64,000 bases of DNA from an uncultured Actinomycetota bacterium (GTDB taxonomy: Bacteria; Actinomycetota; Acidimicrobiia; Spongiisociales; UBA5794), in contig CAVQRN010000002.1 in assembly GCA_963715255.1 (NCBI GenBank), positions 495,843 through 559,842 on the forward strand. The letters run 5' to 3'. The notes beneath the pieces are model-generated. The model searched no databases. It worked only from the letters and a program-made list of their open reading frames with translations, and was not told the DNA's origin. The position numbers and the translations under genes are program-made. This document shows, in pieces, positions 1 to 64,000 of this stretch. Each line of letters opens with the position of its first letter. Positions within the stretch are counted from its first letter, which is position 1.

Positions 1-916
1 GGAGCCGGGCTGCGAGCGGGAGCGACACCATCGACATCTCGTCAACGATCACCAGATCATGCGGAAGCCGGTTGTCCCGGTCGTGCACGAAGCGACCGCG
101 TGCGGGGTGGTATCCGAGGAGCCGGTGGATGGTCGTTCCCTCAACATCGAGGAGCCGATCTTCGGCCTCTCCACCGATCTTCGTCGCTGCTTCAGCGATC
201 GCCTCACCGAGCCTGGCGGCCGCCTTGCCGGTCGGTGCGGCGAGGGCGACGAGAGGGAACGGCTCACCACTTTGGGCGAGGGCCGACAGCATGGCGGCGA
301 TCGTATGGGTCTTGCCGGTCCCGGGTCCTCCTGCGATGACGGCGAAGCGACTGGAGAGGGCGATCCCGGCGGCCTGGCGCTGCCGGGTCGGCCCGCCTGC
401 ATCATCGGCGGGGAGCAAGATGTCGAGGAATCCGGAGACCGCACGGTTGACCACCTTCGTCTCACTCCCGATCCGGTCCGCAATGAAGCGGGCCACGAGA
501 TCCTCGTAGGCGTGGTATCGCTGCAGATAGAGGCGGTCGTCGACAAGGACGAGGGGCGTGTTCCCTTCCCCGTCGCCGACGAGCGGGCTGCCGGCAACGA
601 CTCGCTTCCACGCTTCAGGAGAAGGCCAGGGCAACGCGTCGGTGGCGACGGCCTCGAGTCCATCGACGAAAACGGCCTCTCGCTGAGCCGCGAGCCGGAT
701 GCAGACATGACCGAACCGGGTGCCGCGCACCGCGAGCGCCGCGGCAAGGAGCACACCCTGGTCGTCCTCAGAACGCATCCGCCCGATCGTGGAGGCAGAC
801 AGGACATCGAGCGGTGCGAGGATCCCCGCGTCGTTGAACACGGCCAGCAGACCATCGGCGCCGACCACGACATCCGGATCGAAAGCAGCGGCACGCACGC
901 GGCCGGAGAGGCTCAT
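1..916 (-). CDS. recD: Exodeoxyribonuclease V alpha subunit (RecD); 3' end lies beyond the window start
   Basis: Frame missing from the ORF track: ATG at 916 overlaps the recB stop (ATGA); translates MSLSGRVRAAAFDPD..., Walker A VIAGGPGTGKT (~340-305), Walker B DLVIVDEMSMV (~58-25); follows recC and recB. Confidence 0.9.
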   Translation of the reverse strand, partial: MSLSGRVRAAAFDPDVVVGADGLLAVFNDAGILAPLDVLSASTIGRMRSEDDQGVLLAAALAVRGTRFGHVCIRLAAQREAVFVDGLEAVATDALPWPSPEAWKRVVAGSPLVGDGEGNTPLVLVDDRLYLQRYHAYEDLVARFIADRIGSETKVVNRAVSGFLDILLPADDAGGPTRQRQAAGIALSSRFAVIAGGPGTGKTHTIAAMLSALAQSGEPFPLVALAAPTGKAAARLGEAIAEAATKIGGEAEDRLLDVEGTTIHRLLGYHPARGRFVHDRDNRLPHDLVIVDEMSMVSLPLAARL

Positions 917-3900
917 GTCCGCTCCTCCGATGCGAATCGGCGACTGAGGTCGACGATCATCTCCGGCGGCGGACTCCACCGGTAGACGCCGCATCGTTCG
1001 CGATCGACGATGGGAGTCTCGGCACCGATCATGCCCCGCACGAAGAGGTAGGCGGAGCCTCCGAGATGCTGCTGCGGGTCGTACCCGGGGAGCCGCCACT
1101 GCAAATACCGGTGGAGTGCGACCTGATAGATCATGGATTGCAGCAAGTAGTGGCTGTCTTCCATGACCCGGCGCATCGGTCCAACGGCATAGTCGGTGAC
1201 GCCGGGTTCCTCTCCCCGAGCGGGGAGCGTGTTCGTCTTGTAGTCCATGACGACGTAGCGGTCGTGTCCGTCTGCGCCGGGGATCGCCGCGGTGAGGTCG
1301 ATGGCTCCGGTGAGGTAGCCGCGGAACAGGTTTCCGGGCAAGTCGTCGAGGACATCCGCATAGTCCCACATCGGGTCACCGGCAGGGTGGTGGTCGCGAA
1401 GCACCCCGGCGATCTCGCGGAGGCTCACGGCCGCTTCCGAGGTGCGAACCGGGAACTCGAAGACCATCTCATCGAGCGTGCGCCGATCGGAGAGGTCACG
1501 GAGGCGCATCGCGTCGTCGCCGGGCCCGAGCGGGGTGTCGATCGTCCCGACGATCCCGGCGGCCAAGGCGTCGGCGTCCAGGTCCCACGAGCCTCGACGC
1601 ACTGACTTCTCCACCTCGGCACGGACGGCGCTGTCGAGGTCATCGGCGTCGAAGGAGACGTTCTCGAAGACATGGTGCACGAGCGTTCCGAATGCCGCGC
1701 CACGGGGAAGCGCTGCCATCGGCATCGGCAACTCGATGCCGAATTCATCCGCTCGCTCAACGTCGACGGTCTCATCTTCGCGTTGTGGTTCCTCGTCGGT
1801 GTCCCGCCTGGCCGCGATGGGGTGGCCGGGCGACAGCGACGTGAACGAGGCTCGCCGCCATTCGTAGTCGAGATGCCGGTCGAATCTGGCGACGCTGAGC
1901 GACGGCCGATCCCCGGCCGGTGGTTCGTAGCGCTCGTCATTGGGCAGATCGGTGACCGTCCGGATCTCGATGGTCCCTTCCGCACGGTCGGTGATCCAGC
2001 GAAGATGCGCCGGGTCGTCGTCTTCGGGCATGCCGCTGGTGAGGATCTGGTTGAGTTTCGTCTTCTCCACGTCTGCTGCCTCGTCGATCCACCACACGAC
2101 CAGCCGGTGCTTGGCCCGGGTCATCGCCACGTAGAGGAGGCGGCTCTCTTCGGCGTCGCTCTCCGCCATGGCCAGGTTCTGGTGAGCGGTGAGGCCAGGG
2201 GAGTCCTTCCCACCGACGTCGATGATCCGGCGACGGAACGAGCCGCCGGTCTCGGGGCCGTGGAACAGCGGGATTGGGGGGCGACGCGTGCTCCCTGCGT
2301 CCCAGAGGAACGGACACAACACAATCGGATACTCGAGGCCCTTCGCCCCGTGAATGGTCTGGACCTTGACGGCGTCGGCGTCGGTCTCCAGTCGCCGCTC
2401 ACGGGCCTCGGCCTCGTCGGCGCTGCGTTCCTTCCCGGCGTCGCGGATCGCCTCCTCGAGCCAGGTGAGTATCGACCCGAGGCGATGCTCCCTCCATGCG
2501 CCGTTCATCGCTTCGGCGATGTGGGTGAGGTCGGTCATGAGCCGCTCCCCGTCGGGACGGCGGAGGACTCGCTGAACGAGACCGGTGCGTTGGGCAAGAT
2601 CGGCGACAAGGGCTGCGATCCCGGCGGTAGACAGCAGTTCGTGCCAGCGGCGCATCTCCACCTGGAGTTCGATGGTGGCGTCGTCGTCAAGGGCGGCCGC
2701 GGTGGAGAGATCCTTGCCGACGAGGACACCGGTGGCGGCGTACCGCACGGTCGAGGCCCGGTCGGGTCGTTCGACGCCGAGGAGGAATCGTCGCCATTCG
2801 TCTGCGGCTTCCGTGACGAAGACGCTGCCGGACCTCGACGCGACCGACGGGACTCCCCTCATGCTCAATTCGGCCCGCACCAGGTCGATCTGTTTGCGCG
2901 TGCGGCACAGGACGGCGACATCGCCGGGTCCGACCGGCCGGCGTCCCTTCTCACCGTCGATCTCGATCCCCGAGTGCAGCAGCCGGACGGTTCCTGCGGC
3001 GACGTCCGCGGCGACCACGGCCGCCTGGCGTTCGGGGTTGAACGGCTTGTCTGCCGTCGTGCGTCGACTGATCGGCATCGTGGGTGCGAAGCGGCGGATC
3101 GTGAGCGGCGCCCCCGGTCCGTGAATGCGGGCATCCTCGTGGTCGGGTGCGGGCTGGACCTTTCGGTACGCGATACGGTCGTCGCCGAACGTCACGCCGT
3201 CGAACACGGCGTCCAACGCCGTGATGAGCGGCCCGTCGCTTCGCCAGTTGGTGAGCAGCGTGCGCTCGGTCTCGGCCCGGTCGACGCTCGACAGATACGA
3301 CTCGATGTCGGCACCCCGGAACGCGTAGATCGACTGCTTCGGGTCGCCGATGATGACGAGACGCGTCTCGTCGAACACGGCGTTGATGACTTCCCACTGG
3401 ATCGGATCGGTGTCCTGGGACTCGTCGACGAGGGCGACGGCGAACCGCTCGGAGAGGATCTGCCTGGCGTGTTCGCCGATCCCGGGGTCGGCAAGGGCGT
3501 CACGGGCTTCGAGGAGGAACTGGTCAAATCCTGCGCTCCCGCCCGCACGCAGCCGTCGGTCGATCTCGGTGCGTGCTGCGGCGGCGAGCTCGGCCCGGAC
3601 GGCGGGTCCCCCGTTGGTCGTGGCGGGGTCGGGGACGATGTCCGCGTCGAGGTTGGCGGTCACGGCCTTGGCGATGGCGGTGAGCGCACCGGCATCGACG
3701 AGGTCGGTCGCGTCGTCTGCGAACCGGGCGACGATCAGGTCGGAGACGACCTGCGAGATCAGTTCGGTATCGACGGCGATGGGCTCGAGATCCGGCGAGA
3801 TCCTGGCGTGGAACCCGAGGTGCGCGAGGAGCCGGATGGCGAAGCCGTGGATGGTGTAGATCTGTGCCCGGTCGAACCGGATGACGGCTTCGGTGAGGCG

Positions 3901-4221
3901 TTCGATGCTGCGTTCCCTGGCCGCATCGTCGGCGTTGAGGAGAACCCGGATGTGGTCATCGGCACCGGTGTCCGGGATGTCGCCGGAGAGGATGCGGAGA
4001 GTCTCGACGAGCCGGTCACGGATCCTCCCCTGAAGCTCGGCGGTGGCGGCGCGGGTGAATGTGACGACGAGGATCCGGTCGATGGGGATGCCTGCTTCGG
4101 CGACCAGGCGGGTGACCTGGGCGGCGATCGTGAACGTCTTGCCCGTGCCGGCGCTGGCCTCGATGACGCTGCGTCCCTCCGGGATCGGCTCGGCGGGGTC
4201 GAACGGCTTCACCGTGGTCAT
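913..4221 (-). CDS. recB: Exodeoxyribonuclease V beta subunit (RecB helicase/nuclease)
   Basis: IEASAGTGKT, VTFTRAAT, VDESQDT, GDPKQSIYAFRGAD, TIHGAKGLEY, LLYVAMTRA, C-terminal nuclease GAIDL...MDYKT; ATG 4221 overlaps the recC stop. Confidence 0.95.
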   Translation of the reverse strand: MTTVKPFDPAEPIPEGRSVIEASAGTGKTFTIAAQVTRLVAEAGIPIDRILVVTFTRAATAELQGRIRDRLVETLRILSGDIPDTGADDHIRVLLNADDAARERSIERLTEAVIRFDRAQIYTIHGFAIRLLAHLGFHARISPDLEPIAVDTELISQVVSDLIVARFADDATDLVDAGALTAIAKAVTANLDADIVPDPATTNGGPAVRAELAAAARTEIDRRLRAGGSAGFDQFLLEARDALADPGIGEHARQILSERFAVALVDESQDTDPIQWEVINAVFDETRLVIIGDPKQSIYAFRGADIESYLSSVDRAETERTLLTNWRSDGPLITALDAVFDGVTFGDDRIAYRKVQPAPDHEDARIHGPGAPLTIRRFAPTMPISRRTTADKPFNPERQAAVVAADVAAGTVRLLHSGIEIDGEKGRRPVGPGDVAVLCRTRKQIDLVRAELSMRGVPSVASRSGSVFVTEAADEWRRFLLGVERPDRASTVRYAATGVLVGKDLSTAAALDDDATIELQVEMRRWHELLSTAGIAALVADLAQRTGLVQRVLRRPDGERLMTDLTHIAEAMNGAWREHRLGSILTWLEEAIRDAGKERSADEAEARERRLETDADAVKVQTIHGAKGLEYPIVLCPFLWDAGSTRRPPIPLFHGPETGGSFRRRIIDVGGKDSPGLTAHQNLAMAESDAEESRLLYVAMTRAKHRLVVWWIDEAADVEKTKLNQILTSGMPEDDDPAHLRWITDRAEGTIEIRTVTDLPNDERYEPPAGDRPSLSVARFDRHLDYEWRRASFTSLSPGHPIAARRDTDEEPQREDETVDVERADEFGIELPMPMAALPRGAAFGTLVHHVFENVSFDADDLDSAVRAEVEKSVRRGSWDLDADALAAGIVGTIDTPLGPGDDAMRLRDLSDRRTLDEMVFEFPVRTSEAAVSLREIAGVLRDHHPAGDPMWDYADVLDDLPGNLFRGYLTGAIDLTAAIPGADGHDRYVVMDYKTNTLPARGEEPGVTDYAVGPMRRVMEDSHYLLQSMIYQVALHRYLQWRLPGYDPQQHLGGSAYLFVRGMIGAETPIVDRERCGVYRWSPPPEMIVDLSRRFASEERT

Positions 4222-7200
4222 GTGTTCTCCTCGCTGCTCACGTCGAGGATCGGTTTCCACAGCCGGTCGGCATACTGGGGGAAGTCGGACTCGGCGAGGT
4301 CCGATACGGTTGCGAGATCGTCGAACAACATCCGGTGTGCGGGTTCTTCTCGTTCTCCGCCTTCGCCCTTCCAGTCGGGCTCCCACTTCTTGGCGGTCTC
4401 GGAGGTGCGCTTCTGCGGATCGGTCGTCTCCCACACGAAAGACGACTCGGTGAAGATCGGCAGCGGGTCGGCCATGCCCTCCCGGTACAGAGCAACGAGC
4501 TCAGCGAGCCGGCGCTCCGCCTCGAAAGACCGTTCGTCGGCGCTGTCTCCGAGCGGGCCGATCGTCACGATCAGCACGGTCTCCTTCTCGCCTTTGCCGA
4601 TCATGATCCCGTGCCAGGCCCGCTCCGGGTCGAGGGCGGTGAGGAACACAACCTGCGCGTAGAGGGCGATGCGCCGTCCTGGTTTGCCACGTGATGGGCC
4701 GACGTCGCAGATGAGCGCAGCCTTCAGGTCGGCCAGGACTGAGCCGGTGATCGCTTCCCCGTCGACGATCACGGTTCCCGTGACGGGGATGGCCGTCCCG
4801 GGGACACAGCCCCGGTCGCCTGCGACCGTCTGGATCCGCTGCGCAAGGTCGAGGGCCTCGCCGAGGCTTCCGGTGGCGAGCTCCCCCGCCGGCACCGTGT
4901 CTGCGGCCCGTTCGTGGTCAATGAGCCGTTCGGCGTCGTACCCGTGCCGGATGCCGGTGAGGAGCCGATCTGCGACTGACCACTGTTCGAGGCCGTTGAG
5001 TCCGGTGGGGAGTTCGTCGTCGGGGAGATCGCCCATGTCGGGGATGAACATCCCGAGGCTGTTGCGCAGGAAGGTCTTCGACGGGGTCTTGAGGTAGGAG
5101 ATCAGCCGGTGGAGGGTCGGGGTCTCGACGGTCACAGCGTCGAAGACGAGGGCCCCGGCAACACCGTCGTCGGGTCCCCGCTCGGACAGAGCGACGGCCC
5201 CGGCGTATTGGATCGGGTCGAACCCCCAGGGACCGGAGACACCGAGCTTCCCACTCGTGAAGACCTTCGGGCTGAACGGCTGAAGCGGATGGTCGGTCCG
5301 GATCTTCGCCGCTGCATCGTCGCCGATCATCGCTGCGATGGTCTCTTCGAGTTCGGCGACCGGGACCGCAGGCGGATACTCGACGTTGGTGAGCGGATCC
5401 CGGCCCGTATAGGTGATGACCAGGTGATCGCCTGCTGCCATGACGGCGTCGAGAAGCAGCTGGCGGTCCTGAGCGGAGCGGTCCGGGTCTGCGACGACCT
5501 CGTCATCGATGAGGAGGTTGTCGCCGTCGTTGCGAGACGAGCGGGGGAACCGGTCGTGCTCCATGCCGAGAAGACAGACGACCCGGTACGGGACGGATCG
5601 CATCGGGGCCAGCGTGCAGACGGTGACGTCACCGGTGCGGTGGTGCAGGATCCCGGGTCGGTCCTCGGTCCACGGTGCGATGAGAACTGCTGCTTCGTCG
5701 AGACCGATCACCGGGTCTGGGGTTCCGACCGTCTCGGGAGGGAACGTCTCTTCGAGCAAGCGCTCGAGCTGGCCCCATTGCCATTCATCGCCCCACCGCG
5801 GTTCTGCGAGGAGGCGGACGGCGATCGAGATCTTCTCCGCCCAGCGGGAGGCGGGATCGGGCGTACCAAGGAGTTCGGTGACGACGGCGAATCGTTCGAC
5901 GAGAAGGGCGACTCGCCCGGCAGCACCCGCGATCTGGCCTTCAACGTGGGTGAGCGGTGCGATGTCACCCTCGGTGCGGATCGGGTCATCGTCGAAGAAC
6001 ACACCGGTGAGGATCCGGTCGATCCCCCGCCGCCAGGTGTGTTCGTCACGACTGCCGGCTCCGTTGCGTTCCCGGTGGTCGCCGTCGAGACCCCACCGAA
6101 CGTTGGCGTCGTCGACGAGGTCTGCCATGTCGGATGCGGTGTCGGCTCCGATGCCGAAACGGCGTTGCATCTCGGGGAGACTGACGAGTTGGGTGACGGC
6201 GTCGGTGCCGAGTCGCGATGCGGCGAGACCGACGACGGTCCCGGCCAGCCGGATGAGGGGGTTGGTTCGGGTTGGTGCCCGGTCGGCGATCCGCACCCGC
6301 AGATCGGGAAGCCCCTGGTCTCCACCGTTCGATGCGGGGAACGCCGCCTCGATGAGCGGGGCGAACGTCTCGAGATCGGGCGTCATGATGACGACGTCCC
6401 TCGGTTCGAGCGTCCGGTCGCCGGCGAAGAGATGGAGAACAGCGTCGCGCAGTACGTCGACCTGTCGCTGTGCGCCGTGACAGGCATGGATCTGGATCGA
6501 CCGATCGTCACGACTGCCCGCCGCCTCCGTTGGTTCCCTGTTGGAACGGATGTCACCCTTGCAGCGCCCCGAGCAGTGTGTCCGCATCAACGTCGCCGGA
6601 CACTCGCATGTCCTCCGGCAGTCCTCCCCCGCTTCCGAGGACGACCTGAAGCTCCCGACTCTCCTGAGCCCATGACCGCAGGAGCGGATGCTGCGCCACG
6701 CCGCGGCTCGGATCGTCGCTGCGCCGCACCCGGAGCGTCGATTCGGGAATCGCGGCGACGAGCGGAGCCGTGTCCTTCCAGAGCGCAGGCGACGGGTGGA
6801 GAACGAACAGATGCACGTCCGTCACATCCCCGATCGCTTCGAACACAGCGAGTTCGACCGGGTCGAAAGCCGTCACGCCGTAGACCGAGATACGGTCCGG
6901 CAGGCCGACACCGGCGGCACCGGACCGCAGAGACGCGAGAGCCCCGGGGAGCGTCTCGAAGACAGCCGGTGTCCCGATCTGCTCGTGGAGCAGTCGCCAC
7001 AGTCGCGGCTGCCACGCTGCCGCTCCGGCGATCGGCTCACCGTCGGGTCCCGTGTCGTCGCCCGCCAGTCCATGCGGCGACCATCTGCGGTCGGTGTCGG
7101 GCGTAGGAGGAGAAGAGGCGGCCGATCTTCTGCGCAGCCCGGAGCCGCTGCGCCCCATCCGAAGCGTCACCGTCGGGTCCGTCGACGAACCGGGCAATCA

Positions 7201-7549
7201 GCCACATCCAATCATCATCGTGGTGGTCATCGATGATCCGCTCGAGATGTGACACGACGGACCGGCTCGACCAGGCCTCGATCGACTGAGCGGTGTCGGG
7301 TGTCTGCGAGAGGACGTCGACGACGAGCCGATGCGGAAACGGGAACTCGATGTTGGCGGCGATCCCGTCTCCGATGCCCCGATCTGCAAGGGTGGAGGCG
7401 ATCCGTTCGGTGAGCCACCGGTCGATGCCCCGAGTGGGGACAGCGATGACTTCCGTTGCGAACGGGTCGCCGAGCGGTGAAGCGACCACGTCACAGAGGG
7501 CGTCGACGAGCAGATCTGGATGATCGGATCGATGGATCAGCAACGCCAC
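4218..7549 (-). CDS. recC: Exodeoxyribonuclease V gamma subunit (RecC), split by two frameshifts (~7070, ~6560)
   Basis: Three consecutive frames: LLIHRSD...DPFATEVIAVPTRGIDRWL...ANIEFPFP; WQPRLWR...HPLLRSW...TLLGALQG; IQIHACHGAQRQVDVLRD...CTLAPMRSVP. Confidence 0.9.
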
Positions 7550-7930
7550 GACGGAGACGGTATCAGACGGAGCAGACACATCGTGATACGCGTGGCGTCC
7601 CCCGAAATCCGAGGTGAACCGTACCTCGCGCCACCTCGTGGAGACCCACGGATCGAAGACGCTACGCCCGGGGACGACGGATGGTCCCCCCGTACGGACT
7701 ATCGGTCAAGGCCCGAATCTACGAGATCACAGCGACCGCGACCCTGCCCTCGCCCACATCGGCCTCAGTTGGTCCCGGTTCCGGCTCGTCGTCGTCGCCC
7801 CACCTGCGGTGGTGCAGCGCTCAAGTTGGATTGCTACTCGAACGATCTCACCGTCGCATCCGCCCTTGTCGGTCGGAGAATCCGCTGGTTAGCCGTTCCC
7901 GGGAGCCGTCTCTCCGATAGCCTTGGAGGG

Positions 7931-8722
7931 GTGAGACGTCCGTTCTGGCTCGTAGCGATGGTGCTCGTTGCCGGGTGTTCAACAACAACACTCCTCCCAC
8001 CGATCACCCAGGTGGGGACCGCCGGCACCGACCCGCCGGTCACCTCGGCCACAACACCGACGGCCACGTCGCTCACCCCACTGCCCGACGACTCGACGGA
8101 GGAGCGGATCGCCATGGTGGAATCTCAGATTGAAGCGCGAGGCATCACCGATCCGAACGTGCTCGAGGCGATGCGCACGGTCCCCCGCCACCGCTTCGTC
8201 GCCGACGACAACAAGGGAGATGCCTACGGCGACCACCCGCTCCCCATCGGGTACGGACAGACGATCTCCCAGCCGTTCATCGTGGCAATGATGAGCGAGG
8301 CCCTCGACGTCGGCCCAGGGGACAAGGTGCTCGAGATCGGCACCGGCTCCGGCTACCAGGCTGCGGTGCTGGCGGCCATGGGATGCGAGGTGTACACGAT
8401 GGAGATCATCCCCGAGCTCGCCGTCCGGGCCGAGGCCACCCTCGACGAACTCGGCTACGACGTCACCGTCGGCAACATCGACGGCTACTTCGGGTGGAGT
8501 GAACACGCCCCATTCGACGGCATCATCGTCACCGCCGCCCCCGACCACGTGCCGCAGCCGCTGATCGAACAACTCAAACCCGGGGCGGCGATGGTCATCC
8601 CGGTCGGCCCGATCGGCGCCATGCAGACGATGTGGCGATTCAGCGTCGACGCGGACGGCCTCGTCACCGGCGAGAACCTCGGCTCAGTGATATTCGTGCC
8701 CTTCACGCGTGCCGAGGATTGA
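7931..8722 (+). CDS. pcm: Protein-L-isoaspartate O-methyltransferase with N-terminal lipoprotein signal peptide and Thr/Pro linker
   Basis: VPRHRFV, GYGQTISQP, VLEIGTGSGYQAAVLA, APFDGIIVTAA, FVPF; GGAGG before GTG 7931; N-terminus MRRPFWLVAMVLVAG-C. Confidence 0.9.
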   Translation: MRRPFWLVAMVLVAGCSTTTLLPPITQVGTAGTDPPVTSATTPTATSLTPLPDDSTEERIAMVESQIEARGITDPNVLEAMRTVPRHRFVADDNKGDAYGDHPLPIGYGQTISQPFIVAMMSEALDVGPGDKVLEIGTGSGYQAAVLAAMGCEVYTMEIIPELAVRAEATLDELGYDVTVGNIDGYFGWSEHAPFDGIIVTAAPDHVPQPLIEQLKPGAAMVIPVGPIGAMQTMWRFSVDADGLVTGENLGSVIFVPFTRAED

Positions 8723-11149
8723 CCGGCCGGCCGCCATTGCCAGCAGCGTGGCTACGGCGTAGGCCGCGGCACCCGTCATCAAGACCGTCGTGAACCCGAA
8801 CGCCAGCGCCAGCAGCGCCGCAGCAGCCGAGGTGACGACCGAGACGGTTCCGTTGATACCCCATGCCCATGGGACCAGCCGTGGCGCTCGCTGTTTGAGA
8901 TGGGCGATGCCGTGGGGGAACATGATCCCCATCAGGAAACCCAGCGGAGCGATCGCCACCGCCCCCACGACAACCCGTACCGGCAGTGGGGCCGGCAGTG
9001 CCACCAGGGTGAGGGGGCGAAGCAGGAATGGGTACACCGCCGCGGCGATCGTCAGTGCTGCGGCGCCCGCGATCCACGGGATCCTGGGCGATGCCACGCT
9101 GCCGATCCCGGACGCGATCAGCACTGCGAACAGCACCAGAGCGAACGCCGTGGTCGGGTGCCCCACCAGCAGGATGTAGAGCTGGATCAGTGGGATTTCG
9201 ACCAGCAGGAACGCCAACCCCAGCGACCCGAAGTAGCCGACCGTCCACCATGCCAGCGCCGCCGGGGCCAGCCCCACCGCACCCGGGCGGCGCCGTACGG
9301 CCAGGGGTGCGATGATCAGCACGAGCGAGCTGAGTGTCGCCAGCACCAGGAACGCCACCAGCACCAGGAAACCTGCGCCGCCGAACGGCTGCCAGGTGCG
9401 TCCCAGCGTATCGAGCACCTGGGCGGCCTGGTTCCATTTGAAGTAGTGGCCGAAGAACGGATGATCGTCGGTCGGCGGGGTGATGTCGAAGTCGTAGCCG
9501 GCGTAGATGCCATCCGGTTCGGGGGATATCAGCAGCTCAGCGGCGAGACTCGAATAGGGCTCGTCGGGGATCACGTTGTACCGGTTCGTGTCGGACAGAT
9601 CCAGGCTCGGCATGGCGACGAGATCGAAGCGCAACTCGTCGGCGAATGCACGCACGGTGGCGATGTCGATCGTGGGCCAACCATCCGGTTGCACCAGCAA
9701 CAGGGCGTTGGAGTAGCTACGGAGCATGACTACCGCAGCGGCCGGGTCGATGCCCGTTGAGCGCAACGCTGCGGCCGCGACACCCAGCAACCGGGTCTCC
9801 TCGCTCGGCGGGGTCTGCACCCAGCGGGCCGCCACCAGGATCCCTGAAGGTTCGAGTCGTTCGAGATAGCCCGTGAAGGCCTCAACCGTGATCCGGTAGT
9901 CCTCCGCCAGGCTGTACGCGCCCGAGGTCACCGGACGGTACGGCGCCGTCAACGCCAGGTCGATGACGTCGAAGCTCTCCCCGGTACGCTCCACGAAGGT
10001 CCGGGGATCATCGACCACGACGGCGACCCGGGGGTCGTCGTATACACTCTCCCCTTCACCGACGATCGCATCGATGACTGCACCGTGGGGTTCAACCGCC
10101 GTCACCGACGAGGCCCCGCCCGCGAGCGCCACAAGCACGTCGAGACCGCCGCGCGGTTCGAGCACCAGCGTGTCTGCGCCGGGTCGCAACCGCCATGGGA
10201 GGGCGGTCAGCATATGTCGAACGAACTGAGCGTCATCGGGTGCGACGCGCGGGATCGGGCTGAGGTCATCGCCGTCGAACGTGACGCCGTCCTGGGCCGG
10301 CGGGATCTCGGAGTACGAGAAGCTCAGCCCTGGGAATGAGCGAATGCCGTCGCTGCGCACCAGGTCGATCCGGGTACCTCGATCCCACTCGGTAGCAACA
10401 ACGGTGGCGCCGGGGAAACGCAGCGCACCCGAGAGGCCTTTGTAGGGCGACAGGTTCATCTCGAGCAGGCCCGGTACGGACGTGATAACGCCGATCACCA
10501 CGACGGCGACAACACCGGTGAGGAAGACGAGTCGCCGACGCTGCTCGGCGAGCATGGCGAATCCGGCTGCGGCCGCCATCGCCATGGTTGCGGCGACAAC
10601 CACCGTTCCCTCGCCGCCCAGCAGGTCGAGTCCAACCACCGCCACGATGCACCCGATCCCGGAGCCGACCAGGCTGCCTCCGTAGATGAGGTGTGAAGGG
10701 ATGGGCTCCGGCTGATCGGCCCCCGCAAGCAGAGTGCCGACGATGAGTCCACCGAAGAGGAACGGCACGGCCAGGGCGAGGTAGTAGATGACCAAATAGA
10801 GGAGTTGGCGGCGGTCCCAGGCGATGGCGAACGAATCGAACGGCAACCGGTTGGTGATGGAGTAGGCACCGATCGTCGCGACTCCCTGCAACCCGGCGAG
10901 GCACGCCCAACGCCGCGGCCCACCCGCACCCACTTCCGGGAATGCCGTCAGCACCGAACCGGCGGCACCGATCCCGAGCAGCGCCATCGAGACAATGAGA
11001 AAAGCGAAGTGATAGAACTGTGTGACGGCGAACACCCGGGTGAGCGCAATCTCGAAAACCAGCCCCGACGCCGATGAGGCTGCCACTCCCCCGAGCGTGA
11101 GGAGGCCGACACGAGACCGCAGCATCCTGCTTCGCGACGACGGCGCCAT
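8684..11149 (-). CDS. Polytopic membrane protein with central spermidine-synthase-like class I SAM-binding domain
   Basis: N-terminal TM block (FEIALTRVF...SMALLGIG), central LVLEPRGGLDV...DDPRTFV...FDVIDL...TVEAFTGYLERLEPSG, PPTDDHPFF, C-terminal TM block (PLGFLMGIMFP, WAWGING). Confidence 0.75.
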   Translation of the reverse strand: MAPSSRSRMLRSRVGLLTLGGVAASSASGLVFEIALTRVFAVTQFYHFAFLIVSMALLGIGAAGSVLTAFPEVGAGGPRRWACLAGLQGVATIGAYSITNRLPFDSFAIAWDRRQLLYLVIYYLALAVPFLFGGLIVGTLLAGADQPEPIPSHLIYGGSLVGSGIGCIVAVVGLDLLGGEGTVVVAATMAMAAAAGFAMLAEQRRRLVFLTGVVAVVVIGVITSVPGLLEMNLSPYKGLSGALRFPGATVVATEWDRGTRIDLVRSDGIRSFPGLSFSYSEIPPAQDGVTFDGDDLSPIPRVAPDDAQFVRHMLTALPWRLRPGADTLVLEPRGGLDVLVALAGGASSVTAVEPHGAVIDAIVGEGESVYDDPRVAVVVDDPRTFVERTGESFDVIDLALTAPYRPVTSGAYSLAEDYRITVEAFTGYLERLEPSGILVAARWVQTPPSEETRLLGVAAAALRSTGIDPAAAVVMLRSYSNALLLVQPDGWPTIDIATVRAFADELRFDLVAMPSLDLSDTNRYNVIPDEPYSSLAAELLISPEPDGIYAGYDFDITPPTDDHPFFGHYFKWNQAAQVLDTLGRTWQPFGGAGFLVLVAFLVLATLSSLVLIIAPLAVRRRPGAVGLAPAALAWWTVGYFGSLGLAFLLVEIPLIQLYILLVGHPTTAFALVLFAVLIASGIGSVASPRIPWIAGAAALTIAAAVYPFLLRPLTLVALPAPLPVRVVVGAVAIAPLGFLMGIMFPHGIAHLKQRAPRLVPWAWGINGTVSVVTSAAAALLALAFGFTTVLMTGAAAYAVATLLAMAAGRSILGTREGHEYH

Positions 11150-11287
11150 GGCGAGCCTTCCCGACCGCTTGTCTTCATCGTACGCCGCAATGACATCGCC
11201 CCCCCCCACCGATTCGGAATCTCTCTACGGTGGTCGCCACATGCAACTCTCTTGCCGACGAAGCCGGGCGGATCGGAGGTGCCGCCG

Positions 11288-11701
11288 TTGACGCACCGAT
11301 ACGCGATCGTCGAGCACACCGCCGACACGGGCATCGAGACGGGTGGGGACACCCTGGCGGACGCGATCGGCAACGCCGCGTTCGGGATGTTCGACCTCAT
11401 GTACGACCTGTCATCCATGTCGGCGGAGATGTCGGTCACCTTTGACACGGCCGCGGTGTCACCGCCCGAGCTGTTGGTCGACATTCTGAGCGAGCTTCTG
11501 CTGCGCAGCGAGACGGACGACGTCGCGTTCGTGGAGGTCCGGGTACACGAAGCTCGGATGCGGGCGGTCGTCGACGCCGCCGGTGCTTCGACACAGGGGC
11601 TTGAGTTGCGCGGCCCGCCAATCAAGGCCGTCACGTATCACGACCTCAGGTGCGAACCGGCCGGTGACGGCTGGAAGATCCGCGTCATCTTCGACGTGTG
11701 A
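11288..11701 (+). CDS. Archease (RtcB cofactor)
   Basis: [13 protein letters not shown]-terminus, [10 protein letters not shown]-terminal IFDV; directly upstream of rtcB; GGAGG before TTG 11288. Confidence 0.9.
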
Positions 11702-11748
11702 GCCGTCGTCCCCTTCCGCCACCGCACATGGCCTGGCATGATCGAACC

Positions 11749-13174
11749 ATGGAGCTGGACCGGAGCACCGATTACACGTGGACCATCCCGCGTTCGGGAG
11801 GTATGCGGGTGCCCGGCGTCGTGTTCGCAAGCGAGTCCCTGATCGTCATGGCCCGCGAGGATCGGGCGGTGGACCAGGTAGCCAACGTGGCTCATCTCCC
11901 CGGCATCGTCGGCGCCTCCTACGCCATGCCGGACATCCATTGGGGATACGGTTTCCCCATCGGGGGGGTGGCGGCAACCGACGTCGACGACGGGGGTGTC
12001 GTCTCACCCGGCGGCGTCGGCTTCGACATCTGCTGCGGCGTCCGGCTCCTCTCCTCTCACCTCACCGCAGCGGACTTCACCCGGCACGGAGCCCGGATCA
12101 TGGCCGGGCTTGACGCCCGCACCCCGCCGCGGGACCGGGAAGGGCGGGATCGCTCTGCGGGACTTGCTCGACGATGTGCTCGAACACGGCGCACGGGCCG
12201 CGCTCGACGCCGGCTACGGCACCGCCCGGGATCTCGACCGGTGCGAGGAATTCGGCACGTCCGCAGGCGGAGGACCCGACCTCGTCTCGCCTCAGGCACG
12301 GCAGCGAGGCGGGGGCCAGCTCGGATCCCTCGGTGCCGGGAACCACTTCCTCGAGGTGCAGGTCGTCGACCGGATCCTCGACGATGTTGCAGCACAAGCG
12401 TTCGGTCTCCGGCTCGGCACGCTCACGGTGATGATCCACTGCGGGAGCCGGGGCCTCGGTCATCAGACCTGTCAGGATCAGCTCAAGGTGATGGGTCCCG
12501 CGATGGCCCGCCACGGGATCACGGTCCCCGATCGCCAGCTCGCCTGCGTCCCGGTGAACTCACCGGAGGGACGGGCCTACCTCGGTGCGATGGCGACGGC
12601 GGCGAACTTTGCATGGGCGAACCGTCACATCCTCGCCCACGAAGCCCGCCAGGCGTTCGCTGCTGCGCTGCGGACCTCACCGGACAATCTCGGCCTCGAC
12701 CTCGTATTCGACGTTGCCCACAATCTCGCGAAACTCGAGACCCACGTCGTCGCCGGTGAACCGAAGAGACTGTGCATCCACCGCAAGGGAGCGACCCGGG
12801 CGTTCGGCCCCGACCACCCCGATTTGCCGGGCGGTCTGCGGGAGGTCGGTCAACCGGTCCTCGTCCCCGGCAGCATGGGGACGGCCTCGTGGGTGCTGCG
12901 CGGCGTTACCGGCAACCCGGCGTTCGATTCGGCGGCCCACGGCGCCGGGCGCCTCATGAGCCGGAGCGCCGCGAAGCGCCGGGCGACCGGAGCCGACGTG
13001 CGCAAAGAACTGGAGACGGCGGGGATCGCCATCCGCCCGGGTTCGGTGAAGCTCCTTGCCGAGGAGGCGCCGTACGCCTACAAAGACGTCGACGAAGTCG
13101 CGTGGGTCTGCGAAGCCGCCGGTCTCGCCGCCCGCGTCGCTCGACTCCGACCGATCGGCGTCGTGAAAGGCTGA
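11749..13174 (+). CDS. rtcB: RNA ligase RtcB (frameshift ~12130)
   Basis: [82 protein letters not shown]-terminal VKG across two frames. Confidence 0.93.
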
Positions 13175-13188
13175 CCGGCAGTGAGGAG

Positions 13189-13946
13189 GTGACCGATCGT
13201 TCACCAGGCAACCCTCAGGTTCTACGCGGAACTCCGGGACTTCCTTCCCAAGGATCGGCAGTCGGGGACGGTCACCCGTGTCTTCGACGCCCCCGGAAGC
13301 GTCAAGGACATGATCGAATCCTGCGGCGTCCCGCACACCGAGGTTGATCTGATCATCGCCGACGGCTGCTCGATCGACTTCTCCCATCTCGTGAACCGCG
13401 GCGACTACATCAGCGTCTTCCCCGTGTTCGAATCGTTCGACATCACGCCGATCGTCAAAGTACGGCCGGAACCCCTTCGAGAGACTCGATTCGTCGCCGA
13501 CAACCACTTGGGTCGGCTTGCGAGGTTCCTCCGCCTCCTGGGCTTCGACACGTCGTACGAGAAGAACTGGGATGATCCCGAACTCGCACGGATCTCGGCT
13601 GAGGAACAGCGCATCATTCTCACGAGGGACGTGGGCCTGCTGAAGCGAAGTGCAGTGACCCACGGCTACTACGTGCGAGCGGTCGGCGACGGGGCAGGTG
13701 GCCGAAGTCGTTCGGCGTTTCCACCTAGCCGTTCGCCTCGATCCGTTCACCCGCTGCATGGCCTGCAACGGAACGCTGGCCCCAGTCGCCAAAGAGGCGA
13801 TCGCCCACCGGCTGCCTCCCGGAACCCGCCGGAATTTCGACCAATTCAGCTTGTGCTCGTCGTGCGACAAGGTCTATTGGCAGGGAGCACACCATCCCGA
13901 ACTACGCCGGATCATTGCCGCCGCCCGCCGAGTCGATGAGAGGTGA
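13189..13946 (+). CDS. Mut7-C RNase (PIN-like) domain protein with N-terminal ubiquitin-like domain and Zn ribbon (frameshifts ~13195, ~13695)
   Basis: LRFYAELRDFLP...SVKDMIESCGVPHTEVDLI; RFVADNHLGRLARFLRLLGFDT; ILTRD; RCMACN...CSSCDKVYWQGAH; GGAGG before GTG 13189. Confidence 0.85.
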
Positions 13947-14121
13947 CAGCGAAGACCCGGAATCGCCCGCATCAGGGCAGCGATGGTGGGGGCAAGAGCG
14001 CCACCAGCTACCAGCCAGAGGCCCCCTGCGGATTCGCGGGGCGAATCCGCGTCCACCCACTTCGTGGGGGGACGAGAAGAGACGGTCTTCGTCGTGACCC
14101 GCACCCGATACGATCCGGACT

Positions 14122-16182
14122 GTGGATGACTTCGACCGGGAGGCACTCGACCTCCTCCGACAACTGACCGACAACCCAGACGCAACCTTTCGCGAGGGGC
14201 AGCTCGAAGCCATCCACACCATCGTCAAGGATCGGGGTCGGGCCCTTGTCGTTCAGCGCACCGGGTGGGGCAAGTCGGCCGTCTACCTGATCGCCACTTC
14301 GATGCTGCGCTCCCAGGGTGCCGGGCCGACGATCATCGTGTCGCCGCTGCTGGCGTTGATGCGCAACCAACTCACCATGGCCGACGCGCTCGACATCAAC
14401 GCACAGACGATCAATTCGTCGAACCGGGACGACTGGGAACCTATCTTCGACGCTATCGCGACCGGAGACATCGATCTTCTCCTCATCTCCCCCGAGCGCC
14501 TCAACAACCCCCAGTTCAGGGCGGACGTGATGCCCACTCTGCTCGGGACGATCGGGTTGCTGGTCATCGACGAGGTCCATTGCATCAGCGACTGGGGCCA
14601 TGACTTCCGACCCGACTACCGCCGCCTCGAACAGCTTGTCGGTGCCCTCGCGCGCAGCGTTCCGATCCTCGGCACAACCGCCACCGCCAACGACCGTGTC
14701 GTCGACGACGTGGTCGTTCAACTCGGTCACGATCTGCAGGTCTTCCGCGGCACCCTCGAACGGGATTCGCTTGCGCTCCAGGTGATCGACATGCCGGACC
14801 GGGCCGAGCGGATGGCATGGCTCGCCGAGCGGATCCCGCAACTCCACGGCTCCGGCATCGTCTACTGCCTCACGATCGCGGACGCCGAGCGGGTCGGCGT
14901 GTGGCTGCGATCCCAAGGCATCGAAGCCGCCACCTACACCGGGCCAACGCCAGACGAGGAGCGGCTCGCAATCGAGCACAGGCTCTCCGCAGGCGACCTC
15001 AAGGTCGTTGTGGCAACCTCCACGCTCGCCATGGGGTACGACAACCCCCACATCGAGTTCGTCATCCACTACCAGACACCGGGGTCTCCGATTGCCTACT
15101 ACCAACAGGTCGGCAGAGCAGGCAGAGCCGTTGACCGGGCCTACGGGATCGCGATGACCGGCGGCGAGGACCGCGACATTCAGGACTGGTTCATCGACCA
15201 GGCATTCCCGACCCTCGACGAGACCCGTGTGGTCCTCGACACGCTCGGGGCTGCGAAAGGGTCGTCCCGGCTCGATCTCGAGCGCGCCGTGAACATCCGG
15301 CGCGGCCGCATCGAGGCGATGCTCAAGATCCTCGAGGTCGAAGGGGCCGTTTACCGGGAAGGCTCGAAGTGGTTCCTGTCCGATGCTTCGTGGGAGTATC
15401 CCGCCGCCCGGATCGCAGGGATCACCGTCAATCGCCGCATCGAACAGGCAGCCATGGCCACCTACGCGACGACGGCCCACTGTCTCATGGAGTTGCTCCG
15501 CCGGGAGCTCGACGATCCGGGCGCGGCAGCGTGCGGTCGGTGCGCGAACTGCGTCGGTGACCTCGTATCGACCAACACCGATCCTGCGCTCGTCCAGGCG
15601 GCCCTGGAACAGGTCAGACGATCCCGGATCACGATCGAACCCAGGATCCAGATCCCATGCGGTTTATCCTCCGAGCTGAACCTGAAGGAGCACAACATCG
15701 AACCCGGACGGTCCCTCACCCGTTGGGGTGACCCGGGTTGGGCCCGGCTCGTCAGAGAGGCCATGGCCGAGCAACGAGACTGTTCTGACGAGCTGGTCGA
15801 CGCCGTGGTGGCCATGCTCCGCGCATGGAGATTCGACGAACGCCCGACGTGGGCCACGAACGTTCCGTCGTCGAGCCCCGGCGGATTGGTGCCCGACTTC
15901 GCTCGAAGGGTCGCCAATCGCCTGGAGATTCCCTACGTCGAGTCGGTTCGGCGCGTCACGGACCGGCCCCGGCAGAGAACCAGGGAGAACACGTGTCAGC
16001 AAGCACGCAACGTGGTGGGAGCGTTCGAGGTCGGCAGAGTCCGCCCGGGCCCGGTGTTCCTCCTCGACGACACGGTCGACTCCCGGTGGACGTTCACCGT
16101 CGTAGGCCATGAGCTCCGGTCGGCGGGGTCTGGTCCCGTCTACCCCGTCGCTCTCGCGGACACCTCCGGAGCCAGTGGATGA
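14122..16182 (+). CDS. recQ: RecQ-family ATP-dependent DNA helicase with C-terminal phosphoribosyltransferase-like domain
   Basis: QRTGWGKS, SPLLALMRNQ, DEVHCISDWGHDFRPDY, YYQQVGRAGR, CGRCANC, C-terminal LLDDTVDSRWT. Confidence 0.88.
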   Translation: MDDFDREALDLLRQLTDNPDATFREGQLEAIHTIVKDRGRALVVQRTGWGKSAVYLIATSMLRSQGAGPTIIVSPLLALMRNQLTMADALDINAQTINSSNRDDWEPIFDAIATGDIDLLLISPERLNNPQFRADVMPTLLGTIGLLVIDEVHCISDWGHDFRPDYRRLEQLVGALARSVPILGTTATANDRVVDDVVVQLGHDLQVFRGTLERDSLALQVIDMPDRAERMAWLAERIPQLHGSGIVYCLTIADAERVGVWLRSQGIEAATYTGPTPDEERLAIEHRLSAGDLKVVVATSTLAMGYDNPHIEFVIHYQTPGSPIAYYQQVGRAGRAVDRAYGIAMTGGEDRDIQDWFIDQAFPTLDETRVVLDTLGAAKGSSRLDLERAVNIRRGRIEAMLKILEVEGAVYREGSKWFLSDASWEYPAARIAGITVNRRIEQAAMATYATTAHCLMELLRRELDDPGAAACGRCANCVGDLVSTNTDPALVQAALEQVRRSRITIEPRIQIPCGLSSELNLKEHNIEPGRSLTRWGDPGWARLVREAMAEQRDCSDELVDAVVAMLRAWRFDERPTWATNVPSSSPGGLVPDFARRVANRLEIPYVESVRRVTDRPRQRTRENTCQQARNVVGAFEVGRVRPGPVFLLDDTVDSRWTFTVVGHELRSAGSGPVYPVALADTSGASG

Positions 16183-16324
16183 CCATCACCGACGACATCG
16201 AGAAGATCGACGCGTCACCCGCCGGACTCATCAAACGTGTGCATCCCCCCGGCCTCCGCCACACCGCGCGCCGACGGGTTGATGACACTCGCGACGAGTA
16301 CCCCGCATGCCTCCGTGAAGGTGC

Positions 16325-17251
16325 CTACGTAAAGGTCACGGGGTCGAGGCGTGTCCGGTTGACCTCCACGCGGATCACGTCGGCACGGAAGTAGTGGCCC
16401 GCCGGGTCGAAGTTCTGTCGCTCACCGCGCACCATCGCCGCGTCGATGTCCGCGATGACGAGCTGTTCGGTGCCATCGACGGGTTCCACGATCCACGTTC
16501 CGTCGGGTGCGGCGATCGCTGAGCCACCGTTGTAGCCGAGGTCACCCCCGGCGAGCGCCTGGCCGCGAAGCGGGAATGCATCGGGGATGTCGCCCCGCCG
16601 CAGGAGTGTTCCTGCCGACAGGACGTAGCAGCGTCCTTCCAGAGCGATGAAACGCGTGATGTCGATGGTGTTGCGTACGGCGCCCGGCCAGCTCGCAACG
16701 TGCAGTGTTGTCCCCTGGGCGTACAGCGTGTGACGGACTGAAGGGACCCAGTTCTCCCAGCAGTTGAGGCCGGAAACCGTGAAGTCGCCGACATGGTGCG
16801 TGCGGAGACCGTTCCCGTCCCCGATACCCCACGCCATCCTCTCCTCATATGTGGGCATCAGTTTGCGATGGGCGCTCACGATGCCGCCGACCGGGTCGAT
16901 CGCTACGAGGGTGGCGTACACCGTTCCTCCGCTCGCAGATCGTTCCGTGATCCCCAGGTACGTGAACACGCCGGTGTCACGAACGGTTTCGGTGATGTCA
17001 CCAAGCTCGGGACCGTCGAGAGACACCGCACCTGCCAGGTAGTAGGCGTAGGCCTCTTTCTGGTCCGACGCGTTGAAGCGAGCACCGTCGGTGAGCGAGA
17101 TCCAGAATGGGTACCCGGACAGGAACGTCTCGCCAAATGCTACGAGATCGATGCTTTCGTTGGCTGCCCGTTGAATCCAGTCGGTTACCACCGAGGCGGT
17201 GGCCTCCGAGTCTCCCCACACGGGCGCCGTTTGAGCTGCTGCAATGCGCAT
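16325..17251 (-). CDS. Nitrilase / carbon-nitrogen hydrolase
   Basis: Glu-Lys-Cys triad motifs FGETFLSGYP, HRKLMPTYEER, LNCWENW; FDPAGHY. Confidence 0.9.
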   Translation of the reverse strand: MRIAAAQTAPVWGDSEATASVVTDWIQRAANESIDLVAFGETFLSGYPFWISLTDGARFNASDQKEAYAYYLAGAVSLDGPELGDITETVRDTGVFTYLGITERSASGGTVYATLVAIDPVGGIVSAHRKLMPTYEERMAWGIGDGNGLRTHHVGDFTVSGLNCWENWVPSVRHTLYAQGTTLHVASWPGAVRNTIDITRFIALEGRCYVLSAGTLLRRGDIPDAFPLRGQALAGGDLGYNGGSAIAAPDGTWIVEPVDGTEQLVIADIDAAMVRGERQNFDPAGHYFRADVIRVEVNRTRLDPVTFT

Positions 17252-17494
17252 CGCACCATCGTACGCCTCCGCGGCCCCCCCAGCGTCGGTCAACAATCAG
17301 CGAACCACCGGCACTCCGCACCGATAGCCTCGACCTCGCCACCGGCGCGGGCGCGACCCTGCACGGAAGGGGCGGTCGGAGACGCACCGTCGGCATCGAG
17401 CCGAGAACCGCCTGGATCATCCAAGCGTGGATCGAACGACGAGTGACGCCCGGATCTGCCGGATGACGCCCCATTGCCGCCACCTCGGAATGAT

Positions 17495-17531
17495 TTATCC
17501 CACGCTTATCCGTTGCTTGGTAATGCATTAC
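17495..17531. promoter_or_regulatory. Putative regulator sites upstream of the cytochrome: TTATCC direct repeat and GTAATGCATTAC palindrome
   Basis: TTATCC at 17495-17500 and 17506-17511; perfect 12-bp palindrome 17520-17531 in an AT-rich intergenic stretch. Confidence 0.45.
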
Positions 17532-17580
17532 GCAGGACCAACCGATACTGACCGTGCGGTCGATATCGAGTCGCCAAAGG

Positions 17581-19674
17581 ATGGGTGATGTGAAGACGCG
17601 AGCAGCAGCCACGCTCACGCTGGGGGCGGCCCTCGCGTTCGGCCTCATGTTCATGCTTGCCCAAGGCGTTGAAGCAAAACCCCAATCCGAGTTTCTTCCA
17701 GCGTTCGAAGCCACGTACCCCGGCGCCGTCGGCAGTCGTATCGACTCGTGCACGGTCTGCCACAACATTCAGGGATCCGAGTACAAGCTCAATCCCTACG
17801 CCAGGCAGTGGAAGGAGGACGAGAACTTCGCCGCGATCAACAACCTCGACGCCGATGGAGACGGGTACACGAATCTCGAGGAGATCCAGGCTCATACGTT
17901 CCCGGGGAACGCGTCCGACAACCCCTCCACCGTCACCACCACGACCACGGTGCCCGGCGCCACCACAACCACGGCGGCACCCGGTAGCGGTGCCGCCATC
18001 TACCAGGCGAACTGTGCCTCGTGCCACGGGGGCAACGGCGGCAATCTGGTACCCACCACGCTCGCGCTCTCCCAGATCGTCAATGTGGTGAGCAACGGCC
18101 GGGGCACCATGCCCGGCTACTCCGGGTCCCTGAGCAGCGCCGAGATCCAGTCGGTGTCGGCGTACCTGGTCAACTGGGCCGCCACGCCCACCGTGACCAC
18201 CACGACTACCCCCGGCGCACCTCCCCCGCCGTCGCCCGACGGGCGGGCGCTGTACGGCGCGTCGTGTACAGGATGCCACGGCGCGAACGGCGGCGACCTG
18301 GCGGGAACGTCTCTGACCCGCAGCCAACTGGTTGGCAGCATCACCAACGGCACGACCACCGGTATGCCGTCCTACCGATCCACCTACAGCGCCGCCCAGA
18401 TCGACGCCATTGCGGGCTACCTTCTCTCACTCGCCTCGTCTCCCGCGACGACCACGACGGTCACCGGCTCCCCGCCCCCGCCACCACCCAGCGGCTCCGC
18501 CGTCTACTCGAGCCAGTGCGCAGCTTGTCATGGTGCGTCCGGTGGCGACCTGGTAGGACGCAGTCTCACTACCGGCCGGATCTCAACGGTGATCAACAAC
18601 GGCACGACGGGTATGCCCGGCTTCACCACGCGGCTCTCCAAAGCCGAGAGGGATGCGGTCGCTGCCTACGTCGCCGGCAAGGCAGCCTCCGGCCCGGCGA
18701 CCACCACGACCACCGTGCCCGGCTCGCCTCCTCCCAGCGGCGCCGCCGTCTTCGCGGAGTCGTGCGCCGTCTGCCACGGCGGTTCCGGCGGCGACCTCGT
18801 CGGGCACTCGCTCAGCGACGCTCAGCTCACTTCGGTGATCTCGCGTGGCACAGGTTCCATGCCCGCCTATGCGTCACGACTCAGCACGACCCAGATCGAC
18901 GCGGTCGTCAACTACCTGTCATCACTCGGGAGCAATCCCGCCACCGCCGCCACCGCCGCCGGCGGGACCGGTGATATCAACGCCGCGGCTCTCTACGTCG
19001 GATTCTGCTCGGCGTGCCACGGTGCTCACGGAGAAGGAGGCCGATTCGGCCCCGTCGCCGGAACGTCGCTCAGCCGCTCCGAACTGATTGCCCTCACTGC
19101 CAACGGCCGGGGATCGATGTCGGGCTACTCGGGGCGCATGACTGCAGACGAGATTGAAGCCATCGTCGGGTTCGTGCTGGCGCTTGGATCGTCCGAAGAC
19201 GCAGCGAGCATCGAGTCGGTTGCAGAACCCGGGACCCTGGGCGAACGCCGGTACACGAGCCTCTGCGCCATATGCCACGGCGCGACCGGCAAAGGCCGGG
19301 GCGTGGTGGCGAGCTTCGGTCAGGATCTCGACGCCGCCGAGGTGGCCGCCCTGATTCGGACCGGGCGTTCCCGGATGCCGGCCTTCCCAGAACTCACCGA
19401 CGAGAGTCTCGACGCGGTCGTCGCGTACACGCTGCTCCTCGCCAACGGTGACGCCACGGCGACACCGGCGGCGAGTGATGGCGGCTCTGGGGCGCTCGAC
19501 GGGACGGCACCCAGCGCGGGCAATCAGAACGCGTCGCTCGTTCACGATGTTCAGGCCGATGGCGGTAGCGGTTTCCCGACGAGCGCCGCGGCCGTCGTCG
19601 TCCTCGGCATCTTGGGCCTCGCGGGTGGCGTCGGGTACACACGGTTGCGCGCCTCGCGCTCGTTGGCGGGATAG
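17581..19674 (+). CDS. Exported, C-terminally anchored heptaheme c-type cytochrome made of tandem monoheme domains
   Basis: Signal peptide (...AQGVEA), 7 CxxCH motifs (17749, 18013, 18265, 18517, 18763, 19006, 19264), MP/MS distal Met motifs, Thr/Pro linkers, C-terminal TM helix plus basic tail. Confidence 0.88.
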   Translation: MGDVKTRAAATLTLGAALAFGLMFMLAQGVEAKPQSEFLPAFEATYPGAVGSRIDSCTVCHNIQGSEYKLNPYARQWKEDENFAAINNLDADGDGYTNLEEIQAHTFPGNASDNPSTVTTTTTVPGATTTTAAPGSGAAIYQANCASCHGGNGGNLVPTTLALSQIVNVVSNGRGTMPGYSGSLSSAEIQSVSAYLVNWAATPTVTTTTTPGAPPPPSPDGRALYGASCTGCHGANGGDLAGTSLTRSQLVGSITNGTTTGMPSYRSTYSAAQIDAIAGYLLSLASSPATTTTVTGSPPPPPPSGSAVYSSQCAACHGASGGDLVGRSLTTGRISTVINNGTTGMPGFTTRLSKAERDAVAAYVAGKAASGPATTTTTVPGSPPPSGAAVFAESCAVCHGGSGGDLVGHSLSDAQLTSVISRGTGSMPAYASRLSTTQIDAVVNYLSSLGSNPATAATAAGGTGDINAAALYVGFCSACHGAHGEGGRFGPVAGTSLSRSELIALTANGRGSMSGYSGRMTADEIEAIVGFVLALGSSEDAASIESVAEPGTLGERRYTSLCAICHGATGKGRGVVASFGQDLDAAEVAALIRTGRSRMPAFPELTDESLDAVVAYTLLLANGDATATPAASDGGSGALDGTAPSAGNQNASLVHDVQADGGSGFPTSAAAVVVLGILGLAGGVGYTRLRASRSLAG

Positions 19675-19718
19675 GCAAGCGCCTGGCCCGGCCGGAATCT
19701 TCTGTCGCTTCGACCCCC

Positions 19719-19749
19719 CACGATGAGGCCCACGCGGGGCCTCATCGTG
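19719..19749. terminator. Bidirectional hairpin terminator between convergent genes
   Basis: CACGATGAGGCCC-acgcg-GGGCCTCATCGTG, 13-bp perfect inverted repeat. Confidence 0.7.
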
Positions 19750-19780
19750 AGATCGGGTGCGCCCGACCGATCAGCGAAAC

Positions 19781-20158
19781 TCAACCAGAGAGGATGTTGA
19801 GGATGTTGCCTTCGCTGTCCTTGAACCACGCAGCCCTTCGCCCATCAGGCAACGCCACCACGCCGTCAACCGTCTTGAAGTCGCCGGTGTCGAAATCATC
19901 GAACGTGACCCCCCGGCTGCGCAACACACCCATGGCGGCATCGAAGCCCTCGAACGAGAACGACGCGGCGGTTGCCTGATTGGTCCCAGCAAAGCCTGAC
20001 AGGTACAGCAAGAAACGCGTGCCTCCCGTCTCGTACCAGGCTCCACCGAAGTCGTCCTCCTCGACGGGACTCAGCCCCAGTTTCTCTTGGTACCAGGACT
20101 TCGCCCGCTCGAGATCGGCGACTGGCAACGTGGCATGGAATACGACCGTGTCGAACAT
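19781..20158 (-). CDS. VOC / glyoxalase family protein
   Basis: LPVADLERAKSWYQEKLGL, AAWFKDSEGNIL; GGAGG before ATG. Confidence 0.88.
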   Translation of the reverse strand: MFDTVVFHATLPVADLERAKSWYQEKLGLSPVEEDDFGGAWYETGGTRFLLYLSGFAGTNQATAASFSFEGFDAAMGVLRSRGVTFDDFDTGDFKTVDGVVALPDGRRAAWFKDSEGNILNILSG

Positions 20159-20353
20159 GTGAACCTCCCCAGGTGTCGCCACCAACCCTATCAACGCCGT
20201 CCCCTGCCCGCGACCCCAATCTGAGGCGCACACACTTCACACGCGCCCTGGATGAGAAGTGCCGCCATCAACAGGGTCGGGGGGTCGGGCCGCATCTCGT
20301 CAGCGTCGACACCTTGCGTGTTCGTGGGCCACGGTCTGCGATAACGTTGAGTC

Positions 20354-22267
20354 GTGCGACGTCTTACTCTCGTCATCGGCTCCCTGGTCCTCGTGTCTGT
20401 CGGCTTGTCTTCGACGGCTGCGATGGCGACCGGCGGGGAAGGTGAGGCGTGGCCCGCCTTCACCGAGTCGAGCTCATGTGGCGCACAGCGCGTGAGTACA
20501 CCACACGCGGAGCAGACGGGCGGCCTCAGCGTCGACGCGTTCATCCGGGGCCCGTTCGGCGCTTTCTTCGGACGGTCGGTCTCCCAGACTCTCGAAGATC
20601 TCGTTCTCTGGCCCCTTCCAGGCTCCACGGAGACTCTGGCCGTGCACCCCTCGATGGTTCCTGCACTCGACCGAGCGGGGGCTGTCATCGAGGCCGCTCT
20701 CGACGAGGGCCGCACGTACGGCATCAGGAACCGGACAACCTTCTCAGCAACGGCACGGACAATTGCAGGGAGCCTTCGGATCTCTCGGCACACCTTCGGC
20801 ACCGCGATAGACATCAACGCCGATCTCAATCCCAACAGCAACGACAACCAATTGATCACCAATCTGCCCGACTGGTGGGTTGACGCATTTCTCGACGCCG
20901 GCTTCTGCTGGGGCGGATTGTGGATCGGGTCGAAGGACGCGATGCACTTCGCATGGCAGGGTCCGGCCTTCAGTGGTACGACATCGCTCCCCCTGCCATA
21001 CGAACCGCTCACCGATGTGGCCGTCTTCTCGAAACCTCGGGTGTCGATCCCGGTCATTCCAAAGGCTCGACCCGGCACGATCGCCTCGATCCTCGCCGAC
21101 GCCGACGGCAACGGCGCGATCGACGTGATCAGACTGACCGATACTGACGACGGTTTTGTGGTCGACGTGTCGGTCGCGTCTCGACGCCACAACGCATGCT
21201 CATTGCGCCGTTCGGTCGTTGACGGGCTCGGCGACCTTCCCAAACGATCCATCGCCCAGGGGTTCGGTGACTGGGACGGGAGGGGCGGCCAGGACCTGTG
21301 GTTCGTTTCCGACGACAACGGCTCGCTGCAACTCACCGTACGGTGGGCGTTCGGCGGCTACGCAGCCGAGACGGCAGTGAGGACTGCGGTCGCGACCCCG
21401 TCTCCCGATGCGTGGATTTCGACGGCCGACTACGACGCGAACGGGACGCTGGACCTGTTCGTGATCGACGGCGATCAGTTCGATATTTGGGAGATCGACT
21501 CCACAACCGGTGCCACGCGCCTCCTCGCCACCTTCGCGAATCCCCACCCCGGCGCGAGCACGCACTTCCTCGGCGATGTGGATCTCGACAATCAACCGGA
21601 TCTGTGGTCCATCCACGGAGACAACGTTCGTATCTCGCCGGCGGCATCTGGTTACCGTCCATCGCCGGTGTCGGCCGGACCGCTCGACCTCCCCGACCGG
21701 ATCGACGATGCGGTCGCCGCGGACTACGACGGCGACGGCCGCGCCGACCTCATCACGTTCGACGGTCGCGTGAAGACGGTGTGGCTCGGCAACACTCCGC
21801 TCCCCGACGGCCTCGCTGACGAGGTCTGGTTCGAGTACGAGGAGCCGGGTTGTGAGACGGGAGAGACCACCTGGGATCGACTGGAGTACCGGTTCACGAG
21901 CGACGGCTGGGTCGCGACGGGCTCCTTCGAGTGGCGTAGCCGGCATGACCTTCCGGTGGCATGTGATCCTTCCGAGGATGACTGCGACGTCGGGGCCGTG
22001 ACCGGTACGTCGCTCGCCGAGTTCTTCGCCTGGGTCGACGGGCTGGGTGCCGCCCCGGGTGATGACACACTCGCTGCGGCAATCTCAGTCACCAGAGCGG
22101 GGTATGCACTGCCCTGCTCCCTCGACGATCGTGCCTGTTGGGACGAACCCGTTCTCCGGTCGGACGTGGCCAGCTACTTCGGCCAGTTCCTTGCGAATCG
22201 CCGCGGAGACGTACCGGCGCCGCATCGGTGGGTCGTGTCACGAGCCTCTCGTCCCGGTAGGAGCTAG
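20354..22267 (+). CDS. Secreted M15-family (D-Ala-D-Ala carboxypeptidase-like) metallopeptidase with FG-GAP/VCBS-like repeats
   Basis: Signal peptide; SRHTFGTAIDIN and DAMHF Zn motifs; repeated DxDGxG..DL motifs. Confidence 0.75.
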   Translation: MRRLTLVIGSLVLVSVGLSSTAAMATGGEGEAWPAFTESSSCGAQRVSTPHAEQTGGLSVDAFIRGPFGAFFGRSVSQTLEDLVLWPLPGSTETLAVHPSMVPALDRAGAVIEAALDEGRTYGIRNRTTFSATARTIAGSLRISRHTFGTAIDINADLNPNSNDNQLITNLPDWWVDAFLDAGFCWGGLWIGSKDAMHFAWQGPAFSGTTSLPLPYEPLTDVAVFSKPRVSIPVIPKARPGTIASILADADGNGAIDVIRLTDTDDGFVVDVSVASRRHNACSLRRSVVDGLGDLPKRSIAQGFGDWDGRGGQDLWFVSDDNGSLQLTVRWAFGGYAAETAVRTAVATPSPDAWISTADYDANGTLDLFVIDGDQFDIWEIDSTTGATRLLATFANPHPGASTHFLGDVDLDNQPDLWSIHGDNVRISPAASGYRPSPVSAGPLDLPDRIDDAVAADYDGDGRADLITFDGRVKTVWLGNTPLPDGLADEVWFEYEEPGCETGETTWDRLEYRFTSDGWVATGSFEWRSRHDLPVACDPSEDDCDVGAVTGTSLAEFFAWVDGLGAAPGDDTLAAAISVTRAGYALPCSLDDRACWDEPVLRSDVASYFGQFLANRRGDVPAPHRWVVSRASRPGRS

Positions 22268-22333
22268 TCACGACACGACCATCGAGAACCATTCTGGACG
22301 AAGCGGCACGCCTCCATCAGAATGATCTCAGGA

Positions 22334-22558
22334 ATGGAAGGCATGAACACACAGCACGCCACCGGCTACACCTGTCACATGTGCGGAGGAGTAGCCGTCG
22401 TCGAACTCGACGGCGGCTACCTCTGCGCCAGACACGGCATCGAGGCGATGATCACGGTCGACCTCCGGGCAGAGGAACCGATCGTCACCATCTCGACGGG
22501 TCTGAGATCAACAGATGGCGAGCACCGACGACCAGCCGTCCCGGGGTCGGCGCGGTGA
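22334..22558 (+). CDS. Small CxxC...CxxH putative zinc-binding protein, copy 1
   Basis: YTCHMCGGVAVVELDGGYLCARHGIEAMITVDLRAEEPIVTIST; diverged paralogue at 32791 keeps frame and ligands. Confidence 0.7.
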   Translation: MEGMNTQHATGYTCHMCGGVAVVELDGGYLCARHGIEAMITVDLRAEEPIVTISTGLRSTDGEHRRPAVPGSAR

Positions 22559-23021
22559 GATGCGCGGTCAGACCGGCGACGAGACGCCCCCGGTGCAACA
22601 ACACGGACGACTCGATCAAATAGCCGTGCGGGAAACACTCGCTGAACATCTGGTGCCCGTCGAGTGGGTCGCCACACCTCGCACACATCAACGTACGCGT
22701 CGACACCAAAGGAGGCTGCGGCGTCCGAGGCACCGGCGGCTGTGGGCGATGACCGTAGCCGCCGCACTGATGACAAGTACCCATGTGACATCTCTTCGAC
22801 ACCCACCGCCGCATTCTGAAGACCTTGTCGTAGCTCATAGAGGTGAGTGATCCCACCGCCCATCCCCCACGCACTGGGGGACGTGCGACACTCAATGCCT
22901 TCAGGTCATACCGGCGATGAGCGAAGGGGGTTGAGAGGGTTCGTGTGACGTGACAAGATGACGCTTGGGGCTGTCCTCGAGGGGAGGACGCCGTTGGTGC
23001 GATACATGGGAGGGCGAAAGG

Positions 23022-23300
23022 ATGACCGGGAGTAGCCACTTCACGATGGACGAGGCGCAGGCATACGGTGAAGCCGCTGGCATCGATTGGGCTACGTCAC
23101 GATTCGACGTTTCGCAGTTCCTCAAAGGCATGCACGTCGAACTCGAGCACGGTGCCGCGGACCCCGCCACCGATGTCACGGGGAACGATCCGCTGGTGAC
23201 CGCCAAGATTGCCCTCGCTCATCTCAACGAATACCCCGACTACTACACCCGACTCGACAAGCTCGAGAGTGAGGCCGAGGACTACTGGTCGGAGCGCTAG
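23022..23300 (+). CDS. Small conserved protein (DUF5661-like)
   Basis: FLKGMHVELEHG...TAKIALAHLNEYPDYYTRL signature. Confidence 0.75.
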   Translation: MTGSSHFTMDEAQAYGEAAGIDWATSRFDVSQFLKGMHVELEHGAADPATDVTGNDPLVTAKIALAHLNEYPDYYTRLDKLESEAEDYWSER

Positions 23301-23649
23301 AGGGCTCCAACCAGCGAGTGAGGCAACCGCCCAGATTGCCGGCCGTGTCGGGCCGCCATCGCAGTGACCAACGGCACTCACACGGACCTTCCGGAGCGAC
23401 GACTGGCCTTCTCGACTACGGGAGCCCGCGCGGCGACCGATCGAAACTCGACGCCTTGACCCGTGTGAGCGATCGCGAACGTCAACCGCCGGGCGGACGC
23501 GGTGCCGAGTACGCGCGCTGGATGGGACCGCCCACCAACTGCTCTGACAGGCGACCGAAGATGACGTCCTCGATGCAGTCACCCTGGCCAACGGCGGAAC
23601 CATCCTCTTCGGACGTGATCTCAACGTCGTCTGAGCCGTCGCCCCCGTC

Positions 23650-24894
23650 TCAAACGACTCGGGCGGCGGACCGGCCCGCGTTGGCCCACCCGGCGGCAAG
23701 TGCAGCCACCACGCTGAACACGAAGAACCCGGCGGCGAACGGCGTTACCGTCGATTGGATCGCCGAGTCGACGAACGGCGACAGCAACGCACCACCCACC
23801 AGGCTGATGACTCCGATCGTGGAGGCGGCCGTCCCAGCGGCGTAACCGACCTCGTCCAACGCTCCGGACGTCAGGAGCGGCGAGAGCGACGTCTGGAGGG
23901 AAATCATCAGGGTCGTTGCCAGGAAGAAGAACGCGAACGCTGGGACGCCGTCCGAAGCAGTCGTGACCAGGAGGTTCACCGCCGCTGCCACAACGAGCAT
24001 GATGAACACGCCCACCATCGTGCGACGTGCACCGATCAACCGGACCAACCGCGCGGAGACAAGCGTGAAGCCCGCCATCACGATTGCGCTGCTGGCAAAG
24101 AACAGGAAGAACGTGTCACCGTGGTCGTAGATCTCCCCGTACATGCGCTCCGACGACCCGAGGTAGGGAAGGAATGCCGCGCTCATGACCATCAGCGCGA
24201 TCGCGTTGCCAATGGTCTTGCGAGTCATCAGGATCTCACCGACGGTCTTCGCGAGGGTTCGGAGGTTGATCGGACGGCGGTCGCCCGGCTTCAGCGTCTC
24301 GGCAAGCCTCGTCGACCAGAGCGCTACCAGCATGCCGAAGACCGGCCCTACCGCGAACGTGTACCGCCATGACCCGAAACGCAGCAGCATCTGACCGAGG
24401 ATCGGGGCGAGTGTCGGCACGATCAGGAAGACCGTCACGATCACCGCCATGGCCCGTGCGAGGGCATCGCCGCGGAATCGGTCGCGGAACAGCGCCTGGG
24501 AGACGATCCGTGGTCCAGCGGCGCCGAGCCCCCACAAGAAGCGGCCGATCAAGATCCAAGTCAGCGAGGTCGCGAGCGTGGTGGCGAAGCCCGCCGTCGC
24601 GTACAGCAACAGGCCTGCCAGGAACACAGGCTTGCGTCCGAAGCGGTCGGCGAGCGGCCCGTAGATGAACTGTCCGACACCGAGGCCGGCGAAGAAGACC
24701 GTCACCACGAGTGCAACCGACGACGAATCCGACGGCAGGCCGAGGTACTCACGGAGTTCGCCGAACGCTGGGAGCATCGCGTCGATCGAGATCGCGACGG
24801 TCGCCGAGGCGGCCGCCATCAGGGCGAGGAACTCCCGACGGCCCTGCTTCCCCGCGGGCCGGCTCTCCCGTCCAGCGGCTGAGGGCTCGTTCAT
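23650..24894 (-). CDS. Bcr/CflA-family multidrug efflux MFS transporter
   Basis: SIDAMLPAF, GQFIYGPLADRFGRKPV, PTLAPILG, about 12 TM segments. Confidence 0.88.
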   Translation of the reverse strand: MNEPSAAGRESRPAGKQGRREFLALMAAASATVAISIDAMLPAFGELREYLGLPSDSSSVALVVTVFFAGLGVGQFIYGPLADRFGRKPVFLAGLLLYATAGFATTLATSLTWILIGRFLWGLGAAGPRIVSQALFRDRFRGDALARAMAVIVTVFLIVPTLAPILGQMLLRFGSWRYTFAVGPVFGMLVALWSTRLAETLKPGDRRPINLRTLAKTVGEILMTRKTIGNAIALMVMSAAFLPYLGSSERMYGEIYDHGDTFFLFFASSAIVMAGFTLVSARLVRLIGARRTMVGVFIMLVVAAAVNLLVTTASDGVPAFAFFFLATTLMISLQTSLSPLLTSGALDEVGYAAGTAASTIGVISLVGGALLSPFVDSAIQSTVTPFAAGFFVFSVVAALAAGWANAGRSAARVV

Positions 24895-25232
24895 GCGGGG
24901 TCAGACTACCGGTGGGTCTCGGGAGCGGAATTCCCGAGCACTCGGTCGCATGGTGGCCGCACCGATGGGTGGTGTGGCCACCGCGTGTGGCTGCTCGATC
25001 GGCAGTGCCTTGTCGGGAGTACGGGGTTCGTTGAACTCGATTCGCGAGTGTTCGGTCAGATCGCGCGGCGCCTCACCGAGCCCGCCGATCTCGGCAACGA
25101 TCGAATCCACACGCCGAGCCTCGCGGGATTTCGTCACCCGGACTCTCCTGATCACGAACATGGACAATCTCTCGCTTCGGTTTGTCCGACGCCAACCATG
25201 GCGCGATCGTTCGAGCGTGCTACGGTTCGTTC

Positions 25233-25439
25233 ATGGCACGACCAGGTCTGCGTCCCTCGTTCAACAACTTCCACAACAGCGATCTGCCCCTGCTCGAGAA
25301 GCTCCGTTTGGTTGCGAAGAACAACGCAATCAAACTCAAGAACGGCACATCGTGCTGCGGGAATCACGGCGAACCCGGCTGTTGAGTGGGCCCTGACGGG
25401 TCCGGTCCGGACTCCCACGATCACAGCCACGAGCACTAG
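25233..25439 (+). CDS. Small Cys-rich protein: 50 aa if it stops at TGA 25383-25385, 68 aa with a His-rich tail if UGA is read as Sec
   Basis: MARPGLRPSFNNFHNSDLPLLEKLRLVAKNNAIKLKNGTSCCGNHGEPGC-UGA-VGPDGSGPDSHDHSHEH-TAG; hairpin immediately after the UGA. Confidence 0.6.
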
Positions 25440-25487
25440 GAAATCGACGTTCGCTGGCTTCCAGCGAAGAGGATTGACCCGAGACCA

Positions 25488-25519
25488 AAGAACTCCCCGG
25501 CAACTACCGGGGAGTTCTT
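25488..25519. terminator. Rho-independent terminator downstream of lon (possibly bidirectional)
   Basis: AAGAACTCCCCGG-caacta-CCGGGGAGTTCTT, 13-bp perfect inverted repeat. Confidence 0.8.
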
Positions 25520-25555
25520 CTCAATGGTCGGTTGCGTCCGGCGAGGGTCAACCCC

Positions 25556-27865
25556 TCACGATGGCAAGGCCGGTTCGAGCGCCTTTTCGAGAACCTGGTC
25601 GATGGTATCGACGATGTGGAACGTCATCTCCTCCCGGCAGCTCTCCGGCACGTCATCGAGGTCGGCCTCGTTGCGGGCCGGCAGGATCACTTCGGTGAGG
25701 CCCGCCCGATGCGCCGCCAGCACCTTCTGTTTGACCCCGCCGATCGGCAGCACCTTGCCTTGCAGGGTGATCTCGCCGGTCATGCCGAGGGTGTGCTTCA
25801 CGTTCCTACCCAACAGGAGCGACACCAAGGCCGTTGTCATGCTTATGCCGGCCGAGGGACCGTCTTTGGGGACGGCGCCCGCAGGCACGTGGACATGGAA
25901 CTTCCGCTTCAGGTCGGCCGGATCGATCTTCAACTCATCGGCGTGCGACTCGATGTAGGACAGCGCGATGCGCGCCGACTCCTTCATCACGTCGCCCAGC
26001 TGTCCGGTCAACGTAAGCCCGGGTTCGCCGTCCATTGACGTCGCTTCGATGAACAGCACATCGCCACCGGCCCCGGTTACTGCCAAACCCGTAGCCACGC
26101 CGGGGACCGCGGTGCGGTCCTTGGCTTCGTCCCGCCAGACCTTGGGCTTGCCCAGGAAGTCCTTGACGTCGGGTTCGTCGATATCGACGACACTCGGCGC
26201 GTCGTCGCCGCGTGCGATCTTGGTGGCGACTTTGCGAGCCAGCTTGCCCAGTTCGCGTTCGAGAGAACGGACTCCTGCTTCCCGCGTGTACCGGTCCACA
26301 ACGGCGGTGAGTGCCCCCTCGGTGACGGCGATCTCCTCGGGTTCCAGCCCGGCGCCTCGGATCTGGCGTGGCAGGAGATGGTCGCGGGCGATCGCCACCT
26401 TCTCGAGATCGGTGTATCCATCGAGGCGGATCACCTCGGTACGGTCCAGCAGAGGTGCCGGGATCGTCTCCAACACGTTGGCGGTGCCGATGAACAGCAC
26501 ATCGGATAGGTCGAGATCCAACTCCAGATAGTGGTCCCGGAAGGTGTGATTCTGGGCCGGGTCGAGCACCTCGAGCAAGGCAGACGATGCGTCGCCTCGC
26601 CAGTCGGATCCGACCTTGTCCATCTCGTCGAGGAGGAACACCGGATTCATGGTTTCAGACTCGATCAGCGCCCGAACGATCCGTCCGGGGCGAGCGCCTA
26701 CGTACGTGCGGCGGTGACCGCGGATCTCGGCTTCGTCGCGGATGCCGCCGAGGGCGACGCGAACGAACTTGCGTCCCAGGGCTCGAGCGACCGACTCTCC
26801 CAGCGACGTCTTGCCGACTCCGGGAGGTCCTACCAGGAGGAGAATGGCTCCCTCCCTCAGGTTGCCGGCGTTCTCCAGACCACGGTCCTTGCGGAGCTTG
26901 CGGACCGCCAGGTGCTCGACGATACGTTCCTTCACGTCTGCGAGGCCGGTGTGATCGGCATCGAGGACCGCCCATGCTTCGTCGAGGTCCAAGTGATCCT
27001 CGGAAATCTCGCCCCAGGGAACATCGAACATCGTGTCGAGCCAGGTGCGGATCCAGGAATGCTCCGGAGATTGTTCGGACATCCGCTCCAGTCGATCGAT
27101 CTCCCGTTCCACCGCTTCACGGGCCTTGTCGGGAAGGTCGACGTCTTCGAGTTTCTGCCGGTACTCGGACGGCGCGTCGCCCTCTTCGCCGAGCTCCTTC
27201 TTGATCGCTTCGAGTTGCTGGCGGAGCAGGTAGTCACGCTGGGACTTGTCGATCCGCTCGGTGGCGCTGTCGCGCACCTTCCTGCGGAGCGTGAGATCGG
27301 CCAGCACCTCACCCATCCACGACATCAGCTTGCCGAGACGCTCGCGGATGTCGAGCGTTTCGAGCAATTCGACCTTCTGTTCGAGTGAGAGGTCCGGGGA
27401 GTAGACCGCCAGGTCGGCAAGTTGGCTGGGATTCTCGATTCCCAGGATTCGCTCGGCTACACCGCGCATGCCGCGCTGGCCCAGCACCTCACTCACGACG
27501 GCCCGATACTCGCCGACCAGTTCATCGAGCGCTTCATCGTGTACGTCGGCTTCGGGGTACTGCTCGGCGTCGACCCAGAGCGCTCCGCGATCGCCGATCC
27601 GGCCGGCGCCGACCCTGGCTCGGGCCAGACCTTCAACGACGATATTGCCGCCGTCGGCATCCTGAATCTGCGCAACCGTACCGACGACGGCGTAGGTCCC
27701 GTTCACCTTGGGCACCAGCAGCATCAAGCCATCGGACTGCTCGGCGGCGGCCACCGCCGTGGTTCCCTCTTCGGTTTCGATCCGAAGCGTGACCACCATG
27801 TGGGGGAATACGACCCCGTTGTGGAGGGGTAGGACCGGTAGGGTGAGTTCTCGAGTGTCAGCCAT
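25556..27865 (-). CDS. lon: ATP-dependent Lon protease
   Basis: LPVLPL N-domain, GPPGVGKTS, RGHRRTYVGA, LLEVLDP, HVPAGAVPKDGPSAG catalytic Ser, GGVKQK. Confidence 0.97.
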   Translation of the reverse strand: MADTRELTLPVLPLHNGVVFPHMVVTLRIETEEGTTAVAAAEQSDGLMLLVPKVNGTYAVVGTVAQIQDADGGNIVVEGLARARVGAGRIGDRGALWVDAEQYPEADVHDEALDELVGEYRAVVSEVLGQRGMRGVAERILGIENPSQLADLAVYSPDLSLEQKVELLETLDIRERLGKLMSWMGEVLADLTLRRKVRDSATERIDKSQRDYLLRQQLEAIKKELGEEGDAPSEYRQKLEDVDLPDKAREAVEREIDRLERMSEQSPEHSWIRTWLDTMFDVPWGEISEDHLDLDEAWAVLDADHTGLADVKERIVEHLAVRKLRKDRGLENAGNLREGAILLLVGPPGVGKTSLGESVARALGRKFVRVALGGIRDEAEIRGHRRTYVGARPGRIVRALIESETMNPVFLLDEMDKVGSDWRGDASSALLEVLDPAQNHTFRDHYLELDLDLSDVLFIGTANVLETIPAPLLDRTEVIRLDGYTDLEKVAIARDHLLPRQIRGAGLEPEEIAVTEGALTAVVDRYTREAGVRSLERELGKLARKVATKIARGDDAPSVVDIDEPDVKDFLGKPKVWRDEAKDRTAVPGVATGLAVTGAGGDVLFIEATSMDGEPGLTLTGQLGDVMKESARIALSYIESHADELKIDPADLKRKFHVHVPAGAVPKDGPSAGISMTTALVSLLLGRNVKHTLGMTGEITLQGKVLPIGGVKQKVLAAHRAGLTEVILPARNEADLDDVPESCREEMTFHIVDTIDQVLEKALEPALPS

Positions 27866-27899
27866 GCAAGCCTCTCTTTTCACGGTTGGTCCGACCTGC

Positions 27900-27925
27900 A
27901 ACCGGATGTGTCTACCCCGTATTCC
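27900..27925 (-). promoter_or_regulatory. SigR/SigH-type ECF promoter for lon
   Basis: Minus strand GGAAT-N18-GTT (GGAAT acggggtagacacatccg GTT), about 35 nt upstream of the lon ATG. Confidence 0.7.
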
Positions 27926-28169
27926 CGCCGGAACTCGAATCTGATGGCACCCTGATCAGGTTTCTACCCAAAGAGCCGCTCATCAATTGACCGTGTCGTA
28001 CGGTTCCTCACGACCGAGAGCGTCACGAACCCTCGTTTCGGCGATTCCCCATCCTCGTGGCTGGTGCGAGACCACTCGCCCGTCGATCCCACCGCCAACC
28101 GAGACTCACGATTGGTCGTTGCATGGGTCGCGCCTCTGGAGGAGCTGATAGGCTGATGGTGGAGCGTCA

Positions 28170-28712
28170 ATGACGAAACTCGAGTGGCATCACGTCCCAG
28201 ATGGGCTTGCGAGCGGCGAGTATCTCATTCACCGTGTCGCAGAGTGGCCGCGAGATCGATGGCGCCTGGACATTGGTGATCATGGAGAACAGCGCCAGAG
28301 CGGAAGCCTCTCGACCGCGTGGTCTCACGCCACGCTCCGTGGCGCCAAGGAAGCAGCCCGCCGTTCGGAACGAGAGCGGCTCCTCCGGGACAGAGTGATA
28401 GGTCACGTCGTCGTTGGTGTCGCGGCGTTCGTCGTGTTTGCGGCGTTGGCTTCGATCAGCGGGAGTCCGGTCACGTTCGCGGCCACAATGGTGGCGTTCT
28501 ACGTGGGGCTCAGGTCCTTGACGTTCGCGATCAGTATCAGGCTGGGCGACGCGTGGGGCTGGAATCGTGACGGTGGAGTAACGGCGCCCCCCACGTGGTC
28601 TGATCGTGTCGTGCTTGCTTGGATGGAGTGGATCCGCCGAAGATCCAGAGCCGCCGTCGATGTCCCAACTGCCGGTGCGGTCCGGGTGCTACCCCCGGAA
28701 CCGCCCGAGTAG
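28170..28712 (+). CDS. Hypothetical membrane protein (2 TM)
   Basis: GGAG RBS; soluble N-terminus then two hydrophobic helices. Confidence 0.6.
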   Translation: MTKLEWHHVPDGLASGEYLIHRVAEWPRDRWRLDIGDHGEQRQSGSLSTAWSHATLRGAKEAARRSERERLLRDRVIGHVVVGVAAFVVFAALASISGSPVTFAATMVAFYVGLRSLTFAISIRLGDAWGWNRDGGVTAPPTWSDRVVLAWMEWIRRRSRAAVDVPTAGAVRVLPPEPPE

Positions 28713-29300
28713 CCCGACTGAAGTCGAACCCCGCCAATAGCGAAGCCCATGAGTGCGCTACGTTGCCGGGCATGAGGGGGGACTTCGTGCTGGTGCCGCC
28801 CATCGACGGGCGCTCGATGCGCTATCAGGGTGAAGCCTGATGAGCGACTCCGGCTCGGCTATGGGTTCTCTTCTGGTCGGGGCGCCTCGTGGACCCATCA
28901 CCAGCATGGAGGTAGCAATGTCTCGTATGAGGAGTCGATGACGTTGTCGAAGGACCCGCAGTCTCCCCCACTGGGACTGCGGGCCCTTCGCTGGCGTGCC
29001 CCGCCATTCCGATCCTGCTTGTTGGGGAGGGCCGATTGGCGGGGCACGCACACCCGTGGATTCGATCACCCTGTGAGTGTGACCGTCCGGCTCCATGATG
29101 GGTCACAGCGACGGGGGCGTAAAGAATGGTTTTCAGCGTCGTGGTTGGACTAGTCCTCCGGTGAGAGAACGACGAGGCTTCCTGGGGACACGCGTTCCTG
29201 CTCCCTCGGGCGCCGGTGTTCCCATCAAGACGACATTCACGACACAGACGGCGGATCTCTGAGGTCCGTCCCTTCCCTCACCGATGGGCAGTGTCGAGAT

Positions 29301-29933
29301 CTAGCTGGAACGGTGAGGTTTCGTGCCGATGAGCTCCGCGAGTTGGCCGAGATTGTCGAGGCGCATATCTGCATCGAGACCCTTGACTGCGGCGGTCATG
29401 GCTCCTGCTGAACGGGCGGCCACAAGTCCGGTCTCCGTGTCTTCAACCACCAAGCAGCTCGAAGGCGATACTCCCAACGTCCTTGCGGCGAGGAGGTATC
29501 CCTCGGGATCAGGCTTGCCCCTTCCGACGTCCTCAACCGTGACGAGTACCGGCGCAGAGATGCCGACCGCTCCAAGCCGGGCAGCAGCAAGTCGCCGATC
29601 TGCACTCGTGACCACAGCCCAACCGAGACCGTGCCGGTCGAGAGTCTCGATGAGGTGGTGCGCGCCGGTGGCTGCTACGACATCAACGAGGTCGTCGTAT
29701 TGCATCGCCAGTTGGAACGCAGCCGCTTCTGCGACTTCGATCTCATCAAGATCCCGCCGCAGGGCCCGAACGGTGGAATCGGCGGGGTTCCCATGGGCAA
29801 TGGCGAGAACAGCAGCAGGATCGACGTCGTAGCGAAGTGCCCACGCCATCCACGCGCGCTCGACCGATGCGTCCGAGTCCACCAAGGTCCCATCCATGTC
29901 GAGCAGCACCGCTCGAACAAGGTCGATGTCCAT
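29301..29933 (-). CDS. HAD-superfamily hydrolase (sugar-phosphatase-like)
   Basis: LLDMDGTLVDS, VVTSA, GKPDPEGY, VVEDTETG. Confidence 0.9.
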   Translation of the reverse strand: MDIDLVRAVLLDMDGTLVDSDASVERAWMAWALRYDVDPAAVLAIAHGNPADSTVRALRRDLDEIEVAEAAAFQLAMQYDDLVDVVAATGAHHLIETLDRHGLGWAVVTSADRRLAAARLGAVGISAPVLVTVEDVGRGKPDPEGYLLAARTLGVSPSSCLVVEDTETGLVAARSAGAMTAAVKGLDADMRLDNLGQLAELIGTKPHRSS

Positions 29934-30083
29934 CCGCGAAACTGTAGCTGCGACCCGAAACGCCCTACCCGCAGCACTCCACGTTTACCGCCCAAGTCCT
30001 GACTGCTGGGCGGTGAACGGAGTTCTGGCAGGTGTGCAGTTTCGATCAAGAATCCCCCGTGATGGTTTCGTACAATCGGATGT

Positions 30084-30977
30084 GTGTTGACGATTTACGA
30101 GCAGATCCAGGAATCCATCGACTTCATCGAGGCCAACCTGTTTGAGGGTGTGACGTCCGACACCGCCGCCAGCTCAGCATGCATGTCGGTGCGGAGCTTC
30201 CATCGCTACTTCCCCGCACTCACTGGATATCGCTTCGGCGAGTACGTCAGGAAGCGCCGCCTCTCTGAAGCGATGAGCATCTTGATGGGATCCGAAGACT
30301 CAGTTCTGGAGATTGCTCTCCACGCTGGCTACGACAGCCATGAGGCGTTCACCCGCGTGTTCAAACAGGAGTTCGGCGTGGCGCCGCTCCGGTTCAGAAC
30401 CAGCGGACGGTCTGCCGCACCAACGGAGAAGCTCGACATCGTAGGAGAGGTGAACATGGGCGTGTTGACGAGATTGCTACCGGAGATGACCGTCGCATGC
30501 TTCGATGGCTTCAAGCCTGAACCCGAGCAACAGGCACACCGTCTGATGACGGCGTGGATGAGCCTCCATCCGGAGGCTGCAGGATCACACCGTCTCTTCG
30601 GACACAATATCGACACCTTCGGCTTCCTGTCCCACGGACCCGACAACGACGGATACCGGCTCATGGTGACGTTGCCGGATGAGGCATTGCCGCTCGGGCC
30701 GGGCGCCCACCTCGGCACGATCGACTCCGGCGTCTTCGTCGTGACCGGCATCGAGGGCTCGTTCGACGATGACCCATCGGGGTCGTGGGTGGTTGACGGC
30801 TGGAAGCGTCTCCAGGTGATGATGCAGCGACAAGGAATCCACGAACACCCGTCGCACCGGTGGTTCGAAGAGTGGCTCGCACCCGTCACTCCCGGCCGGA
30901 CACGATTCGACCTGTACGTGGAGATCGAGCGACCGCCCGGTGGATTGGACGAGCGGATTGGCGACGTGACGACGTAG
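30084..30977 (+). CDS. AraC-family transcriptional regulator with C-terminal GyrI-like effector domain
   Basis: IQESIDFIEANL, EYVRKRRL, GYDSHEAFTRVFKQEFGVAP; TACAAT 7 nt upstream suggests leaderless mRNA. Confidence 0.88.
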   Translation: MLTIYEQIQESIDFIEANLFEGVTSDTAASSACMSVRSFHRYFPALTGYRFGEYVRKRRLSEAMSILMGSEDSVLEIALHAGYDSHEAFTRVFKQEFGVAPLRFRTSGRSAAPTEKLDIVGEVNMGVLTRLLPEMTVACFDGFKPEPEQQAHRLMTAWMSLHPEAAGSHRLFGHNIDTFGFLSHGPDNDGYRLMVTLPDEALPLGPGAHLGTIDSGVFVVTGIEGSFDDDPSGSWVVDGWKRLQVMMQRQGIHEHPSHRWFEEWLAPVTPGRTRFDLYVEIERPPGGLDERIGDVTT

Positions 30978-31238
30978 CGGGCGGCTACTCATTCTCCAAC
31001 CTGCAACCGGAACGGGGTCCGGTGATCGACACCACTGGGGCCCAACCTGCGACTGGAGTTTCACCCGCTGGACGGACACGGGTGCCGTGCGGTCAATTGA
31101 GGGGCCTCCGATATCGTCGGATGTGTTCTGGACTGCGTTGCCGGGCAAGTGCCAGATTCTGGATGCCTCCTTCGTGGACCAGAATCCCGCCAAGACGTCT
31201 TGGTCGAAGATGTCGGACGGGTCCGGTAGTCTCGGACC

Positions 31239-31445
31239 GTGCAGACGATCGCCACCCGAGTGTTCGTGATCTCATCGGTTGCCTTCGGCGCCGTTGGGAC
31301 ACTCTTCTTCCTCACCCTGGTCGGCGACTGGAGCGAGGCGACCTCTGAGACCGTCTTCGCCCTGTGGGGCGTGATCGGCTGCGTCGTCCTTTCGTCGTTC
31401 GCTCTGAGCGTTGCCGGGAAATACCTCATCGACAAGATCGACTAG
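31239..31445 (+). CDS. Small 2-TM membrane protein
   Basis: 68-aa hydrophobic ORF with two helices; TAGTCT -10-like hexamer just upstream. Confidence 0.6.
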   Translation: MQTIATRVFVISSVAFGAVGTLFFLTLVGDWSEATSETVFALWGVIGCVVLSSFALSVAGKYLIDKID

Positions 31446-31545
31446 ATCACCCGGTCTTCCCCTACCGCGACGCTGGGTGGCACAGAACTGAGGCGGACCT
31501 CGAAGGTCCCGTCACCACCGCCCCCGTGATCGAGATCATCCCGAG

Positions 31546-32382
31546 TCAATCAGCCTTGCGCCTGGTCTCTCCGCAGATGGTGCAGATATGCCTGCCGAGG
31601 CCCGACGACGCCACCACCCGGTGATCCCAGGTGTGCTGGTGTTCTTGACCCCTTAGGCCCTCGTCGATCGGCACCCGATCGAGACCGAAAATGTCGTAGT
31701 GGCGGGCCATGTCCAGTGTGCGGATCCACACTCCGTTGGACTTCTTCTCGAACACCTTCGATGAGGCCCGGTCGGGCTCTCGACCCAGCACCGCAAGCCC
31801 GCTTCGCGTTCTGCCTCGGCCACGAGCTTCGGAGGGTACGTCGTCGTCTGCAGGCCGTTCATCCTCCGAGGTGGTCGCAATCGGCCTGGGAACGGTAGAC
31901 GGAGGAACCGGCACCACCTCTGAAGGCGGGGCCTCTGCACGTGCGGCCTCGGCCGCAGCCTTGCGGTCCCGTCGCGACGGTTTCGATGCTTTCTCCGTCG
32001 ACGGTTCCTGACCCACGGACCGCCGCCCAAGGGGTCGTCCCTCTTCATGGGAGGCCTGGTCCGCCTCGAGCCTCGGCTCGGTACGGTGAGATTTCTTCTT
32101 TGCCTTGCGACCCCTGCGGCTGCCCGCACTGGTAGCGCCCCCGTCGACCAGTGGAATGTCACCGAACGTGGCCGGGTCGTCCGGCACGAAGATCAATCGG
32201 TCGCCTTCTGCGATGAACTCGAATGAGGTCGAGTCGATGCGCCGGACGATGACGGCCGTGCAAAGCCAGTTTCCCAACTCGGCGCCGTCGGCGAACATTG
32301 TGATCTCGGTTTCTCGAATGCTGAGCTTCACGCTGAGCGCGTCCGTCTCATCCGGGTTCCGTATGGATCCGGCAATCACCAT
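31546..32382 (-). CDS. Hypothetical protein with disordered middle and C-terminal HxH...CxxC motif
   Basis: Beta-rich N-domain, charged low-complexity linker, HQHTWDH...HICTICG. Confidence 0.6.
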   Translation of the reverse strand: MVIAGSIRNPDETDALSVKLSIRETEITMFADGAELGNWLCTAVIVRRIDSTSFEFIAEGDRLIFVPDDPATFGDIPLVDGGATSAGSRRGRKAKKKSHRTEPRLEADQASHEEGRPLGRRSVGQEPSTEKASKPSRRDRKAAAEAARAEAPPSEVVPVPPSTVPRPIATTSEDERPADDDVPSEARGRGRTRSGLAVLGREPDRASSKVFEKKSNGVWIRTLDMARHYDIFGLDRVPIDEGLRGQEHQHTWDHRVVASSGLGRHICTICGETRRKAD

Positions 32383-32790
32383 GATCGAGCCGCCGACCGG
32401 CCCGTCCTCAGAACGCGGAGCTTTCGCCCCCCGACGTAGCAAAGCATTGCTCCTTCCAGAAGATGTCCAACAAGATGTCCTCGGCATGCAAACGCCCGGA
32501 CTCAAGCCGTCTGTTCAACCACCAAACGGGAATCCGAGCGTTGGCGGCACCGGGAGACGGCGGATTCTGCCGCGGCGACCTCCCCAGCCGGGTTCAGGCT
32601 CCGACCATCATGCGACCGAGCAGTCACCGAGACGCGGCTTCGTCCCTGAGGACGTTCAAGGTCAAACGACGCTCGTCACGAACGTTGCCCCAAACCCGAA
32701 TCGTGGACACGGCGCCGGGACTAGTCAGGGCAGGAACGTCGGCAACCCTTCTCGACAGGACGGTCCCAATCGGTCATGCTGATCGTAGGT

Positions 32791-32973
32791 ATGGAAGACA
32801 CCACGACACAGCACCCCACGGGGTTCATTTGCGGCATCTGCGAGGGAATTGCCGTCGTCGAACTCGACGGCGACTACCTCTGCGCCAAACACGGCATCGA
32901 GGCGATGGTCACGGTCGACCTCCGGGCAGAGGAACCGATCGTTACCGTCTCGACGCCTGGCATCAACAGCTAG
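32791..32973 (+). CDS. Small CxxC...CxxH putative zinc-binding protein, copy 2
   Basis: FICGICEGIAVVELDGDYLCAKHGIEAMVTVDLRAEEPIVTVST; paralogue of 22334. Confidence 0.7.
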   Translation: MEDTTTQHPTGFICGICEGIAVVELDGDYLCAKHGIEAMVTVDLRAEEPIVTVSTPGINS

Positions 32974-33046
32974 CGACGCAGACGACACGTCGTTCCTCGA
33001 CGGGGTTGGCTCTGTGAGCCGCGTCGTCACACTGCGGCGAGATGGC

Positions 33047-33133
33047 CTAATAGGCGACGTATGCGAGCACCGACACCGTGACGATGGCAACACCCCACAG
33101 CGTTATCGCTCCAATGCGCACAAAGAACCTCAT
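33047..33133 (-). CDS. 28-aa single-TM micropeptide
   Basis: GGAGG 6 nt before ATG; MRFFVRIGAITLWGVAIVTVSVLAYVAY*; below the ORF-track size cutoff. Confidence 0.5.
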   Translation of the reverse strand: MRFFVRIGAITLWGVAIVTVSVLAYVAY

Positions 33134-33262
33134 CGGACCCTCCAATATCATTTGAATATTCCTGGCCCATGGAGCCTATGGGTGACCGGACGACTGTCGA
33201 TCGCACGCGATAGGGCCGGAAGTCTCAAAACGGCGCACCGCGGCGGACGAGGCCTCCCCGTT

Positions 33263-34144
33263 CTAGAGGTTGAAGGCGTCGGCCAGATCGTGCCAGCGGT
33301 CGAGCGTGATGTCGAGATCGTCGTCGGCGACGAGGACCTGGATACCGACGTGGTCGGCCCCGGCGTCGAGGTGCTGTTGAACTCGATCAACCGTGACGTC
33401 CAGGTCACCACAGGCGACGATCCCGTCGACCAGTCGGCCCGACATGTCGTCGATGTCGGTTTGGGTGAATCCGCAGCGCAAGAGGTTGTTGGTGTAGTTG
33501 GGCAGTCTGAGATAGCGAGCCATGTTGGCTCTGGCCACACCTCTGGCCCTGTCGATGTCGCTGTCGATGACCACCATCTGCTCCGGAGCGAGAAGTGGAC
33601 CCTGCCCGAGAATGTCGCGGGCCGTCGCCGTGTGCTCGGGAGGGGTGAAGTATGGGTGGGCGCCGTCCGCAGCTTCGGCGCTCAGTTTCAGCATCCGCGG
33701 CCCGAGAGCGGCAAGCACGGTCGGGGGCTTGTTTGCAGGCTCCACGGCGGTGTAGGGAGCTTCTGCCATGGCCTTCAGATACGCCACCATGTCCGAGTAG
33801 GGAGTCCGATACTCGAGTTTGCGGATTCCTTCCACGGAGGCGGCATGGGCAACCCCCAAGCCAAGCAGGAATCGGCCTTCGTGCGCCTCGAACAGCGTCT
33901 TCTGAGCCGCTGCGGTAGTCACCGGATGGCGTGCATAGATCTGGGCGATGCCGGACGCCACGATCAGCCGGGACGTGGCATCCAACATGACACTCGAAGC
34001 AACCAGAACGTCACGGCCGGTCGACTCGGGCCGCCACAGCGTCGGCCACCCCATCTCCTCGATCTCCTGAACCACGTCGCGGACACGCGACGTCGGATGC
34101 TCGTCCAGAAGAAACGTCCAGAGTCCAACACGACCGATATCCAT
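33263..34144 (-). CDS. LLM-class, probably F420-dependent, oxidoreductase
   Basis: IEEMGWPTLW, VASGIAQIYAR, GRFLLGLGVAH, LAALGPRML, GAHPYF, YLRLPNYTNNL. Confidence 0.85.
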   Translation of the reverse strand: MDIGRVGLWTFLLDEHPTSRVRDVVQEIEEMGWPTLWRPESTGRDVLVASSVMLDATSRLIVASGIAQIYARHPVTTAAAQKTLFEAHEGRFLLGLGVAHAASVEGIRKLEYRTPYSDMVAYLKAMAEAPYTAVEPANKPPTVLAALGPRMLKLSAEAADGAHPYFTPPEHTATARDILGQGPLLAPEQMVVIDSDIDRARGVARANMARYLRLPNYTNNLLRCGFTQTDIDDMSGRLVDGIVACGDLDVTVDRVQQHLDAGADHVGIQVLVADDDLDITLDRWHDLADAFNL

Positions 34145-34208
34145 GACTGCAGGCTATCAGGCCACGCATGCCGTCCGCTGGTTGTGGATCGGGTAGGCTC
34201 GCCTGGCG

Positions 34209-36278
34209 ATGCAGCACACCAGGGACCCTCGCTTCGACGTGTTGTTCGAGCCGGTACGCATCGGTCCGGTGACGGCGCGAAATCGTTTCTATCAGGTGCC
34301 GCACTGCAACGGGATGGGGTACCGCGACCCGTCGGCGTTGGCTGCGATGCGAGGAGTCAAGGCCGAGGGCGGCTGGGCTGTTGTGTCGACCGAAGAGGTC
34401 GAGATTCACCCTTCGTCGGAGACTACGCCGTACATCGAGGGTCGTATCTGGGACGCCGAGGACATCCCCGCCCATGCGCTCGTCGTCGACCGGATCCACG
34501 CACATGGAGCGCTCGCCGCCATCGAACTCGTCCACGGCGGCATGAGCGCGCCCAACTACTACACCCGGGTCCCACCGATGGGTCCGGGTCACCAGCGCCT
34601 CGCCGGTCGCTTCGCACCCATCCAGTCACGGCGCATGGACCACGGCGACATCGCCGATCTTCGTCGTTGGCACCGAGAGGCGGTCGAGCGATCACTCCAG
34701 GCCGGCTACGACATCGTGTACGTGTACGCAGGGCACTCGCTCACGACGCTGCAGTTCTTCCTCTCCCCCAAGTACAACGATCGCAACGACGAATACGGCG
34801 GATCGGTCGAGAACCGAACGCGCCTGTTGCGTGAAGTGCTCGAGGAGACCCAGGAGGTCGTCGCCGGGCGGGCAGCGGTTGCGTGCCGGATCGCCGTCGA
34901 TGAGTTGAGCGGCAGCCTCGGCATCGACCGCCCGCAGATCGAGACGATTCTCGGTCTCGTCGGCGAGTTGCCCGACGTGTGGGACTTCATGGTGGGTGTC
35001 TGGGAGGACGACTCGGTGACGTCCCGGTTCGGCCCCGAGGGCGGCCAGGAGGCATACGTGCGGGGCCTGAAGGCGCTCACGTCAAAACCGGTGGTCGGCG
35101 TGGGACGTTTCACCTCACCGGACACGATGGTGCGCATGGTCCGGCAGGGTGTGCTCGACTTCATCGGCGCCGCCCGGCCCTCGATCGCCGACCCCTTCCT
35201 GCCCTCCAAGATCGAGGAGGGTCGAATCGACGAGATCAGGGAGTGCATCGGGTGCAACATATGTGTATCCGGGGATTTCACGGTGTCCCCGATCCGCTGC
35301 ACCCAGAATCCTTCCATGGGCGAGGAGTGGCGGCGCGGCTGGCACCCCGAGCGGTTTCGTCCTGCCGGCACCGCCGAGAAGGTACTCGTGGTCGGCGGCG
35401 GCCCTGCCGGACTGGAAGCCGCGATGGTCGCAGGCAAACGCGGCTACGAAGTGGTGCTTGTTGAAGCAACCCGGGAGTTGGGCGGACGAGTCACCCGTGA
35501 GGCGCTCCTTCCCGGTCTGGCGGAGTGGAGGCGGGTGCTCGACTACCGGGTGAACCAGATCGATCACATCGACGGGGTCGACCACTATTTCGAAAGCGCC
35601 ATGACCGCAGACGAGATCCTCGAGTACGGCTTTCACCACGTTGCGGTGGCGACCGGCTCGGACTGGCGGCGCGACGGTGTTGGGCACTGGCACCGACATC
35701 CCCTCGCCATCGATGCGAACCTCGAGATCCTCACGCCCGACGACATCTTGGGCGGCACGCGGCCGCGGGGCGAACGGATGGTCGTCTTCGACGATGACCA
35801 CTACTACATGGGTGGCGTGCTCGCAGAACTCCTTGCCGGAGAGGGTTTCGAGGTCGTGTTCGTGACGCCCGCCGCCGACGTGTCCCATTGGGCGCACAAC
35901 ACGATGGAGCAGGAACGGATCCAGCGGCGTCTCCTCGAGAAGGGCGTGATCCTGCACACCCAGCGCACACTGACCGGGGTGACCGACGGCCGCGTAACAA
36001 CGGCCTGTGTCCTCACCGGACGCGAACTCGTCCTCGACTGCGACGCCGTCGTATTCGTGACGGCACGCCTCCCCAATGAAGGCCTGTACTTCGAACTCAT
36101 GGAACGACGTCAACGGTGGCAGGACGCAGGATTGGTGTCGGTCAGGGCGGTCGGTGACGCATTCGCTCCCGGCACGATCGCGTCTGCCGTCTGGGACGGT
36201 CGGAGGTTCGCCGAGGAACTCGACGGCCGCGATGAACCGGCGCTGTTCCGGCGCAACATTCCGAGCCTGCCGGCCTGA
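34209..36278 (+). CDS. Trimethylamine/histamine dehydrogenase-like iron-sulfur flavoprotein
   Basis: NRFYQVPHC (Cys for 6-S-cysteinyl FMN), VYVYAGH, ARPSIADP, 4Fe-4S CIGCNIC...CTQN, GEEWRRGWHPE, GGGPAGLE. Confidence 0.88.
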   Translation: MQHTRDPRFDVLFEPVRIGPVTARNRFYQVPHCNGMGYRDPSALAAMRGVKAEGGWAVVSTEEVEIHPSSETTPYIEGRIWDAEDIPAHALVVDRIHAHGALAAIELVHGGMSAPNYYTRVPPMGPGHQRLAGRFAPIQSRRMDHGDIADLRRWHREAVERSLQAGYDIVYVYAGHSLTTLQFFLSPKYNDRNDEYGGSVENRTRLLREVLEETQEVVAGRAAVACRIAVDELSGSLGIDRPQIETILGLVGELPDVWDFMVGVWEDDSVTSRFGPEGGQEAYVRGLKALTSKPVVGVGRFTSPDTMVRMVRQGVLDFIGAARPSIADPFLPSKIEEGRIDEIRECIGCNICVSGDFTVSPIRCTQNPSMGEEWRRGWHPERFRPAGTAEKVLVVGGGPAGLEAAMVAGKRGYEVVLVEATRELGGRVTREALLPGLAEWRRVLDYRVNQIDHIDGVDHYFESAMTADEILEYGFHHVAVATGSDWRRDGVGHWHRHPLAIDANLEILTPDDILGGTRPRGERMVVFDDDHYYMGGVLAELLAGEGFEVVFVTPAADVSHWAHNTMEQERIQRRLLEKGVILHTQRTLTGVTDGRVTTACVLTGRELVLDCDAVVFVTARLPNEGLYFELMERRQRWQDAGLVSVRAVGDAFAPGTIASAVWDGRRFAEELDGRDEPALFRRNIPSLPA

Positions 36279-36397
36279 GGAGATACCGGGAACGAGGCCG
36301 CCGCTCAGAACGCGTCGCCCGTGCACAGCAGATTCGCTCCCCGATAGGACATAGAGAACCACGCCCCAGTCCGGCGGCGGCCGTGTAGCCTCGCTTC

Positions 36398-36868
36398 ATG
36401 ACTGACACCTACTCCGTTGAGCGCTCTGCGACCATCAAGGCGCCCGCTGCCTCCATCTACGCACAAATAGTCGACTTCCACCGATGGACCGCCTGGTCCC
36501 CGTGGGAAGGCCTCGACCCGGATCTCGAGCGAACCTACTCGGGGCCGGACCGGGGCCCGGGCGCGACCTACGTCTGGTCGGGGAACCGCAAAGCCGGCGA
36601 GGGGCGGATGGAGATTGCCGAGGCTGTGGAACCCTCCAGGGTGGAAGTCGCGCTGAACTTCGTGAAGCCGTTCAAGTCCAGCAGCACCACGACCTTCGAC
36701 CTAGAGCCGGAGGGGGAGGCGACCCGGGTTACATGGACGATGAACGGGCCGAAGACGCTGATGACCCGGGTGATGGGCCTCTACAAGAGCATGGACAAGA
36801 TGATCGGCCCGGATTTCGAGAAGGGCCTTGAGCGACTCAAAGCGGTCGCGGAGCGGCCCGAGACCTGA
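36398..36868 (+). CDS. SRPBCC / polyketide cyclase family protein
   Basis: VERSATIKAP, WSPWEGLDP, WSGNRKAGEG, GPDFEKGL. Confidence 0.88.
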   Translation: MTDTYSVERSATIKAPAASIYAQIVDFHRWTAWSPWEGLDPDLERTYSGPDRGPGATYVWSGNRKAGEGRMEIAEAVEPSRVEVALNFVKPFKSSSTTTFDLEPEGEATRVTWTMNGPKTLMTRVMGLYKSMDKMIGPDFEKGLERLKAVAERPET

Positions 36869-36874
36869 GCTGGC

Positions 36875-36918
36875 CCGGACGCCCCCTCTGCGTCGTCGCC
36901 GGACGCCCCCTCTTCGTC
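36875..36918. repeat. Short 24-bp tandem repeat (about 1.8 copies)
   Basis: CCGGACGCCCCCTCTGCGTCGTCG followed by CCGGACGCCCCCTCTTCGTC. Confidence 0.6.
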
Positions 36919-36957
36919 TCCCCCACAGCGTGGTGGAGACGAAGGTCTGTCCTCCGA

Positions 36958-37773
36958 TCAATCGTCGTAGCCGAGCTTGTGCAGCGCTTCGGCTACCACG
37001 GCAGCCCCCGTCGCGTTGAAGTGACCGTCCGCCCCGATCCAGTCATCGGGTATCCGCAGATCGGGGTCGAGTACGCCGAACACGGCGTTCAAGTCCACGA
37101 CCTTCCCGCCGTGGGCTTCGGTGACGGCAGCCATTGCATCCATGAACGCCAACAAGCCGTCGCGACCGTCGGGCGCCGTGAGGCCCTCAATGCCTTCAGG
37201 CGGCACGAGCCACTCCCAGGCCTTGGCGGATCGAATGATTGCCTCGGGGTTGAGTGCCTGAATCTCGTCGAGGAATCCATTCCACTCATCGGCATAGCTG
37301 TCAGTCATCTTCTGGGCGCAGGGGGCGTCACCCGGCTCGCATCCTGTTCGGATGACATCGGCTTCGGGATGGATGAAGATCACCTCGGATCTGCCGATTT
37401 CGGTCCGTATGATGTCCTGTTGGAGTATGACGGCATAGTCGATGTACCCGCCACGCCAATAGTTCAGCACGTCGACGCTGACGCCGCGATCGCGGGTGAT
37501 GAGGTCACCCCAGAGCTCGGCCCATCCGCCGACGGCGAGACTGTCGGCGAGGATCATGACCTGCCAATCGGCGGGTTCGACGGATTCGACCTGTTCGACG
37601 GTCGTACTGACCTCCTCCGAAACTGACGCGTCATCCACGATCGTGGGCTCCGTTGTGGTGGACTCGGGTGTCGCTGTGTCCGATCCGAGCCCCTCGGTGT
37701 TCCCACAGGCAGCCAGGAGCAGAACCGCCGCGATCCAGGGGACGAATACTCGGAGAGAACGGATGAGCATCAT
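36958..37773 (-). CDS. Lipoprotein with SGNH/GDSL-hydrolase-like domain
   Basis: Lipobox LAA-C, Thr/Glu linker, ILADSL block I, DGHFN block V. Confidence 0.65.
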   Translation of the reverse strand: MMLIRSLRVFVPWIAAVLLLAACGNTEGLGSDTATPESTTTEPTIVDDASVSEEVSTTVEQVESVEPADWQVMILADSLAVGGWAELWGDLITRDRGVSVDVLNYWRGGYIDYAVILQQDIIRTEIGRSEVIFIHPEADVIRTGCEPGDAPCAQKMTDSYADEWNGFLDEIQALNPEAIIRSAKAWEWLVPPEGIEGLTAPDGRDGLLAFMDAMAAVTEAHGGKVVDLNAVFGVLDPDLRIPDDWIGADGHFNATGAAVVAEALHKLGYDD

Positions 37774-37795
37774 TGGGACTCCTTGGTGTGTGTGG

Positions 37796-39271
37796 TCATT
37801 GTCGGGTGAAGGGTGACGGATACACCGTCGTCGTGGTGCCGTCGAAGCTGATCAGTCCCTGATCCGATAACTTCCATAGGGTTCCGTCGGGGCCGACGGC
37901 TGCAGGGAATCCGCCTGCCGCCACGTCGCCCGGATAGGCGATCCAGCGTGTGCCGTCGAAGCGGGCGTAGCCGCAGGCGGGTGTCGCGATGGGCGGATTC
38001 CCTTCAGCGTCACCCGTCCACACGGTCTTGTCTTCCCCGACCACCACGGTCCCGTCTGGGCCGACGACGACGGTGGGGTTTGCACAGAGGAGGCCGTCCG
38101 CGGCCGTGTACCAGGTCCAGACCGTGCCGTCGAAGCGGGCGATGGTCGCGGGTGATATGTCCGGGAAGAGGGTCGGCAGGCCGTCGTCATAGGTGTCGCC
38201 GCCGGTGACGGCGACGGCCCAGATCGTGCCGTCTGGGGCGGCCGCGACCCGGGACACGTTGCTGCCGGGAAGACCATCGTCGTCGGCATAGCGAGTGAAT
38301 TCGGTGCCGTCGAACGAGAAGAGGCCACGCCCCCCTTGGCCTCCGAAGGTGTTCAAGCCGGCGTTCGTGCCCGCCCACAGGATGCCGTCGCCATCGATCG
38401 CCAGCGAACTCGACCACGGTGATACGGACCCGTTCCATCCGGTCGGCAACCCGGGCACGGTGTGGCGTTCCCATGCTGTGCCGTCGAATGTGAGCAGCAG
38501 ATTCTCACCCAGGGAGGCGAACACGGTGCCGTCGGCAGACACCACCACGTCGCCGATTTCGGCCCCGGGCGCCCCATCGATGTCGAACAATGACCACGAA
38601 CACGGGTCCTGATCGCAGTCGTGGCGTGCCAGCCATGTCATGGTCCGTGCCTGCCCATCCCACGTGTCGACGATGACGCCTCCGAACTCCTCGTCATCGA
38701 CCGTGGACCAGGACGTGCCGCCGACCCACAGAGTGCCATCCGGAGCGAGAGCGATCTGGGAGATTCCCCCGACCGGCATGCCGACGTCCACTGGGTTCCC
38801 CTCGGGCAGTCCCGTGAGATCGATCAATGCCCACTCACCCCCGTCGTCGAGTGTGGCGATGCCGGCCGGTGCCACCGCATAGACCAGCCCATCTGAAGCA
38901 ATCTCCACGTCATGGACGCCATAGCTCCAGTCGAGGACGGCAGAATCAACCGGCACCTCCGCCGCGTTCGTCGTCACGCTGGGAGGCGTCGTCGTGGTGG
39001 CCGCCTCGATGGTTGTCTGGGTGGCAACGGACTCATCGGCGATGTCCGGTTCCGTCGTGCGCAGCACCAGCATCGACACGGCAACAACGACGAGGACCGA
39101 CACGGCCGTCGAGACCGCGATCAACGGACCACGCCACCATTGACCGGCTGGGCGGACGAGGGCTTTGGGCGGTGCGGAACGGAGTTCTCGCGTTCGCCGG
39201 TCGATGCTCGCACGAATGTCCGGTGGGTCGAGTTGATCCAGTTCGCTGAGACGGTGCCGCAAGTCAGTCAT
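37796..39271 (-). CDS. Putative anti-sigma/sensor: short cytoplasmic N-terminus, TM helix, extracellular beta-propeller
   Basis: Start overlaps the ECF sigma stop; one TM; repeated APDGTLW / FDGT.W..Y...DGL motifs. Confidence 0.7.
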   Translation of the reverse strand: MTDLRHRLSELDQLDPPDIRASIDRRTRELRSAPPKALVRPAGQWWRGPLIAVSTAVSVLVVVAVSMLVLRTTEPDIADESVATQTTIEAATTTTPPSVTTNAAEVPVDSAVLDWSYGVHDVEIASDGLVYAVAPAGIATLDDGGEWALIDLTGLPEGNPVDVGMPVGGISQIALAPDGTLWVGGTSWSTVDDEEFGGVIVDTWDGQARTMTWLARHDCDQDPCSWSLFDIDGAPGAEIGDVVVSADGTVFASLGENLLLTFDGTAWERHTVPGLPTGWNGSVSPWSSSLAIDGDGILWAGTNAGLNTFGGQGGRGLFSFDGTEFTRYADDDGLPGSNVSRVAAAPDGTIWAVAVTGGDTYDDGLPTLFPDISPATIARFDGTVWTWYTAADGLLCANPTVVVGPDGTVVVGEDKTVWTGDAEGNPPIATPACGYARFDGTRWIAYPGDVAAGGFPAAVGPDGTLWKLSDQGLISFDGTTTTVYPSPFTRQ

Positions 39272-39779
39272 CGTTCTCCTCCAACAGTCTTACCAGACGG
39301 CGGCGTCCCCGACTCAGGTGCACCCACACCGCGGCGGTCGTCGAACCCGTGATTTCGGCGGTATCGGATGCCGGATACCCGGCGTAGTAGTGCAGCACCA
39401 CCGCGGCACGCTGCATCGGCGACAGTTCGGCCAAAGCCGCTCGGATCTCCCATGCCGCTTCGTCCGCCGCCACGGGGCTGTCGGGCACGAAGTCCGAGAA
39501 CGTTCCTCGCCGCTTCAACTCACCGGCGGCGATCCGATAGGCAGCCTTCCACACCCAACGCTCGGGTGAACGGATCTCCTCACCGCGGGCAATTGCCTGG
39601 GCGAACGCCTCAGCCACCGCGTCCTGCGCCATATCCCGGCTCCCCGTATACGCCGTGAGCGCCCGCCACATACGCGGAGCCTGCTCCCGATACAACCCAT
39701 CAAGCTCATCGACCCGCTGACGAACTCGAATCGTCGATCTCTCGGCTGAGCGACTCGACCAATTCGATCCTCCACTCAT
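39264..39779 (-). CDS. ECF RNA polymerase sigma-70 factor (start uncertain)
   Basis: AQDAVAEAF, WVWKAAYR (region 2); LSPMQRAAVVLHYY...VHLSRGRRRL (region 4). Confidence 0.88.
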   Translation of the reverse strand: MSGGSNWSSRSAERSTIRVRQRVDELDGLYREQAPRMWRALTAYTGSRDMAQDAVAEAFAQAIARGEEIRSPERWVWKAAYRIAAGELKRRGTFSDFVPDSPVAADEAAWEIRAALAELSPMQRAAVVLHYYAGYPASDTAEITGSTTAAVWVHLSRGRRRLVRLLEENDD

Positions 39780-40036
39780 ACAGGGAGCGAAAGAGACCAA
39801 AACCTGAACACCCATCACGGTACGCCGAAGACGGTACCTTCTCTAGGTCCGTCCGACCCCACAGCAACCCCGGAGCCACCTCGCCAGTGCGGCAAAGGCC
39901 CGCTGTGGCGCTTTCCAGGGACCCCTCTGTCTCGGGCCCGGCGATGCCGGAGGATGACCATGCGCTCCCCGAGCGGTGCACCGCTCGACGACCGACCCCG
40001 TGCGAATAACCCCCGGCGACCGCCGTAGCAAACGCG

Positions 40037-41678
40037 TCAGGCGGCGATGACGTCGGGACGAGTTGGCGTGGAGAGCCTTCCGGGCTCCGAGACCCGGGCA
40101 GCGATGAGGCCGACGACGAGGAATGAAAGGAACAGCGGCACCACGATCGTGAACGTGAGGTCCGAGTCCGGGTTTCCAGGGCGGGGCGACGCAAGCTGGA
40201 AGAAGGTGTCGACCGCCGGCACGAGCACGACGAACGTGACCAGCGCCACGACGATCACCGACGCCAGCCGAGAAGCGAAACCCCGGTCGCGGGCCGCGAG
40301 CAGCTCGCCGATGCCGGCTGCGATTGCAGGCCACACGAGCAAGTAGCCGAAGGCGGGCAGGAAGGCGCCGGCGACCACGGCGAGCACCAGCCATGTGATC
40401 AGCATGCCACCGCCGGCATCACTGCCGTTGATAGCCGACCGGCGCTCGACCAGGTACCAGGCACCTCCGGTCAGCCCGACGAGGGCGGCGAGGTACGCGT
40501 ACCCCTCGACCACACCCATGTCGCTCCTGAGGTTGACGAGCCCGACCCAAACCACGGTTGCCACCACCAGGGCGCCCAGTGCACCGAGGAGCACCAAGCC
40601 GAGGCCGGACAGGAGTCTCCGCACCGATGTGCCCCGTCGCCTCACACGGCTCCACAGCGCGCCGACGAGGAGCAGCAGAGCGGCAGCGAGACTCACGATC
40701 GCTCCGGTCGTCGAGTAGCGCACGACGAAGCCGAACGGGACGGTGAAGAAGACGGCGTCGTTCGTCGCGTTCGCCAACTCGAGGGGTCCGAAGTTCCGCG
40801 CGATGCCGAGCGACAGCGAGATGTCCTGAGCGAGGCCGTTCACGTTGACAACGTTGACCGTGTCCCTGGGGGTGTGGTAGATCGACGTGCCCCGCATGTA
40901 GGCGAAGTTGTATCCCGGCACGCCGGCGTCGCGGAAGACGTCGAAGTCGGTCGCTGCTCCACCGATGAGGTCGGCCGTCTGCGTCATGAATGAGAACGCG
41001 ACGAGTTCGGGCACGGCGTCGGTGAGGCGGAAGATGAGCTCGTCCTTCGGCCCGCTCATCTCGACAAGCATCGTCGGTCCGGCTACTCCGATGCCCTCGA
41101 AGTTCACCGCCAGGGCGACGTCGGCGAACCACGGGTGATACTCGGCGAAACCCCACGCTCCGAATCGTGGCGTCGGCTCCTCGCCATCGGTGAAGAGGAG
41201 GATCACGTCATTCGGTGGCGTCGGCTCAGACGCGAGAACACGGCCGACTTCGAGCAACGCCGCGACGGCCGTTGAGTTGTCGTTCGCTCCCGGCGTGCTC
41301 GGCACGGTGTCGTAGTGCGCCATGAAGAGGATGGCCTCTCCGTCGCCGGATCCGGGGATGCGAACCAGCACATCCGTGACGTCAACGGTCCCGCCGGGCG
41401 CCCCGAAGTAGTCCGGTGTCTCGACGGTCAACGTCTCGGGTTCGAGACCGACCCCGGTCAGAGTCTCGATGAGATACTCACGAACGCTGTTCGATTTCCG
41501 GTGTCCCCATCACATGGGGCTCCTGAGCGATGAACGAGACATGCTCGAGTGCAAGATCGACCGAGATGGCGCCGGGGTCGTCTCCGGTGGGTGCGCGTGG
41601 TGCGAGGATGGGGAAGATACTGATGCCGAGGCAGACGGCGACGGCGAGCCACAAGCCGAACGTTGGTAGACGGTGCAC
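40037..41678 (-). CDS. Membrane-bound M28-family metallopeptidase (frameshift ~41480)
   Basis: N-terminal TM and AQEPHVMGT, then MAHYD, GANDN, DGEE, NFEGIG, TDF, YHTPRD, multiple C-terminal TMs. Confidence 0.85.
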
Positions 41679-42007
41679 TGTTCCTCGGTCGCTCACACGG
41701 CTTCTCCCCGACGCCAAGAATTCTTGCACAGACGTGACGTTCCGGTCGAGTGGGACGGAGGAGACGACTCCGACGACTCCACGGGGGAGCTTCGCGGACT
41801 GGAGAACATCGCTTCGCACGACGCAAATCGGCAGAGCACCCGGGGTTCGAACCTCTTCTCGTGCCGCGGACCAAGGCCACGGATCACTGTGTCTGTCGTG
41901 AACTTCTTGCACACGACGGTCAGCCGGTGCGTAAGTTTGGGAGCACCCCACTCGACGTGGGGGTATCGAACCGGGGAGGGTTCCATGAAACGACTGCTGC
42001 TCAAGGA

Positions 42008-43411
42008 ATGCTGTACGTGAGGCCGGCTTCTGTGGATGTGGTGATTGTCGGGGGTGGACAAGCGGGTCTTGGCACAGCGTTCTATCTGGCCCAGGCCGGT
42101 CTCGAATTCGTGGTCTTGGAGCGTGGCCGTGTTGGGGAGACGTGGCGAACGCAGCGGTGGGACAGCTTCACCTTGAACACGCCAAATTGGATGAACGGGC
42201 TTCCCGGCGCCCCGTATGAGGGCGCCGATCCGCTCGGCTTCATGACCCACGGTGAGCTCGCGGCATCGTTTGAGGCATACGTCGAGCGGTTTGATCTGCC
42301 GGTTCGAACCGGTGTGACCGTTACCCGTGTGCAGAGAGCCGACGGCGATGGTCGATTCTCAGTTGTTGGAGAGTCAGCTACCGGCCACCCCGTCCTGTTC
42401 GACGCGGGGGCAGTTGTCATCGCTTCGGGGATTCTCCAGTCGCCGCGTATCCCGCCGGTCGGTGCCAAGATCCCGGACGGAATCCTCCAGCTTCACACCG
42501 GCGACTACCGGTCTCCCGACGCGTTGCCGGCAGGCTCGGTTGTCGTGGTTGGTGGGGGGCAGTCCGGTGCCCAGATCGTTGAAGACCTGCTCGCAGCGAA
42601 CCGCACCGTCTACTTCTCGATCAGCGAAGTTCCGCGCCTGCCGCGAAGCTACCGGGGTCGAGACTTCATGGACTGGTGGCTCGACATGGGGGTTTGGGAC
42701 ACCCGCCTGGATGACGTCGAGGACCCGGCCGAACTACGAATCAGGAACGCCACGGTGTCCGGCGTCGGAGCCCGGGGCCATACCGTCAGCTACCAACAGT
42801 TGTCCCGCGACGGCGCACGGCTCATGGGCCGGCTCGACGATGTCCACGGCCAAGCGCTGTTGACTGACAACAGAGTCATGGAGTACATCGCGAACGCCGA
42901 CTCAAAGTCGCAAGAACTCAAAGACCGCATCGACGCCCGGATCGCCAACGAGGGGCACGACTCCCCCCAGCCAGACTCCGATCCGGCTGACGCGCCGGTC
43001 CCTGCTGGCGAATCTATCCCGTGGCTGACCACACTCGATCTCGACGTTGCCGATGTCGGCACGGTCATCTGGTCAACCGGATTTGCAGCGGACTTCTCCT
43101 GGATCGAGCTGCCGGTCACCGACGAGAACGGCAATCCCAAACACGACAGAGGCGTCGGCACCGTCGACGGCATCTACTTCGTCGGGTTCCCGTGGCTCTC
43201 GAAGCGAAAGTCAGGCATCATCTACGGCATCGAAGAGGACGCACAACACATCACCCAGGTCATTGTTCAACGCGCCTCGCTGCCCGGCAGGTCACCGCGA
43301 CCTAGCCCGCCATGCCTGCCACGAGCGTTGGCCGTATGGCACCGGCCGGCGTCAATGCCGCTCACCGAGGAGGTGAATGAGATGGTGTCGATAGCGCGGA
43401 ACGGAGAGTGA
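42008..43411 (+). CDS. Flavin-containing monooxygenase-like FAD/NAD(P) oxidoreductase (CzcO/TrkA-like)
   Basis: VGGGQAG, WRTQRWDSFTLNTP, QLHTGDYR, VGGGQSG, IWSTGF, YFVGFPWL; C-terminal extension may be artefactual. Confidence 0.85.
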   Translation: MLYVRPASVDVVIVGGGQAGLGTAFYLAQAGLEFVVLERGRVGETWRTQRWDSFTLNTPNWMNGLPGAPYEGADPLGFMTHGELAASFEAYVERFDLPVRTGVTVTRVQRADGDGRFSVVGESATGHPVLFDAGAVVIASGILQSPRIPPVGAKIPDGILQLHTGDYRSPDALPAGSVVVVGGGQSGAQIVEDLLAANRTVYFSISEVPRLPRSYRGRDFMDWWLDMGVWDTRLDDVEDPAELRIRNATVSGVGARGHTVSYQQLSRDGARLMGRLDDVHGQALLTDNRVMEYIANADSKSQELKDRIDARIANEGHDSPQPDSDPADAPVPAGESIPWLTTLDLDVADVGTVIWSTGFAADFSWIELPVTDENGNPKHDRGVGTVDGIYFVGFPWLSKRKSGIIYGIEEDAQHITQVIVQRASLPGRSPRPSPPCLPRALAVWHRPASMPLTEEVNEMVSIARNGE

Positions 43412-43490
43412 CGGCGATCCTTCTTACCAACATGGTCGGCGCCTCGCGGCTGATGGAGCGCGACGAGTTCGGGACGACTTCATACCAGAG
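43390..43490 (+). pseudogene. Remnant of the N-terminus of a class III nucleotidyl cyclase
   Basis: Reads DSAERRVTAILLTNMVGASRLMERDEFGT, resembling the ERRLAAILxxDxVGYSRLMxxDExGT start; no continuation. Confidence 0.5.
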
Positions 43491-43538
43491 ACTTCACCGT
43501 GCCGACTGGAACGACCGCCCGCACGGCGGGTTCGGCTC

Positions 43539-43727
43539 CTAGTTCTCATCCCCGACGGCGATACCGTGGGACCGAACCACCATCCGGATCTGCTCGATGC
43601 GAATCTCGTCGATGAGTGTGTTCAACACTTCGACGCAGCGGCGCAGATCGGTGACCCGACGGTCGAGGGACTCGACCTTCTGGTCCAGATGCGCGAGTCG
43701 CTGGCCGTCGGTGACTATGGCCCCCAT
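43539..43727 (-). CDS. Small coiled-coil protein, copy A
   Basis: TDGQRLAHLDQKVESLDRRVTDLRRCVEVLNTLI; paralogue at 52505; GGAGG upstream. Confidence 0.65.
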   Translation of the reverse strand: MGAIVTDGQRLAHLDQKVESLDRRVTDLRRCVEVLNTLIDEIRIEQIRMVVRSHGIAVGDEN

Positions 43728-44029
43728 GTTCTCACCATCCTCCAGCCATCGGCAGAATCGCCAGGAATCTGTACCTCGCCTCCCGATGCGACCTTCCCAA
43801 CAACTGCTCGCTACCGACTCGAGATATGCACACGGCCGGTCACGCGTGCCTTCGCGGGGCAGCTTCGAGGGATGCGGACAACGCCACACTTGCGGTCGAG
43901 TCCACGGACGCGCCCATACGGCCGCACGTTGCGACACGTGGGGGCGGTGTTGAAGCTCGGTTGGATCAGCGAGATCGCCGGTCATGGGATGGCAGTTTCC
44001 CTGGGCCGGAATCGTGAACGGCCCGACCC

Positions 44030-44668
44030 TCAAATCCCGAGGGGGATTGCGACGGTGCTGATGGGTTGGGCGCCCTCGATCGGCTCCGTGAACCGTATAC
44101 CCTCGTCGAGGTCGAGGTCGAGCGCGGTCTCAGCCGCCGCGGTGAACAATGCGTAGGCCGGCGAGCCGATCCGGCTTGCTGCGGCGTTCTTCAGCAGCCG
44201 GTGAGCGGCGGTGATGTCGGGTCCCAGCACCTCGACGTGCGTACCGATGGATTGCACGATGTAGGTCCCGTGGTGGAGAACGAACTTCAGGTCGAGGGAC
44301 TTCTTGACCTCGCAGGCATTGCAGGTGCACGTCCAGGTCAACCCGGCCTCGTCCAATCGTCTCATGAAGTCGTCGTAGCAGTCGGTGATGCAGCCGACGA
44401 GGGCCGAACCCTTCGGTCCCACGCCGTCCTCGCCTACGGCGAACACAGCATCGCCTTCGAACTTGACGAGCGTGAAGGGAGGATCGATCCGTTCAGCAAT
44501 CCCTCCCAGAAGCTTCGACATCAGCCCGTAGGCATAGGGAATCTGACCATCGGCGAATGCGTCGCTGGCATGCTCCTGTCTGACGCCTTCCAGGAACATG
44601 GTGTAGCCGGAGATGTCCGCGAGCACGATGGTTCCGCTGTATTTCCCGGGGGTCAGATCTGTATTCAT
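44030..44668 (-). CDS. DUF2652-like nucleotidyl-cyclase-fold protein
   Basis: LADISGYT, KFEGDAVF, CTCNAC, LDLKFVLHHG, AHRLLKN; GGAGG RBS. Confidence 0.8.
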   Translation of the reverse strand: MNTDLTPGKYSGTIVLADISGYTMFLEGVRQEHASDAFADGQIPYAYGLMSKLLGGIAERIDPPFTLVKFEGDAVFAVGEDGVGPKGSALVGCITDCYDDFMRRLDEAGLTWTCTCNACEVKKSLDLKFVLHHGTYIVQSIGTHVEVLGPDITAAHRLLKNAAASRIGSPAYALFTAAAETALDLDLDEGIRFTEPIEGAQPISTVAIPLGI

Positions 44669-44793
44669 CACGCCTCCACTTCGAAGCTGAACGCTAGTCC
44701 AGCACGGGGAGGAATGGACACATGGGCCAGCGTCGCGACTGGGTTTCCGGATCCCACCACCAGCCGAATGACTCTGCCGAACGATTGTGTGCG

Positions 44794-45042
44794 CTAGTAC
44801 ATCCACGTGGCCGTATAGATCATCACGGTCACGAGGGCCGCCATCAACAGGCTGACCCAGACGATCTTGCCGACCGTCATCGCCACTATTCCGGCCCTCT
44901 GCGTCCCAGTCGACCGGTTCCACCGCTCAGAAGGCGTGGTCCGGTGGGTAGGCGGATGATCCGCGACCACGGGTCCCGGGTCATCACGACGAGTGACCAG
45001 CATCCATGCAACCGCCGCTGCCACAATCACCAGCCAGTACAT
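44794..45042 (-). CDS. Small 2-TM hypothetical membrane protein
   Basis: GGAG RBS, two hydrophobic helices. Confidence 0.5.
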   Translation of the reverse strand: MYWLVIVAAAVAWMLVTRRDDPGPVVADHPPTHRTTPSERWNRSTGTQRAGIVAMTVGKIVWVSLLMAALVTVMIYTATWMY

Positions 45043-45449
45043 CACCACTCCGTTCTGCCTGCGTTTGCCATCCGCCTCTTCCGGCAATCTTCGATCTCAC
45101 GATTCGGCGGCCGCCTGCGGATGACAGCCGAGCCACGTCTCGGCAATTCCATGGCTCACTATCCATTGTCTCCCGGGCGTAGAACACCAATAGGGGCCAA
45201 TTCCTCGTCCGAGGTTCGACGATGAACGGATGGTCTTCCGAGCGTGATTTCGAGGCAGTGGCGTCGACGGCGCGAACCCTTCGGCGAACGTGATCGCAAC
45301 TGGGGGCCGTCACCGCGACCCGTCCACGAAGGCGGACATGGTTGTGATCGCGCGAGGCCAGCTCTCCGAGGAGTGACCAATTGGAGAATCGCGCATGAGA
45401 CACGAGCGACCGACTGATCAGGCCGGTCTACGCGTCCCGGCCATCACGT

Positions 45450-45686
45450 TCGGTCTCTGACGTTCCCGGCTTCGGGCGCTACTTCAGCACCGGGGACGTC
45501 GTCGAGCGCCACTAGTGGGATTTGGCCTTCCACCTCGAACGAAGCGGCCTCCTCGAATGCGAGCAGACATCCAGCATCTATCTGGTCGGCGATCACAACG
45601 TGTGCAACCTCGAAGATGTGTCGACCACTGGCATCTATGTCGCCAACAGAATCCTCGCCGGACACGGGAATACCTGGCCGACCTAG
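45450..45686 (+). pseudogene. Degenerate duplicate of the 3' end of the FAD oxidoreductase at 57823-58977
   Basis: Colinear with 58741-58977 (shared GCCAACAGAATCCTCGCCGGACACGGGAA); in-frame TAG at 45513 where the intact copy has TAC. Confidence 0.8.
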
Positions 45687-46106
45687 CCGACCAGAGGCGA
45701 CATCCGACAACCAGACTCACCCCGCCAACAATCACCCAGACCAGACACTCATATGGGCGCTCTACAGAGAACGGACAGCGATTGCAGCGCTCTTTTCCGG
45801 GAGCGTCGCGACCCACCGTGGTGACAAACGCTCCATCGCTTGGATCGTTCCGAACGGACACCGCCGGGTCCGATACCTTGGTTCAAAGCGAACCGGACAC
45901 AACTCGCCCCACGGGTCACCGCCATAGACCTCCGATGACTCGTCAACGTGGGTCTCGACCACCACGGAGAAGCCCGGGCAACCACCTGACCCGGACCCGG
46001 ATCCCGTGCTATCGCCAATCTGGCCACACCCAAACCGTCAACAATGCGGCACCCGACGCGACGAACCGGAATCAGCTGGCCAGAAACCCGATTGTTGAGC
46101 AGGGTC

Positions 46107-46523
46107 CTAGCGGCGTGCTGAGGATTCGTTCAAGGTAACGGCGTCGCGGACGAGGGCCTTCAGCGCCTCCTCGTCGATCTTCTCGTCCTCGTGGAGGTCG
46201 ATGGCGCGCCTGACGTTGCCATCGAGGCTGGCGTTGAAGAGGTGCGAGGGGTCGTTCAACGAGGCGCCCTTGGCGAAGGTCATCTTCACGACGTTCTTGT
46301 ACGTCTCGCCGGTGCAGATGATCCCGTCGTGGGACCACACCGGGGTTCCCAACATCGAGTTTGACGGCTTCCTCCACTTCACTTCCTCGACCACCTCGGG
46401 GTCTGCCAGTTTGATCAGGGTGCGTATCCGAGAGAGCGCCTTGCCCCGCCAGTCGCCCAGCTCCTCGATCCTCGCGTCTATCAGCTCAGCGGGAGACTCG
46501 CCGTTCGAGCCGCTCTTCTTCAT
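46107..46523 (-). CDS. DUF1801 (YdhG-like) domain protein
   Basis: IDARIEELGDWRG, EEVKW, PVWSHDGIICTGETYK, LFNASLDGNVRRAID. Confidence 0.88.
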   Translation of the reverse strand: MKKSGSNGESPAELIDARIEELGDWRGKALSRIRTLIKLADPEVVEEVKWRKPSNSMLGTPVWSHDGIICTGETYKNVVKMTFAKGASLNDPSHLFNASLDGNVRRAIDLHEDEKIDEEALKALVRDAVTLNESSARR

Positions 46524-46872
46524 GTCATCTCCACGTCTCTTGGGCGCTCTTCTGTCTTGCCAGGTCACCCTGCCACAAGTCCACGCCCCGCACTAGGCCG
46601 TGCAGGTGGGCGGGGGTAGGACTCATCAGGGGGGCTAGTCGTCAACCGTAGCTCGAAGGTCGAGCTCAGCTTGGTCAATGTTCATCGGACACCTCCGGAC
46701 GCAAACCGTGCTCGAGGCTGAACCCGCCTATGTCAGGCACATAGGGGCGGCTGCGGTAGTCCGGTCGGATCGCACCCAGAAGCTCCTATCCGTGGCGAGT
46801 GCTGCTGGTGTTGACGCGGCGTTGCTGTGCGGGGAGATCACATCTCGTGGATTCGTGGTGTAGGTTCATTGG

Positions 46873-47787
46873 ATGCGGATTGGCGTCATCGCTCAGCTTC
46901 ACGGCCGTCCTGGAGGAGCTCTTGAACCGTCGTGGGAGTCGATCAATCGACTCGCGACGGTCGCGGAGCGTGTCGGGTTCGACATGTTCGTGTTCGAGGA
47001 TGTCCTCATGTATCGCGGAGACGAGGCGACGGACGGGTGTTGGGAGTCGATGACGATCGCCGGTGCGCTCGCCGCCTCAACAAGCCGGATTCGGCTCGGT
47101 CAGTCGGTGATCAACGCTCCCTATCGGTCGCCTGCGATGACGGCGAGTATGGCGACGACGCTTGATGAGATATCGGATGGCCGGTACGTGTTGGGGATAG
47201 GTGCGGGCAACTCTCCCACGTCAGACTATGAAGGCTTCGGGTTCCCGACCGATCGGCGCTACTCGCGGTTCGCTGAGAGCATCGAAGTGATCCACACGCT
47301 GCTGAGGACCGGCGCGGTGGACTACGACGGCGACTTCCACTTCGCGAAGCGGGCCGAACTCGTCCTCCGGGGACCGTCACCGTCCGGCCCGCCGATCAAT
47401 ATCGCCGCTGGGGGACCCAGGATGCTGCGACTCGTTGCCCGCTATGGCGACGCGTGGAACTGGTGGGGATGGGACGAGACGATCGATGAGATCATCGGGC
47501 GCATGAGTCCCCTCGTCGCCGAGTTGGAACGGGCCTGTGTCGAGGTCGGCAGGGACAGCACCGAAATCGAGCGGACCTTCGACCTGTATTCGGTCGTTGC
47601 ACCCGGCTTCTCAGTTGACGCATCCGCGATGTCACAGCCGGTTTCTGGCTCAGCCGATGAGATCGCCGAGACGCTTCTCAGTCTCCGTGCCCTCGGAATC
47701 GATGAGGTCCGGTGCGATCTGACGGACAAGACCGAAGCGGCCATTGAAGCCATGGCACCCGTCGTTGAAGCCCTCCACAACGCCTGA
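46873..47787 (+). CDS. LLM-class flavin-dependent oxidoreductase
   Basis: AERVGFD, ALAASTSRIRLG, TLDEISDGRYVLGIGAG, GGPRMLRLVARYGDAWN. Confidence 0.88.
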   Translation: MRIGVIAQLHGRPGGALEPSWESINRLATVAERVGFDMFVFEDVLMYRGDEATDGCWESMTIAGALAASTSRIRLGQSVINAPYRSPAMTASMATTLDEISDGRYVLGIGAGNSPTSDYEGFGFPTDRRYSRFAESIEVIHTLLRTGAVDYDGDFHFAKRAELVLRGPSPSGPPINIAAGGPRMLRLVARYGDAWNWWGWDETIDEIIGRMSPLVAELERACVEVGRDSTEIERTFDLYSVVAPGFSVDASAMSQPVSGSADEIAETLLSLRALGIDEVRCDLTDKTEAAIEAMAPVVEALHNA

Positions 47788-47837
47788 AGACTCCGCCCCA
47801 TCAGGAGACCGACATGTGAGCGGCCGTGCAAGGACCG

Positions 47838-48350
47838 CTACCAGGTTCCGAAATGGACGACGTCGTCGAACGATCGGCGTGATGGCTTCTGGATCGGCGT
47901 CAGGGGTCGGTCGGCGGCGTATCCGACCGCGATCAGCAGGAAGCACTGTTTGCCATCGGGGAATCCCAGCACCTCCCGGGCGAGCGCCTGATCACTGCAA
48001 GCTGCCTGGCCGCTGGCAATACCAAACCCCGTCGCTGCGATCATCATCTGCATCGCTGCTTGACCGAGGTCGAATCGATCGATCAGGGCCTCCGCCCCTT
48101 CGGCCTCGGGCATCACAAGGGCAATCGTCGCTGCGGCACCGGCCGTCCATCCTGCGCCCTGCCAGACGTGTGAGAGGCGCTCCATCTGATCCTTGTCCGT
48201 GACTACGACGAAATCCCAGCGCTGCCCGTTGCGAGCCGACGGGGCCCTGCGACCCGCTTCGAGGATGCATTCGAGGTCCTCTGTCGAAACCGAATCCGAG
48301 GTGAAGCCCCGAACCTGCCTGCGCGAAGTGATGGTGTCCCACGTGTCCAT
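47838..48350 (-). CDS. Nitroreductase family protein
   Basis: ITSRRQVRGF, AGRRAPSARNGQRWDFVVV, DLGQAAMQMM, IAVGY. Confidence 0.88.
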   Translation of the reverse strand: MDTWDTITSRRQVRGFTSDSVSTEDLECILEAGRRAPSARNGQRWDFVVVTDKDQMERLSHVWQGAGWTAGAAATIALVMPEAEGAEALIDRFDLGQAAMQMMIAATGFGIASGQAACSDQALAREVLGFPDGKQCFLLIAVGYAADRPLTPIQKPSRRSFDDVVHFGTW

Positions 48351-48449
48351 GGAACCGACGATAGCCCGGACCGGGACACCCACGAACGCGTATCGGCGCG
48401 GCATGTCCCATCAACCTTGGCGGCACACATGGCTGGGAGCCCGATGGGC

Positions 48450-48830
48450 TCAGGTGAGCTGGAACTTCACCAGCGGCGCGCTGTCAACCCACTGCGGGAG
48501 GGCGTGCTGAGCCTTCTCTGGCTCGTTGCCCCGACAATCGGTGAGGATTCTGTACAGCACATCAGCGTGCTCGCCCGGGTCCGTGATCTCGGCCGCCGTG
48601 GCAGCGAGGTCTGTGACACCTCCGTTCTTGAGGTGCACGGTGAACCCCGAATTGGCCTCCGCGTTGGCGAGCCAGTCACGTTTGGCCCCGGGTCGGCCCG
48701 TGATGTGGTAGCTCACGTCGACGGCGTGGAGGTTGATCTCGATCCTTCGTGGCAAGCCACGTCTCGCTCCGATCGTGGTGATGGAGATAGCTCCGCCGCG
48801 TCGGAGGGCCTCGGTGAACGTTGGGTTCAT
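48450..48830 (-). CDS. Deazaflavin (F420)-dependent nitroreductase-like split-barrel protein, possibly degenerate
   Basis: ITTIGARRGLPRRIEI, RDWLANAEAN motifs typical of Ddn-like proteins. Confidence 0.6.
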   Translation of the reverse strand: MNPTFTEALRRGGAISITTIGARRGLPRRIEINLHAVDVSYHITGRPGAKRDWLANAEANSGFTVHLKNGGVTDLAATAAEITDPGEHADVLYRILTDCRGNEPEKAQHALPQWVDSAPLVKFQLT

Positions 48831-49122
48831 TCGTGTGGAAGCCGGAACTCGAGCAAGCGTATTCCGTCCTCACGTCTGGTCCGTACCCGGACCGGTTCAG
48901 ACCCCCATGAGAGGGGACCATGTGGGCGGACTGCGAAGGACGATCGGTGATTGCGTCAGGTCGTCAGAAGGCGTTGCTCCAATTCGAGGAGACATGAAGC
49001 GGAAGACGCTCTGGATACGAGGCGTCGCTCCAAATCGAGCGAGCGGCCGATGCGGGGCGCTCCGGGGAAGAGGCATCCTCGTGGTCAATCGGATCGCTCG
49101 TCAGTCCGACGGCGCGGCGGTC

Positions 49123-50241
49123 TCAACCAGTCATGATGGCTTGGCGCTTGGATGCCAGGTGGTCGACGACGTGCTTCGCATCGATCGGCATGCCGGACAG
49201 CGTCTCCGACCAGAGAGCGTGGAGGAAGAACAACCCGCAGAAATAGAGACCCGGTTGGCCCGGCACGATCCCTCTCTCATGGACGGGATGGTGTTGAGCG
49301 TCGAACACCGGGAGGTCGATCCAGCTGAATCCGGGGCGGAAGCCCGTGCACCAAATGACGTTTGCAACGTCGAGCAGCGGTACCGTCGGCGAGCATCGGG
49401 AGTCCGTCCTCGACACTTGTCACGCGTTCGACACGTCGGACTCCGGCCTTGGCGAGATCGGTCGGTTTCACCCGCACGATTGGTGCCCCACCGCCGTGTG
49501 CTATTAGTTTCGGCCGCACTCTGCGCCCGACGGGTGTGCTCGTGTTGAGTACTTTGACGGCGGCGAAACGGACGAGCCGTACCCCGATGTTGCGACCGAA
49601 CCACGGCTCGAGGTGGAACGGAATGACGGGCGACGGTTTTCCGGAGAGATAGGTCGTATGCGTTTCGGCGACTTCGAGGCCGATGTCTGCGCCCGAGTTG
49701 CCGAATCCGACGACGAGGGCCGGACCATCTGCGAGCTGGGACGGGCGCTTGTATTGGGCCGAATGCATCTGGTTGATGTCGGGGTTGAGGTCGGGGGCGA
49801 AGTCGGGAACATTGGGTACTTGATAGTCGGCCATTGCGACCACCACGTTGGCAGAGCGAAGCTCGCCGACCTGCGGCCTCGACCACGTAGGTTTCGCCGT
49901 CGAAGCTGAGACGGGTCACCCTGGTACTCGAGCGCACGGGGAGGTCATTCACCTCTGCATACGTCTCGAGGTATGTTGCGAGTTCGTCCTTGGAGATGTA
50001 TTGATCGGCCTTGGCGGGGAACTTCATGCCGGGGAGACCGTTGTATCTCGCCGGTGTGAAGAGGAGGAGTGAGTCCCACCGTTTGCGCCATGCGTCGCCG
50101 ACACGCTCGTTGGCGTCGAGGATCACGAAATCCACTCTTGCGTTGGGCTAGTTCGTATCCCACGGTCAGACCGGTCTGGCCGCCTCCGATGACGATCGTG
50201 TCGACGTACTCGGTGCGGGGCTCGGGCTGCTCGTAGGTCAT
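49123..50241 (-). CDS. Flavin-containing monooxygenase-like oxidoreductase, multiple frameshifts
   Basis: IGGGQTG; GDAWRKRWDSLLLFTP; QMHSAQYKRP; VGFGNSG; VIWCTGF; GLYFCG spread over four frames. Confidence 0.8.
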
Positions 50242-50364
50242 TGCCTGATTCCTCTCGTGTGGCGTGATGCCAACGTACGCGCAACCGGGCCGTCCCGCAT
50301 CGCCAGTACTACCCAACTTCTGGGAACGTTGCCGTGGGTACTCCTACCCACCGACGGCGGAGGC

Positions 50365-52018
50365 TCAGGCCAGCCCGCTCCTGATGGCGAATGCGGTCGC
50401 CGCCGATCGGGATGAAACGCCGAGTTTCGTGAAGATGTTTGACACGTGACGGTCGATCGTGCGTTCGCTGAGAACCAAGTCTGCGGCGATCGAACGATTG
50501 GTAGCACCCGATGTCAGCATGCGGAGCACCTCGACTTCTCGATCGGTGAGCCCGTTCGGCCACTCCGATCGGGAGCCGTGGAGCAGGTCGTCGACGAACC
50601 GAACGTCGGGGATGGCACCAAGACCTGACGAAGATCGCCCGCGCCGCCTCGAGCTCCAGGTTCGCCGACTCGATGTCGCCCCGGGCCCGGAGCGAGCGAG
50701 CAAGATCGACCCTGATGCGTGCGACCTCGTAGGGAATCGACAGGTCCTGCCAGATCGCTCTTGGCTCGCTTCAGGTGGCCCGACGGCCTGGGTGATGCGG
50801 TTCTCCGCCAACGCCACGCGGCCTTCGGCGTCGGCCGCCCAGGCGACATGGGCGTCCGTGCGGGTCGCCTTGGCGGCAGCCGAGAGCTCCTCGGTTGCAC
50901 GCTTGGCTTCCGGTAGCCGGTCCGTTGCGATCGCCACTTCGATGTAGGCAGGAAGCACCTGGATTTCGGACGAAGAGGTCGATCGCCTCGGCGAGCGCCT
51001 CAGACAGCAAGGCGAACGCTGCTTCCGGGTTCCCTTGTGCGAATCTGAGCAGGGCCAATCCCGGCATCGGGTCGCCACCGTCGAGGCTCACCCGGCGGTA
51101 GCCATCGTCGGCTGCGTCGAGATCGCCGCGCATCCGGTGGATCTCGGCAAGCTGATAGTTGGCCTGGGCCGCAATCGCCGAACCGCGCCCCGAGCTCGCC
51201 CGCACGGCGGGCCTCTTCAGCGGCCTCCGCCCACGCCCCCTGCAAGCGAAGGATCTCGGAGCGATGTGCCAGGCACTGGTCGTTGAAGGCGACGAGGTCG
51301 GGCTGCTCACCGCACCAGTCGGTCAAGCGAGCGCGTCCATTCCGCAGCGCGTCTGATCGCATGCGTTTCGTAGCAGCCCTCGAGGACGCTGCAATACACG
51401 ATGACCGGTCACCATCGGGGAGAGGCGGGAACCAGTCACCGATATCATGACTTCGTCGAGGAGTCTGAGTCCTTCGTCGTTCTCGAGAGTCTGAGGAGTG
51501 CCCGGCCCTGGGTTTGGGCTGCGAGGGCCGTGAGGTCCGGATCGTCGAAGCGTCTCCCGATGTCGGCTGCCTGGGCACCTACCTACACGACATCTTCGAA
51601 CTCGCCTGCATGCGACGTGGCGCAGCATCCGAGGCATCAGCAGGTACCCGCGCTCGACACAGTCCTCAGGTGCGGCGAGCAGGAGCCGTTCGGAGAGCTC
51701 CACCCATCCGCTGGCCTGAGGGATCTTCCCTCGGCTCGCCAGGTTCGTCGCCAACCAGAGGGCCGTCCTCGCCGCATGCAGGACCTCGCCCTGCTCGCGG
51801 TAGGCGTGATACGCCCGTTCCTGGATCTCGAGCATCTCGGATACCTTCCCCAGCATGTACGCCGTCGTTGCGTACAACACGAGATCGGACGGCTCGATCG
51901 GTGCGGCCTTGTCGGCGGTGCCGAATGCCGTGCAAGCCGCGGTCCATGCCCGCTCGGTGTAGGAGGACCTGGCGCGACCGAGAAGATTCGCTCGCGAGGA
52001 ATCGAAGTCGGAGGCCAT
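50365..52018 (-). CDS. LuxR-family transcriptional regulator (TPR-like body, C-terminal HTH), multiple frameshifts
   Basis: [10 protein letters not shown]...; C-terminal [13 protein letters not shown]...[18 protein letters not shown]. Confidence 0.82.
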
Positions 52019-52504
52019 GGGCCAACGCTACTCGGTCGAACATCCGCCATCCCGTAATCGACGCGAGCTTGACGATCGCCCGGACCAACAGCAGCCACGC
52101 CGATGCGTCGCTCTCGACATTCCTACGACTTGACCTGGGTCTCGGCGAGAGAACGCGACGGGTGCTCGATGACATCGAGCGACCCGGCGACCGGGTGCGC
52201 CGCACACACACCGTGGCCTCAAGGACGCAATCGGCCGCTACCGGATCGATACGAGAATCGATCACGATGCGTCTCCCCGCGCCATCCGAAGCGGTGAAGA
52301 GAGAGCAGTTCAGCCTCGCACGGAACCGCACATCAGGCCCATATGGGCGACCAGCACCGCTCGACTAGTGCCTGCGTCGCACACGAGGCTCGGGTTCGTC
52401 GAGATCAAGAGACTCCGAGCCGCAGCGATGGCCCGCAAGGCCGGGCACGAAAACGAGATCCAGAAATCCGTCGAGTATGCCGATGCTTGGAGGGCACTGA
52501 AGAA

Positions 52505-52717
52505 ATGAGAGAGATGATTACCGAAGGCCAACGGAAAGTGGGCCTCGAGCAGAAGGTTGAGAGTCTCGACCGGGACGTAACGGATCTCAGACGTTGCGTC
52601 GAGGCATTGAATGCACTCGTTGGTGAGGGCCGTCTCTATCAGGTGAGGTCGGTGGTGCCGTCCAAGAACGTTGACACATCGGACAACCCTTGGCGTTCGA
52701 TCGAGCCCACCGGATAG
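52505..52717 (+). CDS. Small coiled-coil protein, copy B
   Basis: TEGQRKVGLEQKVESLDRDVTDLRRCVEALNALV; paralogue of 43539-43727; GGAGG upstream. Confidence 0.65.
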   Translation: MREMITEGQRKVGLEQKVESLDRDVTDLRRCVEALNALVGEGRLYQVRSVVPSKNVDTSDNPWRSIEPTG

Positions 52718-53128
52718 GCATCCTTCCGACAAGTTGGTGACGGTTGAGAAAGACCCTCCGGACGGCGCTCTTCCGACGATAGAGCTGGGCCGTGGCCGCA
52801 CACATCCTGACATATGGGCGGCATTCAGACTCTGACCGACCCGCCCATAGTGAAGGTCGTATGCCAAGGTGCTTGCGGGTTGGATGGACAGGATCGGGGT
52901 GGACCACACCGTGCTGGTGGGCAGACTCGTACGAGGTCACACCGGAATTCCTCTCTGGCCGCATGACAGCCGCGTCCGGCCGGCGGGGGACCTCCAATTG
53001 CCAGGTCCGTGCGGTTGAGGGATCGCGCAATCACAGGTGCGACGACTCTGATTGAACTGCGACAGGTTCCGTCGGTTGTCTTCGGCCCCTGTCCTGCCTC
53101 CCTCCCCATCTCGCGACCGTTGGAACCT

Positions 53129-53884
53129 TCAGTCCATCATCGGGACGAGGTCGGTTTCCCAGCTCTCAACGCGGGCCGAAGGCTGGCCACGCAGCAGCGC
53201 CGCAAACGAGCCCAGGGCCAGGAATGCGTCCCCTACCGGGTGGTAGAACGCGTCCCAATTCTCACTGCCCTCACCGTCGTGGTTGGGGATGACGTGGTCG
53301 GATCGGTAGGCGTAACCGAGCTCTGCAATGGCACTGGTCGCGCGCCGCTCGATATTCGCCAGATCGAGCTGGGACAAGTAGGTCTTCTCACGGACGGTTC
53401 TAGCCAGGAGCTTGCGTCTCATCACATCCGCGACGAAGGACGCGAGGTCAACTCGACGGGCCGGATCACGCAGATAGACAATCTCGTCGCGAGTCAGCGG
53501 CGAGAGGAATACCGTGAGTGTCGGGTACCGATCCAGCACCCCCGCTTCACGCAGCATCTCAGGAATGAACGGGTTGCCTTCGAAGAAAGCGTCGTGACCT
53601 GAGTCAAGAACCCCGTCGATCATCGCCAACTCGAGACCCTGAAAGTCGCCGCGAACATCACACGCCACGAATCCGGGCGATGAGGCGAGTCGCTCGATCT
53701 CTGCGCACGCGACCCGGAAGTGGTAGTCCACGCCATCGGCTTCGCCCTGACGCGGAGCCCGGCTGTTGTGGAGGACCAGGGGGACCAGCTGCGCCGCGAG
53801 CTCGGGATGGTGGCGTCGGAGGGCGCTCACCAGCGGCCCTTTGCCGACGCAGCTGGGACCCGACAGCAGTACCAATCGTGCCAC
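53129..53884 (-). CDS. Guanylate-kinase-like P-loop kinase
   Basis: LSGPSCVGKG, SRAPRQGEADGVDYHF, VFLSP; GGGAGG RBS. Confidence 0.75.
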   Translation of the reverse strand: MARLVLLSGPSCVGKGPLVSALRRHHPELAAQLVPLVLHNSRAPRQGEADGVDYHFRVACAEIERLASSPGFVACDVRGDFQGLELAMIDGVLDSGHDAFFEGNPFIPEMLREAGVLDRYPTLTVFLSPLTRDEIVYLRDPARRVDLASFVADVMRRKLLARTVREKTYLSQLDLANIERRATSAIAELGYAYRSDHVIPNHDGEGSENWDAFYHPVGDAFLALGSFAALLRGQPSARVESWETDLVPMMD

Positions 53885-54578
53885 CGTTCTTGCCTCCCGT
53901 CTCACCGGACCGTCGCTTGCGCTTCAAACACAGGAAACCAGGTAACGGGATCGACCGCAACCAGAAGCCATCCCTCCAATCAGCATGATTCGAGTGGAAT
54001 CGAGCGGAGTCATCACAAGCACCATTCATGGCCGCGGTTGCGCGGTCGGAAGAGAGCGGCCGGTGTGGGCCGATTGCTCTGCCTACCACCAGCGAATGAG
54101 CAGACGGCGTCCCGAGGCATTCGGGAATGCATGACATGAAGCTCGCATGTCAGGATGCGTGCGGTTTGGATGGACAGGACCGGGAGAGGTGGTACCGGGT
54201 TGGTGTGCAGGCTCGTGCTGGGATGCACCGCCCACAACCCCAGATGCGATCGACATGACGGCCCTTGCTCGCGCACGTCGCCGCCCGCTTCCGTATCTGG
54301 TCCGCCACGAACGGCACCGGCTCTCGACCGTTCGACAATGCGTGGAACGGGGACGGCTGGCTCGCCCAACGCGACCCAGACCGAACGATTCGAGAGGAGC
54401 TCGACACCCTCGGACAACTCGGCGACGGCGCAACGACCGAGACCCGAATCCTCGTCTGTCCGAGCCGGCAGACGAAGGAGTCACGAACGCCCGACGAAAC
54501 CGCCCATGTTGGGTGCGAGTTCAGGCGAACACACATCACATTGCAGACCGGACGGCGGTCCCACTCGATCGATGCGGG

Positions 54579-55368
54579 TCAAGCGAATTGCACCGACCTC
54601 TTGGCGAAGCCGAATTGAAAGTCGTCAATGACGGTGGTGGGCGTCTGCTCCCGGATCTGTTGCAGCCCCGACGCGATGAAGAGCGGTGTGAAGTGTTCGA
54701 CGGTCGGGTGTGCGTATGGCATGCCCGGTGCTCGGTCGTATGCGGCCAGAGCGTTCACGTCGCCTCGGTTCAGAGCATCCGCAACCCACGCGTCGAATTC
54801 CTTGGACCACCCGGGCACGTGGTTGTCGAGGAACATCTCACGCGTGGCGTATCGGAGGCCGTGCGTCATGAAACCCGACCCGATGACCAGAATCCCCTCG
54901 TCACGCAGCGGCCGGAGCCTGCGTCCCAGGTCGAAGAGGCGTTGGGGGTCATGCGTCGGCATGCTCATCTGCAGCACGGGCAGATCGGCAAAGGGGTACA
55001 TGACCTTGAGTGGCACCCACGCTCCGTGATCGAGGCCACGGCTCGCGTGCCGATGGATCGGTTCGACGTCAGGCATCATCGACGCGACTCTCCGGGCGAG
55101 ATTGCTCGCATCCGGAGTGGGATAGGTCATCGTGTAGTAGACGGGGGCGAACCCTCCGAAGTCGTAGACGAGGGGCGTGTGCTCTTCTGAGGCGGTCAGG
55201 CTCAGAGGCGCTGCCTCCCAGTGAGCGCTCACAATCAGAATCGCCCGAGGTTTGGGCAGCATCTGAGACCAGCCGAACAGCTGACTCATCCAATGCGGGT
55301 CGTCGAATACAGGTGGCGCTCCGTGGCTCAGATAGATCGCGGGAAGGGGCCCGTCGTCTTCGATCCAT
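54579..55368 (-). CDS. DODA/LigB-type extradiol dioxygenase family protein (start uncertain)
   Basis: YLSHGAP, VSAHW, YDFGGF, RGLDHGAWVPL, GSGFMTH, AHPTVEHFTPL. Confidence 0.88.
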
Positions 55369-55649
55369 TCCGGACAGCGAGCGACTCGATGGTGCTTGTT
55401 CGTCGAGAAAGCGTGTGTATGCCTCACCGGGCACCGCGGGGTTCATGACACTCATCAGAGCCACTATCTCTCTGCAACCGATGAGAGGACGTTGCTACTT
55501 GCGGCGGATGACATTCCGTTCCTCTCGGGTTGCCGTGCGGGTTGCTCCGCATCGGTGGTCTGGCGGTCTCCACAGACGTCGGAGTCGATTCCCTGCTCTC
55601 GACCTGGCCGATGATCTCCAGCCACGACTACTGCGGCACGACACAGGGT

Positions 55650-55689
55650 GATGTGACAGGGGCTGGATGCTCCCAGCCCCTGTCACATC
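55650..55689. terminator. Strong hairpin downstream of the YceI gene
   Basis: GATGTGACAGGGGCTGG-atgctc-CCAGCCCCTGTCACATC, 17-bp perfect inverted repeat. Confidence 0.75.
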
Positions 55690-55697
55690 GATGGTTG

Positions 55698-56279
55698 TCA
55701 GCCGTTGGCGGGGCCTGCCTGCATCTCGATCTCGATGTTGACTTTCTTCGAGACGAGAACTCCGCCTGCTTCGAGGGGAACGTTCCAGTTCAGGTTCCAA
55801 TCCTCTCGGTTGATTGTGGTGGTAGCCGAGAACGCTGCTTCTGGTTGCCATATGGATCGGTGGTAACGCCGAGGAAGTCGAACTCGAGAGTCACGGGCTG
55901 CGTGATGTCCTTGATGGTCGAGTTCGCCATCGAGGACCCAGGACGATCCGCTGGATCGCACTGCCGTTGATACGAATCTCATCTCTGGGTGGTTCTCGAT
56001 GTCGAAGAAGTCTGCGGTTCTGATGTGACCATCGCGATCAGCGTCTCCGGTCGAGACGGATGCGGTATCGATTACGACTGCGACGCTAGATGCGGCCGGA
56101 TCCTCCGCTACCTCGATCGTCCCGGCAACGGAACCGAAACTGCCCCGCACCTTGGCGACCATCAAATGGCGGACCACGAACTCGGCCGAGGTGTGGGACC
56201 CGTCGATGATCCACGTACCGACTGCCGGCACGGCGACCCCGTCGGCGGTTCGGGTGAGTTCCTGGACTGTGGTTGACAT
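55698..56279 (-). CDS. YceI-family polyisoprenoid-binding protein (internal compensating frameshifts)
   Basis: WIIDGSHT, VRHLMVAKVRG, RDGHIRTADFFD, INREDWNLNWN...GGVLV; AAGGAG RBS. Confidence 0.88.
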   Translation of the reverse strand: MSTTVQELTRTADGVAVPAVGTWIIDGSHTSAEFVVRHLMVAKVRGSFGSVAGTIEVAEDPAASSVAVVIDTASVSTGDADRDGHIRTADFFDIENHPEMRFVSTAVRSSGSSWVLDGELDHQGHHAARDSRVRLPRRYHRSIWQPEAAFSATTTINREDWNLNWNVPLEAGGVLVSKKVNIEIEMQAGPANG

Positions 56280-56294
56280 TGCATTCTCCTTTGA

Positions 56295-56350
56295 TTGCGA
56301 CGTGCAATGATTGCTGTGCGCAACTATATCAGAGTCGTTGCGTTATGCAA
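56295..56350. promoter_or_regulatory. Three TTGC-N5-GCAA palindromes, probable MarR operators
   Basis: TTGCgacgtGCAA 56295-56307, TTGCtgtgcGCAA 56311-56323, TTGCgttatGCAA 56338-56350 between the divergent YceI and MarR genes. Confidence 0.75.
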
Positions 56351-56373
56351 CTATTTTCTCTAGTGTCCCGGGC

Positions 56374-56865
56374 ATGCCTCCTGTGAAGATCAGAGCCACC
56401 CCCGCTTCAGATGCCTGGCGAAACGTGATGACAGCATTCACTCGCGTGAACGCCATCCTCGCCCGCGAGATGGAGGCCGAGACAACCATCTCCCTCGAGT
56501 GGTACGCGATCCTGCTGATGCTCGCGCAGTCAGAAGAAGCAGCCATGCGGCCAAGCGACCTCGCCGACCAAATCGGATTGAGCCGCAGCGCAACGACCCG
56601 ACTTGTCGATCGGCTCGAGTCCGACGGGCTCGTTGAACGCCGCGCCTGCGGCTCGGACCGCCGGGGTACGTTTGTCTTGCTCACACCCCGGGGCGAAGAG
56701 GTCTTCAAGGGAGCCGGGCGCATCCACCTCCGCGGCATCGACGAGCACGTCGGATCCCACCTCACCGGCGACGAACTTGCCCAACTCGCAGCGCTGCTCG
56801 GGAAACTCGCGGACAGCGTCGGCGGCGACGCCCTCTCAACCCTCTCCCCGAGCGCCGCGCTCTAG
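56374..56865 (+). CDS. MarR-family transcriptional regulator
   Basis: MRPSDLADQIGLSRSATTRLVDRLESDGLVER...DRRG..LT..G. Confidence 0.92.
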   Translation: MPPVKIRATPASDAWRNVMTAFTRVNAILAREMEAETTISLEWYAILLMLAQSEEAAMRPSDLADQIGLSRSATTRLVDRLESDGLVERRACGSDRRGTFVLLTPRGEEVFKGAGRIHLRGIDEHVGSHLTGDELAQLAALLGKLADSVGGDALSTLSPSAAL

Positions 56866-57140
56866 CGGCGCGCCGCGATCGGGCACGGAAACGACACCTT
56901 CTGAAGCTGACGCTCCGGCCCTGGTCCCACCGTGCCCGAACACGCAGACACGAATCGGGCAACCGCACATAGCAGTACGGGCTTCCACACACGCAGATGG
57001 GGACTGGATCGCACCTCGCGCGCTGTGACAGGGTGTTCTGACTAGGGTCTCGTGCCGGACGGTGATCGAGTGGGTCTCGCTCGAAGGTGAGTCACCCTCG
57101 GTCAAGGATGGCCGCCGTCATTCATCGATTGGAGGTCGAT

Positions 57141-57554
57141 GTGGCCACACAGGCAGAGGATCAGAACAGTGAGGAACGGAAGATTCAAGGGTTGAGTCCC
57201 GAGGATTGGAGTCTTCGTCAGGCTCGTCGTGCGTTCATCTTTGCGATTCTGACTCCGGTGTGGTGGATCCTCATGCTCATCCTCATCAATCTGCTAGCCG
57301 AATTGCTCCCTTCCACAAGTACTGATTCCACCTTCGTATTCGTCACATGGGGCGTGATGGCCCTGATCTTCACAGCCACCGTCACATACACGGGCGTGCA
57401 GCAGCGGCAGTTGATTCGGGAGTACGAAGCCCAGCGGGGACTCTGGCTTGCACGGGGAGCCGTAATCGTCGGGGCGCTCTTCACCATTGCGACCCTGGCC
57501 ATCATCGTGGCCATCTTCACGAGCGGGGACGCCTCCACTCGACCGCTGCTCTGA
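57141..57554 (+). CDS. Hypothetical 3-TM membrane protein
   Basis: GGAGG before GTG; three hydrophobic helices. Confidence 0.6.
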   Translation: MATQAEDQNSEERKIQGLSPEDWSLRQARRAFIFAILTPVWWILMLILINLLAELLPSTSTDSTFVFVTWGVMALIFTATVTYTGVQQRQLIREYEAQRGLWLARGAVIVGALFTIATLAIIVAIFTSGDASTRPLL

Positions 57555-57822
57555 ACGACGACCTCCCGGCCCGCCGTCACTACCAAGCTGAGCAGCGCAC
57601 ATGCGCACCCATGGGCGGTCCGCGATGGGCAGGTCAGGTTGTACGCGTGAAGGGTCCGCGTACCGGGTGTCGGAGAGAGTCGCTTGGCTAGAGTCGGCAG
57701 AGAATGGCCCAAGCTTCGAGTGATCGAGCGCGACAGCCCTGCGGCGTTGATTCCCAACCGTGTGAGCTGCTCGGGGCTGAGTTCACGGATTGACTGTCGT
57801 GCGGCGGGAAGTGAGGTGACCG

Positions 57823-58977
57823 TTGGCCGATCGGTATGAGACGGTCATCGTCGGTGGCGGGATCGCTGGTCTGGCGTGTGCGCGTCGACTCCACGACAGC
57901 CAGCGATCATTCCTGCTCATCACGGAGGACGTTGGTGGTCGTATCCGCACGTCCGCGGATGGAACGGTCAACCTTGGTGCCTACTACGTGAGGGGCGACT
58001 ACGACCACGTGAACCAGTTCGTTGACCGGGGCCGCCGGATCAAGCGGCGCCACATCCTGCGCGGCGACCCGAACGGTTCGTTCACCCGACGAGACGTGCC
58101 GCTGCTTCGGCACCCCCTGCAGGCTGTCCGTTTCGTTCGTTTCATGCGCATGTTCCGTCGCCACTATGAGACGCTGAAACAGGATTGTGTGGCGATGTCA
58201 CAGGCCCAGGCGATCCGCGCAGATCCACTCCTATACGACCTCTACCACGAGCCGGCGCCCCGGTTCATTCAGCGGAATCGGATCGAGGACATCGCCCGGT
58301 CCTATCTTGCCCCTGCCGCACAAGGCACCGCCTTCACCTCCGTGGACCGGCTAACTGCGTTCACGATGTTGGTCGGAACCCTCCCCCTGATCGTCCCTAT
58401 GTACGAATACACGTTCCGCTTCGACGTCCTGATCGCTGGTTTCGAAGACGCTGTGCTCATCGATTCCGTGACGGCGGTCACACGCAAGGGTGTCGGATAC
58501 TCGATGCAGACCCGCAACAGCGGCACCGTCTCAGCCGACAACGTCGTGGTTGCCACCCCTATCGACGTCTCCGCCCGACTCCTGGACCTCGGCCGAGTGA
58601 AGAGCCCTATTGACGCCCACATGTTCCTGGTCAGGGGCAAGCTGCGCCGACCGTGGAGGCAAGCCACCTTCACCCTGTTCCCCGACGGTGACCGCATCCT
58701 CGCGATCGCCCAGCAGACAGACGGATCGACGCTGTTCTGCTCGGTATCGGACGATCCCGACTTCGGGCGGTGTTTCACCACCTGGGACGTCGTCGAACAC
58801 CACTACTGGAACCCGGCGTTCCACCTCGAAGGAGACGCCCTCCTCGAATGCGAGCAGGCACCGGGCCTCTACCTGGTGGGCGACCACAATGTATGCAACC
58901 TCGAAGACGCTTACATCACCGGCATCTACGCCGCCAACAGAATCCTCGCCGGACACGGGAACGCCACACCGACGTAG
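57823..58977 (+). CDS. FAD-dependent oxidoreductase (amine oxidase / protoporphyrinogen oxidase-like)
   Basis: VIVGGGIAGLACA, VGGRIRT, ADNVVVATP, LYLVGD...LEDAYITGIYAA. Confidence 0.8.
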   Translation: MADRYETVIVGGGIAGLACARRLHDSQRSFLLITEDVGGRIRTSADGTVNLGAYYVRGDYDHVNQFVDRGRRIKRRHILRGDPNGSFTRRDVPLLRHPLQAVRFVRFMRMFRRHYETLKQDCVAMSQAQAIRADPLLYDLYHEPAPRFIQRNRIEDIARSYLAPAAQGTAFTSVDRLTAFTMLVGTLPLIVPMYEYTFRFDVLIAGFEDAVLIDSVTAVTRKGVGYSMQTRNSGTVSADNVVVATPIDVSARLLDLGRVKSPIDAHMFLVRGKLRRPWRQATFTLFPDGDRILAIAQQTDGSTLFCSVSDDPDFGRCFTTWDVVEHHYWNPAFHLEGDALLECEQAPGLYLVGDHNVCNLEDAYITGIYAANRILAGHGNATPT

Positions 58978-59118
58978 CCGACCAGCGACGACGTCGAACA
59001 ACCGAGAGTCACGCAACCAACGCCCGCCCATGTCGAGGCACAAGTGGGCGGTCCGAGACTGTGGCGGGGCAATCGATACCCTCCTGTCTCCCGGCCGGTA
59101 CGAACGCAAAGAGCAGCC

Positions 59119-59772
59119 ATGCAATCTGAAACAGCACCAGGAACGGCGAAGCCAACACTGCGAGGATGGCAGCACGCTGCGATGTTCCCGATCGCCGTCG
59201 TCGCCGGGGCGTTGCTCGTCGCCACAGCACCGACGACAGCTGGCCGCATCAGCTCTGCGATATTCGCAACGACCGCAGTTCTGCTCTTCGGCGTAAGCGC
59301 CCTTCTCCACCGAGGCACGTGGACACCGAAGGCCGAGGCACTGCTCCGACGTGTCGACCATGCAAACATCTACCTGATCATCGCCGGCACCTACACGCCG
59401 TTCGCTGTTCTCGCTCTGCCACAAAACGAAGGCAAGGTACTCCTTGCGATCGTATGGGCCGGTGCGCTGATCGGTGTGGCGTTGCGAGTCTTCTGGATCG
59501 GTACACCCCGTTGGCTGTCAACAACGCTCTATGTAGTCGTTGGTTGGATTGTTGTCTTCTTCATCCCCGACCTGATCGAAGAAGCCGGTGCGGGCGTGGT
59601 TGTGCTTGTCGCCCTGGGTGGCATCCTCTACACCATTGGAGCGATCGTGTATGCAACCAAGTGGCCCAACCCCTCCCTGCGAAGGTACGGATTCCACGAG
59701 GTGTTCCACTCACTGACGATCGCCGCATTCACTGCCCACTACGTCGCAGTGTGGCTCGTCGTACACCAATAG
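59119..59772 (+). CDS. Hemolysin III (PAQR) family membrane protein
   Basis: KPTLRGWQH, SALLHR, DHANIYLIIAGTYTP, GFHEVFH. Confidence 0.92.
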   Translation: MQSETAPGTAKPTLRGWQHAAMFPIAVVAGALLVATAPTTAGRISSAIFATTAVLLFGVSALLHRGTWTPKAEALLRRVDHANIYLIIAGTYTPFAVLALPQNEGKVLLAIVWAGALIGVALRVFWIGTPRWLSTTLYVVVGWIVVFFIPDLIEEAGAGVVVLVALGGILYTIGAIVYATKWPNPSLRRYGFHEVFHSLTIAAFTAHYVAVWLVVHQ

Positions 59773-60078
59773 GAACACACCGGACTTCACCAACCGAGAC
59801 CCGCCCATAGCGGTACATACCCGCGGACGACACGCAGCAAACAGCGGCTGCATCGCGTTCGTTGGAGATTGTCGCTCCGGAACCGGACTGTGGCCCACCA
59901 CCGCACTTCGAGCAGAGCTGGTCACCGGAAGTCTGAATCGCCCGCCCCCCTCGTGAGGAGCGCCGAAGGACGGGGGAATGGATTTGGGGGCTCACAGGGA
60001 CAAATCCGTGTTCCTTCAAGCCAGTTCGGCGCTTTCTTCCTTTGACAGCTGTCACCGTTTGACAGCGACCGGCACGCG

Positions 60079-62658
60079 TCAGACGAGATCCTGTTCTCGA
60101 GCGAGCGCTGCAGCTTCCTTCCGTGACGAGACGCCCAGTTTCGTAAGGAGAGCGGACACGTGATGGTCGACCGTCTTGGGCGATACGAAGAGCCGTTCGG
60201 CAATGTCGGTATTGGTCAGCCCGCTGGCCACAAGTTCGAGAACTTCGACTTGTCTCGGGGTGAGACCTGCTGGATGCGACCGGGTCTCCTTTCTTGGGCC
60301 TCGCGGAACGCCTTGGATGCCCATTCGGCGGAGTCGTCGACGCAGCTTCGCGGCCGCCGGGGTCGCTTCCAGTCCATCGAGGATGTCGAGGGCCTCGAGG
60401 AGACGCGGCGGGTCTTCGCTGTCCATGAGTGCGATCGCCTGCTCATATCCACAGCCGATTTGAGCCCACGCGTCCGCTGCTTCTCGCCAGCTTCCGGCGA
60501 TCTGCCGGGCGTAGGGCGTCTCTGGTCCTTGAAGCGGATCGGTGGTGCCGGTTGCGCGCCACATCCAGAAGGCGAGCTCATCGGTGATCCACGGCTGTCG
60601 CGCGGTCAAGGCGAGTTGGTACGCATCGGCGATCGCAGAGCCGATTCCCTGCAAATCGTCACGCAGCCAGGCCAGTTCGGCTCGAGCCGCTGCCACCGGA
60701 GCGATCCTTTGGAGTTCGCCCGTCGGTTCGGCGAGCCGCCAGGCTTCTTCGAGCGTCTTCTCGACTTCTGGTTCACCACGGCGGACGTACAGCCTGGCCA
60801 AGGTCGCGAGGGCGGGCATGTTCGTGATCCCGGGTTCCTCCGGCCGGCCGAGCACCCAGAGAGCATCCCTCTCGGCCTGCGACCAATGACCGCGCTCGAA
60901 ACCCAAGCGGGCGCGTTCCGCGGTTATGTAGTAGATGGACCCTGCAAGCTCCCGATTCCAGGCATAGGCGAGCCCCTCGTCGATGTAGCGCTCTGCTTTG
61001 TCGTACTGGCGGTAGTCGAGGGCGGTCCAGACGAGGTTGGCGTACGCCCGGCCGGCGTGGTCATCGAACTGTTCCCTGACCGAGATTTCGAGGCTTTCTT
61101 CGAGGAGGGCATATCCCTCCATGTCGCCAACGCGCAATCTCGTGCTGCCGAGGTTGTTCAGCGCGTGGGCGAGTGTGTCCTGATCATCGAGCTCTCGCGC
61201 CACGGTGATCGCCTTCGTCGCCCATGCCTCGGCCTCATCGGCTTGCTGGGCAAGCATGAAGACCTGCGCCAGGTTGCTGTAGGCCATCGCCAGTTCTTTC
61301 GATCGACGGACCGAGGTGAGTACCTCGACCGCAGCCAAGCCGGCTTCCACAGCTTTCTCGCTGTGTCCCAGCCACCAGTGCAGTCGGGAGATCCATCGCA
61401 GCACATCCCCTTCTCGGATGGTGACGCCGAGCTCTCGCCACAGCGCGAGCGCCCGTTCAGCCGCCGCCAGTGCTTTGACTGCTTCGTTCGTGAAGTAGCA
61501 CTCGATGGCGTAGTCGGCAAACAGCTGTGCTCGGTCCTCGACGGAGAACTCGGTGGCATATTCGACGGCGATCTGGAAGTGGGCGAGGGCCTCCCGATGT
61601 GCTGCAGCAGCTGATGCTCGTCGCCCTGCCGCTGGGGCGTACCGGGCGATCGCAGCCCCGTCGGAGGCTTGGCGGGCATGGTGAACGATCCGGGCGATAT
61701 CCGCGTTCCGGCTCGCAAGGACCTCGATCGCAAATACATTCAATGCTCGGCGCCGCGAAGGCGTCAGCGACCCCTCCATGGCACCGCGCACAAGCTCGTG
61801 GCGATACCACGCGGCTGTACCGTCGAACTCGATGAGTCCGCGCTGGCGGCATTCATCGAGCGCATCTGATCCGTACTCAGGAAACGCCTCGAGTAACCAG
61901 CGCTCGGTCTGACCCGGCACAACCGAGACCAAGTCGGCTACTGCCCGGCCGGTCGCTGACAAACGTGAGGCTCGGGTTCGAACTGCGTCACGAACGTTGA
62001 TGGGTACATCGCCACCGGGAGCCATCAGCGCCTCGGTAACGAGGAACGGGTTCCCCCGAGTCTTGATGAACAGACCTTCGACGGAGCCCGCGTATCCGGC
62101 TGCGGCCTCCTCAACCGCCGCCATCGACAGCGGCGCCAGATGGATTCGATGCACCGCGGAGGCCGGCAGGTCTCCGACGACGAGCATCAGGGGATGGTCG
62201 TCCGGCACTTCCTCGTCGCGATACGTGAGGATCAGCATCGCCGGGACTCGGTCAATGCGCCGACCCAGGAACTTGAGAACATCGAGGGTGGCTCCGTCGG
62301 CCCAATGGACATCCTCGACGATCACACCGGTCGGGCGACTTCCGTCGGCAAGCACATCGAGGACCGCGTCGAAGACTTTGCCACGCGTCCCTTCACCTAC
62401 CGCGTCCTTCAGGACACCGTCCACTTGGATCGCTATGTCGTGGAATGGTCCGAGCGTCCGCGGGGTCGAGAGGTCGTCGCACACGCCCCACAGGATGCGG
62501 GCATCGTCACGGTGGTTGTGAGAAAACGATTGCACCAATCGGGTCTTGCCGATACCCGCTTCGCCACCGACGAGGACAACGGAGCCGGAACTACGCCCGG
62601 CGTCCTTGAGCGCGTTGTCCAGAACCTCAAGATCTGCCGCTCGTTCGAGAAGGTCCAC
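60079..62658 (-). CDS. Large ATP-binding LuxR-family regulator (AAA + TPR + HTH)
   Basis: GEAGIGKT, VEDVHWAD, TRGNPFLV, GLTPRQVEVL...TVDHHVSALLTKLGV. Confidence 0.92.
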   Translation of the reverse strand: MDLLERAADLEVLDNALKDAGRSSGSVVLVGGEAGIGKTRLVQSFSHNHRDDARILWGVCDDLSTPRTLGPFHDIAIQVDGVLKDAVGEGTRGKVFDAVLDVLADGSRPTGVIVEDVHWADGATLDVLKFLGRRIDRVPAMLILTYRDEEVPDDHPLMLVVGDLPASAVHRIHLAPLSMAAVEEAAAGYAGSVEGLFIKTRGNPFLVTEALMAPGGDVPINVRDAVRTRASRLSATGRAVADLVSVVPGQTERWLLEAFPEYGSDALDECRQRGLIEFDGTAAWYRHELVRGAMEGSLTPSRRRALNVFAIEVLASRNADIARIVHHARQASDGAAIARYAPAAGRRASAAAAHREALAHFQIAVEYATEFSVEDRAQLFADYAIECYFTNEAVKALAAAERALALWRELGVTIREGDVLRWISRLHWWLGHSEKAVEAGLAAVEVLTSVRRSKELAMAYSNLAQVFMLAQQADEAEAWATKAITVARELDDQDTLAHALNNLGSTRLRVGDMEGYALLEESLEISVREQFDDHAGRAYANLVWTALDYRQYDKAERYIDEGLAYAWNRELAGSIYYITAERARLGFERGHWSQAERDALWVLGRPEEPGITNMPALATLARLYVRRGEPEVEKTLEEAWRLAEPTGELQRIAPVAAARAELAWLRDDLQGIGSAIADAYQLALTARQPWITDELAFWMWRATGTTDPLQGPETPYARQIAGSWREAADAWAQIGCGYEQAIALMDSEDPPRLLEALDILDGLEATPAAAKLRRRLRRMGIQGVPRGPRKETRSHPAGLTPRQVEVLELVASGLTNTDIAERLFVSPKTVDHHVSALLTKLGVSSRKEAAALAREQDLV

Positions 62659-62921
62659 ATAGTGAGCGTACTGCGGTCTGCGCGGCGTGTCCCGGCAACG
62701 GACTGCTCGGGTTGCCAACGCCGCCAGCCGACCTCGACCGGTAGGTCGTCCGGAACGCCAACGTACCGCGTGCCTCTTCGAGTCGTGGAGCGATTGGCGC
62801 TGCACGTCCCGAGAGGATCGCTGCGGTGCCGATCACCGTGCTGACAGTGAGCCACCAATAGGCGCCCAACAGGTCCGTCAGATCCGAAATGGACCACTCC
62901 GTGTGGAGGCCTCCGAGGTTC

Positions 62922-63110
62922 TCATACCGCGGTGCGAGGCATCGACGATCGAGGCCTCCTCACCGTATCGGTGACGGTCAACGGCACCGCGAGACTGCGG
63001 CGGCGAAGCCTTCCGGGGAGCCGCAGTGACGCAAACAGCCGCTCAGTTGTTGCTTCACGCTGCCGGTCATGCTGGATGGACTCAATCACCTTGTCTTGCA
63101 TGTAGTACAT
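62922..63110 (-). CDS. Small hypothetical protein upstream of the LuxR regulator
   Basis: AAGGAG RBS; MYYMQDKVIESIQHDRQREA... Confidence 0.5.
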   Translation of the reverse strand: MYYMQDKVIESIQHDRQREATTERLFASLRLPGRLRRRSLAVPLTVTDTVRRPRSSMPRTAV

Positions 63111-63392
63111 CTGAACTCTCCTTCGTTCTTATGTCTGCTCGAGAAGCTCATCGTCTCTCAAGAGCCACCGGTTCGCATCGGAACGAACCCCCCATATTGC
63201 GCCGGCGGTTACCCATGTTGGGATTCATCAGGTGCCCGGCTGAGGTGTGAACCGCACTCGTCGGGGACGGTGGAAGGTGATCCGCAGTCCTTGGACGGAC
63301 GATTTCGGCACGGCAGCGCGCAGTGGAGCACCCGACACGACACAGACATCGACAGCCCGGCCCTACAGTCGGCGCTCGGCATAGGATTGAGC

Positions 63393-64000
63393 ATGACCTC
63401 GACTCCCAGCGGAACCGTGACTTTTCTCTTCACCGACGTTGAAGGCAGCACGCGACGTTGGGAAGAGCATCAAGCCGCCATGAAGGACGCAATGGCGCGT
63501 CACGATGAGATTGTGCGAACGTCGATCGAGTCGGAAGGCGGTGCCGTGTTCACGACCGTTGGCGATGAGTTCTGTTCGGCATTCTCGTCCCCACACCGTG
63601 CTGTCGCTGCTGCACTCGAAACTCAGATGGCATTGAATGCCGAAGTGTGGGGCGAAGTCGCGCCGTTTCGCGTTCGGATGGCCCTCCACACGGGGAATGC
63701 TGACGAGCGGGATGGCGACTACTTCGGACCGCCCCTGAACCGTTGTGCCCGCCTCTTGTCGATCGGACACGGTGGCCAGATACTGACCTCGGCGACGACC
63801 GCCCAGCTTCTGCTCGCCGACTTGCCCGCGAAGGTTCATCTGGACGATTTGGGTGCACACGAGCTCAAGGACCTCGATCGACCCGAGCATGTCTTCCAGA
63901 TCGTGCACCCGGATCTGCCCTCGGACTTCCCCCCCTTGCGTTCCAGCGGGCCGGTCCTGGCGACGGCAGAACTTCTGGCGGAAGGGCGGCGTGCGCATGG
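63393..64000 (+). CDS. Class III adenylate/guanylate cyclase domain protein, truncated by the window end
   Basis: MTSTPSGTVTFLFTDVEGSTRRWE...VGDEFCSAF...VRMALHTG...DYFGPPLNRCARL...GHGGQIL...LKDLDRPE; TAGGAT -10-like hexamer 5 nt upstream. Confidence 0.9.
   Translation, partial: MTSTPSGTVTFLFTDVEGSTRRWEEHQAAMKDAMARHDEIVRTSIESEGGAVFTTVGDEFCSAFSSPHRAVAAALETQMALNAEVWGEVAPFRVRMALHTGNADERDGDYFGPPLNRCARLLSIGHGGQILTSATTAQLLLADLPAKVHLDDLGAHELKDLDRPEHVFQIVHPDLPSDFPPLRSSGPVLATAELLAEGRRAH

Follow-up and report, generated by a model that had tools for sequence, protein, structure and literature searches.

A membrane-anchored string of seven heme motifs as a candidate electron relay in an uncultured Acidimicrobiia bacterium

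Introduction

The locus described here raises the question of what an uncultured Acidimicrobiia bacterium does with a single gene whose product carries seven heme-binding motifs on small separate domains and ends in a membrane anchor. Electron passage across monoderm walls is poorly known, and the literature searched contained no description of sediment Acidimicrobiia as metal respirers. A heme string that is encoded by one gene, anchored in the membrane, and tied to ImcH-like proteins and Rieske/cytochrome b complexes represents a concrete, expressible candidate. Our main reading, to which we assign a probability of roughly 50%, is that this string protein is a tethered electron relay between a respiratory quinol-oxidising membrane complex and a partner outside the cell.

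Results

Gene and protein architecture

The window, that is, the whole stretch of 64,000 nucleotides analysed, contains one uninterrupted open reading frame of 697 amino acids on the forward strand (17581–19674), whose likely start codon is the GTG at 17590, because the upstream ATG is absent from genus-mates. Seven CxxCH motifs were found at residues 57, 145, 229, 313, 395, 476, and 562, with spacings of 264, 252, 252, 246, 243, and 258 nt, while more than one CxxCH occurred in 0 of 20,000 shuffled controls. Pfam PF13442 fell on six stretches of the protein. A previous sequence-only reading had described a seven-heme-motif protein with six monoheme repeats spaced 243–258 nt apart; the composition was confirmed, and the spacing is right among the six repeats. 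The dN/dS value against two genus-mates was 0.23–0.25, indicating that the gene is under selection. Conservation is highest in the head (0.09–0.13 versus 0.36–0.44 for beads 5 and 6), and the acidic stalk showed values of 0.5–0.6.

The N-terminus corresponds to a Sec signal peptide (17581–17676, +), predicted from sequence and hydropathy and cut after V-E-A at residue 32; there is no lipobox cysteine, nor any cysteine ahead of the first heme motif. At the other end, a disordered acidic stalk of about 43 residues (19444–19572, +; pLDDT ~30) leads into a single-pass membrane anchor (19573–19674, +) composed of FPTSA (residues 665–669), a transmembrane helix (approximately residues 669–686), a basic cytoplasmic tail, and the stop codon. 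The signal peptide and this C-terminal arrangement agree with the earlier description, and the helix is present in 86 of 88 relatives. We infer from these features that the protein is exported via Sec and tethered to the membrane by its C-terminal helix. When FPTSA was checked as a sortase motif, as that reading had suggested, sortase anchoring was ruled out: LPxTG/LAxTG occurred in 0 of 86 family C-termini and the loose [LIVF]Px[TS][GA] in 12 of 86, and the host genome encodes one sortase, with the canonical LPVTG located in a different protein.

Head domain

The mature protein begins with a temptin-like heme c/Ca-loop domain of 84 residues (17677–17928, +), delimited by sequence families and a structural model, which contains a CxxCH (17749–17763, +) and, as anticipated, a Ca-binding-like loop of the DxDxDG type, DADGDGYTNLEE (residues 90–101; 17848–17883, +). 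Across 131 head domains, no conserved distal His or Met was found, and no conserved catalytic residues were seen in head domains beyond Asn71 and the Ca loop. Since no sixth ligand is conserved and the head begins at a fixed distance from the signal-peptidase cut, the free N-terminal amine may be the sixth ligand of the head iron. Tandem internal head copies count against this proposal, because a free N-terminus is unusable there. In 120 of 137 head-domain proteins, this single heme occurs without a relay, so the head needs no wire; most heads stand alone on adhesin-like stalks (PASTA, Ig, PKD, PGF-CTERM). Clustering of the family at 50% identity gives 1,143 clusters (E up to 1e-10), with members from both bacteria and archaea. 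A Foldseek search with the head model (pLDDT 90.5) returned no match at E 0.001, a VIA-wide fold comparison of the model gave a best Z of 2.1 among 48,161 chains and nothing on a second look, and a PDB profile search retrieved EF-hand-like loop matches only, with no solved relative. The modelled head may represent a new fold, of which empty fold searches are no proof.

Beads and linkers

Six beads, all on the plus strand, follow the head: bead 1 (17983–18177; His149/Met177), bead 2 (18235–18435; His233/Met262), bead 3 (18490–18684; His317/Met345), bead 4 (18736–18930; His399/Met427), bead 5 (18976–19188; His480/Met513), and the membrane-proximal bead 6 (19234–19443; His566/Met599). Beads 1 and 3 were assigned as class I monoheme domains from Pfam, the AlphaFold model, and ligand spacing, bead 2 from its top PDB sequence match to PgcA domain I (8QJ6), bead 4 from ligand spacing and comparison with relatives, and bead 5 (a longer c6/c553-like subtype) and bead 6 from ligand spacing and structure comparison. 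Each repeat has a Met 28–33 residues past its heme His, this distal Met is kept in 352 of 353 family beads, and identity between beads of the string protein ranges from 28 to 49%. The proposed class I His/Met domains are supported by this spacing; their description as usually high-potential is not, given that the closest characterised beads, domains I and II of PgcA, lie at -48 and -65 mV (PMC10570954, PMC11520253).

The AlphaFold model of the string protein had a pTM of 0.30, with all linkers below a pLDDT of 50. The first four linkers consist of 59–68% Thr plus Pro and the last two of 27% and 7%, so that the Thr/Pro linkers described previously hold for four of the six. The idea that they are glycosylated and wall-spanning found no support: the host genome (82% complete) yielded no match to PF02366, the O-mannosyltransferase family of actinobacteria, weak partial matches occurred in 10 of 61 relatives searched, none of them string-bearing, and Thr runs are present in 48 of 2172 called host proteins, mostly ordinary lipoproteins. 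O-mannosylation by Pmt is thus not supported; one borderline PF13231 match was detected in the host genome, and the linkers may be glycosylated by a non-Pmt route.

Bead number varies among homologues, a point that the sequence-only reading had marked for checking. The 88 head-bearing relatives, some of whose records are partial, have 4 (16 proteins), 5 (21), 6 (30), or 7 (21) hemes in total, and bead 4 is missing as a whole unit from a relative with 80% identity (P0011). Whole beads are gained or lost, which fits a length-adjustable relay and not a fixed heme array. A quick bead tree (73 columns, half of the forks open), to which we give no further weight, suggests position-specific bead types together with local duplications. 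Two further records, P0013 and P0014, are identical except for one additional identical bead, which may be an assembly artefact.

Genome context and co-occurrence

Within the window, the string gene has no partner or maturation genes nearby, as stated previously. Beyond its left edge, the same contig carries a Rieske/cytochrome b/heptaheme operon 24 kb upstream of the gene, close to the window border, and a complete ccm cluster at a distance of 159 kb in the same direction. The claim that the protein stands alone does not extend to the family: the gene is in line with Rieske–cytochrome b–PetD/multiheme genes at 5 of 24 loci (19 lack adjacency), although three of the five (G243, G299, and G281) are related, belong to a four-heme subtype, and had been chosen on a prior hint of adjacency. 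Locus G057 carries a different head, and G067 is the only long-type adjacent locus. Apart from this subset, no conserved immediate neighbours were found across the family. The PetD multiheme partner subunit bears 3–7 class I hemes.

A host protein matches the published ImcH definition (3 TM, CX3CH, six CX2CH), and one host cluster brings together the ImcH-like protein, a split CbcL-like pair, a 12-heme protein, and ccm genes. The host also possesses a cbb3-type oxidase, a second Rieske/b complex, and NirS, the cbb3 and bc genes being on another contig than the string gene. Co-occurrence was assessed in one set of 301 genomes of the order, 21 of which have a head-plus-beads string. ImcH-like genes were present in 18 of the 21 string genomes versus 46 of 301 overall, and PetD-multiheme genes in 16 of 21 versus 36 of 301. 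Every string genome (21/21) had an ImcH-like or a Rieske/cytochrome b-multiheme quinol oxidase, versus 52 of 301 overall, and no string was detected in 31 of those 52. The genomes are related, and a shared anaerobic, cytochrome-rich lifestyle may suffice to explain the association. NirS was ruled out as an obligatory partner, as only 4 of the 21 string genomes encode it.

Upstream operator, terminator, and expression

Upstream alignment revealed an operator made of four direct repeats of TT(A) with an 11-bp period (17493–17536, +), which is also present upstream of all 19 related genes examined; at periods of 9, 10, 12, and 13 it was found in 0 of 19, and in shuffles in 0 of 570. It is the sole strong site of its kind in the host genome and likely constitutes, by prediction, the binding site of an OmpR/PhoB-type response regulator. 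Seven Trans_reg_C genes were identified in the host, none adjoining the string gene or consistently adjoining head-only paralogues. The operator, or half of it, accompanies head-domain genes, head-only paralogues included, whereas strings that bear a different head lack it. In G243 (score 18.5) and G299 (18.0) it precedes the Rieske gene by about 160 bp, with a weaker site in G281 (5.9), and it is absent from the host's Rieske operon and ImcH cluster. A 12-bp palindrome considered as a separate element was not conserved and belongs to the direct-repeat operator. Closer to the gene, a candidate -10 element, GATACT (17544–17549, +), is conserved in the upstream alignment of close relatives and was not picked up by a sigma-70 scan.

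The string gene is monocistronic in the host and, in support of the terminator assigned to it earlier, is followed by a perfect 13-bp hairpin without a U-tract (19719–19749), located between convergent genes and likely a bidirectional terminator (z -2.47; equally stable in 3 of 200 shuffles). Low-depth RNA contigs from three runs of two studies (shares 0.06–0.18) cover parts of the gene at 98–100% identity, and one of the runs also covers the neighbouring nitrilase. Because of the low depth, the nitrilase coverage, and possible DNA carry-over, we consider this RNA evidence too weak to count.

Discussion

As a relay, the string would be loaded with heme by the host Ccm system, and its membrane-proximal beads would exchange electrons with the Rieske/cytochrome b-multiheme complex or with the ImcH-like protein. 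Electrons would then pass from bead to bead up to the head by transient collisions of the kind measured for PgcA, and the head, with its N-terminal amine as sixth ligand and its potential tuned by Ca2+, would react with an extracellular acceptor. Reach could amount to tens of nanometres, as the linkers would add 35 nm and the stalk 15 nm when fully stretched, and much less on average. Flow would probably be outward, to Fe(III)/Mn(IV) oxides or humics, by about two to one over inward flow. Of the flexible tethered electron chain proposed earlier, the independent domains and the membrane tether were supported, and an electron-transfer role is favoured by the genomes' equipment with ImcH-like and Rieske/b quinol oxidases. 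Several observations count against the relay: the membrane-proximal beads, where docking would be expected, are the least conserved; beads 5 and 6 resemble ordinary respiratory carriers (c6, c553, QcrC, CcoP); the host gene is monocistronic and 24 kb away from the Rieske operon; and most family loci examined show no adjacency.

Those resemblances lead to the view that the string is an internal respiratory carrier pool, a tethered multi-copy cytochrome c that would carry electrons through the space between membrane and wall, from the Rieske/b complex to a cbb3/aa3 oxidase of the same cell or to further terminal reductases, with the head as a docking element. Tethered c550/c551 and cytochrome cy shuttle electrons to terminal oxidases, the gene linkage is to complex III, the beads resemble c550/c551/c6 and CcoP/QcrC domains, and the host has a cbb3-type oxidase, a second Rieske/b complex, and NirS. 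We nevertheless regard it as unlikely: NirS is rare among the string genomes, one or two domains are enough for a shuttle whereas strings have as many as eight on long linkers, the PetD partner subunit already holds class I hemes of its own, and known shuttles offer no counterpart to a conserved, separately regulated head. Storage of electrons during acceptor gaps, without any specific external partner, would accommodate freely varying numbers of similar beads but leaves the conserved terminal head, the dedicated operator, and the cost of long linkers unexplained, and we deem it highly improbable.

The head invites two other interpretations. Like Cyc2, it could oxidise an external donor, for instance Fe(II), and send electrons inward to an oxidase, some of them uphill via the Rieske/b complex. 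The head-family profile aligns to the Cyc2-motif heme segment over 39 columns (HHalign 97.1%), versus 12 columns covering only CxxCH for class I beads, and a Cyc2 HMM reaches at least 15 bits in 54 of 131 heads versus 0 of 353 beads; moreover, the 11-bp TTA period of the operator is similar to the box of BqsR, a regulator that senses Fe(II), and Ca2+ close to a heme can shift the heme potential upward by hundreds of mV. However, the string protein's own head scores 5.5 bits on that HMM, no better than beads, only 5 of 131 heads reach 15 bits with CxxCH masked, RuBisCO was not found in the host genome (82% complete), ImcH has been reported in Fe(III) reducers only, and OmpR-type regulators in general use tandem 11-bp boxes, which makes this reversed direction rather doubtful. 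Alternatively, the head, induced by a stress regulator, could work on peroxide, NO, metal, or halogen as a heme enzyme or as a scavenger, its sixth site being open or labile, and the beads would be its electron reservoir and not a respiratory wire. The lack of a conserved distal ligand, the many heads alone on adhesin-like stalks, and an operator that tracks head-domain genes and not strings with another head speak for it; the scarcity of conserved catalytic residues, the fixed signal-cut register that offers a protein ligand, and the complex III linkage at some loci speak against it, and we hold it to be improbable.

Returning to the tethered relay, a bolder version would make the string the cell-surface outlet for extracellular electron transfer in uncultured Acidimicrobiia, a wire from complex III or ImcH to a swappable, amine-ligated, Ca-tuned tip of new fold, with the tip, the Cyc2 heme segment, and animal temptin in one superfamily; taken as a whole, this is unlikely. 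The structure of one small head would bear on whether the cytochrome fold is new, whether the amine is a ligand, where temptin came from and, by analogy, on the sixth ligand of Cyc2, which the superfamily reading, if true, would also name.

Comparison with known systems

The head family matches the temptin domain of the Aplysia pheromone family (Pfam PF24784, Temptin_C) in 31 of 105 aligned members at E <= 0.001 and in 10 of 11 head relatives at E <= 1 (best 5.8e-10). The string protein's own head scores 15.3 bits (E 0.028; gathering cut-off 27 bits), and Atlas neighbours are named Temptin C-terminal. The prokaryotic heads differ from temptin in an invariant CxxCH and have no solved structure. 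Compared with Cyc2/Cyt572, the head shares a heme motif near a fixed signal cut and an aromatic residue at mature position 4, and the segment after CxxCH may be similar. In contrast, Cyc2 is a fused cytochrome-porin iron oxidase, whereas the string protein has helical beads after the head instead of a beta-barrel, lacks the motif AxPxFAR[QK][TY] before CxxCH, and has a longer N-terminal segment and a Ca loop in the head. Cytochrome f ligates its heme through the alpha-amine of Tyr1. It likewise has type I membrane topology and receives electrons from a Rieske/cytochrome b complex, and it differs in its single heme and in a fold unrelated to the head (no sequence or fold match). Its N-terminal Tyr1 is a precedent for ligation by the first residue (PMC8557733), while for the sixth ligand of Cyc2, EPR indicates two ligands and AlphaFold 3 one (10.1101/228056, PMC13692758, PMC13741234).

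CcoP, QcrC, c550/c551, and c6 share the bead fold and His/Met ligation, and beads 5 and 6 match cytochrome c6, c553, QcrC, and CcoP domains structurally (Z ~10–11, tied). Unlike the string protein, respiratory class I cytochromes have one or two packed hemes, N-terminal anchors, and fixed operons. Identity as a CcoP or QcrC subunit was rejected, with scores below the model cut-offs (106 vs 180 and 97 vs 200 bits) and a gene outside any cco/qcr operon; the c550/c551/c6 cut-offs were passed only by summing six repeats. The GEGP motif-containing diheme protein (NF041762) was also discarded (51 bits vs a cut-off of 300), sharing the head segment only.

The tethered-heme-string design itself is already published for PgcA (GSU1761) of Geobacter sulfurreducens as "hemes on a string" or "microbial heme-tethered redox strings", with His/Met domains I and II and domains that tumble independently, pass electrons among themselves, and can extend as far as 18 nm (PMC10570954, PMC11520253; PDB 8QJ6, 8QJG, 8QK0). 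In the main-text literature covered, the design has so far been studied only in this protein. Both proteins combine monoheme class I domains of about 65 residues and His/Met ligation with Pro/Thr-rich unstructured linkers, and the best solved-structure sequence matches of bead 2 are PgcA domains I and II (E 1.1e-4 and 8.4e-4; weak but top-ranked). The string protein consists of multiple discrete monoheme domains, in which every CxxCH is paired with a distal ligand in the same domain, and of low-complexity Pro/Thr linkers (4 of 6 Thr/Pro-rich) predicted to be unstructured and without fixed packing. PgcA, in contrast, is a triheme lipoprotein of a diderm that is released outside the cell; its N-terminal secretion domain spans about 190 residues and contains no heme, its third domain is bis-His, and its linkers are of the (PT)n type, whereas the string protein of this Acidimicrobiia host has no lipobox, an 84-residue CxxCH/Ca-loop head, six all-Met beads on Thr-run/Pro-run linkers, and a C-terminal membrane helix. 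Judged by its sequence, the string protein is a variant of the heme-tethered redox strings and not a PgcA orthologue.

Architecture of the string protein and its relatives

Translation of the frame at 17581-19674 on the forward strand yielded 697 residues (hereafter the string), in which the seven CxxCH motifs and the spacings claimed by the sequence-only reading were both borne out; more than one such motif arose in 0 of 20,000 shuffles of the sequence, and the observation of this gene is real. The protein opens with a signal peptide, predicted to be cut at V-E-A, and continues directly with an 84-residue head carrying a CxxCH motif and a DxDxDG..N..E loop, followed by six class I domains (beads) with a Met 28–33 residues past each His. 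It ends in a disordered stalk, then a membrane helix with a basic tail behind it. PF13442 matched the protein six times. The Thr/Pro linkers described earlier held for the first four (59–68% Thr plus Pro), while the last two are not rich in these residues. In the AlphaFold2 model of the mature protein (76 sequences), every domain folded well, with a pTM of 0.30 and pLDDT below 50 in all linkers, and the predicted architecture is beads on a string. The gene is under purifying selection, strongest at the head (dN/dS 0.09–0.13), followed by beads 1–4 (0.15), beads 5–6 (0.36–0.44), and the stalk. Its neighbours are a nitrilase-family gene, divergent, on one side and a convergent glyoxalase-family gene on the other, the latter separated from it by a 13-bp hairpin. 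The copy in a genus-mate (P0005, G018) bears the label Acidimicrobiia, which assigns the host to that class.

Relatives of similar length numbered 149, the best 120 of which were taken further; the head was present in 90 of these 120 among the matches listed. Whole beads were gained or lost, and the 88 head-bearing relatives used for counting carried four (n = 16), five (n = 21), six (n = 30), or seven (n = 21) heme motifs. The membrane helix formed the C-terminal end in 86 of the 88, and no LPxTG or LAxTG motif occurred in those 86. Strings with another head and up to nine beads were also observed (L225:7024-10509, L226:7058-10852, P0075, P0080, P0081, P0110); in these heads, a CxxCH about 19 residues past the signal cut is accompanied by PKD repeats and a beta-rich domain. 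The heads of strings appear swappable.

Genomic context and co-occurrence

The genome spans 2.35 Mb at 82% completeness, and its genes were called with a simple caller made for this analysis. Outside the window, contig C2 at 348089-359831 carries a System I ccm set that looks complete and includes ccmC/ccmF, together with an 8-heme and a 12-heme frame, an FdnI-type cytochrome b, and an ImcH-like gene. The product of this ImcH-like gene is a NapC/NirT protein with three transmembrane helices, one CX3CH, and six CX2CH motifs, as ImcH is defined in excerpts of PMC6295460. The 8-heme frame and the cytochrome b together are CbcL-like. The presence of System I, not II, in an actinobacterium together with both Geobacter-type quinol oxidases suggests that this organism may respire metals or electrodes. 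Located 24 kb upstream of the string gene and 6 kb left of the window (C2:486376-489486), a Rieske-cytochrome b operon encodes a fusion of a PetD-like subunit with seven class I heme domains.

In one sample of 301 genomes from the order, matches to the full-length query were found in at least 17 (best three candidates scored per genome) and to the head profile in 23, and head plus beads occurred in 21. The ImcH-like gene was found in 18/21 string genomes versus 46/301 overall, the PetD-multiheme gene, often near an ImcH-like gene, in 16/21 versus 36/301, and either one in 21/21 versus 52/301, counts that cover kin and are not independent, so that Fisher values overstate the association. Of 24 loci, 5 had a string gene collinear with the Rieske/b/PetD genes (G067, G057, G243, G299, G281), the last three of which belong to a related four-heme subtype and were chosen after a prior hint; the G057 string has another head, with PKD domains.

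Several other features of the genome were recorded. A cytochrome cd1 nitrite reductase (contig C3:134577-136526; type present in 16/301 genomes), which carries an additional class I heme domain and probably a lipoprotein signal, had no neighbouring nir genes in the simple gene calls. Of the 2172 called proteins, 48 contain runs of at least four Thr, mostly right behind lipoprotein cysteines, and no Pmt-type O-mannosyltransferase was found in the genome. Window positions 11252-13939 contain an archease-like gene, then an RtcB-like gene spread over two overlapping frames (11698-12759 and 11996-13174), and a Mut7-C-like frame that slips out of register. Multiheme genes at C2:354-367 kb are interrupted in a similar way, which suggests indel errors in the assembly. 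Excerpts of a survey of UBA5794 actinobacterial genomes (PMC12008989), probably the order of the host, mention neither iron nor electron transfer, and those of PMC7908018 contained nothing relevant.

A shared upstream operator

Four TT(A) direct repeats with an 11-bp period precede the string gene (17493-17536) and the genes of all 19 relatives examined; none were found at other periods or in 570 shuffles. When the genome was searched with a matrix built without it, the string site scored 51 bits and no other site exceeded 15. Where strings close the Rieske operon, the site precedes the Rieske gene by about 160 bp (scores 18.5 in G243, 18.0 in G299, 5.9 in G281), and none was detected at Rieske operons without a trailing string, at PKD-headed strings, or at the ImcH cluster. 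The L225, L226, P0075, P0080, P0081, and P0110 strings lack the four-repeat operator. Head-only paralogues (L273-L282; 250–290 aa), common in string-bearing genomes, carry half an operator: inspection by eye showed two repeats at 87–88 bp in 7 of 8, and one has a full site; they comprise a head, a Thr-rich linker, a small acidic beta domain, and in some an Asp/His-rich tail. Boxes repeated in tandem every 11 bp are characteristic of OmpR-type regulators. No cognate regulator was found in this genome. The box of the Fe(II)-sensing BqsR shares the 11-bp period in excerpts of PMC4358008, which serves as a lead only.

The head domain and its relation to Cyc2

A profile of 11 heads searched against 1.84 billion representatives matched 2,746 clusters at E 0.001, a set that also takes in Ca-loop-only repeats, and 1,143 at 1e-10, spread over many bacterial phyla and archaea. 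Pfam Temptin_C was matched by 31 of 105 heads at E 0.001, with the string's own head below the cut-off, and the Atlas also points to temptin. The model of the head is confident (pLDDT 90.5), and neither sequence nor fold search returned a solved relative. The head heme is the sole heme in 120 of 137 representatives, carried on adhesin-like stalks. In two Hydrogenedentes loci (L016, L019), six consecutive genes each open with a single head on different stalks. A Bradymonadia head (L083:2667-3734) combines CxxCH with the extra cysteines of the temptin disulfide; set against the animal temptin pattern, this form looks intermediate between animal temptin and the bacterial heme domain.

Across 131 representatives, the C, C, and H of the heme motif never vary, nor does the Ca loop, and conservation of any other His or Met stays at or below 42%. 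The position of the signal cut is fixed relative to the head: in 91% of the 131, a small residue stands at -4 from the first aromatic, and by a crude cleavage picker, the first Cys lies exactly 22 residues past the cut in 67/125 heads and 24 residues past it in the string's own clade (28/84). The first mature residue is variable. In cytochrome f, Tyr1 ligates via its alpha-amine. The fixed register, the lack of a conserved His/Met, and the precedent of Tyr1 as heme ligand in cytochrome f (PMC8557733, in part) fit an N-terminal amine as a candidate sixth iron ligand of the head. Counter to this are the N-terminus two residues longer in the string's own clade and the existence of proteins with 4–7 tandem internal heads. 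In these proteins (P0121, P0122, P0123, L029), the internal copies have no free N-terminus to offer, and a His stands near the equivalent place in several of them. According to excerpts of PMC11791136, the potential of a heme can be shifted by ~500 mV through a nearby Ca2+.

For comparison with Cyc2, a fused cytochrome-porin iron oxidase, at least 119 putative Cyc2 N-termini from 120 loci were collected by the motif given in 10.1101/228056 (in part). The head and Cyc2 profiles matched at 97.1% over 39 columns, versus 12 columns, CxxCH only, for the class I beads. The Cyc2 HMM reached at least 15 bits in 54/131 heads and 0/353 beads and, with CxxCH masked, in 5/131 and 0/353; the string's own head scored 5.5 bits. 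The apparent tie is at family level and modest. Excerpts of PMC13692758 and PMC13741234 report two axial ligands of Cyc2 by EPR and one in models, and a mature Cyt572 N-terminus that starts at the Cyc2 motif. In the Cyc2-motif loci (L094-L213), the predicted signal cut falls precisely at the start of the motif. For Cyc2, too, the N-terminal amine is a candidate sixth ligand. Full-text literature, most subscription papers excepted, contained no paper that describes a temptin domain with heme or proposes an amine ligand for Cyc2.

A proposed tethered relay and its alternatives

We give a probability of about one in two to a tethered electron relay. The string would be exported by Sec, hemylated by Ccm, and anchored through the C-terminal helix, leaving the head outermost; menaquinol electrons would enter the membrane-proximal beads via the Rieske/b-multiheme or ImcH-like complex, hop from bead to bead by tethered collisions, and reach the head, which would pass them to an external acceptor. 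Alternatively, the string could shuttle electrons internally to oxidases, a reading we regard as rather unlikely; other contigs of the genome carry a second Rieske/b complex, a cbb3-type oxidase, and NirS, and NirS occurred in 4/21 string genomes versus 16/301 overall.

Electrons might instead flow inward from Fe(II), the substrate of Cyc2, which we consider improbable. About as improbable to us is a head acting as a stress-induced heme enzyme, with the beads as its electron store. Least of all do we favour the capacitor that the sequence-only reading had entertained.

Comparison with PgcA

The beads-on-a-string design is already published for Geobacter PgcA; in full-text literature outside most subscription papers and the PgcA supplement it was found for PgcA only, and no paper on the string family appeared in the same full-text literature. 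As described in excerpts of PMC10570954 and PMC11520253, PgcA has three monoheme domains on Pro/Thr linkers that are dispensable for mineral binding, its terminal domain is the mineral reductase, electron exchange is transient, and reach extends up to 18 nm. At full stretch, the linkers of the string span 35 nm and the stalk 15 nm, and the PgcA precedent suggests that mean reach would be well below this. By sequence, bead 2 matched 8QJ6 best and 8QJG fourth among solved structures (PgcA domains I and II), c6 ranked first for the whole protein, and by fold beads 5–6 tied among c6, c553, QcrC, CcoP, and OmcF. Since these matches include PgcA His/Met domains at -48 and -65 mV (same excerpts), the earlier equation of His/Met ligation with high potential cannot be assumed. 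The string is PgcA-like by design and not a PgcA orthologue, because it lacks the lipobox, the secretion domain, and the bis-His bead of PgcA and carries a C-terminal anchor.

Follow-up and report, generated by a model that had tools for sequence, protein, structure and literature searches.

The window analysed here, a stretch of 64,000 nucleotides from an uncultured Actinomycetota bacterium, contains on its forward strand a small gene at positions 25233-25439. The start codon ATG occupies 25233-25235, and the 50-codon open reading frame that follows it (25233-25385) ends in ...TSCCGNHGEPGC and is closed by a TGA at 25383-25385. The N-terminal 50 codons (25233-25382) specify two predicted helices and then the motif CCGNHGEPGC, with C41, C42 and C50, the last of these encoded by the TGT at 25380-25382. 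When the TGA is read as selenocysteine (Sec), residue 51, a Cys-Sec dyad is formed and the frame continues through a 17-codon tail (25386-25436), in which the linker VGPDGSGPDS precedes the segment HDHSHEH, up to a TAG stop codon at 25437-25439. The read-through product is ...PGC-U-VGPDGSGPDSHDHSHEH, 68 residues in total. The linker overlaps a hairpin at 25398-25414, discussed below as the SECIS element. A sequence-only reading of the window had described this arrangement as a candidate 68-residue micro-selenoprotein; its coordinates for the reading frame, the TGA, the hairpin arms, the loop and the TAG all agree with the sequence, and the comparisons of codon, frame, hairpin and decoding machinery reported here all favour Sec. 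Both flanking genes lie on the opposite strand and encode an MFS transporter (23650-24894) and a Lon protease (25556-27901), an arrangement common only to the five closest genomes.

A -10-like hexamer, TACGGT (TANNNT), is located 6 nt upstream of the ATG at 25221-25226 of the forward strand, and its position is enriched in homologous loci. Of the 38 loci whose start could be defined, 34 have a TANNNT ending 6-8 nt before it, compared with 118 of 16,419 background positions (0.7%). Such spacing fits the leaderless mRNAs of actinobacteria. By analogy, the mRNA of this gene is probably leaderless and would start at or beside the start codon. The hexamer is absent from two loci, L029 and L031, which have a purine-rich stretch resembling a ribosome-binding site before the ATG. 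A scan for promoters and terminators of the E. coli type retrieved no sites.

Relatives of the gene have been searched for in whole genomes translated in six frames, with stop codons read through. In published genomes from across the phylum, the codon after PGC is TGA in 103 of 104 resolved loci and TGC in the remaining one, with neither TAA nor TAG in any of the 104; related genomes are not independent, and these locus counts overstate the number of separate events. The tails of these genes themselves terminate in different stop codons (79 TGA, 21 TAG and 3 TAA among 103 readable cases), so that an ordinary stop at the PGC site would not always be expected to be TGA. The table of 104 loci is restricted to published genomes and includes 60 places fetched separately; one locus, L143 of genome G436, was not resolved by the motif search and stands outside it. 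Among the closest relatives, matches were obtained in 22 of 61 genomes (the source genome, G000, and 60 others), a tally that counts the unpublished genomes G039 and G050, absent from the table. Two weak matches, L033 (E 1.5e-3) and L034 (E 4.8e-3), proved spurious once their sequences were inspected and were dropped, after which TGA followed PGC in 19 of 20 matches and TGC in one. A profile search of 401 genomes at the level of the class yielded 27 carriers, all with TGA, and another of 401 genomes at the level of the phylum yielded 74 carriers with a TGA in every match. The latter tally counts five unpublished genomes (G680, G641, G508, G569 and G514) that are likewise absent from the table. 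Carried by 74 of the 401 genomes sampled in the phylum, the gene appears to be a common selenoprotein gene of uncultured Actinomycetota, with one match per carrier genome. The family spans many family-level groups, with identity falling to about 40%. Homologue matches extend past the TGA to query positions 53-68 of 68, and the tail frame is open in all homologues. Both comparisons had been proposed from the sequence as checks on the candidate, and both turned out in its favour, the codon being TGA or Cys throughout and the downstream frame remaining open in every homologue.

The RNA following the UGA folds into a hairpin whose 7-bp stem is formed by GGGUCCG (25398-25404) and CGGACUC (25408-25414), around the loop GUC (25405-25407). 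The stem begins 13 nt past the UGA and the loop G is placed 19 nt after it. An optional outer helix can form through the complementarity of GUGG (25386-25389) with CCAC (25415-25418). The folding energy is -9.6 kcal/mol for the SECIS-like hairpin alone and -12.8 kcal/mol with the outer pairs. A competing hairpin, GGGCCC-UGAC-GGGUCC, which had been mentioned as a possibility, is real and constitutes the minimum-energy fold in this genome, at -15.9 kcal/mol compared with -12.8 for the SECIS fold including its outer helix. RNAalifold returned the SECIS-like helix from 20 sequences, with compensatory changes in 4 of 6 pairs, and the specified helix is paired in 86.8% of the cells of the 20-sequence alignment and 89.3% of those of a 41-sequence alignment. 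The hairpin, whose conservation had been proposed as a check, is conserved and covarying: its covariation score was reached by none of 500 shuffles and every slid control scored much lower. A weaker measure counts the pairs in which both partners have changed; here 7 of 500 shuffles attained the observed value with 20 sequences, and 162 of 500 with 41. The unpublished genomes G039 and G050 contribute two rows to the covariation alignments.

Individual loci were also scanned with a strict pattern that demands three things: a stem of at least 5 bp free of mismatches, a 3-6 nt loop opening with G and U in that order, and a distance of 14-30 nt from the codon to the beginning of the loop. The pattern was present at 83 of the 104 loci, compared with 826 of 11,646 control TGA sites in the flanks (7.1%). 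In these 83 loci the stems measure 5-9 bp and the loop starts 17-22 nt after the UGA. The other 21 loci fail the strict scan; on inspection, most of them keep the same hairpin, its stem either carrying one mismatch or shortened to 4 bp. The commonest loops across the loci are GGUC (32), GUC (19), GUU (18) and CGUGA (7), and the GGUC loop resembles the apex of the fdhF element. The Sec codon of the selD gene of the same genome is followed by a hairpin in which a G-C pair closes a GUU loop on a stem of 7 bp, so that the two elements share a G-GUY-C apex. As in the E. coli fdhF type and the bSECISearch consensus, the stem-loop lies just 3' of the UGA within the coding sequence. The apical loop of 3-4 nt beginning with G and then U or G, and the spacing of 17-22 nt, also agree with canonical bacterial SECIS elements, from which the present element differs in being a short, simple 7-bp helix. 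Scanned against Rfam, positions 25100-25600 matched no SECIS family at E up to 10, the only rows being three chance ones, and the absence of an Rfam match is usual for bacterial SECIS elements. The bacterial consensus is described as a loop of 3-9 nt at the apex of a 4-16 bp upper stem, a G at loop position 1 or 2, usually followed by G or U, a UGA lying 16-37 nt before that loop, and an energy of -7.5 kcal/mol or lower (PMC13188914, partial text). The hairpin studied here falls within all four ranges, with its 3-nt loop on a 7-bp stem, the loop sequence GUC, the 19-nt distance and the energy of -9.6 kcal/mol.

Four loci (L126, L129, L130 and L140) are informative in this respect. Their reading frame stops one codon after the Sec codon, in CU-M or CU-K, and a GGUC hairpin is found behind the stop. 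The persistence of the hairpin 3' of the stop in these loci argues that it is conserved as RNA and not as peptide, and such tail-less forms offer a natural experiment on SECIS requirements. Taken as a whole, the sequence comparisons identify the 7-bp hairpin with the GUC loop as the bacterial SECIS element of the UGA at 25383-25385.

The genes for Sec synthesis and insertion are absent from the window, as the sequence-only reading had remarked, and were found elsewhere in the genome, an assembly of 2.35 Mb in 13 contigs that is 82% complete. A tRNA-Sec exceeds the threshold of 47 bits with a score of 56.6; selD (389 bits) has an in-frame TGA within the motif GSGU-ACK; and selB (286 bits) directly follows selA. 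The selA gene is split over two frames, C13:105942-106370 and 106381-107244 (262.5 and 106.4 bits). In other members of the genus selA is intact, with about 441 codons, and an assembly error is therefore favoured over a real defect; a frameshift that was real would leave this strain unable to make Sec. Over the 61 genomes that include this one, selB scores above the cut-off in 59 and selA in 57. In the phylum sample, selA (E at most 1e-30) was detected in 267 of 401 genomes, and a comparison of the two lists places it in 70 of the 74 carriers and in 197 of the 327 non-carriers. Among the carriers lacking selA, G508 and G607 have tRNA-Sec and selD, and G650 has selD and a fragment of selA. In the fourth, G477 (91% complete), neither selA nor selD was found over the cut-off, and tRNA-Sec reached sub-threshold scores only. 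The proposed search for the machinery has accordingly recovered all four components in the source genome, selA in frameshifted form, and the machinery in nearly all carriers as well. In bacterial Sec decoding, SelB binds the apex of the hairpin and delivers Sec-tRNA(Sec). In this gene, SelB with its charged tRNA would likewise sit on the apex of the hairpin and hand Sec to a ribosome paused at the UGA, and translation would run through the hairpin into the His-rich tail and terminate at the TAG.

Protein databases contain the family almost exclusively in truncated form. A word-based search returned 75 proteins, of which 74 end at ...GC, bearing out the suspicion that gene callers would cut the protein short; the other one, P0028, has Cys in place of Sec and continues into a His-rich tail. 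When 1.84 billion representatives were searched exhaustively with a profile, 452 clusters came out with E values no higher than 0.001. Among the best 150 of these 452 representatives, 129 and one motif variant stop exactly at ...GC, and eight have Cys at the Sec position in a continuous open reading frame with a tail (P0028, P0080, P0084, P0086, P0094, P0097, P0159 and P0174). Five more of these 150 continue with W at the Sec position, which are taken to be cases of TGA called as Trp, one continues with Arg and one with Gly, and the remainder are broken or unrelated; fused forms were not seen among the 150. The tails of the Cys forms are His-rich in most cases but lack motifs of the SGPDS or EPGRG type, the stretch that the hairpin encodes in the Sec forms. 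The loss of this motif in Cys forms is expected if RNA structure, and not protein function, maintains that stretch. At the DNA level the TGC of genome G007 is the only Cys codon seen. The 5' third of this copy is non-homologous, its promoter, start and about the first 20 codons being unlike those of other members, and the copy may be decaying. The source names are all 'hypothetical protein', from Acidimicrobiia, Actinomycetota or metagenome bins of unclassified 'bacterium'. Hundreds of database clusters are involved, nearly all cut at the Sec codon, so that the active-site residue and the tail are missing wherever the gene is annotated. These annotations would be put right by a profile built on the full-length family.

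Haft and Gwadz (bioRxiv 10.1101/2022.07.06.499078, partial text) judge a selenoprotein family by the availability of at least ten examples, by a TGA at the Sec site of all candidates, by similarity that runs through U and by the existence of Cys homologues. The present family is represented by 104 resolved loci and by 452 clusters at 50% identity, the sole exception to TGA at the Sec site is a Cys codon, and the similarity extends through U to eight Cys forms of like length (66-77 aa). An ordinary stop at this position would imply a 50-residue peptide ending in PGC, a hairpin acting as terminator or regulatory RNA, and a tail frame that is a by-product of RNA structure and of stop-poor, GC-rich DNA. 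Such an explanation can appeal to the gene callers themselves, which end the protein at the TGA in all but one of the word-search matches, to the fact that these genomes use TGA more than any other stop (79 of the 103 at tail ends), and to the GC-richness of a hairpin located at the 3' end of a small gene. It is nevertheless very improbable. The site is TGA in all 103 TGA-form loci, although 24 of 103 tail stops are TAG or TAA; the eight Cys forms among the best 150 of 452 representatives run on through a mostly His-rich tail; and the tail frame is open everywhere, with a His content of 17.2% in the tails compared with 2.7% in the core over 104 loci. The hairpin is not followed by a T-run, the terminator scan was negative, and both the position and the sequence of the loop fit the SECIS model. 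Recoding of the UGA at 25383-25385 as Sec is established here on comparative grounds, and there is little doubt that 25233-25439 on the forward strand represents a real selenoprotein gene with its SECIS element.

The protein has been modelled with AlphaFold2 from an alignment of 18 rows. The model, in which pLDDT averages 64.5 and drops below 50 at the last residues, places helices at residues 7-15 and 20-37 ahead of a stretch of coil, and suggests, with moderate confidence, a two-helix N-terminal part and a flexible C-terminal segment. The invariant positions of alignment A2 are N12, N30, C41, C42, G43, G49, C50 and position 51. Cys41-Cys42 and Cys50-Sec51 form two vicinal pairs, eight residues apart. 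The family sequences show neither a hydrophobic segment nor a signal peptide, and the protein is therefore taken to be cytoplasmic. Altogether the locus would be a stand-alone gene for a 68-residue cytoplasmic selenoprotein, translated from a probably leaderless mRNA.

The tail ranges in length from 1 to 83 residues, mostly 8-43 after Sec. The 83-residue tail of L056 gave only sub-threshold coiled-coil matches in Pfam. To the sequence-only reading the His-rich tail had looked like selected protein sequence. His is enriched, with at least three His in 68 of 104 tails, but 20 of the 104 tails have none and four lineages end one residue after Sec. Not being universal, the tail is best regarded as an accessory and not as part of the protein core.

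No described family has been found to accommodate these proteins. Searches of Pfam-A and NCBIfam (release 20) with the 50-, 67- and 68-aa forms found no family at E up to 10, and scans of 18 members against Pfam and NCBIfam at E up to 1 returned a single chance row (E 0.26). A sequence-profile search of the PDB gave nothing at E up to 10, and a Foldseek comparison of the AlphaFold model with the PDB gave no match below E 6. Full-text literature searches with the core motif strings of the family retrieved no paper, and the papers retrieved on selenoproteins in Acidimicrobiia do not give the sequence in their main texts. None of the rows of Table 1 of a 2026 compilation of 119 families and subfamilies fits the new family, as far as the accessible portion of that source goes, and the domain models named there were unmatched in the scans (PMC13188914). 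The accessible portions of the GOS, deep-Sep and BSepDB papers do not mention such a family. As far as these searches reach, the gene defines a selenoprotein family not described before, which relies on the usual bacterial machinery for Sec. By its authors' own account, deep-Sep leans on abundant Cys homologues (PMC12013277, partial text). The present family is almost always in the Sec form, and methods that depend on Cys homologues would tend to miss it.

Several known families nevertheless offer instructive comparisons. KCU-star/DUF466 (NF033934) and SaoC (NF040734) have a Cys-Sec dyad at or near the C-terminus, Cys-Cys in their non-Sec forms, and database entries truncated at the UGA. They differ from the new family in showing no sequence similarity to it, their NCBIfam/Pfam models matching none of 18 members, and most members of the new family have, unlike them, a translated tail of 8-43 residues after Sec. 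In SaoC the SECIS follows the stop, as in the shortest forms described here, and comprises a 7-bp stem and a GGU loop; in contrast to the new family, SaoC has a signal peptide and a nine-gene transporter locus, and Sec is the exception in SaoC (3 of 52) and the rule here, in 103 of 104 loci (for SaoC, bioRxiv 10.1101/2022.07.06.499078, partial text). A family of 78-aa uncharacterised selenoproteins predicted by deep-Sep in Actinomarina, where it is the most abundant, is likewise small and unannotated, belongs to an Acidimicrobiia lineage and has no UniRef or KEGG assignment (bioRxiv 10.64898/2026.04.03.716425, partial text). It may or may not be the same as the family reported here, the comparison being one of published descriptions. 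Among bacterial metal handlers rich in His and Cys are Helicobacter Hpn, the tails of HypB, UreE and SlyD, and the mycobacterial metallothionein MymT. Like the new proteins, these are short, flexible, His-rich, cytoplasmic and provided with vicinal Cys pairs; the profile search of the PDB at E up to 10 revealed no homology between them and the new family, which differs in its conserved helical N-terminus and in Sec.

The occurrence of a CC and a CU pair on a flexible segment beside a His-rich tail makes the binding and handover of a soft metal the first reading of its function. The four thiolate/selenolate groups would form a site for binding or transfer of an ion such as Cu(I), Zn, Ni, Cd or Hg, and the tail would aid in capturing it. 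This proposal, drawn from sequence features like the metal chaperone or redox carrier of the sequence-only reading, is held tentatively, with a chance of being correct that falls a little short of even. The CU dyad is described as rare and as occurring mostly in selenoproteins linked to Hg or organometals (bioRxiv 10.1101/2022.07.06.499078, partial text). The main rival to a metal role is a redox function, in which Cys50-Sec51, and perhaps Cys41-Cys42, would cycle between selenenylsulfide or disulfide and the reduced state; the small protein would shuttle electrons or scavenge peroxide, and its tail would mainly be the cost of translating through the SECIS. The motif, G-C-U followed by a small residue, is suggestive in this context, with an analogy in the Gly-Cys-Sec-Gly at the C-terminus of thioredoxin reductase in animals. 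A redox role is considered likely for most selenoproteins of prokaryotes (PMC13188914, partial text), and the four lineages without a tail and the 20 of 104 tails without His would be easily accommodated. A thioredoxin-like fold and a CxxU or UxxC motif are, however, both absent, a reductase or peroxidase has not been found among the neighbours, and the enrichment of His in 68 of 104 tails and in most Cys forms suggests selection beyond that of a spacer. A redox shuttle is accordingly regarded as possible, though on the doubtful side.

Two further readings are less likely than the redox shuttle. The four invariant Cys/Sec positions, including the CCG triplet, could act as ligands of an Fe-S cluster, possibly held between two chains, in a small sensor or electron carrier. 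The triplet recalls the cluster-binding CCG domain of heterodisulfide reductase B, and Actinobacteria have small four-Cys cluster proteins such as WhiB. Against this, Pfam gave no match at E up to 10, hence none to the CCG domain family, two vicinal pairs would make a poor geometry for a single cubane cluster, and the family has no uniform oxygen-sensitive niche or gene context, all of which renders a cluster protein unlikely. The gene might instead encode the precursor of a modified peptide, the helical N-terminus acting as leader and the Cys/Sec-rich C-terminus as modified core, for which the selenobacteriocin family listed in Table 1 of PMC13188914 (partial text) provides a model. The size of 50-70 aa would suit such a precursor, as would the succession of a helical N-terminal part and a Cys-rich, disordered C-terminal part. 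The genomic context bears particularly on this last reading. Clustering of the surrounding open reading frames (20 loci with 1.5 kb flanks, then 21, then 41 with 6-7 kb flanks) revealed no conserved partner gene, which counts particularly against a modified-peptide precursor, with no recurrent modifying enzyme, transporter or immunity gene nearby. The neighbours are housekeeping genes, syntenic at the level of the family only and differing between families; from reading their sequences, we take some sets to be uppS, nfo and pyrE and others to be mdh, icd and sdh. Moreover, each carrier has a single match, the gene occurs phylum-wide (74 of 401 genomes), and the putative leader and the putative core are equally well conserved. 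A peptide precursor is for these reasons highly improbable.

Returning to soft-metal binding, its parts can be joined in a broader proposal. The protein would be the first bacterial selenium-containing micro-protein of the metallothionein or metallochaperone kind, with CC...CU and a His tail buffering or transferring a soft metal and with a Sec codon read on a leaderless mRNA. If this were true, a gene that is widespread and nearly always in the Sec form would be a main reason why many uncultured Actinomycetota retain the Sec machinery. Such a combination, taken as a whole, is rather unlikely to hold in every element. Whichever function applies, a Cys-Sec dyad beside a Cys-Cys pair provides a simple system for studying the contribution of selenium to metal and redox chemistry.

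In three studies, RNA libraries yielded contigs that cover 25255-25471 and run across both the TGA and the tail, with 25383-25385 unchanged. They are a weak sign of transcription, as DNA can occur in RNA libraries. Runs X1-X5 contained the words in small shares only.

The genome holding the window (G000) carries genes for selenocysteine (Sec) incorporation. Its selD, on contig C6 at 184752-185681 (locus L003), is itself a selenoprotein gene, with an in-frame TGA at locus position 1531 that falls within a GSGU-ACK motif. Downstream of this UGA lies a hairpin with a GUU loop and a stem of 7 bp, which begins 27 nt past the UGA. The selA gene, on contig C13 at 105942-107244 (loci L001/L002), is divided into two reading frames with a break near 106370-106381 and is directly followed by selB. 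Either the assembly is in error here or the frameshift is real; intact selA genes are present in genomes of the same genus.

Several database proteins of the family contain W at the Sec position (P0105, P0107, P0109, P0161, and P0185), and P0107 contains a second W at the place expected for the TGA stop of the tail. Taken together, these residues suggest that the contigs encoding the W forms were called with a code reading TGA as Trp. Another entry, P0206, is a protein of 890 aa comprising about 10 repeats, each including CCVGNQGLASCC. It matches the Cys-rich part of the family profile with an E value of 2.4e-10, probably through unrelated low-complexity similarity. At the DNA level, a TGC (Cys) codon at the Sec position has been found in a single instance, locus L023 of genome G007. 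This copy has lost the homologous promoter, the start, and about the first 20 codons, and a stop sits two codons upstream of the sole possible GTG start. Hairpin and tail are still retained. In L018 (G014) and L022 (G018), the conserved ATG and the -10 hexamer are present but shifted by one base relative to the reading frame of the remaining gene. These frameshifts, located near codons 6-9, are either assembly errors or real.

The sequence following Sec varies in length. In L126, L129, L130, and L140, a single M or K separates CCDHPGEPGC-U from the stop codon, and the GGUC hairpin falls within the 3' untranslated region. The genomes carrying these short forms (G477, G449, G463, and G433, respectively) are small, 1.3-1.8 Mb. 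At the other extreme, L056 of G391 (minus strand, locus positions 1279-1680) has 83 open codons past Sec. Their translation is suggestive of a coiled coil together with a segment of helix-extended-helix type, and a Pfam comparison of this tail gave sub-threshold coiled-coil matches only. Either a fusion or a frame left open by chance in GC-rich DNA could account for the long tail.

Downstream of the small selenoprotein gene in L019 (G016) lies a same-strand ORF which, judged by eye, is similar to a biotin-sulfoxide or TMAO reductase-type molybdopterin oxidoreductase. No other family showed this gene order. In the window, two inverted repeats separate the small gene from the Lon protease gene (lon): CGCTGG-CTT-CCAGCG at 25452-25466 and, at 25490-25517, a perfect stem of 11 bp, GAACTCCCCGG/CCGGGGAGTTC, enclosing a loop of 6 nt. 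A terminator scan made no call at either repeat. RNA-library contigs from two studies stop at 25469 and 25471, just past the 25452-25466 repeat. These features may represent transcript ends or a two-way terminator.
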